Positions 1 to 64,000 of a stretch of DNA of 64,000 nucleotides are shown here, in pieces. Each line of letters begins with the position of its first letter. Within the stretch, counting starts at the first letter, position 1. The stretch is from assembly GCA_907165135.1 (NCBI GenBank), contig OU015568.1, forward strand, positions 7,626,001 to 7,690,000. The letters are read 5' to 3'. The notes below the pieces were generated by a model. That model ran no database searches and was not told the DNA's origin. It saw nothing but the letters and a program-made list of their open reading frames with translations. The translations under genes and the position numbers were made by a program. The stretch comes from Oikopleura dioica (taxonomy: Eukaryota > Animalia > Chordata).

Positions 1-2099
1 GAAAGAATAAACTCAAAGCGTGGGGCATGTTTGCCAAGTGATGAGCGTCACAGTTGGTTTGGTTTTCTTGGCTCCGCCCGCCACCAGAAATATACATTCC
101 CCTAAAGCAAACTGAACCGAGCCGCTCGCCGTTTATTCTGTTTTGTCTTGAGCACACATACACATTACGCAAACAACAGTCACGGGCAAACAGTGCTAGG
201 ACAAAGCCAGGCATTTCTTTTTCTTTCTTTGCTGCTTTGTGTGTGCTTCTTTATCTTCTCCTTGGCGACATACGGCCGAGAATAGAAAGAAACACACATA
301 TCGCACAAACCAGCAAAGAAAAAAAACACGGACTCGATCGATGGTCGCTTTGGCGATCGGGCCCGCCCCGTGGCAAGGCCCAGCGAAAAAGAAAGAGCGA
401 AGATAAAAAAAAGCATGCAGGCAGGAGAAGCAGCATCACGAGATGCCTACGTAATACGCAGTAGCTTAGGAGAATGAACTCGCAAAAAAATGCGAACTCG
501 AAAATGCGTTTTGAAAATGCTGACATTGCAGTTTTCAAAATTGAATTCTTCGTTTCTAAATACTACGTAGTAAATCTATTCAATTTTCTTATGAATAGAA
601 AATAATTCTTATTAAAGCTGGATTAAAAGTATTTTAAAATAATGCAGACGGCCTCAATTAACTCTTATCACGTACGCAGTTGATCTTCTGGTAACTAAGA
701 GTATCGAATAATAAAATATACATAACGCCGAATTAAAAAGAAAAAAAAGAAGGAATAATGGAAAATCGAAAAAAGACGTCCCTTGGGTCGATAGACGAGG
801 ATGAGTAAATCGAGAAAAAGAGCGTCGCCAGCGTCCCACGAGATCAAGAGCGATAAAAATCGTTGAGTAACGGCGGGGCTCAGCCCCACTCTCTTGTAAG
901 TCACGGGATCGAACCACTCGCTACCACCTCACAAAAGAAAAAAAATGGAGAAAGGGCAACTCAAGCCAAAACTGTCAACTGGCGAAATAAAAACAGACTT
1001 TGAGACAATAATCCAGCATCAAATCACAACAGAATCAATACGGATTAACACTGTAATGACTGTACTTCATTCTCCAAAATCAAATAAAGAAAAAGCAAGA
1101 AAAAGTGGCTTTTTCATATAAAAAATCTCAAAAATAAATTCGAAGAAAATTCTAGATCACTTTGGATGAGCTTGATCGAACCTGCTCTGTCGAACCCTGA
1201 TCCCCAGGGCAAGCAGTGACAAAAGATAGAGGCCTCCTTCGCAGCTTCTGAGTGTAACTCAACTTGAGACCCTACTAGACTCATAAAAAAAGAAGAAGAA
1301 AGGGCAATTTACAATTTGCGAAATTGAAAAAATAAGCGACTTCAAATTGAAAAACAACTAATGATGAGATCGCAAAATTTTTTATTTCTACTCTATTAGC
1401 TCTCTCGTTATTGAGAGCGTATTTGTGTAGCCAAGCGAATCCAAAGCTACATCACAGGAAAAAGAAAATAAGCCAACATTAAAAAATGGCGAATTTAGCA
1501 ATTTTATTTGAATATTTCGAAAGGGCAAATAATAAAATAGATCCGGGTCCTTGAAAGTGGGAAAAAGAAAGAGAGCTGGTAGCAAAAAATGCACTTTTTC
1601 GAATCAAAAATATAAAGAAAAAAGTGCATTTTTAGCACGAAAATATAAAAAAAAGTATCAATTTTAGAGAAAACATTATTAAAAAAGTAATTTTGGCTCG
1701 TTTGAAAATGTTTCTTCCCGAAAAATAACTTAAAATCAACCATTAAAAGTCCCAAAAATTATAAAATTTTCCTGAAAAAAAACTTTAAAAACTCCATTCC
1801 TTTGAGTCCGCATTTGTTCTATTCTCCATTAGTTGTTTGCCTGTGCTGTTGATCGTTTCTCTTCAGCTGTTTGGCATCGTTCCTTTCGTTTTCGCTTTTT
1901 TATTCTCTGTTTCTTGTTAATTTCGACAAAGCTCTTTTTCTCTTCGCGGGTGTGTGAGTTTGTGTGTCTCGCTAAACGTTGAGTTGACTAAGAGGGGGCC
2001 CTCGCTTTTTCTTTCTTTCTATTCGGTGTGCCGGGTTTGCTGTGTCTCGTTTTGGCTGGCCCTGGGCACCGTCGACTCGAGGCAATTCGAACCGCACAA

Positions 2100-2240
2100 A
2101 TAGTCGCACTCGGGCGCGCGCGCCAATTGGCTCGATTGATGGCCAACCCACACAGCGCAGCCAATCGCGAAGCGAGTCGAAAATCGACGAGCGCAAATTC
2201 AAGAAATTCATCGCGAAACCAAATCGCGCCACACTCACTC
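2100..2240. promoter_or_regulatory. Probable bidirectional CCAAT-rich promoter
   Basis: GC-rich island with several CCAAT/ATTGG boxes between UTR-like sequences running in both directions (donor GTGAGT near 2318). Confidence 0.4.
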
Positions 2241-3067
2241 GCACTAGCAGAGACTCACGCGGGAAATACCAGTAACAACAGTACTTGCAATTGGACAATA
2301 CTGTCATACTGTTACTGTGAGTAACTAAAATTGGTCTGGAAAAGTAGAAAATCATTTGAATTTTAAAATAATTATTTTGTCATAAAATCGCATTTTTCGA
2401 GCCGAATTTGTGGCCCATTTCAGTCTTTTTACAGTCATTTTCAAGAGAAAAATATTTTATCATTATAAAAAAGCTTAGTCAGCTATTTTTCGTGTGAATG
2501 GGGAAGGTGATGTAATATTTGCCCAACACCTGTAATCCTTATGTATATTTCCCACCAGCAGCTTATTCCATTCTATTTGAATTCGAGCATTTTCAATTCA
2601 ATTTTTCATTCAGAATTTTCAAACGCGAGATGGCGGCTCTTGGCGCCCCTCGTGGCCCCACCTCCTTCTTCGTTTTGGAATTCGATGAAAATCGAAAAGA
2701 AAGGAAGAAAAAAAGATTGAGAATTTGAATTTATCCGCCTTTAAAATTGAATATCAATTTTGCCCACGCGCTTTTCTTGTTTCAAGTCTCATCCCTTTTC
2801 CGTTCATTCTGCTGCATGAATCATCAATTTCGAGAGCAGCAATTTTCGCTGATCAATTATTTGACAGGTGCATATTTAGAAAAAAAACGACGCTGTTAGC
2901 GTGTCGGTGTCCTTTTACCAATTTACAGTCACGGAAGGAGAAATCGATCTTCTCTTTGGGGGACCCTGGGAAAACAGATTTTTTTGGGCTTTTCCCGGAT
3001 TAGATCACGAGAATCTGATTATTGAGAGGATCTTTTCCAAGGTCGATTTTACGAAAGCTAAGATAAA

Positions 3068-3152
3068 TATTCTCGGCAGCCTGTGTAGAAAACCTGAGTC
3101 AGGGATTCAAGTTTTCGTTGACTCAGGTTTTCTACACAGTTTTCCGAACTTG
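3068..3152. mobile_element. CTGGG-family MITE, internally deleted copy
   Basis: ctcggcagcctgtgtagaaaacctgagtcaggg ... tgactcaggttttctacacag with a very short core. Confidence 0.8.
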
Positions 3153-3903
3153 GAACTGTACCTAAGGTACTAAAGAAGACAAGGAGACTGAAAAAACATC
3201 GAGTGCTAATTTATCCTCAAATCAAGGTTTGTTCTGATCGATAAGTTATTGATTGAGTGAGGGCTTCTTCTGTCTATTTTTCAAGTGAATTATTCAGATG
3301 TTTTCTTAGGAGGGCTCAAAGAGGAATCTGTTTGAACGAATTGAATCAAAATCGATCCACCTCCTCTTCTGTCTTACTGTATTTCTTTTGAAAAATTAAC
3401 TGAGAAAAGGGATGAAAGGAGTTTGGCGCAAATTGGGTCGGCCGGTTTCGTAGTTGTAAAAAAAAAGTTGCGAAAATTGCGCTGAGTTAGGCGCCATTCG
3501 TCATGTTTCTTATATTTATGGCAGTTGTTGAGGATTCTGCTTCCGAGGATGCTTTTTATGGCGGCGCGAAAAATAATTAGAGAAGATAGGACCGGCAATA
3601 CCTTTGAATCAAGTGACATTTATCGCCTACAAGGACGATTCCAGTCGCTAGAAAGTTGCAGTTTTCAAGTTTATATTTGTTAGTTTGATTATAATTTATA
3701 AATTATTCGACGCCCATTTATTGATCGTTATAAAACTTGCGAAACAAAAAGAGAAATGCCTTTTCTTGGCACGTGCTAAATAAAAGATTGTCTAAGAAAA
3801 CGTTTGATAATCCTCTAAAAGCTTTCAAAGGATCTTATAAACCAGCTCGGAAGCAGAGTATAAGTTATTCATCAACATTTTTCTTCCCCGTAACAATTAT
3901 GAA

Positions 3904-6900
3904 TTATTGGATTTCCTGAAGCTTTTTCTTGTCGAATTTCTCATGCTCTCCTGCTATGTTTATCCTGCTCTGATTTTGTTGAGTACTTACAGTAGCAGTT
4001 GGATAGACGCCTTCGTCGTCGTCGTAGCCGCCTTCTACCAAAGTGCAGGAGCAAGTATTGGTGCCACGGGCGTTGGAAACATGAACGGTGTATCGACCCA
4101 ATTCGCGGGATGTGAATTCGCCATAAACCAATGTGTAAACGTTGCCTGAAAATAGCCAGTTTTTATCACGCTATAAAAAGTATTTTCAACGTCATAAATC
4201 TTTCCCATCTTTCTATCAGACGGACAAGATCATCTGACAGTAGGTTGAGGCTCAACCGTTGAACGATCAAAGTGAAAGCTTGCTCTTGAAGGCAAATAGC
4301 TTGATTATTAGCTGGTAGTAATTATTTTGTCAGGCTTCCTGAAAATCGCCCTCATTAGTCCTGTCAAAGCTTGACAAGCTTTCTGTTTTCGGAAGATACT
4401 AATGTACTTCTTTCTTGAAATGAGAGCCTGGGCTCGGCAACCTCTGTGGAAAACCTTAGCCAGGTTCTGAAGAGCTTGAATTAAAAGCCGCGTAGCGGCT
4501 TTTTTCAAAACGAAGCCGCGAAGCGGCTTCGGAATGTTACCTTTAATTTAGTTGAGAAGCCGCTCCGCGTCTTCGTTTTAAAAAAAAGCCGCCACGCGGC
4601 TTTTCTTTCAAGGTCTTCAGAAGTTCAGAACCTGACTCAGGTTTTCCACACATGTTTTTGCGCCCAGCTTTCAGATCATTGGATTAATCATTGAAATGCT
4701 TCGTACAAATGAAAGCTCATGTGGCAATTAGTAGTCGTTGCAGAAGGTGATTAACTGCCATGCTTTTGGTCGGCTATTTTATGATTATGCTTCCTCAACT
4801 CGTAGTAGCACGAAGTCACTTCCTGTCATGATTAGCACCTTGTGAATCTGCGCCCAATTGATGAAGGTCAATTTGTGACAAGGCGAGGAAGCAACGACGA
4901 CTCCCGACTGTGAGCAAAACAATCAAACACGTGGGGGATCTATTCATTTGTCCGAGGATAAAAAACGGAAAGCCGCTTTACTACCCGTTTTTTGTATACT
5001 TGTCATTTTCAATTCAAATTTTCTTCTTTTCATTCATCATCAAAATTGAATTCAACAATTCAATAATTCAAAAAGTTCGGAGAAAATTCGTTGATAAAAT
5101 TTGATCTCGCTACCCTAAATTCGCGCTTTTCATCACGCAATCAAAAAGTAAACGTCATCGTACTTCGCTAAAGCTTGTCACATAATCAACTTGATTGATG
5201 CCGGAAATAAAATCACTGACTAAAGCGCACTGATAAGAAGTTCTGCTCCCTGCGTTCCCAAGAGAAGATAAGAAAGAACGTAAAGCTGACTATCTGCATT
5301 CTACGTAGTCCTCTAGCTTATTATCCAATGCCTATCGTTGGACGTATAAATACCTTTTTGTAAGAGTCGAATGTCTCGCTCGATGCTCTCACGAACGGGC
5401 TGATTGTTGTGATACCACTGGACAGTAAGTGGCTGTGCACCAGTGACGCGTACTTCGAGTACTGCCGGCTCGCCAAGGGGAAATTCTTTGTCAACCAGGG
5501 GTGCGATGAATTCTGGTCGGCCAAGGGCTGATGGTGGCCCACCTGCTGGCTTTGTCTGTTTGTTCATGAAGGAGGAAATGTTTCCAAGAGCCGATGATTT
5601 TGCATCCAATGGCTGAAAATGATTAAAGTGAAAAAAGGACAAAAAGGTGGGGTTTGTACTTTTGGCTTGGGAAAGTTGACGGTTGGCAAGCGGAGAACAC
5701 CTTCCTTCTGCGGATTATTCAAATCGTGGTACTGCTGTGCCGGGGGCTGTGGCGACTTGCGAGTGCTTGCTGTAGCGGGAGCTCGGCTCACTTGAGCTGG
5801 AGGAGCAGCTGGATCATAAGTCGCGACGTTCACCGAGACGGGCTTTGTTGTCGGCGCTGAAACTGGCTTCGGCGTGAAGGATGGTGTGCTGGTTTGGAAA
5901 GAAGCGACGTCTGAATGAAGGAATTATCGTTTTCGTAAAGATGTACTTAGCTGTTTAGACTTAGTGCTAGATAATTGAGCGCGCGCTAATTAAAAATTAC
6001 AAAGAACAAAGCTGAACGTAAATCCTGCGGCGCAAGTTTACCCACCATAACGTGCTTGACCTTTTGTTAGAATTTGGATTATCACTAAGCTAAGTAATAA
6101 GTTAGCGTACCTGGTCTCTTCTGCACGGGCGACGGAGGCTTCACGGATTTGGGAGCGACGACGGGAGCTGCTGCAGTCGAGCTCTGAAAACCGGGAAATG
6201 GTTTGGGAGTTGCATTGAAGCTTTTTGGCTGACGGGAGATCATGTTTTCGGTGCTCTAGTGTTTTCCTTCGGGCGATCTCTCTTTAAGAGCGTTGTTCTA
6301 ATCTGACAGTGCCTGTTGTGTCTGTGCTCGCGGTAAGTTTAGTTTATAGCGGTCGGGGACGCGCAAGGAAGGCGCAAAAAATATATACCGCGTTCAAAGA
6401 GAGAGTTCTGAGCGCAGTTGAGCGCGCTGAGCGTGGATAGCGCTGAGCAGCGCTAGCCGCCGCAGCGCTAGTAGTCTCACGTCACGATTTTCGGATCCAA
6501 CGTTGCTATTCACCCCTATTTTTCAGTGTGTTCAGTCACTCATGCCTGATTTTGTCTGACTTTACTCTTATTTATTCTATTCCTGTATTTCTTATTTTCG
6601 CCTTGAACCAGGCCCGAAGCGCTTGCGAAAAAAAGACACGGCTAAGGAGCCCTCTCAGAATTTCAAAGGATCCCAATTGACCACTTTAAACTGGCTTTAT
6701 CGAAGCAGATAATGATGGGTCACTCTATAAATTTCGTTGAAAAGGTCAGCTGGGCGTAAAAGGAGGCCAAATAAAGATAAGGCCTACCAAAGATTCTGGC
6801 TCTTCGTAAATCTCCTGTTGATAGACTGGCTCCTGTTGGTAGACTCTTGGCTCTGGCTGGTAGACAGGTTCTGGCTTGTAGACGGGCTCAGGTTGGGCTT

Positions 6901-8621
6901 GAGCGGCACGTTGTGGAGTTGGTTTTGGATTGAATGATTTTAGATCAGGAAGTCGAGAATGCGTGATTCCTTTGAACTCGCCCAAGTCGAGTGGACGAAG
7001 ATCCAGAGTCTGCCTAAAAGAAGAAATAGACAGACACGTTGATTTGATTTCTTGCGGCTGCCACAAAGTGTGACAGTTGCTATGCGACAAACGCCTGAAG
7101 GAAGGAAGCTCTTGAAGCTACTTTTAAAGTTTTAACTCGGCGGAGGTAATCAAACACTCCTACACGTCAGATTATTTCGTCGGGATGGAACTCCTCCGAA
7201 TTTGAAATTAGTCGAATTACATTCATGTAGCCGAGCCCAGGATAAGATAGTAGCACCTGGTGGTTTTTATCTTTCGGTTGAGGCGCTAGTTGGTAAGGAG
7301 TTAAAATTCAAAACTTGTAAGTTAAGAAATTTCAAATTTCAAATTGGCAAAAGAACTAACTCGTTTTCTTCGCGGTACATTGAAGGAATTGTCGAGATAT
7401 TGCCCAAAATCGTGTTGAGATCTTCTGATTTCCGCAAATGGGCTCTATAAGGAAGTGGGTATTGACGATGAGACACTTTTTGGAGAAACATCTTTTGGTG
7501 CGTTTTTGAGTTTTTGAGTTTGAAATTTTGAGACAAAATTTGAGCGTATTCCGAAAAGTCGGATTTAGCGGGGACATGAAAATAGGTCAGCTCGGGGCGC
7601 GAAATTGAGCAACTTACTGATTGCTGCATGTTAACTGTAAGTATCCATTTCGTCCACATTCTTTGATGAACTGTGTGGCATCTTGAAGCTTCATATTATC
7701 AGTGCGGGTACCATTGATCGCCAATATCGCCAAGTCGACCCTCATGCCAGCTGCCGAGGCTTTCCCTCCGGGCGACACCTAAAATAGCTAAATCAACAAG
7801 CCCAGCAAGCTGAGTTTTAACAGCTTAGTTTAATAGCCATTTATGAGTTATTTCGGTGAAGAATTCCGACTAATTGCCGCTGTAAAAACGCTCGTTTTTT
7901 TCACAACTTTCAGAAAAGAAGAGCAAAGGAATATTTATGATTTTGACGGGCGCTCGTATATAAAAACGAAGCAACTAGTAAATCAATCTAAGTCGGATGA
8001 TCAAGATTGCCTTCCGGTTCTTGCTTTCCGGTAAAGATCAAAGTTTTGGATGGATAGTGGTAATTAGGCCGTATAATGACCAAATCGCCCTGCTGTTAGA
8101 ACAAAGTGAGCATCAATCTAAATTTCTGATGACAAAAGTCAAAAAGTCTGAAGACCCTGAATCATACTTTTCAGAGCATGACGAGTCGCTTTTTTCTTTT
8201 CTTGTAATACACAGCTGTCAACCTAATCATTTTTTGTACTTTCAAGAAAACGACCTTGTTTAGCGACCACAAAAATTAATCATAAATACAAGTTTTCTTG
8301 TTTCTTAAAAAGTTTCTTCCTGGGCTCGGCAACCAGTGTAGAAAACCTGAGTCAGGGTCTGAAAGATCTTCAATAAAAAGCCGCTTAGCGGCTTTTTAAA
8401 AAACGAAGCCGCAAAGCGGCTTTGCCAAAATTTCAGAAATATATTGGAAATTCTACGCGGCTTTTCATTTAAGATCTTTCAGACCCTGACTCAGGTTTTC
8501 TACACAGACTGCTGAGCCCATCTCTTACCTTGGAGACAGTAAGTGGTTGATTTCGATCAACTCCGCCAGTAATTCCGAAGCCCCAAGGAGCACCACCATT
8601 CAAGTCAATTGTAAAGCTCAT
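3904..8621 (-). CDS. Multi-exon PDZ (ALP/Enigma/ZASP type) + Pro-rich linker + single I-set Ig domain protein
   Basis: Exon 8529-8621 reads MSFTIDLNGGAPWGFGITGGVDRNQPLTVSK and exon 7618-7778 reads VSPGGKASAAGMRVDLAILAINGTRTDNMKLQDATQFIKEC (PDZ). PVYQPEP repeats at about 6790-6900. Ig halves RPEFIAPLVDKEFPLGEPAVLEVRVTGAQPLTVQWYHN (about 5345-5540) and NVYTLVYGEFTSRELGRYTVHVSNARGTNTCSCTL (3904-4146). GT-AG boundaries keep the frame. Confidence 0.8.
4428..4667. mobile_element. CTGGG-family palindromic MITE (intronic)
   Basis: TIR ctgggctcggcaacctctgtggaaaacc ... ggttttccacacatg..gcgcccag, with internal GCCGC-N3-GCGGC hairpins. Confidence 0.85.
8320..8521. mobile_element. CTGGG-family MITE in intron 1 of the PDZ-Ig gene
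   Basis: Same TIRs and hairpins; begins 7 nt after the GTAAGAG donor on the minus strand. Confidence 0.9.
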
Positions 8622-9128
8622 TTTTCTTTATTCAATTTTTTTCTTTCTTTCTGATTGCAATTAATAACTCTTTAAAAATTTTAAGAAAAAGAGGGGATTA
8701 AACTTGGCGGGAGGCGACGGGGCCTTTATCATTGGACAGCTGACCGTGCTCCCTAACACGTAGCTAGCGGATAAGGCAGATACATTAACACTCTCAAGTC
8801 TGTTTGACTCATTTTCGAGCCCAAGTTTATGCACTTGTTAAAAGTGCTAAATTTGAAATTTTGATGATTCATTGATTCGAACCCCTTTTCTTTCTAGCGC
8901 AAGGAGAATTGAGCTTCAAATTAACTTCTTATTCGAATTTCCTTCAACGATTTCCGAAAAAGCTCAAGTGTATTTTTCGGATCCAAGCAATTGTTCGCCG
9001 CACACTTTTGCCATTGAATTGTAAGGCCTACTCAAGTGTACTTGCTTTCAATTATAAAATACAAGTTTATTGTGCGTTTGGGATAAAGGCAGAATTGATG
9101 ATATACAGAAGTACTGTTTCACTGTTGT

Positions 9129-10261
9129 TTAGCTGCTGTTGTAGCTTTGCTCAAATATCATCGGAGCTGAACTGGCGGCGGAGATGGACGGGGCAGTGTC
9201 TGGGTTCGGCAACCTGTGTAGAAAACCTGAGTCAGGGTCAGAAAGGCAAAGTGGTTTCCCAGAAATTTAAAATTGAGTAGAAGGGTAAATTTGGGAAGCC
9301 GCTTCGCGGCTTCGTTTTAGAAAAAGCCGCTACGCGGCTTTTCAGTAGAGATCATTCAAACCCTGACTCAGGTCATCTACACAGGTTACTGAGCCCAGGG
9401 CAGAGTCTTGCTTATCCAGAGAGCTAGAATTTCGTTCATAAAAGGGATTCGATAAAACTTACGTTGTGCGCTTTGTTCGAACTGGGATCCTCGACGGAGT
9501 TGATTTCTTCTTTGCTGGAAAGTGACATTCTCTGTTTGTCGCTTCATATTTGGGAATCTTTATTCCACTCAAAAGTGAGGTGGCTGAATCTTCAAGAGCT
9601 TGAATTTTCTCCATGTATCGCCGCTCAGGAGATTGAGACTCTGGCCGAGAGAAAATTTCATCTTCGTCGGAAAAATCGGAAGAATCACCTGATTGAGGGA
9701 AAGCGTGATTTTTGAACTTGATATTTTGATTTTCTCACCTGAAGTGGGAATTCGGAGGCCGTAAATAGATTCCTCGCTGTCGGAAATAATTAGTTCGTAT
9801 TCGCTTTCGAACTTGCTGTTCATTCTTTTTCGGTAGAGTTTTTTGAAACCCTCGGTAAAGTAGACACTGTTGTCGTATGCCTTTGCCAGTGTGCTTCTAG
9901 CAGAGCCGAGGAAGGATTCACGAGACGGCTGAGCTGATACTTTTGGCACGGTCACGTCTTCTTCCTTTGCGAACAAATTGCCGATTCCAGTGACTATCTT
10001 CTCGTGAGCGATCCGAAGCCGCAGCGGAATTTCCCAGGACTTCTCGTTCACCCATCGCGAGAAAGACGACTTCTGCGGACCAGCTCTTGGATTGACAACG
10101 ATGATCGTTTCATCCTTGCCTCTGCATCCCAAAAACAAGAACAGAAGAACCACTCCTAGAATGATTCCGCCGTACACGAGCCTTTTTTGATCGAACTCAA
10201 TGGTGAATGTATTTTGATTGAAATCATCCGCGATGTTTTCAAAATATTCGTATTCTTCCAT
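9129..10261 (-). CDS. Unknown single-pass membrane protein; terminal exon interrupted by a MITE
   Basis: MEEYEYFEN...LVYGGIILGVVLLFLFLGC (TM). GT-AG introns join ...RIPTSG/DSSDFSDEDE...KRTT/SLDKQDSA, which continues as PSISAASSAPMIFEQSYNSS* once the MITE and one TSD are removed. Confidence 0.6.
9200..9398. mobile_element. CTGGG-family MITE with 8-bp TSD (7/8 identical)
   Basis: Flanks ggcagtgt (9192-9199) and ggcagagt (9399-9406). Confidence 0.9.
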
Positions 10262-10403
10262 GTCTGCAATTATCTTGATGCTCGTGTACTTGTTTTTCAA
10301 CTGCAGGACGTTTTCTGCTAGAAGATTGCTGTCGACGTTTTCGCACTTTTTTGTGATGAAGAACATCCTAAAGATCGTTGGCAAATTTTCTAGAGAACTT
10401 TAC

Positions 10404-10881
10404 TTACGAAGCTTCGCTGAGAACATTCACAGCTTTTGCTAGCTCGCTTTCGATAAAATCCGCTTTGAATTTCTTCTTCCAGTACTCTTTCGCGGAAATA
10501 TCGACGAATAAATCATCAACATCGTTTATTATCTTCGTATATTTGCCAAGAACTGTAGCTCGATCACAGTGTGCCACAACATTTTTGTCCTAAACGGCTT
10601 TTACAGTAGTTGAGTTTTATCGTTGATTTTACCTTTATAAGTTCGAGTAAAAGTTTGCCATGGTCTTTCATTTGGACAAGGCGGAGGCCCATCTGCTCTG
10701 TTTTTATAAAATCGAGAGTATGTCTGCATAGATTTTGCGTATCACTCAGTTTCTTCTTCAATTCTTTGTCTTGATCTGAAGTTATTGGTGAGAGTTTGAA
10801 TGGAGGTCGTTGACTAACGTTTGGAAGATATTTCAATCGCATTTTCAAAGTTGAATCCGTCGCAATATCCCCGTATTGCAT
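10404..10881 (-). CDS. Unknown two-exon helical protein
   Basis: ORF 10564-10881 spliced at ...NYCK to DKNVVAHCDRATVLGKYTKIINDVDDLFVDISAKEYWKKKFKADFIESELAKAVNVLSEAS*. No recognisable family. Confidence 0.45.
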
Positions 10882-11444
10882 TTTCGCGAGAATCGAGATT
10901 CACGATCTTCGTATTTTTGAATTTTTCTAGCGCACTTATTGACTCATCTAAGCTCTAAAACAGATTCCTCACTATCGGTTGAAAGGAAGAAGACTTACAT
11001 TCAGTAATTTTTCGCGTTTTTCTTTTGCTGAAGTGGTTTCTGCTTGGAATACTTCGAAATGCTCTGCGTTCTTATTTTTGATTTCATCATTTTGTTTCTC
11101 CTTGGTTTTCGGCGTTGGTTTTGACTCTTTTCTTTTTGCATTTGCTTGCGTGTGTGAGAAAAGTAAGAAAATATGCAGTAATTTCATTGCAGGTCTGAAA
11201 TTCTCAAAAAGGAAGTGATCATAACAAATGGCGAGGAAATACTTTATTTCTAGAGAAATTTTTAATAACTTGGCAGACACATCTTTGATAAAAAGAAAGA
11301 TATTTATTCCAAATTGGTTCGCTCGTCATCGCCATTGAATTGCTTTGTAAACTTACTTATTCGACAATTTGATAGTTAAAACTAATGTTAATATTTAAAC
11401 TAATAAATAACGATCAGATTATAAGTTATAATTCAAATATTTAA

Positions 11445-11790
11445 GTCAATCCCTGAAGTTCATAAATAAGGTCGCACATCTTGTCCCACAATCGTTCCCT
11501 TTTCTCTTCAGTCTCTGAACAATTGCGTTAGTTACTAAAGAATGAGTAAAGCTTTACCTTTGTAGTCCCCCTCGTAGCAATGCCAGGCCCCTTCATCGTG
11601 ACAGACGTCGATAGTTAGACCTTTGTAGTAAGTTGGTGTGTTACATGCGTTCATGCTTTTGTCGGTTGCTCATAGAACTCTTTGGTCAGTTCAAAAATTT
11701 CAACTTTCGATCAAACTTCAACCGGTCCTTTTTCCAATACTGTCTAGTTCTTTATAAGTCTTTTTTCTTCTTCGACGAGTTTCTGTATTT
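11445..11790 (-). CDS. 3' exons of an unknown gene
   Basis: ...MNACNTPTYYKGLTIDVCHDEGAWHCYEGDYK joins in frame through a GT-AG intron to ETEEKRERLWDKMCDLIYELQGLT*. 5' end unresolved. Confidence 0.35.
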
Positions 11791-11812
11791 TGTTCAGAAA
11801 ATAAGATATTTA

Positions 11813-12752
11813 TAGGGTAAATCACTAATATTTCGCCTTTTTCAGGGCTTAGTAAGGGGGATATATGATACATTTTTAGAAAGCCCAGAACCTGGGGATC
11901 ATTTTGACTATTGATACCAGGGGTAATTTCGTACCCCGAGGCCATTAAGGTACCTCCGAAGTCAGAAAATCTGGCCACTTTCGGAAATTCGAATTTTCGG
12001 CCGCCCAGACCGCCCTTTTAGAACCAACGGCAATGCTAGAATTGTAGCCCAGGCTCTGACGGTCATTTTGGGGGTCGAAAAGTACTGATTACCCCCTTCC
12101 TGAGGCGCTAGAGACCCCGAAGTTGGGAAATTGACCGAAAATAGGTACTTTTCTTCAAAAGTACATATTTTCCTCATTTATCTTCCAAAATGCTTGTAAT
12201 AAGTTGTTTTCTACATTTTGAGACAGAAGACACAGTTTGGGGTCACCCGAGGTCATTTGAGGTGAAGATTATGAAATATGCTTGAAATTTGAATTTGTGT
12301 CCTAAAATGACCTCGGGTGACCCCAAACTGTGTCTCCTGCCTCAAAATGTAGAAAACAACTTATTACAAGCATTTTGGAAGCATAAATGAGGAAAATATG
12401 TACTTTTGAAGAAAAGTACCTATTTTCGGTCAATTTCCCAACTTCGGGGTCTCTAGCGCCTCAGGAAGGGGGTAATCAGTACTTTTCGACCCCAAAATGA
12501 CCGTCAGAGCCTGGGCTACAATTCTAGCATTGCCGTTGGTTCTAAAAGGGCGGTCTGGGCGGCTGAAAATTCGAATTTCCGAAAGTGGCCAGATTTTCTG
12601 ACTTCGGAGGTACCTTAATGGCCTCGGGGTACGAAATTACCCCCTGGTGTCAATAGTCAAAATGATCCCCAGGTTCTGGGCTTTCTAAAAATGTATCATA
12701 TATCCCCCTTAGTAAGCCCTGAAAAAAGGCGAATTATTAGTGATTTACCCTA
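11813..12752. mobile_element. hAT-type foldback element, 940 bp, arms about 450 bp
   Basis: Termini TAGGGTAAATCACTAAT...ATTAGTGATTTACCCTA. Perfect 8-bp TSD GATATTTA (11805-11812, 12753-12760). Near-identical inverted arms around a short spacer at about 12265-12298. Confidence 0.95.
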
Positions 12753-13298
12753 GATATTTATATAATTTAGAATTAGGTTAATTGGCTTATCCCTATTTTT
12801 ATAGTTAAAGTTTTAAACTTATTTTATTAGAACATCTCCTCAAAAGCCTTTTTCTTAAAGTGCATCTTTTGAAGGCGGCACGCTTCAGTTTGCGATTGTT
12901 TCCTGATAATGTGCCAAATAATACTGCATAATTTATACATAGTTCAATCATGAATTATTATAATTTAGCACTTTCCTAGAACATTCTTAATTTTTTGAAT
13001 GCGGCCTCTCGCTCCCTCTTGAATACATTTTCCAATCCCTCGTTCAGCATGTCGCATAAAATATCAGTCTCGTAGCGGCCCTTTCCGGTATCTTCGAACT
13101 CGTTATCCATTTCTTAATTACAAAAAAATGAAATTTAGATTTTCAAGACAGTGGAACGTCTAAATTCTCTATGCTACACTGCATTTGCAAAGAAAAATAA
13201 AGCTCTATTGATCGTTGAGACTCGATCTAGAAGGTTTTATGGAAAATCTAGAAAAATTTTTTAGAAACATAGCTTACCGGTAAATCACCGACCAACAG

Positions 13299-13372
13299 GT
13301 CTCTATGGCGCAATTGGTTAGCGCGTTCGACTGTTAATCGAGAGGTTGCTGGTTCGATCCCAGCTAGGGACG
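13299..13372 (+). tRNA. tRNA-Asn (GTT)
   Basis: GTCTCTATGGCGCAATTGGTTAGCGCGTTCGACTGTTAATCGAGAGGTTGCTGGTTCGATCCCAGCTAGGGACG: typical eukaryotic tRNA-Asn with A and B boxes and a downstream TTTT terminator. Confidence 0.95.
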
Positions 13373-13935
13373 CTTCTTTTGATTGTAATTACGTTTACGT
13401 TTGCATAGATCAACTGTCTGTCTTTGTTTTGACTCCAAACACGTTCCTCAAGGCTATTCTCCTCCTCCAGCAACTAAAAACCTATTGAAAAAGGGTTTTT
13501 CTGGCGTATATCAGCTATCGAAGTCCTCTTCATTGATTGCCGAAGGTTTCCAAGAGCGAGGCAATGATGCAATTCTTGAGAAAGTGAGCAAGAGTTCATG
13601 GAATGCTTTGAGAAAAGATAACCCCACTAATCCGATCAATTAGCCCAACCCTCCAACTAAAGCGTTACTGTATGTTTATGCTTGAAATCCACTCTACCAC
13701 TGTGAAACTTCATTAATAAAGCGCATATCTTGAAGGCGATGTCGCAATGGTGAAAACAAAATCGCCGTGAAACCAAAAATTGCATCGGCCAGTTCAGAAC
13801 AGCGTTTTTCTATTCACGCTTTTAATTTTTTGTTTAGCGGAGACCAGAATGAGGTTAATTTGAACTTTTAAAAACCAAAATGGCGAACTAAAAAGTGCAG
13901 AATCGGCGTTCAGTGATTTCAATTTCCATTTATAG

Positions 13936-14117
13936 CTGGGCTCGCCAGCCTGTGTAGAAAACCTGAGTCAGGAATCGCCAGGATTTGATTATTCATTCGA
14001 ATAGTAAATTTGCGAAGCCGCTTTGCGGCTTCGTTTTTAAAATAGCCGCACTTCGGCTGTTCGATTGAGTTATCTCTGAACCTGACTCAGGTTTTCTACA
14101 CAGGTTGCCGAGCCCGG
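13936..14117. mobile_element. CTGGG-family MITE
   Basis: ctgggctcgccagcctgtgtagaaaacctgagtcagg ... cctgactcaggttttctacacaggttgccgagcccgg. Confidence 0.9.
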
Positions 14118-14619
14118 ATAACCTTGCTTGAACTCTGCTCGAGAAAAACGTGTCTGACTGGAAAAGCCTCGCTCTGCAAAAACACAGATTCCTGGGCAAA
14201 GCCAGCTTTAATTCGAGGTGGTTTTCTGCCCATGGTCACGGTCATTTCCACAGGCGTGGCTAACCTGTTGGTTGCGCGATATTGCGTCGGCGATACCACT
14301 TTCTTTCAACTCGGGGCCATGAACTATGGCGGTGCTGAGTCAATTCCACGTTTTCTGCTCTTGGACAAATCTGGAAGGCAGTTGTCTCATCAGCGAAATT
14401 CTTAATCAACCTTATCTGATTCGGTTTTACCACGGCATCGATAATATACTGATTGGCTGAAAATCTTGTGGTCACGAAAATCGCTCACTAGCGCCCATTT
14501 CTTCCGACAAGCTGTCCGGCGATCAAGCTGCTTTCAGACTATCAGTAAAAATACTGCCTAGAAAAACGCCTGTATAAAGATTTCTGCGTTTTCCGCACGA
14601 CTAGAGAAGTAAAGATTTG

Positions 14620-16018
14620 ATGAAACATGGCATCAGGGCTAGTAGTCACGAGGAGAAAATCGGCTTTGAGCTGCCAGGATTGGGTCAATTTTATCGTAGA
14701 TTGAAATCAAGGAAGACTTTTTTATGAATTCGAAATGAACCAATTGAAAGATAACCAAATCTACCGCCAATTCGAGAAATACTACCAACCAGTAAGACAG
14801 CGCCGACTCAAGCGCTGGAATGCTCTTCTCAAAATTCATACAGTCTCTCCAGATGAAAAATCTCCAAAGCTAAAAAGATTCGTCAGAAAAGGTAAAAACC
14901 ACTCAAGAGAATATAAATATTTCATTTCCTACAAACAGGTGTGCCCCACAAATATCGCGCTAAAGTTTGGATGCAGTTGACAAATGCCCAGAGTCGTATG
15001 GAGAATTCACTCGGCCTCTACCAAGATCTACTCACGCGGGTGGACAAAGATTTCAAAACCCTCGAGCAGATCGAGCTCGACATTCATCGAACCTTCCCTG
15101 ACAATAAGTTTTTCAAAGACGGCAAGGAAGATAGGAAGAAACTTTATAATGTTCTCGTGGCCTTTGCAGGTAGAGCCAATTCCGAAGCCCAAAAACTCAG
15201 TGTTTCAGAATACAACAAAGAAATTGGCTATTGCCAAGGAATGAACTACATCGCCGGCCTGATCGTTCTGGTCGTCAGAGAGGAAGAAAAGGCATTCTGG
15301 CTTCTTGTTTGTCTAATTGAAGTAAAGTATATATTGCCCTACGCTATTTGGACGTCTAACTTTCCCTTAGGAAATTCTCCCCGAAGATTATTTCTGCCAG
15401 AAACTGACGGGGATTACTCGAGACTGTTCTGTTCTTGGAGATCTCGTGAAAGACAGAATATTAGGAACTGGCGATGGTCATGATGATCAGTGGGATCTCG
15501 TCACGGCCAAGTGGTTCATTTGCTTGTATATTGATGTTTTGCCGATACAGGTACTAACGGATCGGGAAAATAATGTTTGCAATCTTAATCAAGACGACGC
15601 TGAGAATCTGGGATTGTCTGTTATTTGAAGGCGATACAGTTTTGTTCCGCGTTGGAATCACTCTCTTCAATCTACGAGCAAATCAACTAGCGAAGGCATC
15701 TTCAATCGTAGACGTCATTGATGGTCTTGGTAATTTCGCGATAGAGAAACAAGTAGTCAACTGCCACCATTTCATGAATGTAAGTACTGCTTCATCAGTC
15801 GAGGAAATAATTGAACATTCACAGCTTCTGTTCGAAGACAAAAACGCCAAAGTCTCAAGAGAAATCATTGAAGACATCCGAGACGACCATCGCCCTATTC
15901 AACGAAACAAACCAAAACGTAAGAAAATCCTTCGGAAAGATCACTTCATCAACCAAATTTAGGCATGAAAACTATGCTGATACACCAGTGCACCCAGCGA
16001 CTTGCAATGTCTTCTTAA
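14620..16018 (+). CDS. GRTP1: Growth hormone-regulated TBC protein 1-like Rab-GAP (TBC1D6)
   Basis: KRFVRK/GVPHKYRAKVW, IELDIHRTFPDN, GYCQGMNYIAG, KWFICLYIDVLP, TTLRIWDCLLFEG. Both ends approximate. Confidence 0.85.
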
Positions 16019-16084
16019 AAAATCCACGTGATTCGATATCTTTTCAGCTTTATTTTTTCTTTTCTAAATACAGTTTCAAACATT

Positions 16085-17447
16085 TCAATCTTGTTGACTT
16101 CTTGAGTTGTTTCGGATTTCGTAGCCACGGGTACTCTCAGCAGAAGGGATCACGAATTCTGTGACATGTTTCAAAAGCGGCGCAGCATATCTTCAAAGAG
16201 GATTATGGAAGGTATGTCTGATTGTTTACCTGGCAGTATTGACATTATTCTGAATGATGAATTTTTGTCTGTTGATAGCTCGCTCATTTTCTCGTGGAAA
16301 TTTTTCATCTTCTTCAAGCAAAGTTCCGAATTTATGGAGCTGAGATGACCACAAGATCATATTCGTCCCCAGAGTATCTAAAAAGCTAAAAAACGAGGCG
16401 AGAAAAAGCGCTACCAAAAAGTTTTCCGATATTATAGTCTCCAACATCAGGCTCGAATTCAGGAGAGTTGTAGTAATTTCTTGCTCTTGGATCACTTTCT
16501 CGCTGTGCGGTTTGAATTGATTCGGTCATATTTCTGAGGAAGATCTCTGTATCTCTGATCTTTCCATCTAACTCTCGGGTTTCCATTTCGATATCTTATC
16601 GATATTTTAGAGAAGAAATATTACAGCAATGATGGACAAATATTTGAGAACCCGAGGATAAAGCACCAAATAACGCCCTCGTTTGCAAATTGTCAGCTGC
16701 TTCTTGCTGGTTTTGTTCTGCTCCCTCGAATCTTTGAACAAGATGAAGAATCTGCCCGTATTTGAGTCCAGCAATAGTCCGCAGCTCCCTTGTGTCGTCG
16801 AAAAGAACTTGTCCTCTGAAGATTAGTCGTTGGTTTCTTGCCTCTATCTTTTGATGCCCTTTGTGGACAAGTTGGCGTTCGATTTTCGTCTTGAGCTGGA
16901 AAATTGTATGACTTCCGTTGATGAAGATTTTCAAGCAACTCTCGTCGACGAGCATTATTTTCAACATCGCGTCGAATTTATGAATATTCACTGAATAAAG
17001 CGTTATAATTTTTTTCAAATCAAGTAATGAATTTTTACGTTGATTTTTGACTTCTAATGGCTGGTATGTTTGTTCCATGAAGATTCGCCCCTTTTTGATT
17101 CGATTTTTCAGTTCTTCTGTGAACCACACTCCTGGAATAAACCCAGGCGATATCAGAACTGGCTTGCAGGTTATGAAACCAAGAGTAACTTCGATTTGAT
17201 TGTCAGTTGTCTGCGTGTCGAGAAGAAACTCCATTTTGCTTTCCTTCTTTTTGATGATCAGCTCAAAGTCATTTTTTCTGTAAACAAGGTCAAATGCTGC
17301 GTCGAAGCCTTTGAAACCCGCTGAGGCTGGAATAGTCCAGGAGTTTTGCGAGACTCCATTGTTTTCGACGGTTATTTTAAAAGTGACAACTTGTGTTACT
17401 CCTTCGATCCCGTTTTCGTAGCGCAAATCGCTAATAATGGCACCCAT
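16085..17447 (-). CDS. Ubiquitin-like-domain protein with BAG6-like helical region
   Basis: UBL ...TIFQLKTKIE...NQRLIFRGQVLFDDTRELRTIAGLKYGQILHLVQR, followed by spliced helical exons (...QKFIIQNNVNTARYAAPLLKHVTEF...). Confidence 0.6.
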
Positions 17448-17873
17448 TTTTTAGAAAATTCTCTTTCGAATGAAAATTGAGCTACTATTGATTAGTTACG
17501 TTTCCTTCTATCGATTTTATGGTCTGCTAGTCGGTATGAATACGATAACATTGTTGCCTAAAAGACTTTCAGTGAAAGTGAAAACTACTGGACCTAAGCA
17601 CTGAGCATGAATAAAGCGCATGCAAGCTGATATTTGGTTTCACCTCCGTTGCTATCTTAAAATTTTATCCGAAATCTCAGATTTCAAATCTGAAGCATTG
17701 CCGAGAGAAGCTTTTCCTCGCGTTGTTATTTTAAGATGATTTTCTACCTTGACACAGGCTTCAGCAGGTGTTGGTGGACGATGTGTCATTTTAGAGCTTT
17801 TTGGAAATAACGATGCCATTATTTTAAAGCTATTGCCTTTGACTCTTTTAAGATAACCGGTTCGGAAGAGAAA

Positions 17874-18815
17874 ATGCCAAGTTGGTTCGATAATTGGTGG
17901 CTAGATAAAGCTGCGAAAGGCACAGCCGCTGCTGTGGGTGGAATGGTCGCTGCCCCAGTCGCCATCTGGGCTCGGCAAACTGTGTCAGGAACAGACACAG
18001 GAACAGGAAAAAAAATTTCTGTCCCATATTTTACACAGGTACACAGGTCAGGAAGCAAAAATACCCTGATTTTAGACAGGTACTCAGACAGGTTTTTTTA
18101 CACAGCTTATCAAACAGGTTACACAGGTCAGGGCCTGCCTGAACAGGTCTGAGCAGGTCAGAAAACAGGAAACAGGCCCTGTAAAAGGACAAAAAACAGG
18201 ATCTTTCTGAGAAAAAAATATTACAAAGAAACAAAAAGACGCGAATTTATCGGTTATTTTGATTGTTGAACTCTTTTTTGCGTCTTTCGCTATTGATTTC
18301 TTTGAACATTTTCCCTGACTTATGCGGTTCCTGACCTGGTTACACAGAAACCTGTCTACGGTCAGGACCTGAGCGGGAAACACAGGCCTGTTTCAGACAG
18401 AAACAGGAACAGGGACAGCTAAAGTAAATTTTTTCCCCAATTTTACACAGGTACACAGGACAGGCCCAAATTATAACCCGATTTTACACAGGTACTCAGA
18501 CAGGTTCCCCAAAAACAGGAAACATGACCTGTGACAGGTTTTTACACAGCTCAGTTTGCCGAGCCCAGGTCGCCATGGGAGCCGTTGGGTTCACTGCTGC
18601 TGGCGTCACGGCAGGTAGCATCGCCGCTGGAATCCAGTCGGGCATTGGATGCGTTGCAGCGGGATCCACTTGTAAGCAAGACAAACAGTTCACCAATATT
18701 TTTTTCAGTCGCTGCTGCGCAATCTGCAGCCGCAACTGGCGCAGTTGCAACCTACGGCGCGGTCGTCGGTGGAACTTCCTATGGAATCTCCAACTTGTGG
18801 GGTTTTTGGAAATAA
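17874..18815 (+). CDS. IFI27/ISG12 (Ifi-6-16 family) paralogue A, three exons
   Basis: MPSWFDNWWLDKAAKGTAAAVGGMVAAP/VAMGAVGFTAAGVTAGSIAAGIQSGIGCVAAGST/FAAAQSAAATG...; the GFTxxGxxAGSxAA motif is typical of the family. Confidence 0.85.
17966..18568. mobile_element. 603-bp ACAGG-rich non-autonomous element with CTGGGCTCGGCAAACTG TIRs, forming intron 17958-18568
   Basis: TIR ctgggctcggcaaactg ... cagtttgccgagcccag. Perfect TSD GTCGCCAT at 17958-17965 and 18569-18576. Confidence 0.95.
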
Positions 18816-19035
18816 ATTTCCCTTGTTTAAATTTTAAACTAATAAAAGTCGTCAAATGAAAGCTATTCTGATGTAAATTTCTGAGTATTCTCTCAAGAAT
18901 TTCAATTATTGCTCGGGTGCCTATTCAATTGGCTGATGTAAAAGGCGCGCCCCGTGAAAATGCATTCGTGCTCACTGATTCTCGAGCGAGATCTCATTTT
19001 TTATTTGCATTGGCAACTCACTCGCAAAAGAGAAA

Positions 19036-19406
19036 ATGAAATTTTCGGACAACTGGTACGCCGATAAAGCCGCAAAAGGCTCACTTGCTGTTGTCGGTGG
19101 AATGGTTGCTGCTCCAGTCGTCATGGCAGGAATCGGTTTCACTGCCGGCGGTGTCGCGGCTGGCAGTTTCGCCGCTGCAGTTCAATCCGGCATTGGATGC
19201 GTCGCAGCTGGGTCAGCATGTAAGCATTGGAAAAGAGAGAATACTTATAAGAAACATTGATTAAAGTCGCTGGTGCCCAGTCTGCAGCTGCAACCGGTGC
19301 AGTCGCAACTTATGGCGCAGTTGCCGGTGGCGTTGGCTACGTTAGTTCGCATCTCTTCCAGAGTTCCAAAACCGACAAAAAACCATGGCTATCCTGGTCG
19401 AAATAA
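19036..19406 (+). CDS. IFI27/ISG12 paralogue B, two exons
   Basis: MKFSDNWYADKAAKGSLAVVGGMVAAPVVMAGIGFTAGGVAAGSFAAAVQSGIGCVAAGSA/FAGAQSAAATG...; shares the second intron of paralogue A but has none at AAP-V. Confidence 0.85.
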
Positions 19407-19583
19407 CTCTTCACCTTCTGCTTGAAAATTTTTGACTTTGAAAATGATAAATTATCTTATTTTTTAACAAAAATGTTTCTAGAACATCGTCCAAAATTTA
19501 TGTTTTCGAGCATCAACTCTTCAGTTTACAAGGAGCTCGTCCAAGGGTAAGACAAAAACTTCAGAATAAGGGAATGATCAATT

Positions 19584-21605
19584 TTGATATTAGCGCAACG
19601 CAAGATGGTGTTCAAATGGACAACGAACAAGAAGATGTTCAAGATGGAAGATAAAATCAAGAATATCGTCGAGCATGCGACCAAGGAACGACATCTTCGA
19701 CGGCAGCGAAAAGTTTCTGACGTAAGTTCACTCATTCTGTTCCCAAAGCAAACTTTTCTGTTCAGCAATATTCCGAGTCTGAGGATGAGGAAGAAGCTAA
19801 CTACCAGGAGCTTATCAAGTCAGCTTATGCGATCAAGAAGGAAGCCAAGAATCGATCCTTCGCGGACGTTTATTACAATATCGCGAGCAACAGCCTCGAG
19901 AAGGAAAAATCCCGCCTCTACAAGGAATTCGAGGAGCTCCAGACAACGGCTAATCTCTTGAACTCCAAATCGGTAAATTCTACTTTCAAAATCAACAAGA
20001 AATAGACCGATTTTGTAGCATCGTAAAGCTGACTTGCGAAATATTGAAAAGCTCCGGGAACTCGTCCGAGGACAGGACACTGTTGACGAACAAATTGAAA
20101 ATGAAAAGCAAAGGTAAACAAGAATCCGTTCTAGAGACGGATTGGCAATAATTATTTCAGAATTCGCGCTGTCGAAGATGAACTGGACCGTGTTGAAAAA
20201 GCCACGACCCAAAAGCGCAAGGAGATTGGCGGAATCAACAACTCTCATATCAAGCAGCAGCAGACGACGCATTCCATCAAGTGCCTCGAAGATCGACTCC
20301 ACAAGACTACCGTGGAGTACAACGAGCTTACCGCCGAGAACAACCGGCTTCGAGAGGGTATTGATCACTTGCGAAAGGAGCGAAAGAAGTTCAATACCCA
20401 GTACAAACGATACAAGTCCCAGCTCAACTCTGCTAAGGTAAAATTTTAATTCTGAAAAAAGTGGCTTCAAATTTTCTTCAGAATGAGCAGCGAAGCTTGA
20501 CTGAGAAGTCGATGATCGCTTTCGATCAAACGGACGATGCCAACTCCAAAATGGCAGCCGTCAGCGAGCGTGAGTCCAAGAACAACGCTCAAAACATGAA
20601 CGAGTTGCGAGAGCTTCTCCGACACATCGACCACGACACTTCTGTGAAAGATTTCCTCGTCACCAAGTCGAAGGACCGATCTGCCCAGGCTGAGGCGCTT
20701 GCGCAGAGCCGCCGAGCCGCTGCGCAGAACAAGTTTGAAGCTTCCGCGGAGAAGACGCTGAACGAATATCAGAATGCGATCAAGGAGGTTCAAGAGCTCA
20801 CCGGAGCTAATTCCTTCGAGGGCATCGTCGAGCATTACTTGAAGATGGAGGAGGCCAACTACGCCAAATTCAACTGTAAGTCCTACCTTATCTTTGTTGT
20901 TTCTCAATGTTATTTCTAGTCATCAACGAGATGACGAATCAGCTGCAAGAGACCGAGGACAAGATCAAGCTCATCAAGCAGGAAGTCGCCGCCCTTACCG
21001 CCGCTTCCGACCGATCTGTCGAAGAGTCTCAGCGACAACTGAACGCGCTCAAGCTCGACCGAGACGGAATCAAGGCGTCCATCGAGAACACGGCCAACGC
21101 TGCCGACGATTCTCAAAAGAAGTCTCCAAGATCAGCTCGACGATTTTGGATATTTTCAACTTCTTGGAATGCGACAAGAAGGAAATTGAGTCGCGACTTG
21201 GAAGCGACGCTGCTGGAGTTGATCCTCAGAGTCTGCTCATGTACATCTCTGGCATGGAAGCTAAGGTAAAAGTCTCCTGTTTTATCAAAAATTTAACAGT
21301 TTCAAAAGGTCACCGACATGATTGCTGATCACTTGTCTTTCAACGCGCTGACTGAAAGCCGCTCCGACGAGAGCCAAAAGTCCAACTCCGCGAAGAAGTC
21401 CACTTCTTCCAAGAGCGTCAAAGCGCCCCACGTCGTCGACCTGATCAAAACCGACGAGGTGGACGTCGACACCGAAGCCGTCATTCCAGTCATGAACATT
21501 CGACAACTCGCCGCTGTCAGCATCGTCGAAAAGGAGATCGAACGAGAGCGAGAACGACAAGCTCAACTGGCTTCAGAGAAGAACGCTACTCCGAAAATCA
21601 ATTAA
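19584..21605 (+). CDS. Outer dynein arm docking complex subunit (ODAD1/CCDC114-CCDC63 family)
   Basis: Coiled-coil exons ...LEDRLHKTTVEYNELTAENNRLREGIDHLRKER... and ...EEANYAKFN/FINEMTNQL.... 5' end approximate. Confidence 0.8.
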
Positions 21606-22407
21606 CATGCTTTCTGCACATATAACTCTTATATAATATCTAAGGCGGAAAGTCTAGATACGATTATTTTGATCATTTGTAAATAAAATTTTATTTTTCT
21701 TATTCTTGGTTCTTTGTTTTTCTTGCAGAATAAATTATTCTGAATAAGGATATAGAAATAGAGAAATAGCATAGCATATTTGCAATAAAGAAAAACAATG
21801 TCATAAAGCTGTAGAGCTAACTATGATAAAAGTTTCATTTCATGGATAAACAAAAATTGACCAGTCTTTTATATTGATAATTTAGCTGCACCAGTGGTGG
21901 CGCTATCAATGATTTCCAATCAAGAGTTTACAGTTGATTTCACGGAGTTTCAAGTCGATAAGAAATTCTGATAAGATTGCATCTCAACCTCGCATTTTCC
22001 ATCTATGAAAAAATTACACAGATAGAATGAGTTCATAAATTACGATAGCGGTTCATTGAATGTCTTCCAACTCAATATTTACGCGTTCTCATAAAATTTC
22101 AAGAGTCGCCACTTCTCCCTGTTGAGCGGGAGAATCATCACTGTTCAAACATGGACTCGTTTCTTTTTCTCCAAGTCGCAGCCGGGCCATCGCTATATGT
22201 GCACGTTTTGAAAAAGATCGACGATGCGCGCGCCCATTGTGATCGTCTACAAATATGAAAGATTGAGTTAATATTTAACCGTCTTATGCTGCGAGTGTGC
22301 ACTTGAGCTCCGTACTACGTGCTGAAGAGATTTTCTAGCTTGGATCTTTTTTCGTAAAAACGCGTTTATAAGTAAGAGAAAGAAGGAAAAGAGAGGAAGA
22401 TTTTGAG

Positions 22408-24351
22408 ATGGCGGGTTTCGGCACCGTAGAGAAGAATATGGTGGCAAGCTCAAAGTTTGCCACCTTGATGGGAAAATACTACGAAAGAATCTTTGTTGTC
22501 TTCAGATTGTTTCTAACACTTTCGATGGCAAAGGTAAATGAGTTGATACCAAAAACTGATATCAAGGAAGACTACCAGCTCAAATGTCTTCTGTAAACAA
22601 GTTTTCTTCGAGTTCAATTATGCTAGTAATTCCTAAACTGGACAGCCGCCTGTACAAATATTGGCCGTTTTCTGGCTCTATGTGAATTGATGAGTTGTCA
22701 AGTGTTGGTTAATATTCCTCCATGACGCCTGAAACTCATTTTCTTTAGCGATTTTTTCATTGTTCCAAATGCATTTTTGGTCAAGTCATTCATTCTTGAC
22801 AGACGTGAGAGACAGTCTCATGTCAGGAAGCGTTTAAAATTCTTTTTGAAGACGCGATATCTACGCAAAAGCAAATTTACATTGAATTTCACATGTATAT
22901 TTTTTACTAAACTTGATGTTGAACGGGCTTTGCTGAATGATTTTTTGTTTAGGGAAGCACGACGGATTCTGTTGGAGATATTGAATGCGATACAAATACG
23001 ATTGGATGTTCGGAAATGTGCCACAACTATTTTTTCCCATTTGCGCTTGCTCGATACTGGCAATTGCAAGTTTTCTGCGTTGGATTGCCTACGATTATGT
23101 TCATGGGTACATTAGCAGTGCCCTGAGCCTCCTCTAATCATAAATTCTAGCGTACAAGGCAAAGGTTGACATCAGCATCGCCGCATATTTGAAGGAACAA
23201 AAAGCACTGCGGGAGAAAAACGATGTCGAAGAGGATGAAATTGATAAACTTGAGCGAGAATTCGCAGAAGGCCACACGAAATTCAGAAGTCTTCAGGTAA
23301 GTCAATTATAAATCAGAGAATAAAGATGGTAGTCTAAAGATGAGTAAAACAATTTAGATCGGGAAATTCGCGGCAAGTATTTTTTCACGAATCAAAATGT
23401 TAACTCGCATGTTAGACTCCTCAGAACAAGTAGCCATATGTTTTCACGCATATAACATTTGTTTCTCGCTTTTATAAATATCAGCTGATATATTCACAAA
23501 ATATATTTAAGCTCAATAATTACTTCCCTAGTCATTTGTCATAAACTTGTTTTATAGTCTCATGTCCCCCCAAAACTCTTTCTCTGGTATTATTTCACCA
23601 CTTGGGCCCGAATGATCATCGACATCGTTTTCACCGTCTTCCAATACCGAATCTACGTCTTCAAATTTTTGATGCCAGCCAAGTTCTACTGCGAGGAGTA
23701 CCCCTGCCGAGGAGGATTGTCCGACATGGATGATGACATCTACACCACTTGCTTTATTGCTGACCATATTCAGCGGTCGATCTACATTAACATTCACTTT
23801 TTCTTTGTTTGCGTGACGATCTTGCTCTCACTCATGGACATTTACAGTATTGGAACTGAGCCTGTCCTTGAAGGTATGCCTTGAACTGAAGGACGACACT
23901 GGGAATGTCTCCAAATGTCGCCGAATGTCGCCAAATGTCGCTGAATGTCGCTGAATGTCGCCAAATGTCGCCGAATGTCGCCACTTCTTTTAGAAATACA
24001 AGCATTTCCAAAAATGAGTCGAGACATTCGGCGACATTACGCGACATTCAGCGACATTCAGCGACATTCAGCGACTTTCTCAAGGCGCCCCGAACTGGGA
24101 GATCTAAAGCATTACTGTATTTTTCAGCATGGTACAACCGAAGCTACAATCCTATCAAGAAAAACAAAGGGCCCGTCTTCTTCGATCCCTCTGGCAAAAA
24201 CGCCGACGGCTTTGTCGACATCCGAAACCTTCCCCGACAACCATCGACCCGAAACGCTGGTGGATTCGTCCAAAGCTCTGGAATCACTTACAGAACTTCC
24301 GTCATGCCGCGAACTCAAAGTGTCCTGCGCTCGAGAAGCAGAGCCTATTGA
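22408..24351 (+). CDS. Connexin (gap-junction protein), multi-exon
   Basis: N-terminus ...FATLMGKYYERIFVVFRLFL; E1 loop CDTNTIGCSEMC (C-x6-C-x3-C); RYWQLQVFCVGLPT; TM3-E2-TM4 ...FYCEEYPC...TTCFIADHIQRSIYINIHFFFVCVTILLSLMDIY. Confidence 0.85.
23890..24090. mobile_element. MITE with inverted arrays of a 10-bp ATGTCGCY(R)A unit, in a connexin intron
   Basis: gacactgggaatgtc + (atgtcgccga)n ... (gcgacattca)n. Same family as 44963-45096; ends degenerate. Confidence 0.75.
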
Positions 24352-24534
24352 AAATAAGAAATTTGCCTGCTGCATAGTTTATAGTTTAAAGACCTGTTTA
24401 CAAAATGAATAAAATAGAAATAAAAAAAACGAATAATAAGATATTATTTTATTGAGATAAAGAGCGGTGCTGAACGATCAGAAAGATAAAATTCATAGTC
24501 TAATTAGTGAACTCATAGTATTGGTTTTTGAGAA

Positions 24535-27507
24535 TTACTGAAACTTCTTGTAAATGATGATGGAGAGCGTGAGAATGCTGAAACAAATTCCAAAGACGAG
24601 GAAAACCATTGCTGAGAGTTTTCTCTTGTTATCTTTGTATGTTCCCTCCGCTAGCTTCACATAGAACAAGCTCGGAAGAATGAAGACCAGCATGGAAGAC
24701 GAGGTGGCGCCGACCAGGCCAAAGATATCACGAATGTCAGGGACGAGTACGACGAGCGTGAAACAGGTGCCAATCAGCAGGAGCATGACGGCAATGTGCC
24801 ATGCCCAGGAAAAATCGGTGACAGCATCTTTTTTTGGCCTAAAATTTTTATCGATAAGCAAAATACAATATGCAGAATGCAAGATAAAGATCTTATTCAG
24901 ATCCGGAGGAAAGATAAGCTTTCTAGCGCCAAATCTTCAGATATAAAATGCTTATTATTCATTTGATTGACCAGTTAGTAAAATGAAACGAAAAGATTTA
25001 TCACCCGTACGGGCACATTTTCTTTTATGAAAGAAACATAAAAAGAAATAAATTAATTCTTACTGTTTCCGTTTTTACTGAATTTGTACCTGGCAAGGAA
25101 GATAACCGCTCTTCGGGCAGGAAAGTGAACGATCGGCAGTGTAAGAATAACGCCAATGATGACACAGGCTCGAACAATGAGAGTAAGAACATTTGAAGGA
25201 TCGGTGTGATTGTAGGTCATCAGCAGTTCAGATTGAACGTAGTTGTAAAATGTCGAGTAGCCAAAGAGCGAGGCGAGGAAATAGAGCGAGAAGCAACTGG
25301 CGAGAGACGTCGCAGCAACTTTTTTCATTTGGCCGGCTGATTGCGACTGAATAAAACAGTAGTTGGAGGGGAGTTGCTCTTTGATGAATTACCTTGAGCT
25401 CGGCGTAAATTGGAAGAATGGCGGTATGGCAGACGAAGGAAAAGGTCATGGTAGGCATCGAGTAGACAGAGGTATCGGTAAAGTAAACCAAGTTGGTGGA
25501 GCATTCTTGTGGCTGAGGCAAATTTGAATCGGCAATAATGAAGCGCATTTATTACCTGCATATTGCAATATTGCTCAGGTAGATGGGCGGAGTGGGTACA
25601 TTCTGCGGCGATATGTCCAGCGGTTTCTTCAGTGCCGGGAATGTAAACTCCAGTTTTCAGAAGAGTCGATGCATTTGCTGGCTCCAAGTAATTATCTACA
25701 AAATTTTTTATTATCAATTAGCTAAATCGGCTTCAATATATCGGTGCGCTTATATTGAAAACAGTTTTAGTCTTAGATTTGTTTCGGTTAGTTGAAAAAG
25801 TTGATTGGGAAAGAGAAAGAGAGTGTGACTACTGAAGTTTTCACCTTGGTCTGTTGAATCTATTCTGACTTCTATAAAACGAAAAATAACAAGATTTGGT
25901 TTCGATAAATACCTTTTAAAGAATCAATATTTGCATCGTCAGCCGTGTAGTTGGAATAGAGCATAACACCGCTAGCAACAGCATCGTCAAAAAGAGGACA
26001 GGGTTCGGTGTGGAGGAAGTACTTGACGATGATGACGAGGGTGAAGAAGACCATGCAGGAGATGGAGAAGCCCGAGGTGTAGCCAAGAAAGCCAATGTTT
26101 CTGAGTGAAGAGAGGGGGAGGATGACAAAGAGAGTGACGAGCGTCAGAATGAGAGTTCCATTGGCCCACCAGGCGGGATTCATGTAAGAATTGCACAATT
26201 CATCGGCTGGGTTGCAGAGCATTGTTTTCAGGACAGAAGGAACCTCGGCTGAAAAAATGGGATCATGAAGGTAGAAAATGACGGTCCCTTTTTTACCTTT
26301 TATGATAAACAAATAGCTGCTCATTGCTCCCATATTCTGGCAAATAATACAAGCAGCGACCAAGTATCGGCCCAAATTCCCAAACGACTTCTGTCCAAGA
26401 GATTCATACGCCTACAAAGATGATAATTACATTGTTAAATTTTGGAATCATTTGGATAGACGAAGATGGGCAACGCCTATCTTTTTCAACTTTTGTGACT
26501 ATTAGTAGCACTATTGCGCACGTGGCGTTTTTACCACGGAAATCATAAAGCTAACGATGTCTGAAAGTGCAGTTTTTGACGCGCGCGCGTGATCCAACTT
26601 GTGACACAGTAATAATTAATTCAGGCGAACAGGCCCGGAGCATGGATCATGATACTGACCTTGGCACCCGTTTGCTTGCATAAATCAAGCATGAGAAGAA
26701 TTGCATAGTACGCAAGCCCTGCCACTGTGCCGCAAATAATGAAAAAGGAGAGTATTCCCATTTGCGCCATGGCATACGGCAGGCCAAGAATTCCAGACCC
26801 TATTAAATCAGTTTAAACATTTATATCATGCGCGTTAGTTTACCTAAGATGGCATTCATGAGGTTGAAAACAGAAAGGGCAAATCCAGCAGTGCCCTTCG
26901 TTGCTGATCCTCCAGCTTCCAACAGTTCATCTTTTTCTTTCATCTCTTTTTCTGAAATTTAAAAAATGGCGTAAAATTCTTTTTGAGTTATTTAATTTCA
27001 ATGAGTCAATTTCAAATAGTAGCGGAAATACGTGTTTTCTTTGGCGATTAATTCGTTCTAGGCTCGGCAGCCTGTGTAGAAAACCTGAGTCAGGGTCCTG
27101 GAAAAGCTTTGATAAAAGCCGCGCCGCGGCTTTCCTAAAAACAAAGCCGCAAAGCAGCTTCGGCAAACCGACCCGATTTTTATCAAAGCTCTTTAGGAAC
27201 CCTGACTCAGGTTTTCTACACAGGTTTTCGAGCCAAGGAATATGAATTGGGAATGATTCAGTTTATATATAATATATTACCTGATCCCATATTATTGCTG
27301 AGCGACACCCTTTCTTAAAGTGGCCTCTCTGTCAACTGGATCCTCGGGAGAAGTTTCGCTTGTTTGTCCAAGGCAGATAAACGCGACTGCAGATTTGCTA
27401 AGCAGTTTCCTTCTAAAAAAAGAGCTCTTGTCAGAATAAATTTCCTCTGAATTGAATGATGTTTGAAAATTCTTGCTCTCTGCACGTTTAAAAAGATTAA
27501 ATGCCAT
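24535..27507 (-). CDS. SLC38 (SNAT) amino-acid transporter
   Basis: GSGILGLPYAMAQMG, QNMGAMSSYLFIIK, LPLSSLRNIGFLGYTSGFS, TFSFVCHTAILPIYAELK, DIRDIFGLVGATSSSMLVFILPSLFY. 5' end approximate. Confidence 0.9.
27058..27237. mobile_element. CTGGG-family MITE (intronic)
   Basis: Same TIRs and hairpins. Confidence 0.9.
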
Positions 27508-28955
27508 CTCGGCCCGGGGCGAAATTCTATTCTGAATTAACTTCCTAGTATGCCATTGGAAAAGTCCGAGAGGAAATAAAAAGTCTCGGACACGCCGTGC
27601 ACGTTACGTAACGAACAGGTTAAACAATGAACTTTTTCAATGAGGCCTTATTCTTCAGATTGAAAGAATCCAAACGCCTGTCTAAATAATTTATTGAAAG
27701 AATGAAATAATGATTTCGAATGATTTCCCTTATCACCAACGTTGAAAATTTACATCAGATAAAAAGGTGCAAACTTAAGGGTTTAACATCCGTTATCAGG
27801 ACATCTTTCATCATGCAGGACATTTTTAGACTCTTACTAAGCAAAAAATAATTAAAAATATAAAATCAAAATAAATTAAGAAAATAAAATTAAAGGAATT
27901 AAATTATTTTAAAATATTTTTTATATTTTAAAAATAATTAATTCTATTAAAATTTACAATATTTTTTTATATAAAATATATTTTTTTTTATTCAATAAAA
28001 CTAATTATTTAGTAAAAAATTAATTACAAAGTGTACCCATAAAAAAAAATTGATTTCCTACCTGAAACGAAGATTTTTCCCTCTCAAATGAAAATTTATC
28101 TTCTGCGTTTTTTCTTTTTTTTTTGATAGTTTGAGGTTCGTTTTTTAATTGCTGAATAGGTAACAAAGTTCTGAGTTCAACTAGTTGAGAATCAAAGTAG
28201 GCGTGTGTTTGATTTTTATCTTCTTCGTTGAGTCCCATTAAAAAGTCTCTTTGATTTCAACAATTTTGTCGATTGCATAACGGAAAAAAGATGGAAAATG
28301 TCTTAAGGTGTCACAAAACAAAAAGAGTCAATTTGTAAGCGCTCCTCCCGTCAAAAAGCTACTAGCCTATTTAGATTATTGATTAAGGCTTTAAATTGTC
28401 CTACTTGGGCAGCTTTGGTTTGGATTGCTGGTTTTATTATTTATCGAATGAGTTGACAAAATTATCTGCTCAGATGAGGATTCATCATTTTCCTCAGCAC
28501 TATTTATTTTTTGAAGAAGAAAATTCGACTTTCAAAACATGGCAAAAGCGCTAAAATAGTTACCTTGATTGATGTCGACCTGGAAAAAAGCTCTTTTATT
28601 TGGAAATTAAACCAGAATGAAAATGAATTTGGAATATTAGATTCCCTGATTTATATAAACCTTCCCACGCAGATGAAACGTGCCGTCATTTTCACGATGA
28701 CGTTTATACAGACTCACAATTTGTCTGAGTATGCTCTTGCTTTCAAGACTTGAAATAGTACTAAGTTTCTTTATTAACTTTATCAACTTTGAAGTTCGAA
28801 TACCTTCGATCTAGTTCAAGATTCCAAAGATTATTTCGAAATTTTTCGCAATCAAAAATAAATACAGTAAGTGTGGCCTAATAAGATCCATGTGATTTTT
28901 TGATGGAAAATAGTTTGAGAATCGAGTTTTGAGATTCTTCTATTTGGCCTCTTCC

Positions 28956-29270
28956 TTACCTTTGACCCGCTTTCAAGAGTTCTGTAGTCCTGTGACAGTA
29001 CTTTGATCGTGCCATTGTGGAATTCCATGTTCCAGCAAGAGTACAAAGGTCAGGCTGCACTTTGGCTGTATAAAAAGAAACGCCCTCGGACTGGCAGCGC
29101 ATTACAGTTTTTCTCCCTGACACTATCTGAGCCAAAATATGCCTGCAACAACGGTAGCGGTCGAAAACAACCACAGTGTGATCGAGCAGGGAGAGGTCAA
29201 TCCGAAGCTCCTTCCACGTGAACTTTTCGAAGGCGAAGTCAAAAGAGCCAATGAATTCGGTGAGGTAAGC
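28956..29270 (-). CDS. Probable exon of an unknown gene divergent from the SET gene
   Basis: Open frame TEFIGSFDFAFEKFTWKELRIDLSLLDHTVVVFDRYRCC...ELLKAG ending at a GTAAG donor. No family recognised. Confidence 0.3.
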   Translation of the reverse strand, partial: AYLTEFIGSFDFAFEKFTWKELRIDLSLLDHTVVVFDRYRCCRHILAQIVSGRKTVMRCQSEGVSFYTAKVQPDLCTLAGTWNSTMARSKYCHRTTELLKAGQR

Positions 29271-29347
29271 GACAGGGAATTTGCAGTAGATTCTCAAAAC
29301 AGACAGACTGAAAATGATAGTTGTATAACTCGTTCTCGCCGGTTTGC

Positions 29348-30441
29348 ATGCTATCACGGCGCTGGGGTTTTTCCACAGTTCGAATTCTTGAACTGAGACT
29401 CCTCGAACTAAACTAGTTATGCAAGAGAAGTGATGTATTCTCTAAGGGACGCTGGGAAGTGAGAAGAAATGGGTCAGAATGGCAACTAGTGGCGCTGAAA
29501 GAATATGCTCCTGGAGACCTGGTTCTCACTTCGAAGGAAGGGTTAATTTAATTTTTGAACTTTGCAACCGTTGATCAAAATGTTTTGGTCGAAAAAAGCT
29601 GATTAAAAATTGAAAAATTGAACTCATTTGGAGAATATCAGCAGCGGTCCCCAGCGGACTTCTCATACGATCCAAACGGATAACGAGATGCATGTGGTCA
29701 TGAACCTTCCATGTATGTTCGTACAGTTACTTATGTACAGAAGATCTGGGCTGGGGAAGCTGTGTAGAAACCCTAAGTCAGGGTTCTGAAGGAGTCGTTT
29801 TATTAGCCGCGTAGCGGCTTTTCAAAGAACGAAGCCGCAAAGCGGCTTCGCCAAAAAAACCATTCTCCAGAATTGAAAAAATAGACTGAGATGGAAGTTT
29901 TGGCGAAGCCGCTTTGCGGCTTCGTTTTTTGAAAAGACGCTACGCGGTTTTCATTACGACTCTTTCAGAACCCCGACTCAGGCTTTCTACACAGGTTGCC
30001 GAGCCGAGCATCATAATAACGAGTTCTCGTTGTAGGTAGATTCTTGAATCATTCCTGTGAGCCATCACTTGGGCCGTGGGATAACGACTGCGAGTCGTTC
30101 GATTTCATCGCCTTGAAGAAGATTCAAAAGGGCGAAGAGCTTACTTTTGACTACGACACTACAGAATTCAAGGTTCTCACCAGCTAAGAATAGATTTTAC
30201 GATTTACTAACTCTGTTTTGTTCAGGTCGAAAACTTTCCCGAAAAATGCCTCTGCGGAGCCAGTTCCTGTCGAACAACCATCAGTGGCTATTTAGGATCA
30301 GAAGGACAGGTCAATTTAGAAAATTATCGAATTCTTGTTCAAATCGAGCGAGTAAGATTGTGGCCATTGACCTTGGACAAAGAAATCATTCGAGAAAGAT
30401 ATGGAAAGTACATCGCTCGATATCTAAAATCGAAAAATTAG
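29348..30441 (+). CDS. Small SET + post-SET domain protein
   Basis: MLSRRWGFST/LCKRSDVFSKGRWEV...LVALKEYAPGDLV.../...RTSHTIQTDNEMHVVMNLPC/RFLNHSCEP...FIALKKIQKGEELTFDYDTTEFK/VENFPEKCLCGASSCRTTISGY. Confidence 0.8.
29746..30008. mobile_element. CTGGG-family MITE, longest short copy (in SET gene intron)
   Basis: Two GCCGC-N3-GCGGC hairpins per arm. Confidence 0.9.
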
Positions 30442-30546
30442 ATTCAACAGAAAATTTGAAATTGAATAAATTCAAGAAAATAATCGACTCTGTTTCTTTG
30501 CACGCATCAAAACCATTTTTTGGCAGCACGACACGTGACATGACAT

Positions 30547-30736
30547 CTGGGCACGGAAACCTGTGTTGAAAACCTGAGTCAGGGTCCTAGAAAAGCTTTC
30601 AAATAAAAAAGGATTGAAATGGTAGTTTTGGCGAAGCCGCTTTGCGGCTTCGATTTTAAAAAAGCCGCGAAGCGGCTATTATCGAAGCTTTTCCAGGACC
30701 CTGAGTCAGGTTTTCAACACAGGTTGCCGATCCCAA
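30547..30736. mobile_element. CTGGG-family MITE (intergenic)
   Basis: Same TIRs and hairpins. Confidence 0.85.
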
Positions 30737-32896
30737 AAGTGATCCCTGAACTGAAATATCGATCCTTCTTCAATTCATTTTTTCCAAACAAAAAAATGGA
30801 TGAATTCAAAGGTTCACCAAAGCGATTAGAAAAAAAAGTGATCTGCCCGCAGGTGCGTGCTGGGGAGGGAGCGCATGCAATTGGGGATGTTCGCCAGTGG
30901 GAACTGGGCGCGTAGAATGGTCGTCTGGATTCGTGGCGTGGGCGAGCGTGCGCTAACCCGTCCAATGCGATGATCTCGGTGTGTGCTCGACGCATCGACG
31001 GCGCTCGCGGCTCGTTTTCAGACCTGACTCCTTTGCCTTGCTCCCGATTCACGGAGCCGGGCCCATCTCGCCCTTCGCCGATTCTCTCTCCCTCTCTCCT
31101 CTTTCCCCCAACTCTCAAACCCGCGCGCTGCCTGCTTGTACAAACACAATAAAGCAGCACCCCTAACGCATTTTTTTTTCTCAACTCAGAATCAAACTCA
31201 ACCTTGACAAGAAAAAAAAAAACGAATGAAAAGATAAAAAAACACGGACTAGAGGCAAATTCACCAAGAAAAAAAAGAGCAATCGAAAGAAGCCGCTGAC
31301 TGAAATCAAGAAAGAGAACCTGCTGGAATCAAGTTTTCTCTGTAAGTCCTCTTTTTTGAATAAATTTATTAATTTTTTTTTTGAAAATTTTTTCTTTTGA
31401 ATAAAATTATGCCAATTTCGAATTAAATTCTATTTTGAATATTGTCAATTGAGATTAATTCACGCCATTTCAACAGAATTTTATGGTCTTGCTGAATTTT
31501 CATGGTTTGAATTAATGATAAAATAATTTTTGACGTAAAAATAAGAGAAGGGAAACGAGAAATTTAATGGATGTATATTCAATTTTCAACTAGCTCCGAA
31601 TCTATACAGTGAAACATATCGATTTTGGCTGACTATTCGCCTTCGCGTAAAAATAAAACCACCATTTTTCGGTAAATTTTCCTTCGAGTAAAAAGAGATC
31701 GAAAGGGTACTCTTCTCCTTCTGGCGGAATCTGTGCGTATTTCCGGGTTACCCCTGACCCAGGAAACGTATCGGGTTCAGAAGGCGTTTATCGCCTCAAG
31801 GTCTGATCTATCACTTTTATTGCCCTACCAATCAGCCAAATTAGGCTCAGAATAAGAGTTCTCAATTGTATTATATTTTATTTTCCGCTAAATCAGTCAG
31901 AGAAAATACCATTCTGAAAACCGAAAGAAGCGGTTAGTACGAGTCGTAACAATAAAAAAAAAGCGCACGCATTCTTTCTTTCTTTTTCGAAAGTGTCATT
32001 TTAACAACCGCAGTTTCTTTACGATATTACGGTAGTAGTCAAACGCTCTTTACAAGTGTCATCACCTCATAAATTGCGTTCTGCAACATGCTCACATGCC
32101 GCCCTTCCCGTGCTTTTTTCGCCGCGAGAACAGATTCGGAGGTGTTCAGAAAAGGGTCAAGGTGGAAAACCATAAGACTTCTTTTACTGTAAATAGTTTG
32201 AGATTTTCGTGAATTAGTTTTTTGAAGATTACATTCAAAAAAAAATCATTAATAAAGAATGTGCAAAAAATTCAGCGAACCCTACTATTAGAAAACTGAT
32301 CATTTTCCTAGACTTTCAAAGCCTAAATCATTTTCTATGACTTTTCTTGTAAAATGTAAGAGTAGCAATTTACATTGATTTGAAGTTCATTTCAATGTCA
32401 AAATCAGATTTACAAGCTAATCGTCAAGTTAGTAGCTCCCCCCTTTTCTTCAGATTGGCAACACTCAAATTGATCACCTGACCTTTTCCAAGAGTTTAAT
32501 TCTTTGTTGAAAGCTAGTCAGAATAATATAATACAAGCTAGCGACATTCATTGAGTTTAGTAAACACAAAGAGCTAATCTCTCGTCACTAGTAAATGGCC
32601 ACCTTGTGATCTTCTTTTGTAAAATCTTTGCAATAATCGCACTTTTGTCTCCTGAGCTCTGTGACATAATTCTGACGTTTTTTAAAAGAGATTTTCGGGG
32701 GAAAGGAATTGGCAGTTATTGGCAAAAAAAAAAGATCTTTCATTAATCTAAATCTAAGAATCGAAAAATTTAATTAATATTTTTTAAATATGAAATTGGA
32801 ATGAGAATTATTTTCAGAATGAGATCACGAGCTGTATGATCCAAGAGGAAGCAATAATCAATATTTCGTCTCGTCTCGTCGCAGTGGTCAGATGAG

Positions 32897-35800
32897 ATGG
32901 ACGAAGTCTTGTATACTGATAAACCAGCGACCATTCCAAATGGCGGTTCCGCCGCCTCGCCACCGATCCTAGAATCGGTGCATTCAGGAAGCAGCGTTTC
33001 GGAGAGTCCTCAGTCGCGGTCAGAAGGAAGTCTCAATGTCGAGAGCAAGAACAGTCGGACAGTGTCCGACAGCTCGCTGGAGAACAGAAGAAAGAGCATC
33101 ATCCGTGATCCGAGCAGAAAACCCGGAACAACGAATAAGGAGAGGATCAAGATTCATTGTGTTATCTTTTTCTTCAGCCCCTGAGACTCATTTATATTTC
33201 GGTTAAAAGGTTTTCTTCTTATATATTTTCAAATCCAAGCAAAGCCTCTAATCTTGAGCATATTTCGCTTGATAGTATCAAAGGGGCGCCGCTCTCTTTT
33301 TCAAGTAGAAAATGATAAATCACTTGATCGTGATCCCTCATGGAAAATCATTAATCAGCGGACAATTTATCAACTGGATTGGTATCTCAGAATGAGGATT
33401 ATCCAGATTCCCGCGAGGCCCGATTCGTTTAACATTAGTTGAGAAAAAGTATGAATTTTTATGATATGCATTTTTCGCGCTGTCAGGTCAAATCTCCTGG
33501 GAAAGCGTAAATGAGGGTCTGAAGAAGCGGGATCTTGATCCCAACGTCAGACAGTGTCATTTGGCTCGCTGCCCACCGAGCTGACGGTAAGATCCGCGAA
33601 GGACTGCCTAAAACACATGTACACAGGCGGTCAACTTGTCAAAGTGCGATCTGCCTCGCGCGTTTATCGACGATTCTACTGGCTAGATGAAGAAAAGGGG
33701 GAGCTCCGCTGGGAGCCCTCGAAGAAAGACTCTGACAAGGCACGCGTGCGGCTGAGCGACATTCACGAAGTCCGAAGCGGAAAGAATTCGGAAGTGTTTC
33801 TTTCTGTCGATGCTGCTGAGCACTTTCCGAACGAGTGTGCCTTCTCGATTGTGTACGGCGAAGAGTACATCACTCTCGACCTGGTTGCGAGTACAACGGA
33901 AGAAGCGAACATCTGGTGTACCGGCTTGCGACATTTGATCTCAGGCCTATCGACAAGTGCTTCACCTGGGGACACAGCTCGAGAGGCAAGGGAAAAATGG
34001 CTTTCGGACATGTTCCGGGCAGCCGATGTCAACTCGGACGGCTTTATGGACGAGGACGAGTCCGTTCAGCTTATCAAATCGCTTTCCGACGGCGTTCGAG
34101 ATAATGTCATAAAAACGAAGCTGCGCGAGTATTTGAAATCGATCAAAACTGCTGACAGTGACCAACCAGTTGGACTGACTCAATCTCATTTTATCGAACT
34201 TTTCAAGGATGTCGCCACCCGAGCTGAAGTCTATTTCATTCTTGTTCGCTACGCAAGTCATGAAGATGCTATGTCCGTCGATGATTTACGCTCGTTTCTC
34301 GAAATTGAGCAGGGGATAAATGCCAGTCGAGAAATGTGTCTGAATATCGTGGCGGAATGTGAGCCATCAGCACAGTTGCGCGAAAAACACATGCTTGGCA
34401 TCGACGGCTTCACGCGTTACCTCACCTGCGATAAATGCGCACTCTTCAATCCAAAGAAGCGGACTCCAACGCAAGACATGGACCGCCCCTTCTCTCATTA
34501 TTTTATTTCTGCATCGCACAACACGTATTTAATTCAAGATCAATTATCCGGGCGTACGTCTCTATCCTGCTTCCAAACCGTGCTCGAAAAGGGATGCCGC
34601 TGTCTCAGCTTGGACGTTTGGGCCTTTGTTGACAACAACAACGAGAAGAATCTCATGGTTCATCATCCAAGGAACAATCGCCAGCAAGTGAGATTGCAGC
34701 TTTCCGTAAGTAGAGCGGCTATTCTATTTTTGGCATGTTACTGTCGCACCTTGTCTCAATTGCATTTTTCCCTTTATCTCGGGCGCGCGGAGCGTTAAAT
34801 TTACTCGTTTTAGGCCGTGCTGAATATAATCCATGAATACAGTTTCTCCTCCTCCGATTTTCCTCTTATACTCGTTATCCGCGTCCGCGCCACCGAGTCC
34901 GGACAGCATCACCTCGCCGACCTCCTCCACGAGCACCTGGGAGACTACCTTTGCACTGCCGAATTATTCAACACGAGCGTCAATAACTCCCTGACGCCTG
35001 AAAAGCTGAAGAAAAGAATCCTCCTTGAAATCTCGGGACGCTCCCAAGACGACCTGAGTCTAAGCCACCGGGATCAATTCACCCTTTTTTTATTTTTAAT
35101 CATTTTTCTTTTTTCCTTCGAGAGTTTTTGCTAATCGATTCACTTAACTAGTTAGTTCAGTTTTCACTTTGTTTGGAAATTACTCTGGAAATTAGATTAA
35201 ATTTTGATGGATTGAATACAGCGACCCAGACTCAAGGTTATTTTTAAGCGAGGGTGGATAACGCTTGATTAAACTTTCCCGGTTATCCGGGCTAAGCCAG
35301 GGTTCTTTAATTCATTTTACTCTCAATTTTCAATTTGCAGGGCTTTTCTTTTAGCCCGGCTGAAAATTGATATCAACGACGACTAGACTAATAATCAACA
35401 AGAGTAAAGTCGATGAAAATATTTTTGCATTCAAATTTATGCACAAAAATGGACCTTTTTTGGCACATCTGTTTCGAAAATGTCAGAACTAATCAACTTA
35501 AAAATTGATCCCGCTGTAAAGTGGGACACAAATCCGCGAAACTCCTCTTATTCCTCGCTTGGCGAAAATGTGCTTCTTCAAAACCGATATCGTTACCGGC
35601 ATCCCGCAGAAGAAGGCTGATTTGGAAATGTCAGTAATGCCGGAGACTGTAGCTTCGCGCGTGGCAACCAACAATGCCGAAGCGCTGGTTGAAGCGGGTT
35701 CGACGCAGTTGATCCGCGTAGAGCCAAATGACTCAAGAGTCGATTGCTCTAATTATAATCCTCTCGATGTTTGGAATATGGGCGTGCAGATGGCTGCTCT

Positions 35801-38800
35801 TCATTTTCAGGTACGTATTTTCCATGATTCATTCAATACGAATCCCTTTTTTTCTGCATAGAATATCCATTAGTTTCAACCACGCAAAAGCGGATGCGTG
35901 AGATTTGGCGACAAATGGACAAGGGCGTACTGCATTAAGCCAGCTCGTGTGCGGTTATTAATATTTTATCTAAGACGCCTGGACTGATGATGGATCTTAA
36001 TGAAGGCATGTTCGCGGCGAATGGCGGCTGCGGCTATGCGCTCAAGCCATCGATCATGATTGACTCGGAAAGAACGATCCGCTCTGAGGTCACAACCTTG
36101 CACTTGCGAGTAATATCGGGCACCGACCTTCCTAAGCCGCGCGGTGCCGGCTCCAAGGGAAGCGTCATCGATCCGTACGTACTCATCGAAGTCTTTGGCG
36201 CGGCGACCGATTGCGCTGAGCACAGGAACTGGGTACCAATAAGCGGTTAATATTCATTAAGAAGGGTTGACTCACAGGATGAGTTTTTCGGCTCTCAATA
36301 TTGTTCTGAGCTCGACAACCTGTGGAAAAACCTGAGTCAGGGTCTGATGATGCTTAAATGAAAAGCCGCGAAGCGGCTTTAGTAAAATCGAAGCCGCAAA
36401 GCGGCTTTTTTAAAAAAGAAGCCGAAGTCATAATTTTCAGTGGATGAAAACGGTAATATTTGCGAAGCCGCTTTGCGACTTCGTTTTCAAAAAACCGCTA
36501 CGAGGGTTTTCATTCAAGCATCATCAGACCCTGACTCAGGTTTTCTACACAGGTTGCCGAGCTCAAATCCTGTCTGCCTCTGTGGAAAATGTAGACCCAT
36601 CGGCGTAATTTGTTTACCAAGTTCGTCTAATGAATAATTCAACTCTCCCTGACCAGCTTCTCAATAATTATTTTTAATCGCTTTTGTTCACCCACGGGAT
36701 AGAACTCGCACTGTACACAATTGCGGGCGAAATCCAGTTTTCGATGAATCTTGCGAATTTCGTCTGACAGTGCCTGACATGGCGCTAATTAGATTTGTCA
36801 TTCTTGACGATGATTTTATTGGTGATGAGTTTATCGGACAATACACCATCGCCCACTCTTGCCTTCTTCCTGGCTACAGGGTCGCGAAACTAAGTGGCAT
36901 ATTCGGAGAAGATTTGAATGGCGCGTCCTTGCTAGGTATAAGAAGCTGCCATTGATCCCCATCTGAATCGGTATTGTAGTGCACGTGGCGATCAGCTCAT
37001 CCCGCGAAACTAAGCAGAAGAAGACCGTGCTTCGGCGCCGCCCGAATAAGCCCATGTCCAAGCTGCGTACTGTTGGGTTCAAGTCAGCCGATGAACTGTA
37101 TAAATCAATATCACAGTCTGCCAGAGAAGCAGCTGACTTACGGCAACTTCATGAAACGTGTACTAAGGATTTCAAAGAAGCTGCTGGATTGCAACCGGTT
37201 TCGAATGTCAAACAGGTAAGATCTGGGCTCAGCAGCCTGTGTAGAAAACCTGACTCAGGGTCTAGAAGATCTTCAATGAAAAGCCGCGTAGCGGCTTTTT
37301 TTTAAACGAAGCCGCAAAGCGGCTTCGCCAGACTTTGATAATTGATTGGAAAAATTTTTTGACCCTGACTCAGGTTTTCTACACAGGTTGACGAGCTCAG
37401 AGTAAAATGCACTTTGAAAAAATAATTTATTAATTGCTTTTTCATTAAGGTCATGAAGCACCTGTCAGGAAGGAAAATGCCAATTAAATTCCGAATGATC
37501 GAAAATGTCCTGACAATGAGGCTTGACGGCGGCCAACTTCCAGAGCATGGTCGAAAGTCGGCTCAAGCCACGGACGCCTTAGTAAACACGAATCGAAAGC
37601 TTACGATCACGGGCCCTGTTTTGCTTGAGAAGATGGAAGCAGCGCTTACCCAAGCCACAGAGCTCTCGGAAACTATCGAGAGTCTAGGAAGTGGTGAGTA
37701 TTTTTATGAAGTAACTTTGACTGAGTTGTTAGTTTCAAAAACGAGCTGAATTGAAAAAAAAGCAGAAGTTTTTGTTTATTTCCATGCTAAACTTGTTTAT
37801 AGTCAGTCCAAATCGGACTGGTCGCCGTATGTCCTTGCCTGGTATGCTAATTTCTTCAGACTATGAAAAAATTTATAACCCAAGTATTTTTTTGATTTTA
37901 CTTGGTGAATTGACCAACTGATTAACATTTTTATATCAGATCGATTTTATATCAAGCTGGAGTTTTAATTCGAATTCGACCTCCTTTAATTTTTGATTTC
38001 TTGATTTTTATGAAGAGTTTATTTTATCAAAATTTAAGTGGACGGATTGAAGAGTAAAAAAGCCGCGAAAGTTCACGAAAACCATGCTTGGAACTGCCGA
38101 CTTCTTCGAGGCCAAATCGAGCTTCTTCGAACTGCGATAGAAGCAGCAGCAACGCAGTTGATACAAATTGTGGAATGTGCAATTCAATACGACATGGTTC
38201 AGGTAATTTGTCCTTTAGTGGTCTAGATTAGCGGCCTTTGCTGAAGACCCACTTAATTCCACTGAATACATGAATCCTCCCCTTTGACAACAACAACGAC
38301 TCTCGTTAATAATAATTGACTAGGGCGAGTTGCCAGACGAATGGCGCGAGACAATTCTGAATCCCTCTCCGAATGACCAGCTGAACGACAAGAAACTAGG
38401 CCAGCGGTACAAGTAAGTGCATTAACACTTCTCAAAAGGGCATAAATAACGCTCCCCTCTGAACCGGGATTTAGATTGCCGCCGCAGAACCGGCTATCTA
38501 ATGCGTATAAAAGTCTTAAGAATAGGCAAGTCGGGTTTTCGCGTTTCGTGATTATTGATTTCCTTCCTCATCCCTTGGGGCGTTTGGTTTTTATGCTTAT
38601 CATAACTAATCCATCGATATTGCAATTGCCTCTTTTCTAACACTTCTTTCCTTCAGCACTAACAAATTCTCGCTACGAGGACTTCACAGAACGCTCAGTG
38701 CTGATTCGACTTCGCTTGGCAGGAGGTAAGCCCTCTATCGTCAATAAAAGATAATGGTTAAAATTTTAGTCTGCTGCCAAAGTCCCTCAAACGTTCATCA

Positions 38801-38990
38801 AAATCCTCAGTTCAAGACTCGACAAGCTGAAGAAGAGTATCTTTGGCGCGCGCGGCTGGTTTTTCGAATTCCCCGCTATTCCCATTCTATCTATTGCCAT
38901 TACGCTAACGCTTCATTCAAAAATCAAAATCTACGACGTGCGACCAAGAGGAGCTCAAGGAGATTCAAGAAGTTAACGTCGAAAAAAAAA
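32897..38990 (+). CDS. PLCL: Inactive phospholipase C-like protein (PRIP; PH-EF-X/Y-C2-C-terminal helical domain)
   Basis: K/TVSFGSLP..., RWEPSKKD, LDLVAS, SASHNTYLIQDQ, DSRVDCSNYNP, NGGCGYALKP, C2 domain, ...FKEAAGLQPVSNVKQ. The catalytic Glu-equivalent position reads CLSLD. 3' end approximate. Confidence 0.9.
36306..36566. mobile_element. CTGGG-family MITE in a GA-AG intron of PLCL
   Basis: Same TIRs and hairpins. Confidence 0.9.
37223..37400. mobile_element. CTGGG-family MITE in PLCL intron
   Basis: Flanks ggtaagat / agtaaaat (6/8, degraded TSD); starts 7 nt after the GTAAGAT donor. Confidence 0.9.
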
Positions 38991-39109
38991 CTACACAATA
39001 ATAAAATATTTTGTACAACTAAAAACTAAGTAAAAACTCAAAGTTCCGCAGTGTTATAATTGTAATAAAGAAAAATTGAAGGTACTGCTTCTTTCAACTT
39101 CTTTCTCTT

Positions 39110-39824
39110 CTAGAACAAGCAGGAATCGCTCTTCATTTTCTCAATGCAGCAAAAACTAAACTAACCAAGAGACTAATAATGCAATCAAGGAAGAAAATCC
39201 GTGAGGAATATAATCAAATAAGAGAAGAAGCATACGACAAAATCAGAGAAATTTATAAGTAAGACTTCATTATCGGATTCTGAGTTCTGCAAGTACCTGT
39301 GTAGAAAACCTGAGTCAGGGTCTGGAAACTGATTGAAATTGATTGAAAAGATGATTTTGTGAAGCCGCGGCTTCGTTTTAAGAAAAAGCCGCTTTGCGGC
39401 TTTTCATTTTAGATCTTACAGACCATGACTCAGGTATTCTACACAGGTTCTACACAGGTAAAACTGTGGTTTCAGCAAAAATTGCGATGAAGATCGGAAA
39501 TATAAGCGCGACGCCCTTGCTCTGATGTCGAGAAAAAACGAAAAATTCAAACATTGGGAAGAGCAGGCGAGGATGCAGAAGAAAAAGAAGAAGAAGGAGG
39601 AAAAAGAGGTCCGGAAATTGACAAAAGAAGTGCAGAGTCTTGAAGGCACATGGAGAAGACAAGAAAGAAGAACACTTTTAGCAGATATTGAGCAAGGTCA
39701 AAAAAGAATCAAAGGAATGGGCTCAATTCCCAAGCTTTCGAAATATTTCTTGGTTCAAAAATTGAGTCCAAAAAAGAACATGCTCGCAAAGAATCATTTT
39801 ACAAACATGAAATGGCAAATATGA
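39110..39824 (+). CDS. Unknown Lys-rich coiled-coil protein
   Basis: Exon ...NAAKTKLTKRLIMQSRKKIREEYNQIREEAYDKIREIY splices across a MITE-containing intron into ...KNCDEDRKYKRDALALMSRKNEKF.... Confidence 0.5.
39280..39457. mobile_element. CTGGG-family MITE, degraded ends
   Basis: cctgtgtagaaaacctgagtcaggg ... tgactcaggtattctacacagg with hairpins. Confidence 0.8.
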
Positions 39825-40031
39825 TTGAATTTCTGAAGATTAGGGCTCCTGTAAAAACCATATCATTGATATGATATCAATAATAGGGACCATTTATCCT
39901 TTATTGGCAAAATAGAGAAGCCCATAAAGCAATGCGTTAGCGGCGAGAAACAATTCACTGGTCTTGGACTTCGATGAGCATTTTTATGAGAAAAGAAAAA
40001 CGCAATATTTTTAAATAAATAGCCTAATCAT

Positions 40032-41508
40032 TTATTGAACAACTTTCATAAGTTTCGATCTTTCAGCATACGATTTCCCCAGCCGATCGAAAAGCGGAAT
40101 CGACGGGACTTGTGAAATAAATGGAAGCTTGTTTTTACACTGACTCTCGTCACGGACGGTCGTGCGGTTGAAGTCGCGCGGGTTGTATGCCGTCTGGCCC
40201 CACAGCGTTCGCTCGTAATTGTTGCATTTTGAAGAAGCAGTGGCGAATTTCTGAAATGAAAGTTACTCTTTCAATGTTCTATTAACTTGGCTAACCATGG
40301 GCTTATCTTGAATGCTTTTCATCCAGGATTCTTGTTTGTCCTTTTTAATTTCGCGCTCGGTAGTGTTGTACGAAGTCAAAACTCGAAGAGTTGGTTCCAG
40401 AGGCCTGTGTTTTTGCATTTGGACTTTAACGGGTCAGATATTTCTCTGGCCGAGATAAGTAAATCTGCGCTCGACAACCTGTGTCCAAAACCTGTGTCAG
40501 GGTCTCAAAGAGCTTGAATGCCAGAATGAATAATAGATTGAGATGGTTACATTGGCGAAGCCGCTTTGCGGCTTCGTTAAAAGAAAAAGCCGCTACGCGG
40601 CTTTTTATTCAAGAACCCGGACTCAGGTTTTGTAGTCAGATTACCGAGCCGAGAGGTAAGAACATGATCCCTGTCTGATTCTTTTCTTCTGAAAGGACCG
40701 AAGCATTCAAGATCATCTGGAGGAGAATAGTTTTTATATCTTCTTGGCGAGGGAAGCGGTTGGACAATCACCAGAGGCTTGAAATGAGAGCTAATGAAAT
40801 CAAGAAAGAAAACATTCAAGTACCTCGACGCTATGTCGCTTTTTCTTCTTCAAAGCAGCTGTCTCTTCTGCGGTTTTCTCCATAATTTGTTCTGGAACTC
40901 CTGGCCTGGCTCTGGTGCTGATGAGATAGTGGATACTCTTGCGAGCGTTTGCCATGTAACTTGCTCTCCGCCATTTTTCCATTCGAAGCTGCATGTTGCG
41001 AACTTTTTGCAAGTGCGCTCGAGTTTCTTCATTTTTTAACGCAACTGCCTGAAAATTCGGTAAACCGGAGGAAGAGGAGTAATTCGAGTACCTCTAGGAG
41101 CTCTTTCCTTTTGTAGAAATCCATGACTGTCTTTCTCGAGTGATACCCTCGCCAAAGCGCTTGAAACGGAATGATGTACTCTCCGTATTGTTTTCTGAGT
41201 CTGATCTTCTCCTTGTGCTTCTCGATCATATCCATCTTCTTGTTCGTCACGACTTTGCGCAAGAAGCCGACAACCATGTTGGACGCGCGAGTGCGTTTTC
41301 GCTCTCTGATTTTCGTTACGCAGTTTCTCCACCAATTTTGCAAGGTGGAGGCCACTAATGAATAAGATTCCGTTCAAATTTATAGAGAAAAGAGTCCAGT
41401 ACCGAAGTGCTCATGCTTGCGAAATCGCTCCGCTTCTTCATTTTTCTCAGTAATTACTTTTTCAAGCTGCTCAATCTGCGACTGTCCATAGCTCAAGTAG
41501 AGGCTCAT
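40032..41508 (-). CDS. SPATA17: Spermatogenesis-associated 17-like IQ-motif protein
   Basis: FQALWRGYHSRK (IQ), ARKSIHYLISTRARPGV, CFGPFR, KHRPLEPTLRV and VPSIPLFDRLGKSY correspond to conserved SPATA17 blocks. Confidence 0.8.
40465..40653. mobile_element. CTGGG-family MITE in SPATA17 intron
   Basis: Same TIRs and hairpins. Confidence 0.85.
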
Positions 41509-41649
41509 TTCAAACTAACTTGTTTCAGCTTTCGCTTTTACTTGTAAATTCACATTCTAGAACCGGGGTACCTTTTTCCGAGAAAACACTTGCGACTCAG
41601 CCACTAGCAAATTGCGTTAAACATTAAAAATGTGATGTTTATTTGTGTT

Positions 41650-43110
41650 TACTGGGCAGGAGAGACCATGATAAAGCCAATCTGCATGAGAATGGCAATG
41701 CCGACAGTGATAAAGATAAAGACAGGGTAATTGGCAGTCAAGTTCTCGACAGTAAGCCATGCTCGCCAAGATGGAATTTCTTGCTTTTTCTCCTCTCTTG
41801 AAGTTGATGATTAATTTTCTTCTTTTTTAATGTGTTCATACCTGTATTGCTGTCGGAACTTGAACATATTCTTTTCGCACAAAAATCGATCCTCGCTCTT
41901 TTCATATTCGACCTCGGGAAAGAAGTTTTTCGGGAAGATCTTTCCCTCGTCGTGGAGATAGATCATGCGCATGATTTGAGTTTGCTCGACCTCGCTGAGT
42001 TCGTACCGGCCGGTCCGGTCTACGAGCAGGTGGGATAGATTCACGCTGAAGTTAATGGTCAATTTTGGCTTCATTTGCTTACATACCCAAAGTACTTGTT
42101 CAAATACTTGGCAATGAAGAGCTTTCTGTTGTTGTTAACAACCCAGCAGCGGCCAAATCTTTTGATGTACCTGATTTTTTAAAGAATAATTCTGATTAAA
42201 AAGAGCTCACTTGATTTTCATGCGCTTCTCAAAACTGTAATCGTCTGCTTTAATTGCTTCTAGTATCTCTTTAATTTGATCATGAACAGAAATTTCCACC
42301 GTCTCTTGTTCTGGTTTGTCTCCATCTCCTACCGCTCCCTAAAACATCAATCACAAAAACATCTAAAGACTTTAAGGGGGGGGTCGACGAGAATCGGGAT
42401 TTTTTCAACCAAAATTCCGGAAAAACCAGCTTTGAATGAAAAATTCTGATTGGTCAGGTGAGTAGAAAAGGGTTTGAAAAATACAGCGGCGAAAACTAGA
42501 AAAAATTTTGTCCAGAAAAAATGGGCGTAATCGTGTCTCAAAGTGGACCCCAAATTGCAATTTTTGCAATTTTCCGATTTTTTCGATATTTTTTTCCGGC
42601 ACATTTGGTAAGGAAGTGCAAGAAATTTCTGCAAACTATCGCGAAACTCGTTGCCGCTGTATTCTAAATACCCTTCTGTTCTCACGTGATAAGTCAAAAT
42701 ACGTTTACAGAATCGGATTTTTCGGGAAAATTGGTTTAAAAGTTCCGATTCTCGTCGACCCGCCCCTTAAACCTTTGAAAGTTCTATTTCTTCTGTAAAC
42801 GGAATCTCTTCGCAAGTAAAGTTGATTTCATTAAGTTTCTTTCTCTGAAAGACATCCATCTTTAATTCTAATTGACTAATGAAAACAACGACGATATAAC
42901 CATTTTTCTAGAGAAATTCTTTGGAATATGGGTTTCGGCATCGATTTCACCAGAATTTCTCTCTTAGCAAATTTACACGTGATTGATGACGTCACAAGTA
43001 TAATTTGGCATGCATTCGGACTTTTACTAACGGAGGTTTTGATACTCACGTGACAGTTTCCTCACAATTGTACGAAGAAAATGTTCGATCTTCTTTTGGT
43101 CTTATCAATT
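41650..43110 (-). CDS. Unknown multi-exon protein with a C-terminal hydrophobic segment
   Basis: Spliced exons GDGDKPEQETVEISVHDQIKEILEAIKADDYSFEKRMKI/KYIKRFGRCWVV... and terminal ...NYPVFIFITVGIAILMQIGFIMVSPAQ*. 5' end unresolved. Confidence 0.45.
42376..42766. mobile_element. TTAA-flanked MITE with 5'-GG termini (Kolobok-like)
   Basis: ttaa/GGGGGGGGTCGACGAGAATCGG ... CCGATTCTCGTCGACCCGCCCC/ttaa. Confidence 0.85.
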
Positions 43111-43131
43111 TGATCTTTTCATTATCTCAAT

Positions 43132-44720
43132 CAGGGCTGGTAAATTAGCGCACTATTTTCTCTCGAAGAAAAAAAAAAATTAGCGCACTAATTTTTTTTA
43201 GAGACATTTTCGCGTCTTTCGCGCCTTTAGTGCACTAAAATGACACTAATTTTTCCTCTTGGGGAAATTAGTGACTTTTCGAGAGCTGATCAGCACTAAA
43301 GACGCGAAAAAAGAGGCTCTTTTTCATCATCCAATTGGCTCTTCCCGGATGATAGTTTCATGGAAGACGATTTTCATCAGGGAAGAATTTCTTCAAACTG
43401 AAACTGCTAGATATATAAAAATCAATGCATCGTAAATATGACACAATTTAATTTAAAAAAAATTACTTATTTAGTAACAAATAAGTTGAAAAGAATAAAA
43501 GTCAACTTTTGTTGGAAATTCTTTTTGTCGAGTTAAATGATGTGCTAAGATAAGCTTTGCTAGGGAGGTCCTCTCCCTAATTTTTTTATCGCTGGGCCAT
43601 CCGCAGCTGGATCTTCCTGCTTTTCTTCATTTTTTGCTTTTCTTCTTCTTATCGTTGTCCGACAACTTCTCATCGTTGTCCTCAACAGTCTCTGAAGCTA
43701 AAGCAGCCTTGACTGATACGTTCTACTTTCGTGGTCTTAAGAGCTCTTCTCAGTATCTTTATATAATTCTTTATTCATAGAATCATATATATTTGATAGC
43801 CCAGTTCCTTTATTTTTTAATTTAAGGGGCTTGACAAAGGCTTGGAACATTGAGTTGATCAATCTCAGTTCTGTCTCTAACCTTATTATGGTTTTTATCA
43901 GAAATTTTAAGAATAATGTTTTTACATTTGCTGATTTCTGAACCCGCGGGGCCTGTGGGCGCGAGGGTAACGGGCGCCCTTAACCCCCCGGGGGCCCACG
44001 GGCGCGGAAATCTGCGGGGCCCCCGCCCGGACCCGCGCGAAATTTTTGAGTTTGCCCCCGCGCCCGCCCGCACCCGCGGGAAATTTCGGAATTGGCCCCA
44101 GCGCCCGCCCGCACCCGCGGAAAATTTTGAAATCCGTCCCCGCGCCCGCGGAAAATGTTGCGGGTTTATTAGTCGAACAACGACAAGATTGACAAGAAAG
44201 GGAAAAAGCAGGAAGAACAAGCTGCGGATTGCCCTTCAATAAAAAAAATTAGGGAGAAGACCTCCCTAAGAAAGCTTATCTTAGGCTAAAAGTCTAAGCT
44301 TATCATTCAAATCCAGCACAAAAAGAGTTGCAAAAAAAAATTGTATTTTTCCTATATAATATATTCCCTATATTTGTTACTTTAAATTTATAAAGAAAAT
44401 TAACAAATGAATTGACAAAGTCTTTTTTGACCTTATATTAAAATTCACGCCCTCAATTACCCAATCCACTTTATTGAAACCAAACTTTTTGAAATTCTAA
44501 TATTAGCGAAGTTTGAAATTCTCAAACTTACGTATTCTTTAGAATTAAAGAGCCCGCGCTCATTGGCGGGCCAATCAGCAGCCTTTTATTTCGACACTTT
44601 TCGAGACACACGCGAAAGAGACGCGAAAGTCACTAAAGTCTCGACAAAATAAATTCGCGCACTAATTTTAGTGCACTAAAAATTTTCGACAGATTTTAGG
44701 ACGCGAATTTACCAGCCCTG
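43132..44720. mobile_element. Composite hAT-type element, 1589 bp
   Basis: TIR CAGGGCTGGTAAATT...AATTTACCAGCCCTG; perfect TSD ATCTCAAT; internal inverted pair at about 43540-43680 and 44170-44290; GC-rich CCCGC array at 43940-44165. Confidence 0.9.
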
Positions 44721-44962
44721 ATCTCAATTCTAGTCCCTCAGAGTAACTATGACAAAGAACACTTTCATTGGAGATATGGTTTCTGAAAATCAGAAGAGGC
44801 CATAAAGGTCAAGATGTTCAAATATCGTCCTTGGGGAGCGAGATCCAAGACGGATCAAGCACCTTCTTTCCCGGACCAAGAATTCCGTCTGATCTTATAC
44901 AAGACAATATTATGGTTTTCTCAGATATTATTTCTAGCTGATAAGATTGTAGCTGTTATCAT

Positions 44963-45096
44963 GGGCGACACTGGAAAAGTCGCCGAAAGTCGTCGAATGT
45001 CGCTGAATGTCGCCAAATATCGTCACTCATTTTCGATGACATTCAGCGACATTCAGCGACATTCGGCGACATTCGGCGACTTTCCCAGTGTCGCCC
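44963..45096. mobile_element. 134-bp MITE with GGGCGACACTGG TIR and 10-bp repeats
   Basis: Perfect TSD GTTATCAT (44955-44962, 45097-45104). Confidence 0.9.
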
Positions 45097-45164
45097 GTTA
45101 TCATGACCTTAATAAAAAGAAGATGATCGAGTAAAAATTCGATGTCTTTATTTACAGTATAAAT

Positions 45165-45582
45165 TTATATGAAAGAGGGAATTGCTTTATTCTTCGATTT
45201 GTACTCTATGACGCGTTGCTCTTCTCGCGATCCTGCTGGCGGTTCTTGCTTGAAAAAGGTGTAGGGAAACTCCATCTCCGTCGCCATGAAGAAAGACTCG
45301 TAGTTTCCCAAATATTCGTTGTTGAGAAAAACTTGAGGGGGTAGAATTGGCGGGGCCTTGTACTCTTCCGGGAGACGTTTGAGAAGCTCTTCTTTTGCCT
45401 TCGGATGTGTGGCCAGGTCGATTTCAAAAAAGGGAATTTTTCGGACGTTGAGGAAATCCTTGATTTTTTGTAAAAAGTTCGTTTTTACTAATTATTTTTT
45501 TTACCTTGACCAGATTTGACTCCTTCCAAATTTTCTTATTCGTTGAATACGAAGAGGTGAAAATGATTATTTTGCCCTCCAT
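45165..45582 (-). CDS. SH3BGR-like (thioredoxin-fold) protein
   Basis: MEGKIIIFTSSYSTNKKIWKESNLVK/DFLNVRKIPFFEIDLATHPKAKEELL...PILPPQVFLNNEYLGNYESFFMATEMEFPYTFFKQEPPAGSREE. Not in the supplied ORF track. Confidence 0.85.
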
Positions 45583-47506
45583 TATTGGTTTTTCAACGGG
45601 GTTTAAAATAGCAGCGTACGTTTATTTCTTTCTCTTTTTTTCTTACTAAGCGGCAGGTTTTAGCATCCAAATAAAGCGAGAAAAGTGATAATCTTTCGCC
45701 AGATGATTCCCAAGGGTTTGGAGGCCCTGCAGTTTTAGGCTACTTTTGATCCTTTGATGGGAATACGAAATGACAAGTCACATGATCTCAAATCTTCTGG
45801 AATCACTTGAAAAAGGCCTTAGACAAGCTTATTTTCAGGTGTTCTTATCCTACAGCAAAGCCTGTTTTCTCGTCAAACACTAGCCATTCTAGCACAATAA
45901 AATAGTGAGTTTCTATGCTTTGAAAAATTTACGAAAAGAGGCGTCTAGTGTTATTGAATGATTTCGAACAATAGTTAAGCCACTGGTTAGTTGGCTCAGA
46001 ATATTTTCCCAGTTTTTTTGTTTTCTTAGCGACATTGGAAATTTAATTTTCGGGGAAAAAAAAAGATAAAGCATGAAAAGAAAAACGAAAGAGAAAAACG
46101 CGAAATTATTCGAAAAAATATCGTGTTTTTTAAAGAACAAATTCATAAGTATAGGAAAGAGGGATGAGTCTAATGAAAATCGACGATTTAAAATAACATG
46201 TCATTCTCATCCCCCAAAAGACAACGATGATACCATCTTGGTACCATCGTTCTCATCGAATTCAACACATCTTTGGATTTTGCGCTCAATTCTCTTTGGT
46301 AAAAAGAACATCAAGAATCTCGCCTGATATTTTATTATTTAGCCTACTGGCTACCGATTTGGATTTATAGAATATCAACATTTCATTTGTTAAAAGAAGT
46401 TTACTCGGATTTCTTGACGAATTGGACCGACACGCTCATTTGCTTCTACCTTTTTCTTGTTGTCGTTCTTCATCTTCTTAATCATACTGTTCAATATAAA
46501 ATCAACGCATTTGCCCGTCTAACTGTCCAGATAATCTACGAAATCTGGTAAGTACAGGCAAGAGAGCGTTTTTTCAGAGCTCTTTTTTCAGTTTGACAGC
46601 AAGTCTCCTCGTTGTTGTCGCCTTCTGGACATCAGCAGGAATCAATTCAACGCTAGAAAACGACTATGGAACTCAAACATGGTCGTTTTCTCCTGAAAAT
46701 CCGCCGTTGATGGTTCAAAACTTTCACGGGCACATCATGGTGGCCGTGGGGATCAGGGTTCGGTATTTTGAATTCGTCGAAAAATTCGCCAATACACGCA
46801 GCGAATATGCTCTTTTCTTAAGCGAATGAGCGATTGTTCGCGAATCGCCTATTCGGGCGAATATTCGCTCGAAATTGAGCGTACAGCCCTGGATTGGCTG
46901 AACTCCATGGCCGCGGGTGAGAAAAGGGTGGCGCCCGCGAGCTATAAGGTTATTTAGGCGGTGAAGATAAAATTATAGGCTGCGCAACGTCAAAGCCCGA
47001 CCAATCAGAGCGCGCGGCAAAGCGAATGTTTGAGAAATTCGCTGAATTTCTGAAAAATTCTCCGAGAAAATTCGTTTTAATTCGCTTTGAATATTCGCTC
47101 ATTAGAGAATAACATAGGTCATCCCCTTGTTACCAGGATAAACGTTGGCGAAAATCTGAATTTAGCAGGATAAACCCCAGGCAAACTTGCCCCCATGTTA
47201 GCAGGATAAACTTTGGCAAAAGGGCTCATTGTTAGCAGGGCAAACTTTGGCACTCAATTAACAGGGTAGCGTGAATCATCAGCGCTCGCCCAGGGCGTGA
47301 CGTAACAGTTAGCCCGAGGAGGACTCAACCTGCTGGAAGAAAATGCCAATGAAAAATATCTACATAAAATCTGCTTGAAAATTTCAATATATATTTATAA
47401 ATTCAGTATTTAATACAAGTTAACGATTTTATCATTATTAATTTTAATTTTGATATTTATTCATATTTTTAAATTATTTATTTTTAGGGCTTAGGAGGGT
47501 AGGCAC

Positions 47507-47719
47507 CAGAGTTGCAAATTTGGCTTTATTTCCGCTGAGCTGAGTGAGCTGAGTTGAGCTATTTTTTACTGTATTTTAGTAGTAAAATTGTGTTAAAATC
47601 ATTGAGCTGAGCTGAATGATTATCGACGATAATTTATCGTCTGAGCTGAGCAGATCAGTTCACTTTTGAAAATCACTGAGCAGTCTCAGCTCACTCAACT
47701 CAGCAAATTTGAAACTCTG
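47507..47719. mobile_element. 213-bp hAT MITE rich in GCTGA repeats, nested
   Basis: TIR CAGAGTTGCAAATTT...AAATTTGAAACTCTG; perfect TSD GTAGGCAC. Confidence 0.9.
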
Positions 47720-48007
47720 GTAGGCACATTATACAGTATTAGAAAGCTCAGAAGCTGAGCTTTATTTTGACTATTGATAACGGGGTGATCTCGTCCCTGG
47801 CCCTTTTCGGACTCTAACCATCTTTCAAGAAGAAAAATCTCCAAAGTTGATCCCGAGTGATCCCAGGTAACCCCAACTTGACCTCAGGTCAGCAATGACG
47901 CAGATATTATATCCAATATTAGATATATAAGATATTAGTCCCAATATTCTATAATGATATGGGCTATACATAGCCTATACTTCACCGAAGTGGCTTGATC
48001 TAATGAA

Positions 48008-48528
48008 TGGCCTCGGAATCCTGTAAACAGGAACAGAGACAGGAACAGGGATTTTATTTTTGGCCCATTTGCAAAACAGGAAACAGGACAGGATAAAAAA
48101 CACAGGAACAGGTCCTGTTTTACAGGTTTCACAGGCTTCGCAGGCCTGTAAACTCAAATTTCAGGTTTTATTTTTCCTTGAAGAATCAAAATTAAAAATG
48201 TTTTCTCGTTATAATCATGTCTATAGACAGTTCCAACTAAAAAAAGCTTCTTTATAACATATTTGAACGAACTTCCAAGAAAATTTTACGAAAAATACCT
48301 GATCTTCCCTATTTCTCGCCTGTTTTCCTGCAATTTTTTTACAGGCCTGTTTCACTTTTACAGGGCTGTTCCTGTATACAGGCGTGTTTTCCTGTATTTC
48401 CTGTTAATAGGCCTGTTTACAGGTTTATATTGGTCTCGAAATGCAAGACAGGAAACAGGACAGGGTCCAAAAAACAGGAAACAGGACCTGTTTCAGGTTT
48501 TTAGACAGGTCAGAATTCCGAGGCCAGG
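48008..48528. mobile_element. ACAGG-rich element related to the IFI27 insertion, nested
   Basis: TIR tggcctcggaat ... attccgaggcca; interior of ACAGG/CCTGT repeats. No clear TSD. Confidence 0.75.
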
Positions 48529-49447
48529 CTGGGAGTTTCCGGATCAGATCTAAGGTGGCCAGTTTCAAAATAAAGCTTAGCTACAACTCTGGTGCCTACC
48601 TTCCTAAGCCCTAAAAATTAATTAAAAAAAATTATATATTAAAATTAAAATTAATAACATAAAATTGTTCACTTGTATTTCAAGCAGATTTGCTTCATTC
48701 GCATTTTCTTCCAGCAGGTTGAGTCCTCCTCGGGCTAACAGTTACGTCACGCCCTGGGCGAGCGCTGTTGATTCACGCAACCCTGTTAATTGAGTGCCAA
48801 AGTTTACCCTGCTAACAATGAGCACTTTTGCCAAAGTTTATCCTGCTAACATGGGGGCAAGTTTGCCTGGGGTTTTTCCTGCTAAATTCAGATTTTCGCC
48901 AACGTTTATCCTGGTAACAAGGGGATGACCTATGTTATTCGTAAACGAATAAATAGAAAATTCAAATGAAAAACGAATAATTTCGCGAATTCAAAATACC
49001 GAACCCTGGTGGGGATGATTTCGGAACTTATCTGGAATCGAATTCCAGTCAATCTCTTTCACGTCGTCTTTTTGTGGACCTTTGGCTCTGCATATGGCCT
49101 CGGTAAACTCGATCATTCACAGCAACTTTGGATATCATTTCTAGCGACATTTATCGCCTTCAAAATCGACCCCAAACGGGACGAGGTCTACCCAATTCTG
49201 AACTGGCAAAACGACGGATTCTTCCTCGATGGCGAGAAATTCCCGTTGTCTTCAAGCTGGATTCTTGTTCTTTTCATTTTTCCGATTTCAGCCGTCTTCC
49301 ACTGTTTCTTTTGGGCGATTACTAAGCTCAAACTTAGAATTATTTCAAAGCGCTCTGTTTCTTCCGACACTGCTTCATTTTAATAAATAGCTATTTGAAA
49401 TTCAAATTTTTAATGATTATATCAAATGCATAATGCATTTAATTTAA

Positions 49448-50194
49448 GGGACCTGGGCGAGCAGCGCGGAGCCGAACTTCAAGGGCTCGCAGCTTATCTT
49501 AGAAGTGAGATTTTTAAGAATTTCTTTTTGCAAATCATATCTACAAACATTCAGCTTTCTATACCTACTTTCAGAATTTCTCTATCATTACCAGTTGATG
49601 AACTAGAGAGAAAAAGAGAAGAGCAACTTCAAAAGGCATCAAGTCCTGCAAACTAAATTTTATCTTCCTGAAACTAGCACCATTGAAAAGCCCGTTTAAT
49701 TCTGCACAGATTCCACCTAATGCGCAAATACGGGACAGTACCTATTGGCGATAGAGGCTAGATAAACAAGATAACTGAGCGCGCGCTCAGCGGGAATCAT
49801 GTCCCGGAAGGCCAAAATGGCTTCATCAGAGCGTCCTACTGCGCCGCGACCAGCTGAGCGCGCTAAGTAACTTTGTTTATTTGGCGTTACTTGGCGATAA
49901 GTACGTATTTAGCTTTGCGCATTAGGTGGAATCTGTGCAGAATTAAACGGGCTTTTCAATGGTGCTAGTTTCAGGAAGATAAAATTTAGTTTGCAGGACT
50001 TGATGCCTTTTGAAGTTGCTCTTCTCTTTTTCTCTCTAGTTCATCAACCGGTAATGATAGAGAAATTTTGAAAGTAGGTATAGAAAGCTGAATGTTTGTA
50101 GATATGATTTGCAAAAAGAAATTCTTAAAAATCTCACTTCTAAGATAAGCTGCGAGCCCGTGAAGTTCGGCTCCGCGCTGCTCGCCCAGGTCCC
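49448..50194. mobile_element. TTAA-flanked foldback element, 747 bp (Kolobok-like ends)
   Basis: ttaa/GGGACCTGGGCGAGCAGC ... GCTGCTCGCCCAGGTCCC/ttaa, with near-identical arms of about 280 bp. Confidence 0.9.
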
Positions 50195-50423
50195 TTAATG
50201 CATAAAATTTTTATGGCAAACCAGTTTCCACGAGCCGCTGCGGGCCGTCGAAAGAATGAAAATTGAAAAACTCTGGGGTAACCCAGAGAAACTCCACTCG
50301 AGGCAACTCGAGCGAGTTTTTTATCCGCGGTTATTTTTTTTTCTCGGTTGATTATTCTTTGCGTTTATTTTCTTGCTTCTTGGTTAATGCCGCACCAATG
50401 TACGTTACGTTTGTTTCTTCGGT

Positions 50424-50495
50424 TAGGTAGCGTGATTCGAACTCGTGCGCATCGAGCCGCAGCGCTGGGCGCTAACCAGCGGGCCACCCGGGTGG
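50424..50495 (-). ncRNA. tRNA-like Pol III element (tRNA pseudogene or SINE head)
   Basis: A-box-like TGGCCCGCTGGTTAGCGC and B-box GAGTTCGAATC at tRNA spacing; stems pair poorly. Confidence 0.4.
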
Positions 50496-50844
50496 CTGAT
50501 CGAGGAACTTGTAATCAGGTACAAATAGGTATACATACAGCAAAAAAAACTTCAATTTGAAAGTTACCGTATTCCTTCAACCAGTGGCTTTTCTGTGTAG
50601 ACAATTCCTGACGTTATATCAAAAATAAGGTCATAGAATCAGTCTTAAAGGCGCATAAGCCTCAATAATACAGATATAAACTTACAGTTATAATTTAGAG
50701 ACCATAATTACGGCTTTGAAAATCAACTTCTGATACTAAAAGATGTGGCCAATCAGCGCGCGCGGAGAATCTTCTTTTTTTAATCGAAAACTAGAGAAAT
50801 TCCTGTCGCTTTTTCAATTTTATTCTTTCTGAAAAGTAAAACCT

Positions 50845-53800
50845 TTGGTCTTCAATAATTCGAATTTAGAAAAGATGTCGAACTCGTTAATTGACTTTTG
50901 CTCTTTGACTTCCCAATTAGAGCATTCTGTGGCCTCTCAAAAGTTCCAGAACTTACCCTCCCTTCTCGAAAACGACACCGATCTCGTTTACTTTCTCAGT
51001 TTTATTCCCCAGTTCCACAAAAATGTCCGCAAAGCCGCTTGGAAGAGCTGTCAAAAGAAGTTCAAATCATCGAATGGCGCTGAAATGATCGAAGAAGCTT
51101 TTAAAAATCAGAAAACAGAAGAACTGCGAAAGGATTTCTTGTATTTTATCAGCTCATACGGGGACCCGAAATGTCTTCTTGGGCTGGAAACCTTTTCCTG
51201 GCTGGTTAAAAGGACTGAAGAAGCGATTCAATCACTCGAAGATCTTCAAGATTTAGCCACATTGACGAAAATACTCAACTCTACGATAAAAGTCCTTTCA
51301 GAGAGTCAAATCGCTTCAGTCTCCACTCTCATCCCTTTCATGAAAAACGCCCTTCAGAAAACTGAATTTCATCTTCACATAGAACTCTGTGCATCCTGCG
51401 CTGTTACCATCGTTAATTTTGGGATTGTGAAACAATTTAGTCCCGACGAGTTTTTCGCCTTTTTGGAATTGGAAAAAGAAGACAATGATGTGGTTTATAA
51501 GTTGTTTATTGTTCGAGCTTTGGTTTCGTGTCTGCCGGAAGAATCGCTGCTCATGGACTTTGAGAGCTGGAGAATTTGCGACTTTTTGATTGCGACGATG
51601 ATTGACATTAGGTGAGCTTTATCAATTGATATGCGATCGATCGATTCAGTACAGTTTTTCAGATATAGTTTCATTTCAAATAATAACGTGATAGGAAAAC
51701 TACATTTCTCTTATTGGTCACGAGGTCATATCTAGTACGGTTTAGAAGTCTACAGATGTAACGGGCCATCCTAAAACAAACAGTTTTTTTGCTTGAGACT
51801 CATTTTAATGTTTTGATTGATTTTTATATTTTCTGCCCTTATACTCGCTTTGGCCATCCATCGGCTGCATATGTCCTCTTTTAGGCCACCTGCTACGGAG
51901 CTATTGCCTCCAATTTCGATTCTTATCAGCTTCCAGGAATGAACCAAACCTCTTACTCTTATCTTTTTAGCTTGAAAACTACCCTTCAACCAACCCAAAT
52001 CTGCTACGCTGTCCGAGGCCTCACCGAGTCTGTCGAATTCTTCCAGCGCAAGAAAATCTCTCTTTCAGAAGAAATTTTCTCCCTTCTCCAAAAAAGCGGG
52101 ATCTTGACGAAGATGAGCGAGCATCCTCTCGACGTCGTCCGTGTCAACTCTTGGAAATTAATCAAAATCGTTGCGCAACATAAACTTTCAACTACAACGG
52201 AAGATTTGATTAGACTTGAGGTTATAACAATCATCAATAATGGTTTCTCGACGAGAAGCGAAACAATCTGGCTAACGAATTTGATGGACCCAGTCATTTT
52301 GGAATCTAATATTTTGCGAATCGCGAAAATCGTCGAAAAAGCACTTGAAAACGGAAAAGAACAGTCGATGGCTCCTCTATCCGGCGCTCTTCTTGGAAAA
52401 TGCTTCGAAGTTTGTCCAGAAACAACTCTCTTTTCAATCATGTGCCGCTTCCCGATCATTTGCGACAAGTACGACCCAAACGCGAGGAGGCTCTTTTTCG
52501 AAGTGATTCTGCCGAAAATGCTGGCGACGAAAAAAGTCGGCGAGGCTTTCCTTTCCCATTGCAAGAACTTCAAATCGCCAGAAACGACTCAATTGATCAT
52601 TTCAATTTTGAAGCTCCAAAAGACCTCTTTCTCCGATGGACTGATTTCGACTGATGATTTGAAACAACTTCTTTTCTCGAAATCCATTGATTCCCGACTC
52701 AACACTCTTGGCTACATAACGACCTCCTGGAAAACAGCGATGCCCTTTTCAACCCTTTCGTTGGATCTCATCAGAACATCTATTTCTTGCAATTTGAATC
52801 TCCAGCGACCTTCGCACCGCCAGCTTTTGAATTCCATCCTTTCTCGAGTCTTTTCTCGTTTCGACGCTAGTTTCGTTTACTCAAAGTCTCAGGAAGATTA
52901 TTTAAAATTCATCGAATTCATCGTCAATCTGTCTTTGAATGAGCTCGTTCCTGGCGCTTCTATGGCTCGTAATAGTCTTATTTTGACTTACTTGAACTAC
53001 GTAATGGATTTACGCAACGATTCTCTACGAAAACACGTGATCAAAGTCATTTCAAAACTGACCGATATTCTTTTTGAACGACTCAAGTCCCTCCTCTTCA
53101 ATTCCTTCCAAGAAGTCGCCAAGAACGCCCAGCAAACGCTCCTCAAACTTTCCAATCTTTGCAAATTTACCCCGTCTTCCCAAGTCAAAAGTATAGAACT
53201 GTTGAGGAAGAGCAAGAGTCTCAGCGATTCCAGCGGTCTCGTCTACTTACTTATCTTTGATCTGGAATCGGAGGCGCGGCGAGAAAAGATTCCGATTGAA
53301 AAGCTCGCCGGAAACTTTGTCCTCGAGATATGTGAGAAGCTAGACGAAGACTTAGGGAACGCTGATCTGGCTTCCTGTGCGACGAGTAAGCCTCACTATG
53401 GACTGCTTGCGGGGCTTGAGGCTCTTCTCCCTTACTTGAAAAACGCCCATTCCTCTATGAAAGAAATTCTCGCCCAAAAGTTGCTAAATATCTGCGCGAA
53501 AGCAAACGATTTCGCCATCCCAGTCGTCAACGCTTCTTCTCCCGAAGGCTTTCTTCCTGAGTCCGACATTTCCAAAGACTTTGAGTCGCTCAAACTCGAT
53601 GGACGAAGAATCGGCTCTGACTCTACTGAACTCGCGCAATTATTGCTCGTCATGTGCTGGAGAATCACGAAGTCAGTTTCGATGCTGATGGGATCGATGT
53701 GCGCGGTACTGAGTGCGCAAATCGAGTGCTATGAGAAATGTGCGGCTTATTTTGTGACGCAGTTAACCAAAGGAAGACACAGGTGAATATTCCTTTCAAT

Positions 53801-55568
53801 CATAGAAGACGTAGATAGATAATTAAAATTTGCAGAGGGGCATTTGAGCTGGCTGCCACAGGATTCACCGAGCTATGCCAAGAAGTCCGTAAGCAAAAAG
53901 ACCCGCGTTTCTCGAAGCTTCTTGATAAATGGCTTGACGATTGTCTGGCTATCTTGAAGGATGAGGAAAAGGTGAAACGTTTATGCAATACGCGTCGTTC
54001 TGCGGGTCTGCCATTTATGTTTGTCGCCATTTGTTCAGCAGACGTCGGGACGAGATCGAAGCCATTGCTAATTAGGACACTGGCGGAAATTTTCCCCCTG
54101 GCCGAGGATCTGTCCGACGAAGAAGTCGCCTGCCATGCTAGGAATATTCTAAGGTACTCTCTTTTTCCATTGAAATCGTAATTTATTCAATTTTGAACTT
54201 TAGAGCTTTATTTCGCGAGTCAAACTTCGGCGAAGACGTCCTCCAATACGCTGAAAAAGCGATGGTCATGTCGATCGCTGGATTCGCTGATAAGACCTGG
54301 GCGCTGAGGAATACCAGTGCGATGATGTACTCGACTCTGAGTTCGAGAATATTTGGAGTTAAGAAGACGGATGATGAGCAAAAAATCTCATCGTCAGAGT
54401 TTTTCTCGAGATTTCCAGTGCTGCAGAAGGCCTTGTTAGAGAATTTAGGAACGGCTAATAATCATTCTTCGACAGAACGATGAATGCTTATCGTTTCACG
54501 CGGAAAATTGTCTTCATCAAATTATTCAGAAAAAAAGCCTCAGAAAAGAGAGCGCTGCGAAGAAGGTCAACAGCCCTTCCCTTCCTCCAACGCTTTTACC
54601 GTCGCTTATCATCATTCAACGGCTTTTTCCAACAAGCACTGGGTCGACAGAGATCAACTTTATCCCCAGTCTGATTCTCCTCTCTGGAACAAAAGTCTGG
54701 AAAGGCAGGCAAATCGCCGCGCGCTGCTTTGCTTCACTCAATAATCGACCACTATCTACTTTTGAAAAAGAATTCATGGAAATTTTGGGATCGCAGAACG
54801 AAAATAGAATTCATGGACTTCTTTTGCTGATAACAAGTGATAAGGAGTCGTTGAATACGCTTTCTCCTTGTGTCTTAAGGTCTTGGTCGTAAATTTTTGT
54901 CTATTTATTTGGACATTTGAAACTGGGCTCGGGATTCTGTGCAGAAACCCGAGTCAGGGTCCCCTGTAAGTTACAGGGCCTGTAACACCATTACGAAGCG
55001 ACTTCGCCAAAATTACTCTTATCATAAGAGTCTTATGCTCTTTCGGGTATCTGACTCAGGCTTCAACACAGGTTGAAATGCCCAGTTTATGATCGTCCAA
55101 ACAAATCGATTCAAGACTATAAATTTATGATCATCTGAAACAGTGGAATCATGGAGAAAGCCTCTCAATTTTCCATCGCTAGTCAGTCGCTAATCATAAA
55201 GCTAGCGACGATGCTGCCGAAGGAAGAGAATATCGTCACACTGGCGGAATCGATTATCCTCTCAAAGTCTAAAAACGTAGACATGGCGGAACTGGAGTTT
55301 TATGAAAATGCGTCGCGATTTTCTGTCGAAAACGATTCGGATCATTTGATGGAGCATTTACTGAAACGGGGTGGAAATGCTGCGAGAGCACTTGTGTCTG
55401 ATGAGGGCTTTCAACAACGGAAATTATGGAAAGAAGAGGCGATATTAGACGAGTTGGTGGAATTGCTGATTAAATCTGATTGCGATGAGACGAAAATAGG
55501 GGTGGCAAAGGTGTTGGCGTCTGGGAAAGTCGAGGATGAGAAAAGAAGGGAGATGCTAAAGGGCCTTG
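50845..55568 (+). CDS. THADA: THADA / Trm732 (DUF2428) main body
   Basis: SSPEGFLP, LLVMCWR, RH/RGAFELAATGF, TRRSAGLPF, CHARNILR/ALFRES, WALRNTSAMMYSTLSSRIFG, FFSRFP. Confidence 0.92.
54923..55085. mobile_element. Diverged CTGGG-family MITE in THADA intron
   Basis: ctgggctcgggattctgtgcagaaacccgagtcaggg ... tgactcaggcttcaacacaggttgaaatgcccag. Confidence 0.75.
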
Positions 55569-55834
55569 GTAAGTACCAATTTCTATCGTCAATTTTTGTC
55601 TGGCAGACACACCCTGGGCGTAAAAAAATCGCAGCGTGAAATGAATGTTCACTTTTTGTCGAATCAAAGAGCGCAAACTCAGTGCGGACCGAACCAATCG
55701 CCGCATCTTTTTTCATTATCGAGGTCAAGATCAATCTTCTCCCGTTCGCGGGCTTTTTTTTACTCGTGCCTTCCAATTTTAATTGCCGATATTTGAAGAG
55801 ATTTCTGAGGAATGAAATTTTGAAAAAAAAGAAG

Positions 55835-58432
55835 ATGCCACGTAGAGATTCGAATAAGAATGAAGCCTTGAAAACATCTCCCAAAGAGAAAAAAAGACAT
55901 AAGGTAAAGCTTATTGTCGTTTTTTTCTCCGCTAATTTGTTTTTAGTGCGTTGAATGTGGAGCTTCTTTGTCATCAAAATCTCACCTAGATAGACACTTG
56001 ATGATTCATAGGGATGAAAGACCATTTCCTTGTGACACATGTGGATTTGCTTTTCGATTTAGATCCGATCTCAAACGTCATCAACTTCATTCTTGTCAGA
56101 AAAATTGGAAATGTCTGATTTGCGGGGAGGAATTTCGGAACAAGCATCTCTTACACTGTCACATCAAAAAATGTGGAAATGATGATGGGAAAGAACCTGA
56201 AAAACAGATAAAAAGAAAGAAGAAACTACCCGAAGATCAAGAATATTCTTATGACGACGACGGAAAAACAATTTGCTCTATCTGCGACGAGAAAATTCAC
56301 CCGAATAGTATCCATAGACATATTCGTGACGTGCACAAGAAGAAAAGGGCGTTTAAAGTCTCTATACCCAGATTAAGTCCTTGATTCTAGCTTTTCTTTT
56401 AGTGCGATAACTGTGGAAACTTTTTTCGTCGTGAAGATCAACTGGAGAATCACAAACTTCGCTGCAAAGAAGATTCCGAGGAAGAAGTGGATGAATTTGA
56501 GCCAGAAGAGCTAGAGCCAGATGAGTTAGTTGCAGAAGAACCGCTGGAGGATCTGGAAGCAAACGACGAAGTTGAATGTGAATATTGCGAGAAAACTTTC
56601 GATACTATGATGAATCTCAGGAGACATATTTCTAAAGCTCATCCCAACAAAAAGCATTACAAGGTAGAACATGTTTTCCTCATAAAATTGTGTCATTATG
56701 ATGATTTTAGTGTGAAAAGGGCGGAGTAGCATTCAAAAGATTCCGCGAGCTTAGGGATCATGAAAACGGATGTGCGCGTGTTGAAGAAGAAGAAGAAGAC
56801 GAAGAAAAGGAAGGATCTGGGGAAGAGTCTGACGACGAGAGCGAAGAATCGGACGTTCCGAGTAATTTTAAGCCAGCCCATCTGAAGGAGAAGCCTTTCA
56901 CGGTAAATTTTAATGAAAAATAAGTATAAAGAAGCTATATTTTGTTTTAGTGCGACGATTGTGGAAAACGGTTCAGAACAAAAAGCAACTTATCGCAACA
57001 TGAAATGGTCCATAAAGACGTCTATCCCTTTAGCTGTGAAAAATGTGGATCAAGGTTCAAATGGCAAGCTGGACTCTCTCGGCATAGAAAAAAACAGAAA
57101 GAAAAATGTAAACTTCTTCAGATGAATCAAAAATCCAACGATGAACACGAAGAACCAAAAGTCGAAGAAGTTACTATTGAAGAGGTGTCTGATGACGATT
57201 TCCAGGATTTTGAGGAATTGAACGGCAAAGAAGAATCTATTGATGAATATGAAGAAGAGATCGCCCCCTCAAATTTGAAAAAGAGAAAAAGATCAACTTC
57301 TAAATCAAAGAGCAAGACTTATAAGGTAACTTACCTATCTAAGTATGGAATACCTTTAATTGAATGCAAAAATTTATACTTTGTTTAAGTGTGATGAATG
57401 TGGACAACAGTTCCGATCAAGAAATGGTTGGAAGGATCACCAAAAGCTTCACAGTGAAGTCTTTGAATATTCTTGTGAGGAGTGCGGGTTGCAATTCAAG
57501 CTGCGTCAGACGCTTAATTCTCATAAGCGAAGATGCCATCCGCATAAAAACAGCGAGATAAACATCGTGGAAATAACAATTGAAGAAGACTCTTATGAAA
57601 TTGAGATTTCTACGGAGGAAGAAAAATCTTTCGCCGAATCTAAAGGCTCTTCCACTACTTCGAAACGCAGAGAAAAGAAAGATTCTTACAAGGTAGGGAT
57701 AAATAACGATATGAAAAAGATCTATTATAATTTATTATAGTGCGATGAATGTGGAAAAGAATTCAAGTGGCATTGCGAGCTCAAAAATCACCGAAAAATT
57801 CACGGAAATGTTTATTCTTACCGCTGCGAAAAATGCGGATCGAAATTCAAGCAGCCACAGGGCCTTTACGGCCATAGAAAGAACCAAAAAGAACTCTGCA
57901 ATTTTCTTACAATTGACTTCACTTCGATACCTAAAGACGATGAAAATGAGGAAATAAAACTTGAGGAAATGACAATCGAAGAGGTGCTGGAAGATAAGTT
58001 CAATGAATTAGAGCTGGAAGAATCAACAGTTTCAAATCAGTCGAAAGAAAAAGTATCTGGCGTCAACGAAGATGATTCTTTCAAAGTTCCCAAATCACCG
58101 AAGATCCCTACGTTGATGTAAGCTTCAAGACTCAAATTTCATTTATTTAACTTTGACCTAGAATACCTAAAGAAGATCTCAAACGACCAAAGAAAGTCTC
58201 CAAGCAGAAAACACTGATGCGAAAGCGCAAGCACTTGAAAATCAAAGCTCGACGGATCATCAACCGAGTAATGCACTACCACGTCAACGAGGAAGACGAG
58301 GACGGAAGTGTGACGCCAAGATGGCTGCCCATTTTCGAAGTGAAAGACTTCAACGATGTGATTGAATTCGAAAAGTTCATGGATAAAGTAGAAAAGGGCT
58401 CGGAAGACGACCGATTCGTACCTCAAGAATAG
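55835..58432 (+). CDS. Multi-C2H2/C2HC zinc-finger protein with acidic linkers and a C-terminal chromo-like domain
   Basis: Repeated C-x2-C...H-x3-(H/C) fingers over several exons; last exon ...KIKARRIINRVMHYHVNEEDEDGSVTPRWLPIFEV.... 5' end approximate. Confidence 0.85.
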
Positions 58433-58607
58433 ACACCAGAACAACTTCACTGCCTATTATTTAACTTTAACACGGATACAATTTATTGAAAAATAAACTC
58501 ACAACAAAAATAATATATCAAGATTCTTCTTTTATCATGGCCCCGGGTTCGCGCGATCTTTCTGTCTGCCAGACAAATACTGCCAGTAAAGTTCAAAATC
58601 TCTTTAG

Positions 58608-59349
58608 CGAAAGAAATCAGAACGGACCTCGTCCAGAACGCAGAGCTCACTGGGCTCATCCTAGAACTCCTCCTGGAAATTGGCGAAGAGGAAGAAGTGT
58701 CAAAGCATCTAAGCGAAGCTTCAAAGCCTCATCAACATTGGATCCTCCGTCGAAGCGCGGCGATATGCTGTACCAAGCTCATGTTTGAGCGGGAAAAGAA
58801 AACAGTGCCATCCCAAGTGTCTGAGTGTCTACTCAGATGTTGGGTAGATGAGGATGGAGATGTGCGCGAACCAATTGTAGAGCGACTGGGAGACATTCCA
58901 TTTATTGATGGCAAGTCTCCGTTTATGGACTTTTGGCATGAGAAGGCGGAACAAGGAAATGCGCTGGAAATATTGATTCGAATCGGGTTCAAGAATGAGA
59001 GCGAAGCCTTCAGCTTGTTTCAAGAGGTAGGAGTTTAGCCCTGAAGCCACATCTTTATTTATATTTTCAGCGAGCTACTGCATTTGACGTCGTTAATCTG
59101 AATCAAAACTTCGAACCAGTTCTGATGACTCGTCTTGCTCTCTATGGAATCAAGAAACTAGCAGATACGGTAAGACCATCCTAGTATGAACTCCTTTATA
59201 ATTTAATTTAGGATGATATGGAAAAATTACGAACGATATCAAGAAGCCTGACTAAACTACTGAAAGAGATATCGCACGAAAACGAAAAGCCAACGGAAGT
59301 GACAAAGCTACAGTACAGATTACTGTCAGATTTTATCGCTGAACTCTAA
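58608..59349 (+). CDS. HEAT-like exons resembling the THADA C-terminus
   Basis: LSEASKPHQHWILRRSAA...SECLLRCWVDEDGDVREPIV...FSLFQE; three exons ending DFIAEL*. No in-frame upstream ATG without splicing. Confidence 0.6.
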
Positions 59350-59399
59350 TCAATAATAAACAGAATCAAGCGAAGACGTCGTTTGTACAGAATTTTTAT

Positions 59400-62110
59400 T
59401 AAATCTACAAAATTTCTTCAGCCTTTCGATGCTATAGGTTCGCTTTCTTTGTCTGGGGTTCGCTTGCTTCGCTCAGGACTTCGTCCAGGATAACCTCCCT
59501 GTCATCAGGGATAAATTTGTCATCTTCTTCGCCTTCGATGTTGTGTAGCACGGCAAAGTCGTCTAAGAATTCGTCTGGGATGCCTGGCGCTAAGACTTCT
59601 AAAATAAACAAGATTTGTTTAGCTCAAGTGTACAAATCCTACCATCAGGGTGAACGCCGTCTGGAGGGGTGTAGTAAGCGAGACCACTTTCGACATCACT
59701 TGGCTCTTGCTTTTCCACTGGTATAAATTCTCCCTGGGAAGTATATAGTATATATTCTCGAAAAAAAAAACAAAGTACTCTTACCTCATCTATGACCGTC
59801 TCTTTCTTCCTATTTTTGAAAAGACCCCCAAGTTTTTTGAAAGAGTTCTTGATCTTTAGCGGGACTCCAAGCTTCGGGAAATTCGCCAGAGCATCTATCT
59901 CCTTCGTCAGAAATGACTTTCGTCTGGATGACATTCCCGTGCAGACAGAGCTCATTTGATCAACGCTCAGCTGTAGCTATTAATAATACCGCCTTTTTTA
60001 GACTTGATGATACCTGTTTAGAGGCTGGGCGATTCATTATGCGCACAATCTCTGAGTTTTCGTCGTCATCATCTTCGAGATCGTTGTCAACGCTCAAGGA
60101 ATCTTTAACGAGTTCGCCTTCATTAGCATTCATTAGCGTAGATGGACATTGCCTACTGGAATCATCATTGACGACCTTATAAGTAATTTATGTTTTTATA
60201 AATGAAAAAACTGCGTTACTGGTTCAGTGACTTGCGCAGATGTTGATTCCGCAGATGGACATTCCGGTGTATCGGTTTTAGGTGTCTCTTTTTTCACGAC
60301 AGGCGGAGTTGGTAGAATGTTTCCAGTCGTTTCTGGAACCGACGGCGTCCAACTGTGCCCTAGTGGAATTTAGTTGCTGAAGATTATTCAAGTTCACCGG
60401 CTAGATCTGGCTCTGCTGTCATGATAATCGTATTCTCGTGGAAAGGATTTCCAGCTGGATAACTTAATGATTACAAAGCAACAGTCGCTGAGCTGTTTTA
60501 CCTATACTCTGATGCAGCATCATAATCCTCTTTTTCCATAATGTTTATTTCTGCTTGCACTTTTTGAACATCATCCAGAGGGTGAAAGAGACGGGAATCA
60601 GGTTCTCGATACATTTCCACATCTTCTATCGGCCTGTCTATGTCAGGATCAAGCGTCATTGTGCCACACTGCGCCGTCGAAGAGTCCCAAGAATTCCTCG
60701 ACGAGGCATTTCTCCCTCCTCTCATACATGAGTCAACTTGAGTCTGACATACTTTAGGATGTATCTAGTCGACCCCCTCCCTGATGCTTGAATATTTTGG
60801 AAGCTTCAAACTCTCCATCGTGGGCCGCTTGAAATTAATCTTTTCCAGTAGCGAGGGGCGCTTTTCTGCTGCCAGTTGTTCATGATCTTCTGGCAGAATG
60901 AAAACTTCTTCGATCTTTGGATGTGAGCCCGGAGAGTCTGGATGAAGATACGAATTAATTTTGCAATATTTGCAGGTGATCACTCGACAGAAATCTCGCC
61001 TTCTCTGATGCCACTTCATTCGCTGTGCTTTTGTCCCGCATAATGCGCTCAAGAGACCTATATAGAAGTAAAGTACCGCCTTCCTTTTGTACTTTACCGA
61101 GGATAAAGAGGAGAAGAAGCAGAGGAAGAATAAAGAATAGAATAAAATTCCTAACAGCACTCGAGCCATATTCTACGGGAGGTAGCGTCGATTCTTCAAG
61201 GAAACTACTTGTTGATGCCTCTGTAGTAGTCGTTGTTGTAGTAGTTGTTGTCGTCGTGGTAGTAGTTGATGTTGTAGTAGTGAGGATAACAACTTTACGA
61301 TTCGGATCTCTGATGAATTAAAATAATTAACGATCGATGATCTGATGAATGCTACCGTGTTCGATAAGGCTCATGTTGTATTGAATCGACAAATCGCTGG
61401 CACTGAGGCGTGAAACACGGTTCCCATTGAGTTCCAGGATTTTCCCCACAGAACTTTACCCCAGAAAACATCAAGTTCTGCTTGAAATCTTCAGTAGCAC
61501 AGTATCTCTTTCTCGACCTCTTGCCTTCGCCACCGCATGTTATTGAACAAGAAGACCATGGTGCCCAATAATCGAATGTGTCTTCTGGGCAGGGCTCGAT
61601 CGGTCCAGTCAAAAAATTGTTAATTTTATCTAACTCTCTTATTTCTGGACTTTCCTTTATAAAGCAAGGTTCTGTCTGCGAGTCACGCTTTTATGAGGGC
61701 TATTTAGTGCTGAAAGAACCGTGGAATATACGTCGTAGAATCCCATCGAGAAAGAGATAAATTTTCCTGTTACATTAAATAACAGCATAAATCTAGTCCC
61801 TATCCGTTAGACACTGGATATTTCCATTATTACTCTCACACCCTCTGTTACGATGTCTTAAATTATCATCTCATCAGGAGGCTATGATTCTTGAGGTTTT
61901 TTCCTACCTGACTCCATCTCCACACATATGGGAGCACGAGTTCCAAGGCGCCCATCTATAGTTCCGTAAATTTATTCCGCCTGGATTAGACTCTTTCCAT
62001 ACCTCGACCAAAGAATTGTATTTTCTTCACGTTCATACTCTCTACCTGCACTACTCATCCTCTCTTTTATTCGAAACTTAATTTGTACTTTTTACAAGAG
62101 TTCAGCATTT
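59400..62110 (-). CDS. Type I membrane protein with two TSP1 repeats, a Thr-rich stalk, TM and a long cytoplasmic tail
   Basis: WAPWNSCSHMCGDG, WAPWSSCSITCGGEGKRSRKRYC, poly-T, FILFFILPLLLLLFILG. Ends approximate. Confidence 0.75.
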
Positions 62111-62312
62111 TTTCGCAAATTTCTTTATTCTCGTTGATATGCGATAATCCCAAGGTTAAGTCATTAAGCTTGGTGGGTTGACAGTCGCTGCGGTCCTTTT
62201 TGCTTTTGAGTTTTTTATGACGAATAATAAACAGGAAATGAATTTTCTTTCGGACAAAGGCGATATCTATTCTATAAGATAATTTACAGCAAATATACAG
62301 GAAGTGTTTGAT

Positions 62313-63281
62313 TCAAAACTTGGTCGACCAAAATGGATGAGAAAAGATGTCTTCGAGTCGAATTCGCTTGATCTGGTCCGGGTGAAGCATTGAAGAGATA
62401 AGGTCAGCAGCAGCAGGGTGAATTGCGCGAAGTTCTGGTCGGTTCGCGATCCATAAATTTCGAGCGACATCGTCTTTGGTCGTGAATGGGAGTTTCCCGA
62501 TGAGGATGATGAACAAGACGCAGCCGAGCTGCCAGACTGTGACACGGTCCTGGAAGTATCGCTTGAGGCGGAAGAATTCTGGAGGAAAGAAGAGTTCAGT
62601 TCCACAGAATCGTTTTTGCTGAAGAAAGGAATAAGTGTCCTGTTGAAATGAATTGAGTCTTACCGGTTGAGTAGAATGGACCTTCGCGCAGCCAAAATCG
62701 ATGAGTTTGACCTTGAAGTCGGTCAAGCTGATGAGAATGTTTTCATCTTTGATGTCGTGATGGCATACTCCGGCTTGTTTCAGCTTGAGCACTGTATGGA
62801 CTAATTGAGCCATCACCCACTGCCCATGTAGTGCACTCATTCGACCGAAACGCGAAATGAATTGAAAGATATCGATCGAGTTCTTTGGCCGCTCCATTGC
62901 AATCACTGAAATTACGAGTTAGGGAGTTTTATTCATTACTCTTATCATTTCAGCAGAAAATTTAGACATTTGCTTACCATAGTTCGCGATGGCCGACTGA
63001 TTCCTCTCGTAGTATTCGTAAAATTCTGCGATGTTTTCCGGGCACGCTCGAGACGCAGCCTCGTGGAGTTGAATTTCCATGGAGAGTCGATTTTTCAGGA
63101 TGTCATCTGGTCGCTTCGCAATTTGCTTCAGGACCAATTGCTCCTTCGTGAAATTATCTGTCGCCGCGTAAATGACACCGTTTGCCGATTTTCGTAACGT
63201 TTTGTTTACTGTGTACTTTGCTTCGAAGATTTGCTGGAGGAAGGGACTCTCTGGTTGATTGAAGAAGACTTGGTTTGTCAT
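62313..63281 (-). CDS. PIM-family Ser/Thr kinase
   Basis: LVLKQI, SMEIQLH, MERP hinge, HHDIKDENIL, LIDFG, FCGTELFFPPE, TVWQLG. Confidence 0.88.
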
Positions 63282-64000
63282 TCTTTTTTGGATAGTGATT
63301 TTCTTTGTCTTTTCGTCTGATGATGCGAGTATTCTCGAGAAACTCGTATTTATATCTAGAAGGGAAGCTGTTACGCAGCGCTAGAGAGAGATCGCGCTTG
63401 GAGCCACTGATTCATCGAAATTGTCGGACAGTCAGCACTGGCGCCAAGGTCTGATAAGGCTTCCAATGCGTTCCAGCTGTCGCCCTGACGGCCTACTCAA
63501 AGGTGCCTAAGGCGTGAATTCTGTATCCAGCTGCTTCCGGGACAGAGATCAGAAGTGCGGCTGCATGTGATATGCATCTGGATCATGTCATTTTTGTTAC
63601 GCATAAGTGGAAATTGCATATGAGTAGAATCGCCTCTCCCTGGCCACTGCTGGTGTTCCCACTATTTTGAGCCTTATGTTTATCAATTTCGAAAAAAGGG
63701 TATCATTCGAAAAGGAATGTAAGCAATTGATTCTCTGGGGAGAGAGGAAAAACGCATGACGAGCTGCCAAAAGCTTGACAGCCTCAGAAAGAAAACTGAA
63801 ATGGATATCGTCAGGCCAAGGAAAGGTTCACCAGTCAGAAAAAAGTGCGTAAAAAAGAGAGACTGTTTGAATCAAATCAATATAACTTCCATGTCCAGAG
63901 AAAGACCGATAAGGTAACAAAACCAATGCTTCCAAATAAATAATTTCCAACTACACTGTAGTAAGTTGAATATTTAGCGAGTACGATAATGTCCACAACA

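Follow-up and report, generated by a model that had tools for sequence, protein, structure and literature searches.

A lineage-specific zinc-finger gene nested on the coding strand within an intron of THADA in Oikopleura dioica

When a gene is nested in an intron of another gene, a position on the strand of the host is less common and more troublesome than the opposite one, because the poly(A) site of the nested gene then lies on the pre-mRNA of the host. In budding yeast, 'zipper' stems within introns reportedly shorten the effective distance between the 5' splice site and the branch point. Genes nested in introns have been listed among the features of compact genomes, including that of Oikopleura dioica (bioRxiv 10.64898/2025.12.04.692336). 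Scrambling of the genome moves short functional regions in this organism, genes can switch operons, and the breakpoints detected among its cryptic species are rarest inside genes (Plessy et al., 2024, PMC11067885). The locus described here is located in a window of 64,000 nucleotides of Oikopleura dioica DNA (contig OU015568.1), the whole stretch that was analyzed. As in animal intron-nested genes, one host intron encloses an entire gene, including its start, stop, introns, and poly(A) signal, and host and lodger are both under purifying selection. In contrast to these genes, the lodger, a C2H2 zinc-finger (ZF) gene, is on the strand of its host, and the intron of the host gene, THADA, was demonstrably just ~43 nt long prior to the insertion. 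As in the scrambling of the Oikopleura dioica genome, a gene-sized segment changed position between lineages with collinear flanks, but its destination here was an intron, within a gene, and THADA was left unbroken.

A reading of the window made without database searches (the sequence-only reading) had noticed that THADA appears to be split by the ZF gene and had offered two models, a 3-kb intron containing a same-strand nested gene or a fission of THADA. Its coordinates for the THADA donor (55569), the ZF gene (55835-58432), the acceptor (58607), and the tail (58608-59349) all hold. The first model is supported and the second is not. The features of the locus, all on the + strand and numbered from the first nucleotide of the window, are the following.

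50875 to 55568, +: THADA/Trm732 body (Pfam, PDB match, and collinear tblastn map of the sister-lineage cDNA ORF); approximate exons 50875-51611, 51971-53782, 53836-54153, ~54193-54456, ~54544-54879, and 55144-55568
55569 to 58607, +: THADA intron of 3039 nt, GT-AG, phase 1 (donor and acceptor read from the sequence; homologous intron of ~43 nt in the sister lineage)
55595 to 55609, +: left helix arm, TTTGTCTGGCAGACA, extending to 55590 with 2 mismatches and holding the CAG at 55604-06
55625 to 55750, +: conserved non-coding block 5' of the ZF gene, including a CCAAT (55694-98; comparison with contig L027)
55835 to 58432, +: nested C2H2 ZF gene (Pfam, dN/dS, and independent contig) in eight exons, 55835-55903, 55947-56357, 56403-56663, 56711-56902, 56951-57325, 57390-57692, 57741-58117, and 58162-58432 (with the stop)
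58492 to 58497, +: ZF poly(A) signal AATAAA, inside the THADA intron (read from the sequence; conserved in contigs L021 and L022)
58563 to 58577, +: right helix arm, TGTCTGCCAGACAAA, extending to 58582
58608 to 59349, +: THADA C-terminal tail, with exons 58608-59026, 59071-59169, and 59212-59346 and the stop at 59347-49

Searches and folds of the window were performed exon by exon, by reference, or via natural cDNA contigs of relatives. The ORFs of the body exons matched DUF2428 (E = 2e-15 and 2e-11), TPR_Trm732 (7e-12), and TPR_Trm732_C (4e-14) in Pfam, and human THADA (8y2o_A) was the sole specific match of the body in the PDB. The body therefore contains the DUF2428 core domain and the two types of TPR repeat of THADA/Trm732, the cofactor of the tRNA 2'-O-methyltransferase FTSJ1/Trm7, which confirms the THADA identity given by the sequence-only reading. 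The splice sites were read from the sequence, and the boundaries of the middle exons are approximate. The last body exon terminates with the residues EMLKGL plus a G at 55568. Transposon insertion was ruled out for the other two long THADA introns, which are not multi-copy.

The donor of the 3-kb intron is the GT at 55569-70 (G/GTAAGT) and its acceptor is the AG at 58606-07 (TTTAG/CG), both in phase 1. Joining of G 55568 to CG 58608-9 gives an in-frame alanine codon, which is GCG in the window and GCC in the closer of the comparison lineages, designated lineage B. The same donor is also followed by a 38-nt GT...CAG unit (55569-55606) displaying a consensus GTAAGT donor, a U-rich tract, a CAG, and a length typical of introns. 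Removal of this unit would end the body as LDTPWA followed by a stop codon (55621-23). The unit could be spliced first, leading to a truncated protein. The cryptic CAG is also kept in lineage B, 46 nt from the donor, with a stop 4 codons further on. A search of the THADA intron for structured RNAs or snoRNAs gave no Rfam match at E ≤ 1.

The locus was compared to those of a sister lineage (~70% nucleotide identity), of lineage B (~85%), and of one more distant relative. Three genomic contigs of the sister lineage (L011, L024, and L025) harbor a phase-1 intron of ~43 nt at the same codon and no ZF gene; L011 reads CTCG/GTGGGT...TTTTAG/CGGGTGAAATC. The identity of the host intron is fixed by this homologous intron. 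A sister-lineage poly(A)+ cDNA contig (L020) contains the spliced junction (...GATCTCG/CGGGCGAAATA), and a second cDNA contig of 3.9 kb (L023) contains a single ORF of 1104 amino acids that combines the body, with DUF2428 (4e-55) and TPR_Trm732_C (2e-29), and the tail, and matches human THADA (1e-56). In the distant relative, which provides an outgroup, genomic contigs (L012-L016) have no intron at that position, and the end of the body and the tail are encoded by a single ORF of 398 amino acids (P0008) directly after the DUF2428 ORF. Lineage B shares the insertion, since the THADA donor is followed by the ZF ATG (L027) and the ZF stop by the THADA tail (L021 and L022), and the donor and acceptor of the 3-kb intron are retained in these contigs with their consensus and phase intact. 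The arrangement is not an assembly artefact because these independent metagenome contigs carry both insertion junctions. Relative to lineage B, dS was 0.46-0.48 for the ZF gene and 0.45 for the tail. This equality indicates that the insertion predates the divergence of the two lineages. Searches with the tail and the last body exon, together with one metagenome scan, returned only genomic contigs for this lineage and lineage B. The homologous ~43-nt intron and the spliced cDNA of the sister lineage bear out the model of a 3-kb intron containing a same-strand nested gene. The ZF gene is thus a lineage-specific nested gene, and fission of THADA is not supported.

The exons at 58608-59349 are identified as the C-terminus of THADA because, in the relatives, they share both an ORF and a cDNA with DUF2428; they do not belong to a different HEAT/ARM family, the outcome that the sequence-only reading had named as fatal to its proposal. 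The tail is 79-80% identical to that of the sister-lineage THADA cDNA, its three exons are intact, its dN/dS relative to lineage B is 0.03-0.05, and an AATAAA (59355-60) is located just past its stop. The first 56 codons of the tail precede any in-frame ATG and show 14-15 synonymous and 2 non-synonymous differences with lineage B (dN/dS of 0.03), indicating that all of the tail, from the first codon on, is translated. In the relatives, the core and the C-terminal helical repeats are present in one polypeptide; we infer the same for the window based on the conservation of the splice sites and the dN/dS values. Comparison of the tail with the C-terminus of canonical human THADA by phmmer and Pfam revealed weak generic HEAT matches only. 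Matches were likewise limited to generic HEAT/ARM proteins for a nine-sequence profile of the tail searched against the PDB and for an AlphaFold model of the tail (pLDDT of 74.6) searched with Foldseek. The alignment to human THADA 8y2o_A ends at residue 1399 of 1981. The resemblance of motifs in the tail to this C-terminus, noted in the sequence-only reading, could not be demonstrated by these searches. The search for similarity between the tail and human THADA is uninformative and does not count against the identity of the tail.

The ZF gene extends from an ATG at 55835-37 to a TAG at 58430-32, and its introns are short and of the GT-AG type. Its exons, the starts of which are repetitive (TGYGAYGAATGTGGA), matched zf-C2H2, zf-H2C2_2, and zf-C2H2_4 in Pfam. 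An independent metagenome contig (L030) contains a copy with 97-99% identity. The dN/dS of the ZF gene relative to lineage B was ~0.30, and purifying selection acts on both this gene and the THADA tail. The conserved block upstream of the gene (55625-55750) is ~95% identical to L027, in comparison to ~72% for other intron sequence and a dS of ~0.45, and has no match in Rfam. This block is probably the promoter of the ZF gene. The ZF gene is thus entirely contained in one intron, between its donor and acceptor, and is equipped with a start, a stop, and a 3'-end signal of its own. This last signal is also part of the THADA pre-mRNA, in which it precedes the right helix arm, and many transcripts could end prematurely there. 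When the ZF orthologue of the sister lineage was sought by word search, only the copies of this lineage and of lineage B were retrieved, in short contigs, and a donor locus was not found by this search. The 3-kb insert is single-copy, except for the domain encoded by the last exon, which has two paralogues. Insertion of a cut-and-paste transposon carrying the gene as cargo was rejected: an inverted repeat is present but a direct flanking duplication is absent, the two inverted-repeat sites differ at their central base (G versus C), and the flanks and contexts of the other copies of the motif are unrelated.

The two arms of this inverted repeat, the top one of the region, form a perfect helix of 15 bp at a distance of 26 nt (donor) and 30 nt (acceptor) from the splice sites. 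None of 2000 shuffled sequences reached 15 bp (maximum of 10 bp). When the entire 3.1-kb segment is folded, the minimum free energy structure includes the helix, the pairs of which have probabilities of 0.77-1.0. The complementarity near the two ends of the intron, the feature that defines zipper stems, is non-random. No comparable helix was found in three gene-free THADA introns of ~90-360 nt. In lineage B, the left arm is identical and 13 of the 15 bases of the right arm are unchanged, which leaves a helix of 14 bp. Two pairs were lost without compensation in this sole comparison lineage, in which no compensatory change was detected. A second helix beside the main one (CCCUGGG with CCCGGG) lacks conservation in lineage B and was dropped. 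Both arms of the main helix are also copies of a palindrome, TGTCTGSCAGACA, which is over-represented about 30-fold (66 sites in the genome versus 2 for the reversed control) and whose copies elsewhere are found in promoter-like AT-rich DNA. Conservation of the arms may therefore reflect the binding of a protein to the DNA, with their complementarity as a by-product.

In both the THADA intron and the long introns of yeast, complementary segments near the intron ends would set the spacing preferred by the spliceosome. The loop of the THADA helix differs in containing a whole same-strand gene of 2.6 kb, the host is a chordate with introns mostly shorter than 60 nt, and the function of the helix is a prediction, with no covariation detected at this locus. 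Another parallel is provided by the MANBA/ALG8 locus of the same genome, in which a complete coding-strand gene also lies in an intron, in the 2-4-kb range, whose ends are joined by a short helix (perfect helix of 13 bp, separated from the two ends by 9 and 8 nt, 0 of 2000 shuffles). The sequences of the arms are unrelated in the two loci, only the THADA arms being also copies of a genome-wide palindrome. The helix of MANBA/ALG8 lies 8-9 nt from the ends of a GA-AG intron, whereas that of THADA lies 26 and 30 nt from GT-AG sites, and it is the THADA case that retains the pre-insertion state, the 43-nt intron of the sister lineage. A complement of 9 bp was also seen at the TOR/glycine receptor locus of the same genome.

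Together, these observations make it likely that THADA is a single gene, that the ZF gene was inserted into its ancestral ~43-nt intron, and that the transcript is spliced across the lodger, probably with the help of the helix. According to this scenario, the last internal intron of THADA would ancestrally have been a phase-1 intron of ~43 nt. In the common ancestor shared with lineage B, a complete ZF gene of eight exons, accompanied by a conserved upstream block and a poly(A) signal of its own, would have entered this intron on the coding strand. Cis-splicing that uses the donor at 55569 and the acceptor at 58607, and thereby passes over the lodger, would then yield full-length THADA mRNA, and joining of 55568 to 58608 is most likely in this lineage. 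Pairing of 55595-55609 with 58563-58577 probably loops out the lodger and aids splicing; it would leave 26 plus 30 unpaired nucleotides between the splice sites, a length close to that of the ordinary introns of this genome. The helix would also bury the cryptic CAG acceptor located 38 nt from the donor.

Production of both full-length THADA and a C-terminally truncated form, which is compatible with the preceding explanation rather than exclusive of it, appears unlikely. Truncation would result from splicing of the 38-nt unit at 55569-55606 or from 3'-end cleavage directed by the ZF poly(A) signal; the insertion would then have created a new short isoform. The intron-like sequence of the unit and the persistence in lineage B of a CAG closely followed by a stop are consistent with this possibility, as is the conservation of the ZF AATAAA upstream of the right helix arm. 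However, a stop within a few codons is expected of any non-coding frame, and the CAG is part of the helix arm and palindrome, so that its conservation is uninformative on its use as an acceptor. The dN/dS of 0.03 in the tail also indicates that the long form matters.

Fission of THADA is very improbable. It would leave a body ending at LDTPWA and a tail forming a separate gene, started either at the ATG at 58537, with removal of a 40-nt GT...AG intron (MAP/VKFKISLAKE), or after addition of a spliced leader at the acceptor at 58607. Both readings do exist in the window, and a copy of the palindrome found elsewhere in promoter-like DNA is located 31 nt upstream of the tail exon. However, the downstream piece has no conserved start of its own, since the ATG at 58537 is replaced by TCG in lineage B, in which the proposed extension also meets an in-frame TAA, and strong purifying selection acts on the codons preceding the first in-frame Met. 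The spliced leader does not contain an AUG (PMC6883708), and the first AUG of a transcript starting at 58608 is out of frame. Fission also leaves unexplained the consensus and phase kept by the donor and the acceptor in both lineages. Operons are called in this species on the basis of intercistronic spacers of at most 60 nt (PMC7986045), in contrast to the ~210-265 nt separating the end of the body, depending on where the latter is assumed to lie, from the ZF ATG and to the 175 nt separating the ZF stop from the tail. Finally, although the tail alone gives just generic HEAT matches in Pfam, the PDB, and Foldseek, it is hardly conceivable that the exons downstream of the ZF gene represent an unrelated HEAT-repeat gene or remnants in decay, given the ORF and cDNA shared with DUF2428 in relatives and three intact exons under purifying selection, or that the juxtaposition is a mis-assembly, given the junctions present in independent contigs of another lineage.

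The arrangement is less unusual than the sequence-only reading had considered it to be, as intron-nested genes are among the features listed for compact genomes (bioRxiv 10.64898/2025.12.04.692336) and further same-strand cases, such as MANBA/ALG8, occur in this genome. The locus shows a gene entering the tiny intron of another, on the coding strand, with the host left intact and with the states before and after the insertion both represented in living lineages. This is relevant to the manner in which Oikopleura tolerates thousands of rearrangements. The 15-bp helix is a concrete and testable candidate for the mechanism, as it would restore the geometry of a short intron and hide a cryptic acceptor. 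The locus also carries a warning for the annotation of this genome, in which THADA and similar host genes will be wrongly called truncated or split. More tentatively, helices at intron ends could be a general and selected device of this larvacean that enables a spliceosome tuned to introns of ~45 nt to cross gene-sized insertions. If so, THADA and its ZF lodger would be the case for which the state before (43 nt) and the state after (3039 nt with a helix) are found in living lineages, and introns would offer safe landing sites for relocated genes during the extreme genome scrambling of Oikopleura lineages.

The THADA gene of the window was searched exon by exon, with continuous sequence supplied by natural cDNA contigs of relatives. 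The genome holding the window comprises 64.3 Mb in 19 contigs, and its introns mostly span about 40-55 nt. Both these introns and larvacean-like close relatives from marine metagenomes fit an Oikopleura dioica-type genome. Upon re-reading the sequence, all coordinates of the sequence-only reading for the locus of THADA and the nested C2H2 zinc-finger (ZF) gene were borne out. The exons located after the ZF gene are referred to as the tail.

Features of the THADA/ZF locus.
About 50875 to 55568, plus strand: THADA body exons, with Pfam DUF2428, TPR_Trm732 and TPR_Trm732_C on exon ORFs
55625-55750: non-coding block of 126 nt, after the THADA donor and before the ZF ATG, with CCAAT at 55694-98
ATG 55835 to TAG 58430-32, plus strand (same as THADA): C2H2 ZF gene of eight exons, with Pfam zf-C2H2 family on exons
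58492-97, plus strand: ZF AATAAA
58606-07, plus strand: tail acceptor AG
58608-59026, 59071-59169 and 59212-59346, plus strand: tail exons, with the stop at 59347-49

Two further THADA introns are unusually long, 54880-55143 (264 nt) and 51612-51970 (359 nt), the former exceeding its counterpart in lineage B (contig L027) by about 190 nt; the ends of both are unpaired, and both lack the multiple copies of a repeated element. The intron at ~54454-54543 apparently has no GT donor, its boundary coming from a cDNA-based protein map only, and is likeliest to be of the GC-AG type.

The sole specific PDB match of the THADA body was human THADA (8y2o_A), and the tail alone gave weak HEAT matches only. 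When 1.84 billion representative proteins were scanned in full with HMMER for tail relatives, two informative types of ORFs emerged. The first covered the tail only (73-79% identical). The second comprised P0007 and P0008, from more distant organisms, which in the alignment each hold the last-body-exon motif CDETRxG and the tail motifs PHQH..LR, DEDxxVR and ETAFELVNLN..EP in a single unbroken frame. On Tara metagenome scaffolds, an ORF containing DUF2428 and TPR_Trm732_C is directly followed by P0008. Lineage C, a sister lineage of ~70% nucleotide identity, supplied a spliced cDNA, the 3.9-kb contig L023; its single 1104-aa ORF contains DUF2428 (4e-55), TPR_Trm732_C (2e-29) and the tail, and matches human THADA at 1e-56. 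The poly(A)-tailed contig L020 of the same lineage reads ...GATCTCG/CGGGCGAAATA at the junction. Since ORFs and cDNA of relatives hold body and tail together, the tail is the C-terminus of larvacean THADA. The proposal that these exons resemble the THADA C-terminus was borne out among larvacean relatives. Likeness to the human C-terminus was not found: the alignment to 8y2o_A ends at residue 1399, and profile and fold searches returned generic alpha-solenoids only. THADA forms a closed hollow cylinder surrounding tRNA (PMC12145424), and loss of the 217 C-terminal residues would therefore matter. L020 also displays an additional in-frame stretch of ~30 nt (655-700, encoding IILIIDIDDK..), missing from lineage C genomic contigs and from the window; it could reflect allelic variation or a quirk of assembly.

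The locus is probably a single THADA gene with a nested lodger, as proposed by the model of a 3-kb intron containing a same-strand gene, with which the splice sites, the phase and selection on the tail agree. The final body exon closes with ...EMLKGL and one G, followed by GTAAGT at 55569, and G(55568) and CG(58608-9) form an in-frame Ala codon across the junction. Comparison of the window's own lineage (A) with lineage B (~85% nucleotide identity) revealed that donor and acceptor kept consensus and phase in both, that the junction codon is Ala in both with a synonymous change only (GCG to GCC), and that the tail exons are intact with a dN/dS of 0.03-0.05. The 56 codons preceding the first in-frame Met of the tail differ by 14-15 synonymous and just 2 non-synonymous changes, indicating that they are translated from a start supplied by an upstream exon. 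For lineages A and B, searches using the tail and the last body exon, together with one metagenome scan, retrieved no transcript, all matches being genomic contigs.

Compatible with this nested-gene reading, some transcripts may encode a truncated THADA, since the initial 38 intron nucleotides resemble an entire small intron with a terminal CAG, and the ZF poly(A) site sits on the THADA pre-mRNA; we consider such a mixed output unlikely. True fission into separate body and tail genes is far less probable still: the proposed tail start (ATG 58537) is replaced by TCG in lineage B and its VKFK... extension runs into an in-frame TAA, splice consensus and phase are retained, the pre-Met codons are conserved, no AUG occurs in the 40-nt spliced leader (PMC6883708) and the first AUG of a transcript from 58608 is out of frame, and the spacers (about 210-265 nt from body end to ZF ATG, 175 nt from ZF stop to tail exon) lie far over the 60 nt used for operon calling in Oikopleura dioica (PMC7986045).

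Five ZF exons begin with an identical TGYGAYGAATGTGGA (55947-58117), and the gene has therefore expanded by tandem exon duplication. Each duplicated exon encodes two or three C2H2 fingers and an acidic linker, and most end with ...Y-K/GT. The dN/dS of the ZF gene relative to lineage B is about 0.30; purifying selection on it is real, if weaker than on the tail. The block at 55625-55750 is ~95% identical between lineages A and B, compared to ~72% for the remaining intron and a synonymous divergence of ~0.45. It matched no RNA family in Rfam and is a candidate promoter of the ZF gene's own. The last ZF exon encodes, at 58219-58422, a C-terminal module of ~65 residues (RWLPIFEVKDF...), which matched no Pfam family and has two paralogues, at G000:C4:3763247-3763438 and G000:C2:2331568-2331754 (58-63% amino-acid identity).

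The top inverted repeat of the region pairs 55590-55609 with 58563-58582, at the two ends of the THADA intron. Its perfect core of 15 bp (TTTGTCTGGCAGACA with TGTCTGCCAGACAAA) is located 26 nt past the donor and 30 nt ahead of the acceptor. Shuffling both 60-nt intron ends reached 15 bp in 0 of 2000 trials (maximum 10). The helix is present in the predicted minimum-energy fold of the entire 3.1-kb segment, with modelled pair probabilities of 0.77-1.0, and no comparable end pairing was found in three gene-free THADA introns (~90-360 nt). Its formation would leave 56 unpaired nt between the splice sites, roughly a normal intron size here, and would place the cryptic CAG (55604-06) within the duplex. 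Lineage B retains 14 bp and just drops two pairs, with no compensatory change. The chances that the helix contributes to splicing are about even.

Alternatively, conservation of the arms could stem from protein binding to the DNA, perhaps at elements regulating the ZF gene, complementarity being a by-product, because each arm contains the palindrome TGTCTGSCAGACA (55597-55609 and 58563-58575), which recurs genome-wide (66 sites versus 2 for the reversed control). Copies occur in unrelated contexts and cluster in AT-rich upstream DNA; in contig L005, three sites (one variant) lie within ~130 bp of AT-rich DNA (1390-1515), upstream of a probable gene start. The palindrome, which resembles paired Smad 'CAGA' boxes, is probably a transcription-factor site.

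Intron-bridging stems are known in yeast and likewise pair intron ends, whereas the THADA helix would bridge a gene-bearing larvacean intron; our literature search found no paper on such stems in gene-bearing introns of larvaceans. A MANBA (beta-mannosidase) intron containing same-strand ALG8 (L032 3456-5425, corresponding to G000:C1:1249455-1251424) has a perfect helix of 13 bp, TGGCTCATGATTT with AAATCATGAGCCA, 9 and 8 nt from the intron ends, a length matched in 0 of 2000 shuffles. At TOR, which carries a same-strand nested glycine receptor gene, a 9-bp complement was seen between the donor region and the start of the next exon. Intron-nested genes themselves are well known, a named feature of compact genomes such as that of Oikopleura dioica (bioRxiv 10.64898/2025.12.04.692336).

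Lineage C genomic contigs L011, L024 and L025 contain, at the identical codon and phase, a ~43-nt intron from which the ZF gene is absent (CTCG/GTGGGT...TTTTAG/CGGGTGAAATC in L011), followed by DNA collinear with the window. A more distant relative is intron-free at this point. Lineage B carries the insertion too: L027 extends from the final body exon across the identical donor (CTTG/GTAAGTACC) as far as the ZF ATG, L021 and L022 connect the ZF stop and AATAAA with the tail via TTTAG/CC, and L028 and L029 contain ZF exons 2-3. The ZF gene (dS 0.46-0.48) and the tail (dS 0.45) of the window have diverged equally from lineage B at synonymous sites. By parsimony, the ZF gene would have entered a short intron already present in the ancestor shared by lineages A and B. 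The insert is not a recognisable transposon, because it is single-copy and has no target-site duplication. Gene relocation among Oikopleura lineages is documented, and scrambling between them relocates short functional regions (PMC11067885), a picture that the ZF entry fits, although the breakpoint lies inside a gene, where breakpoints are rarest (PMC11067885). The particular value of the locus is that the states before and after insertion are both alive in extant lineages.
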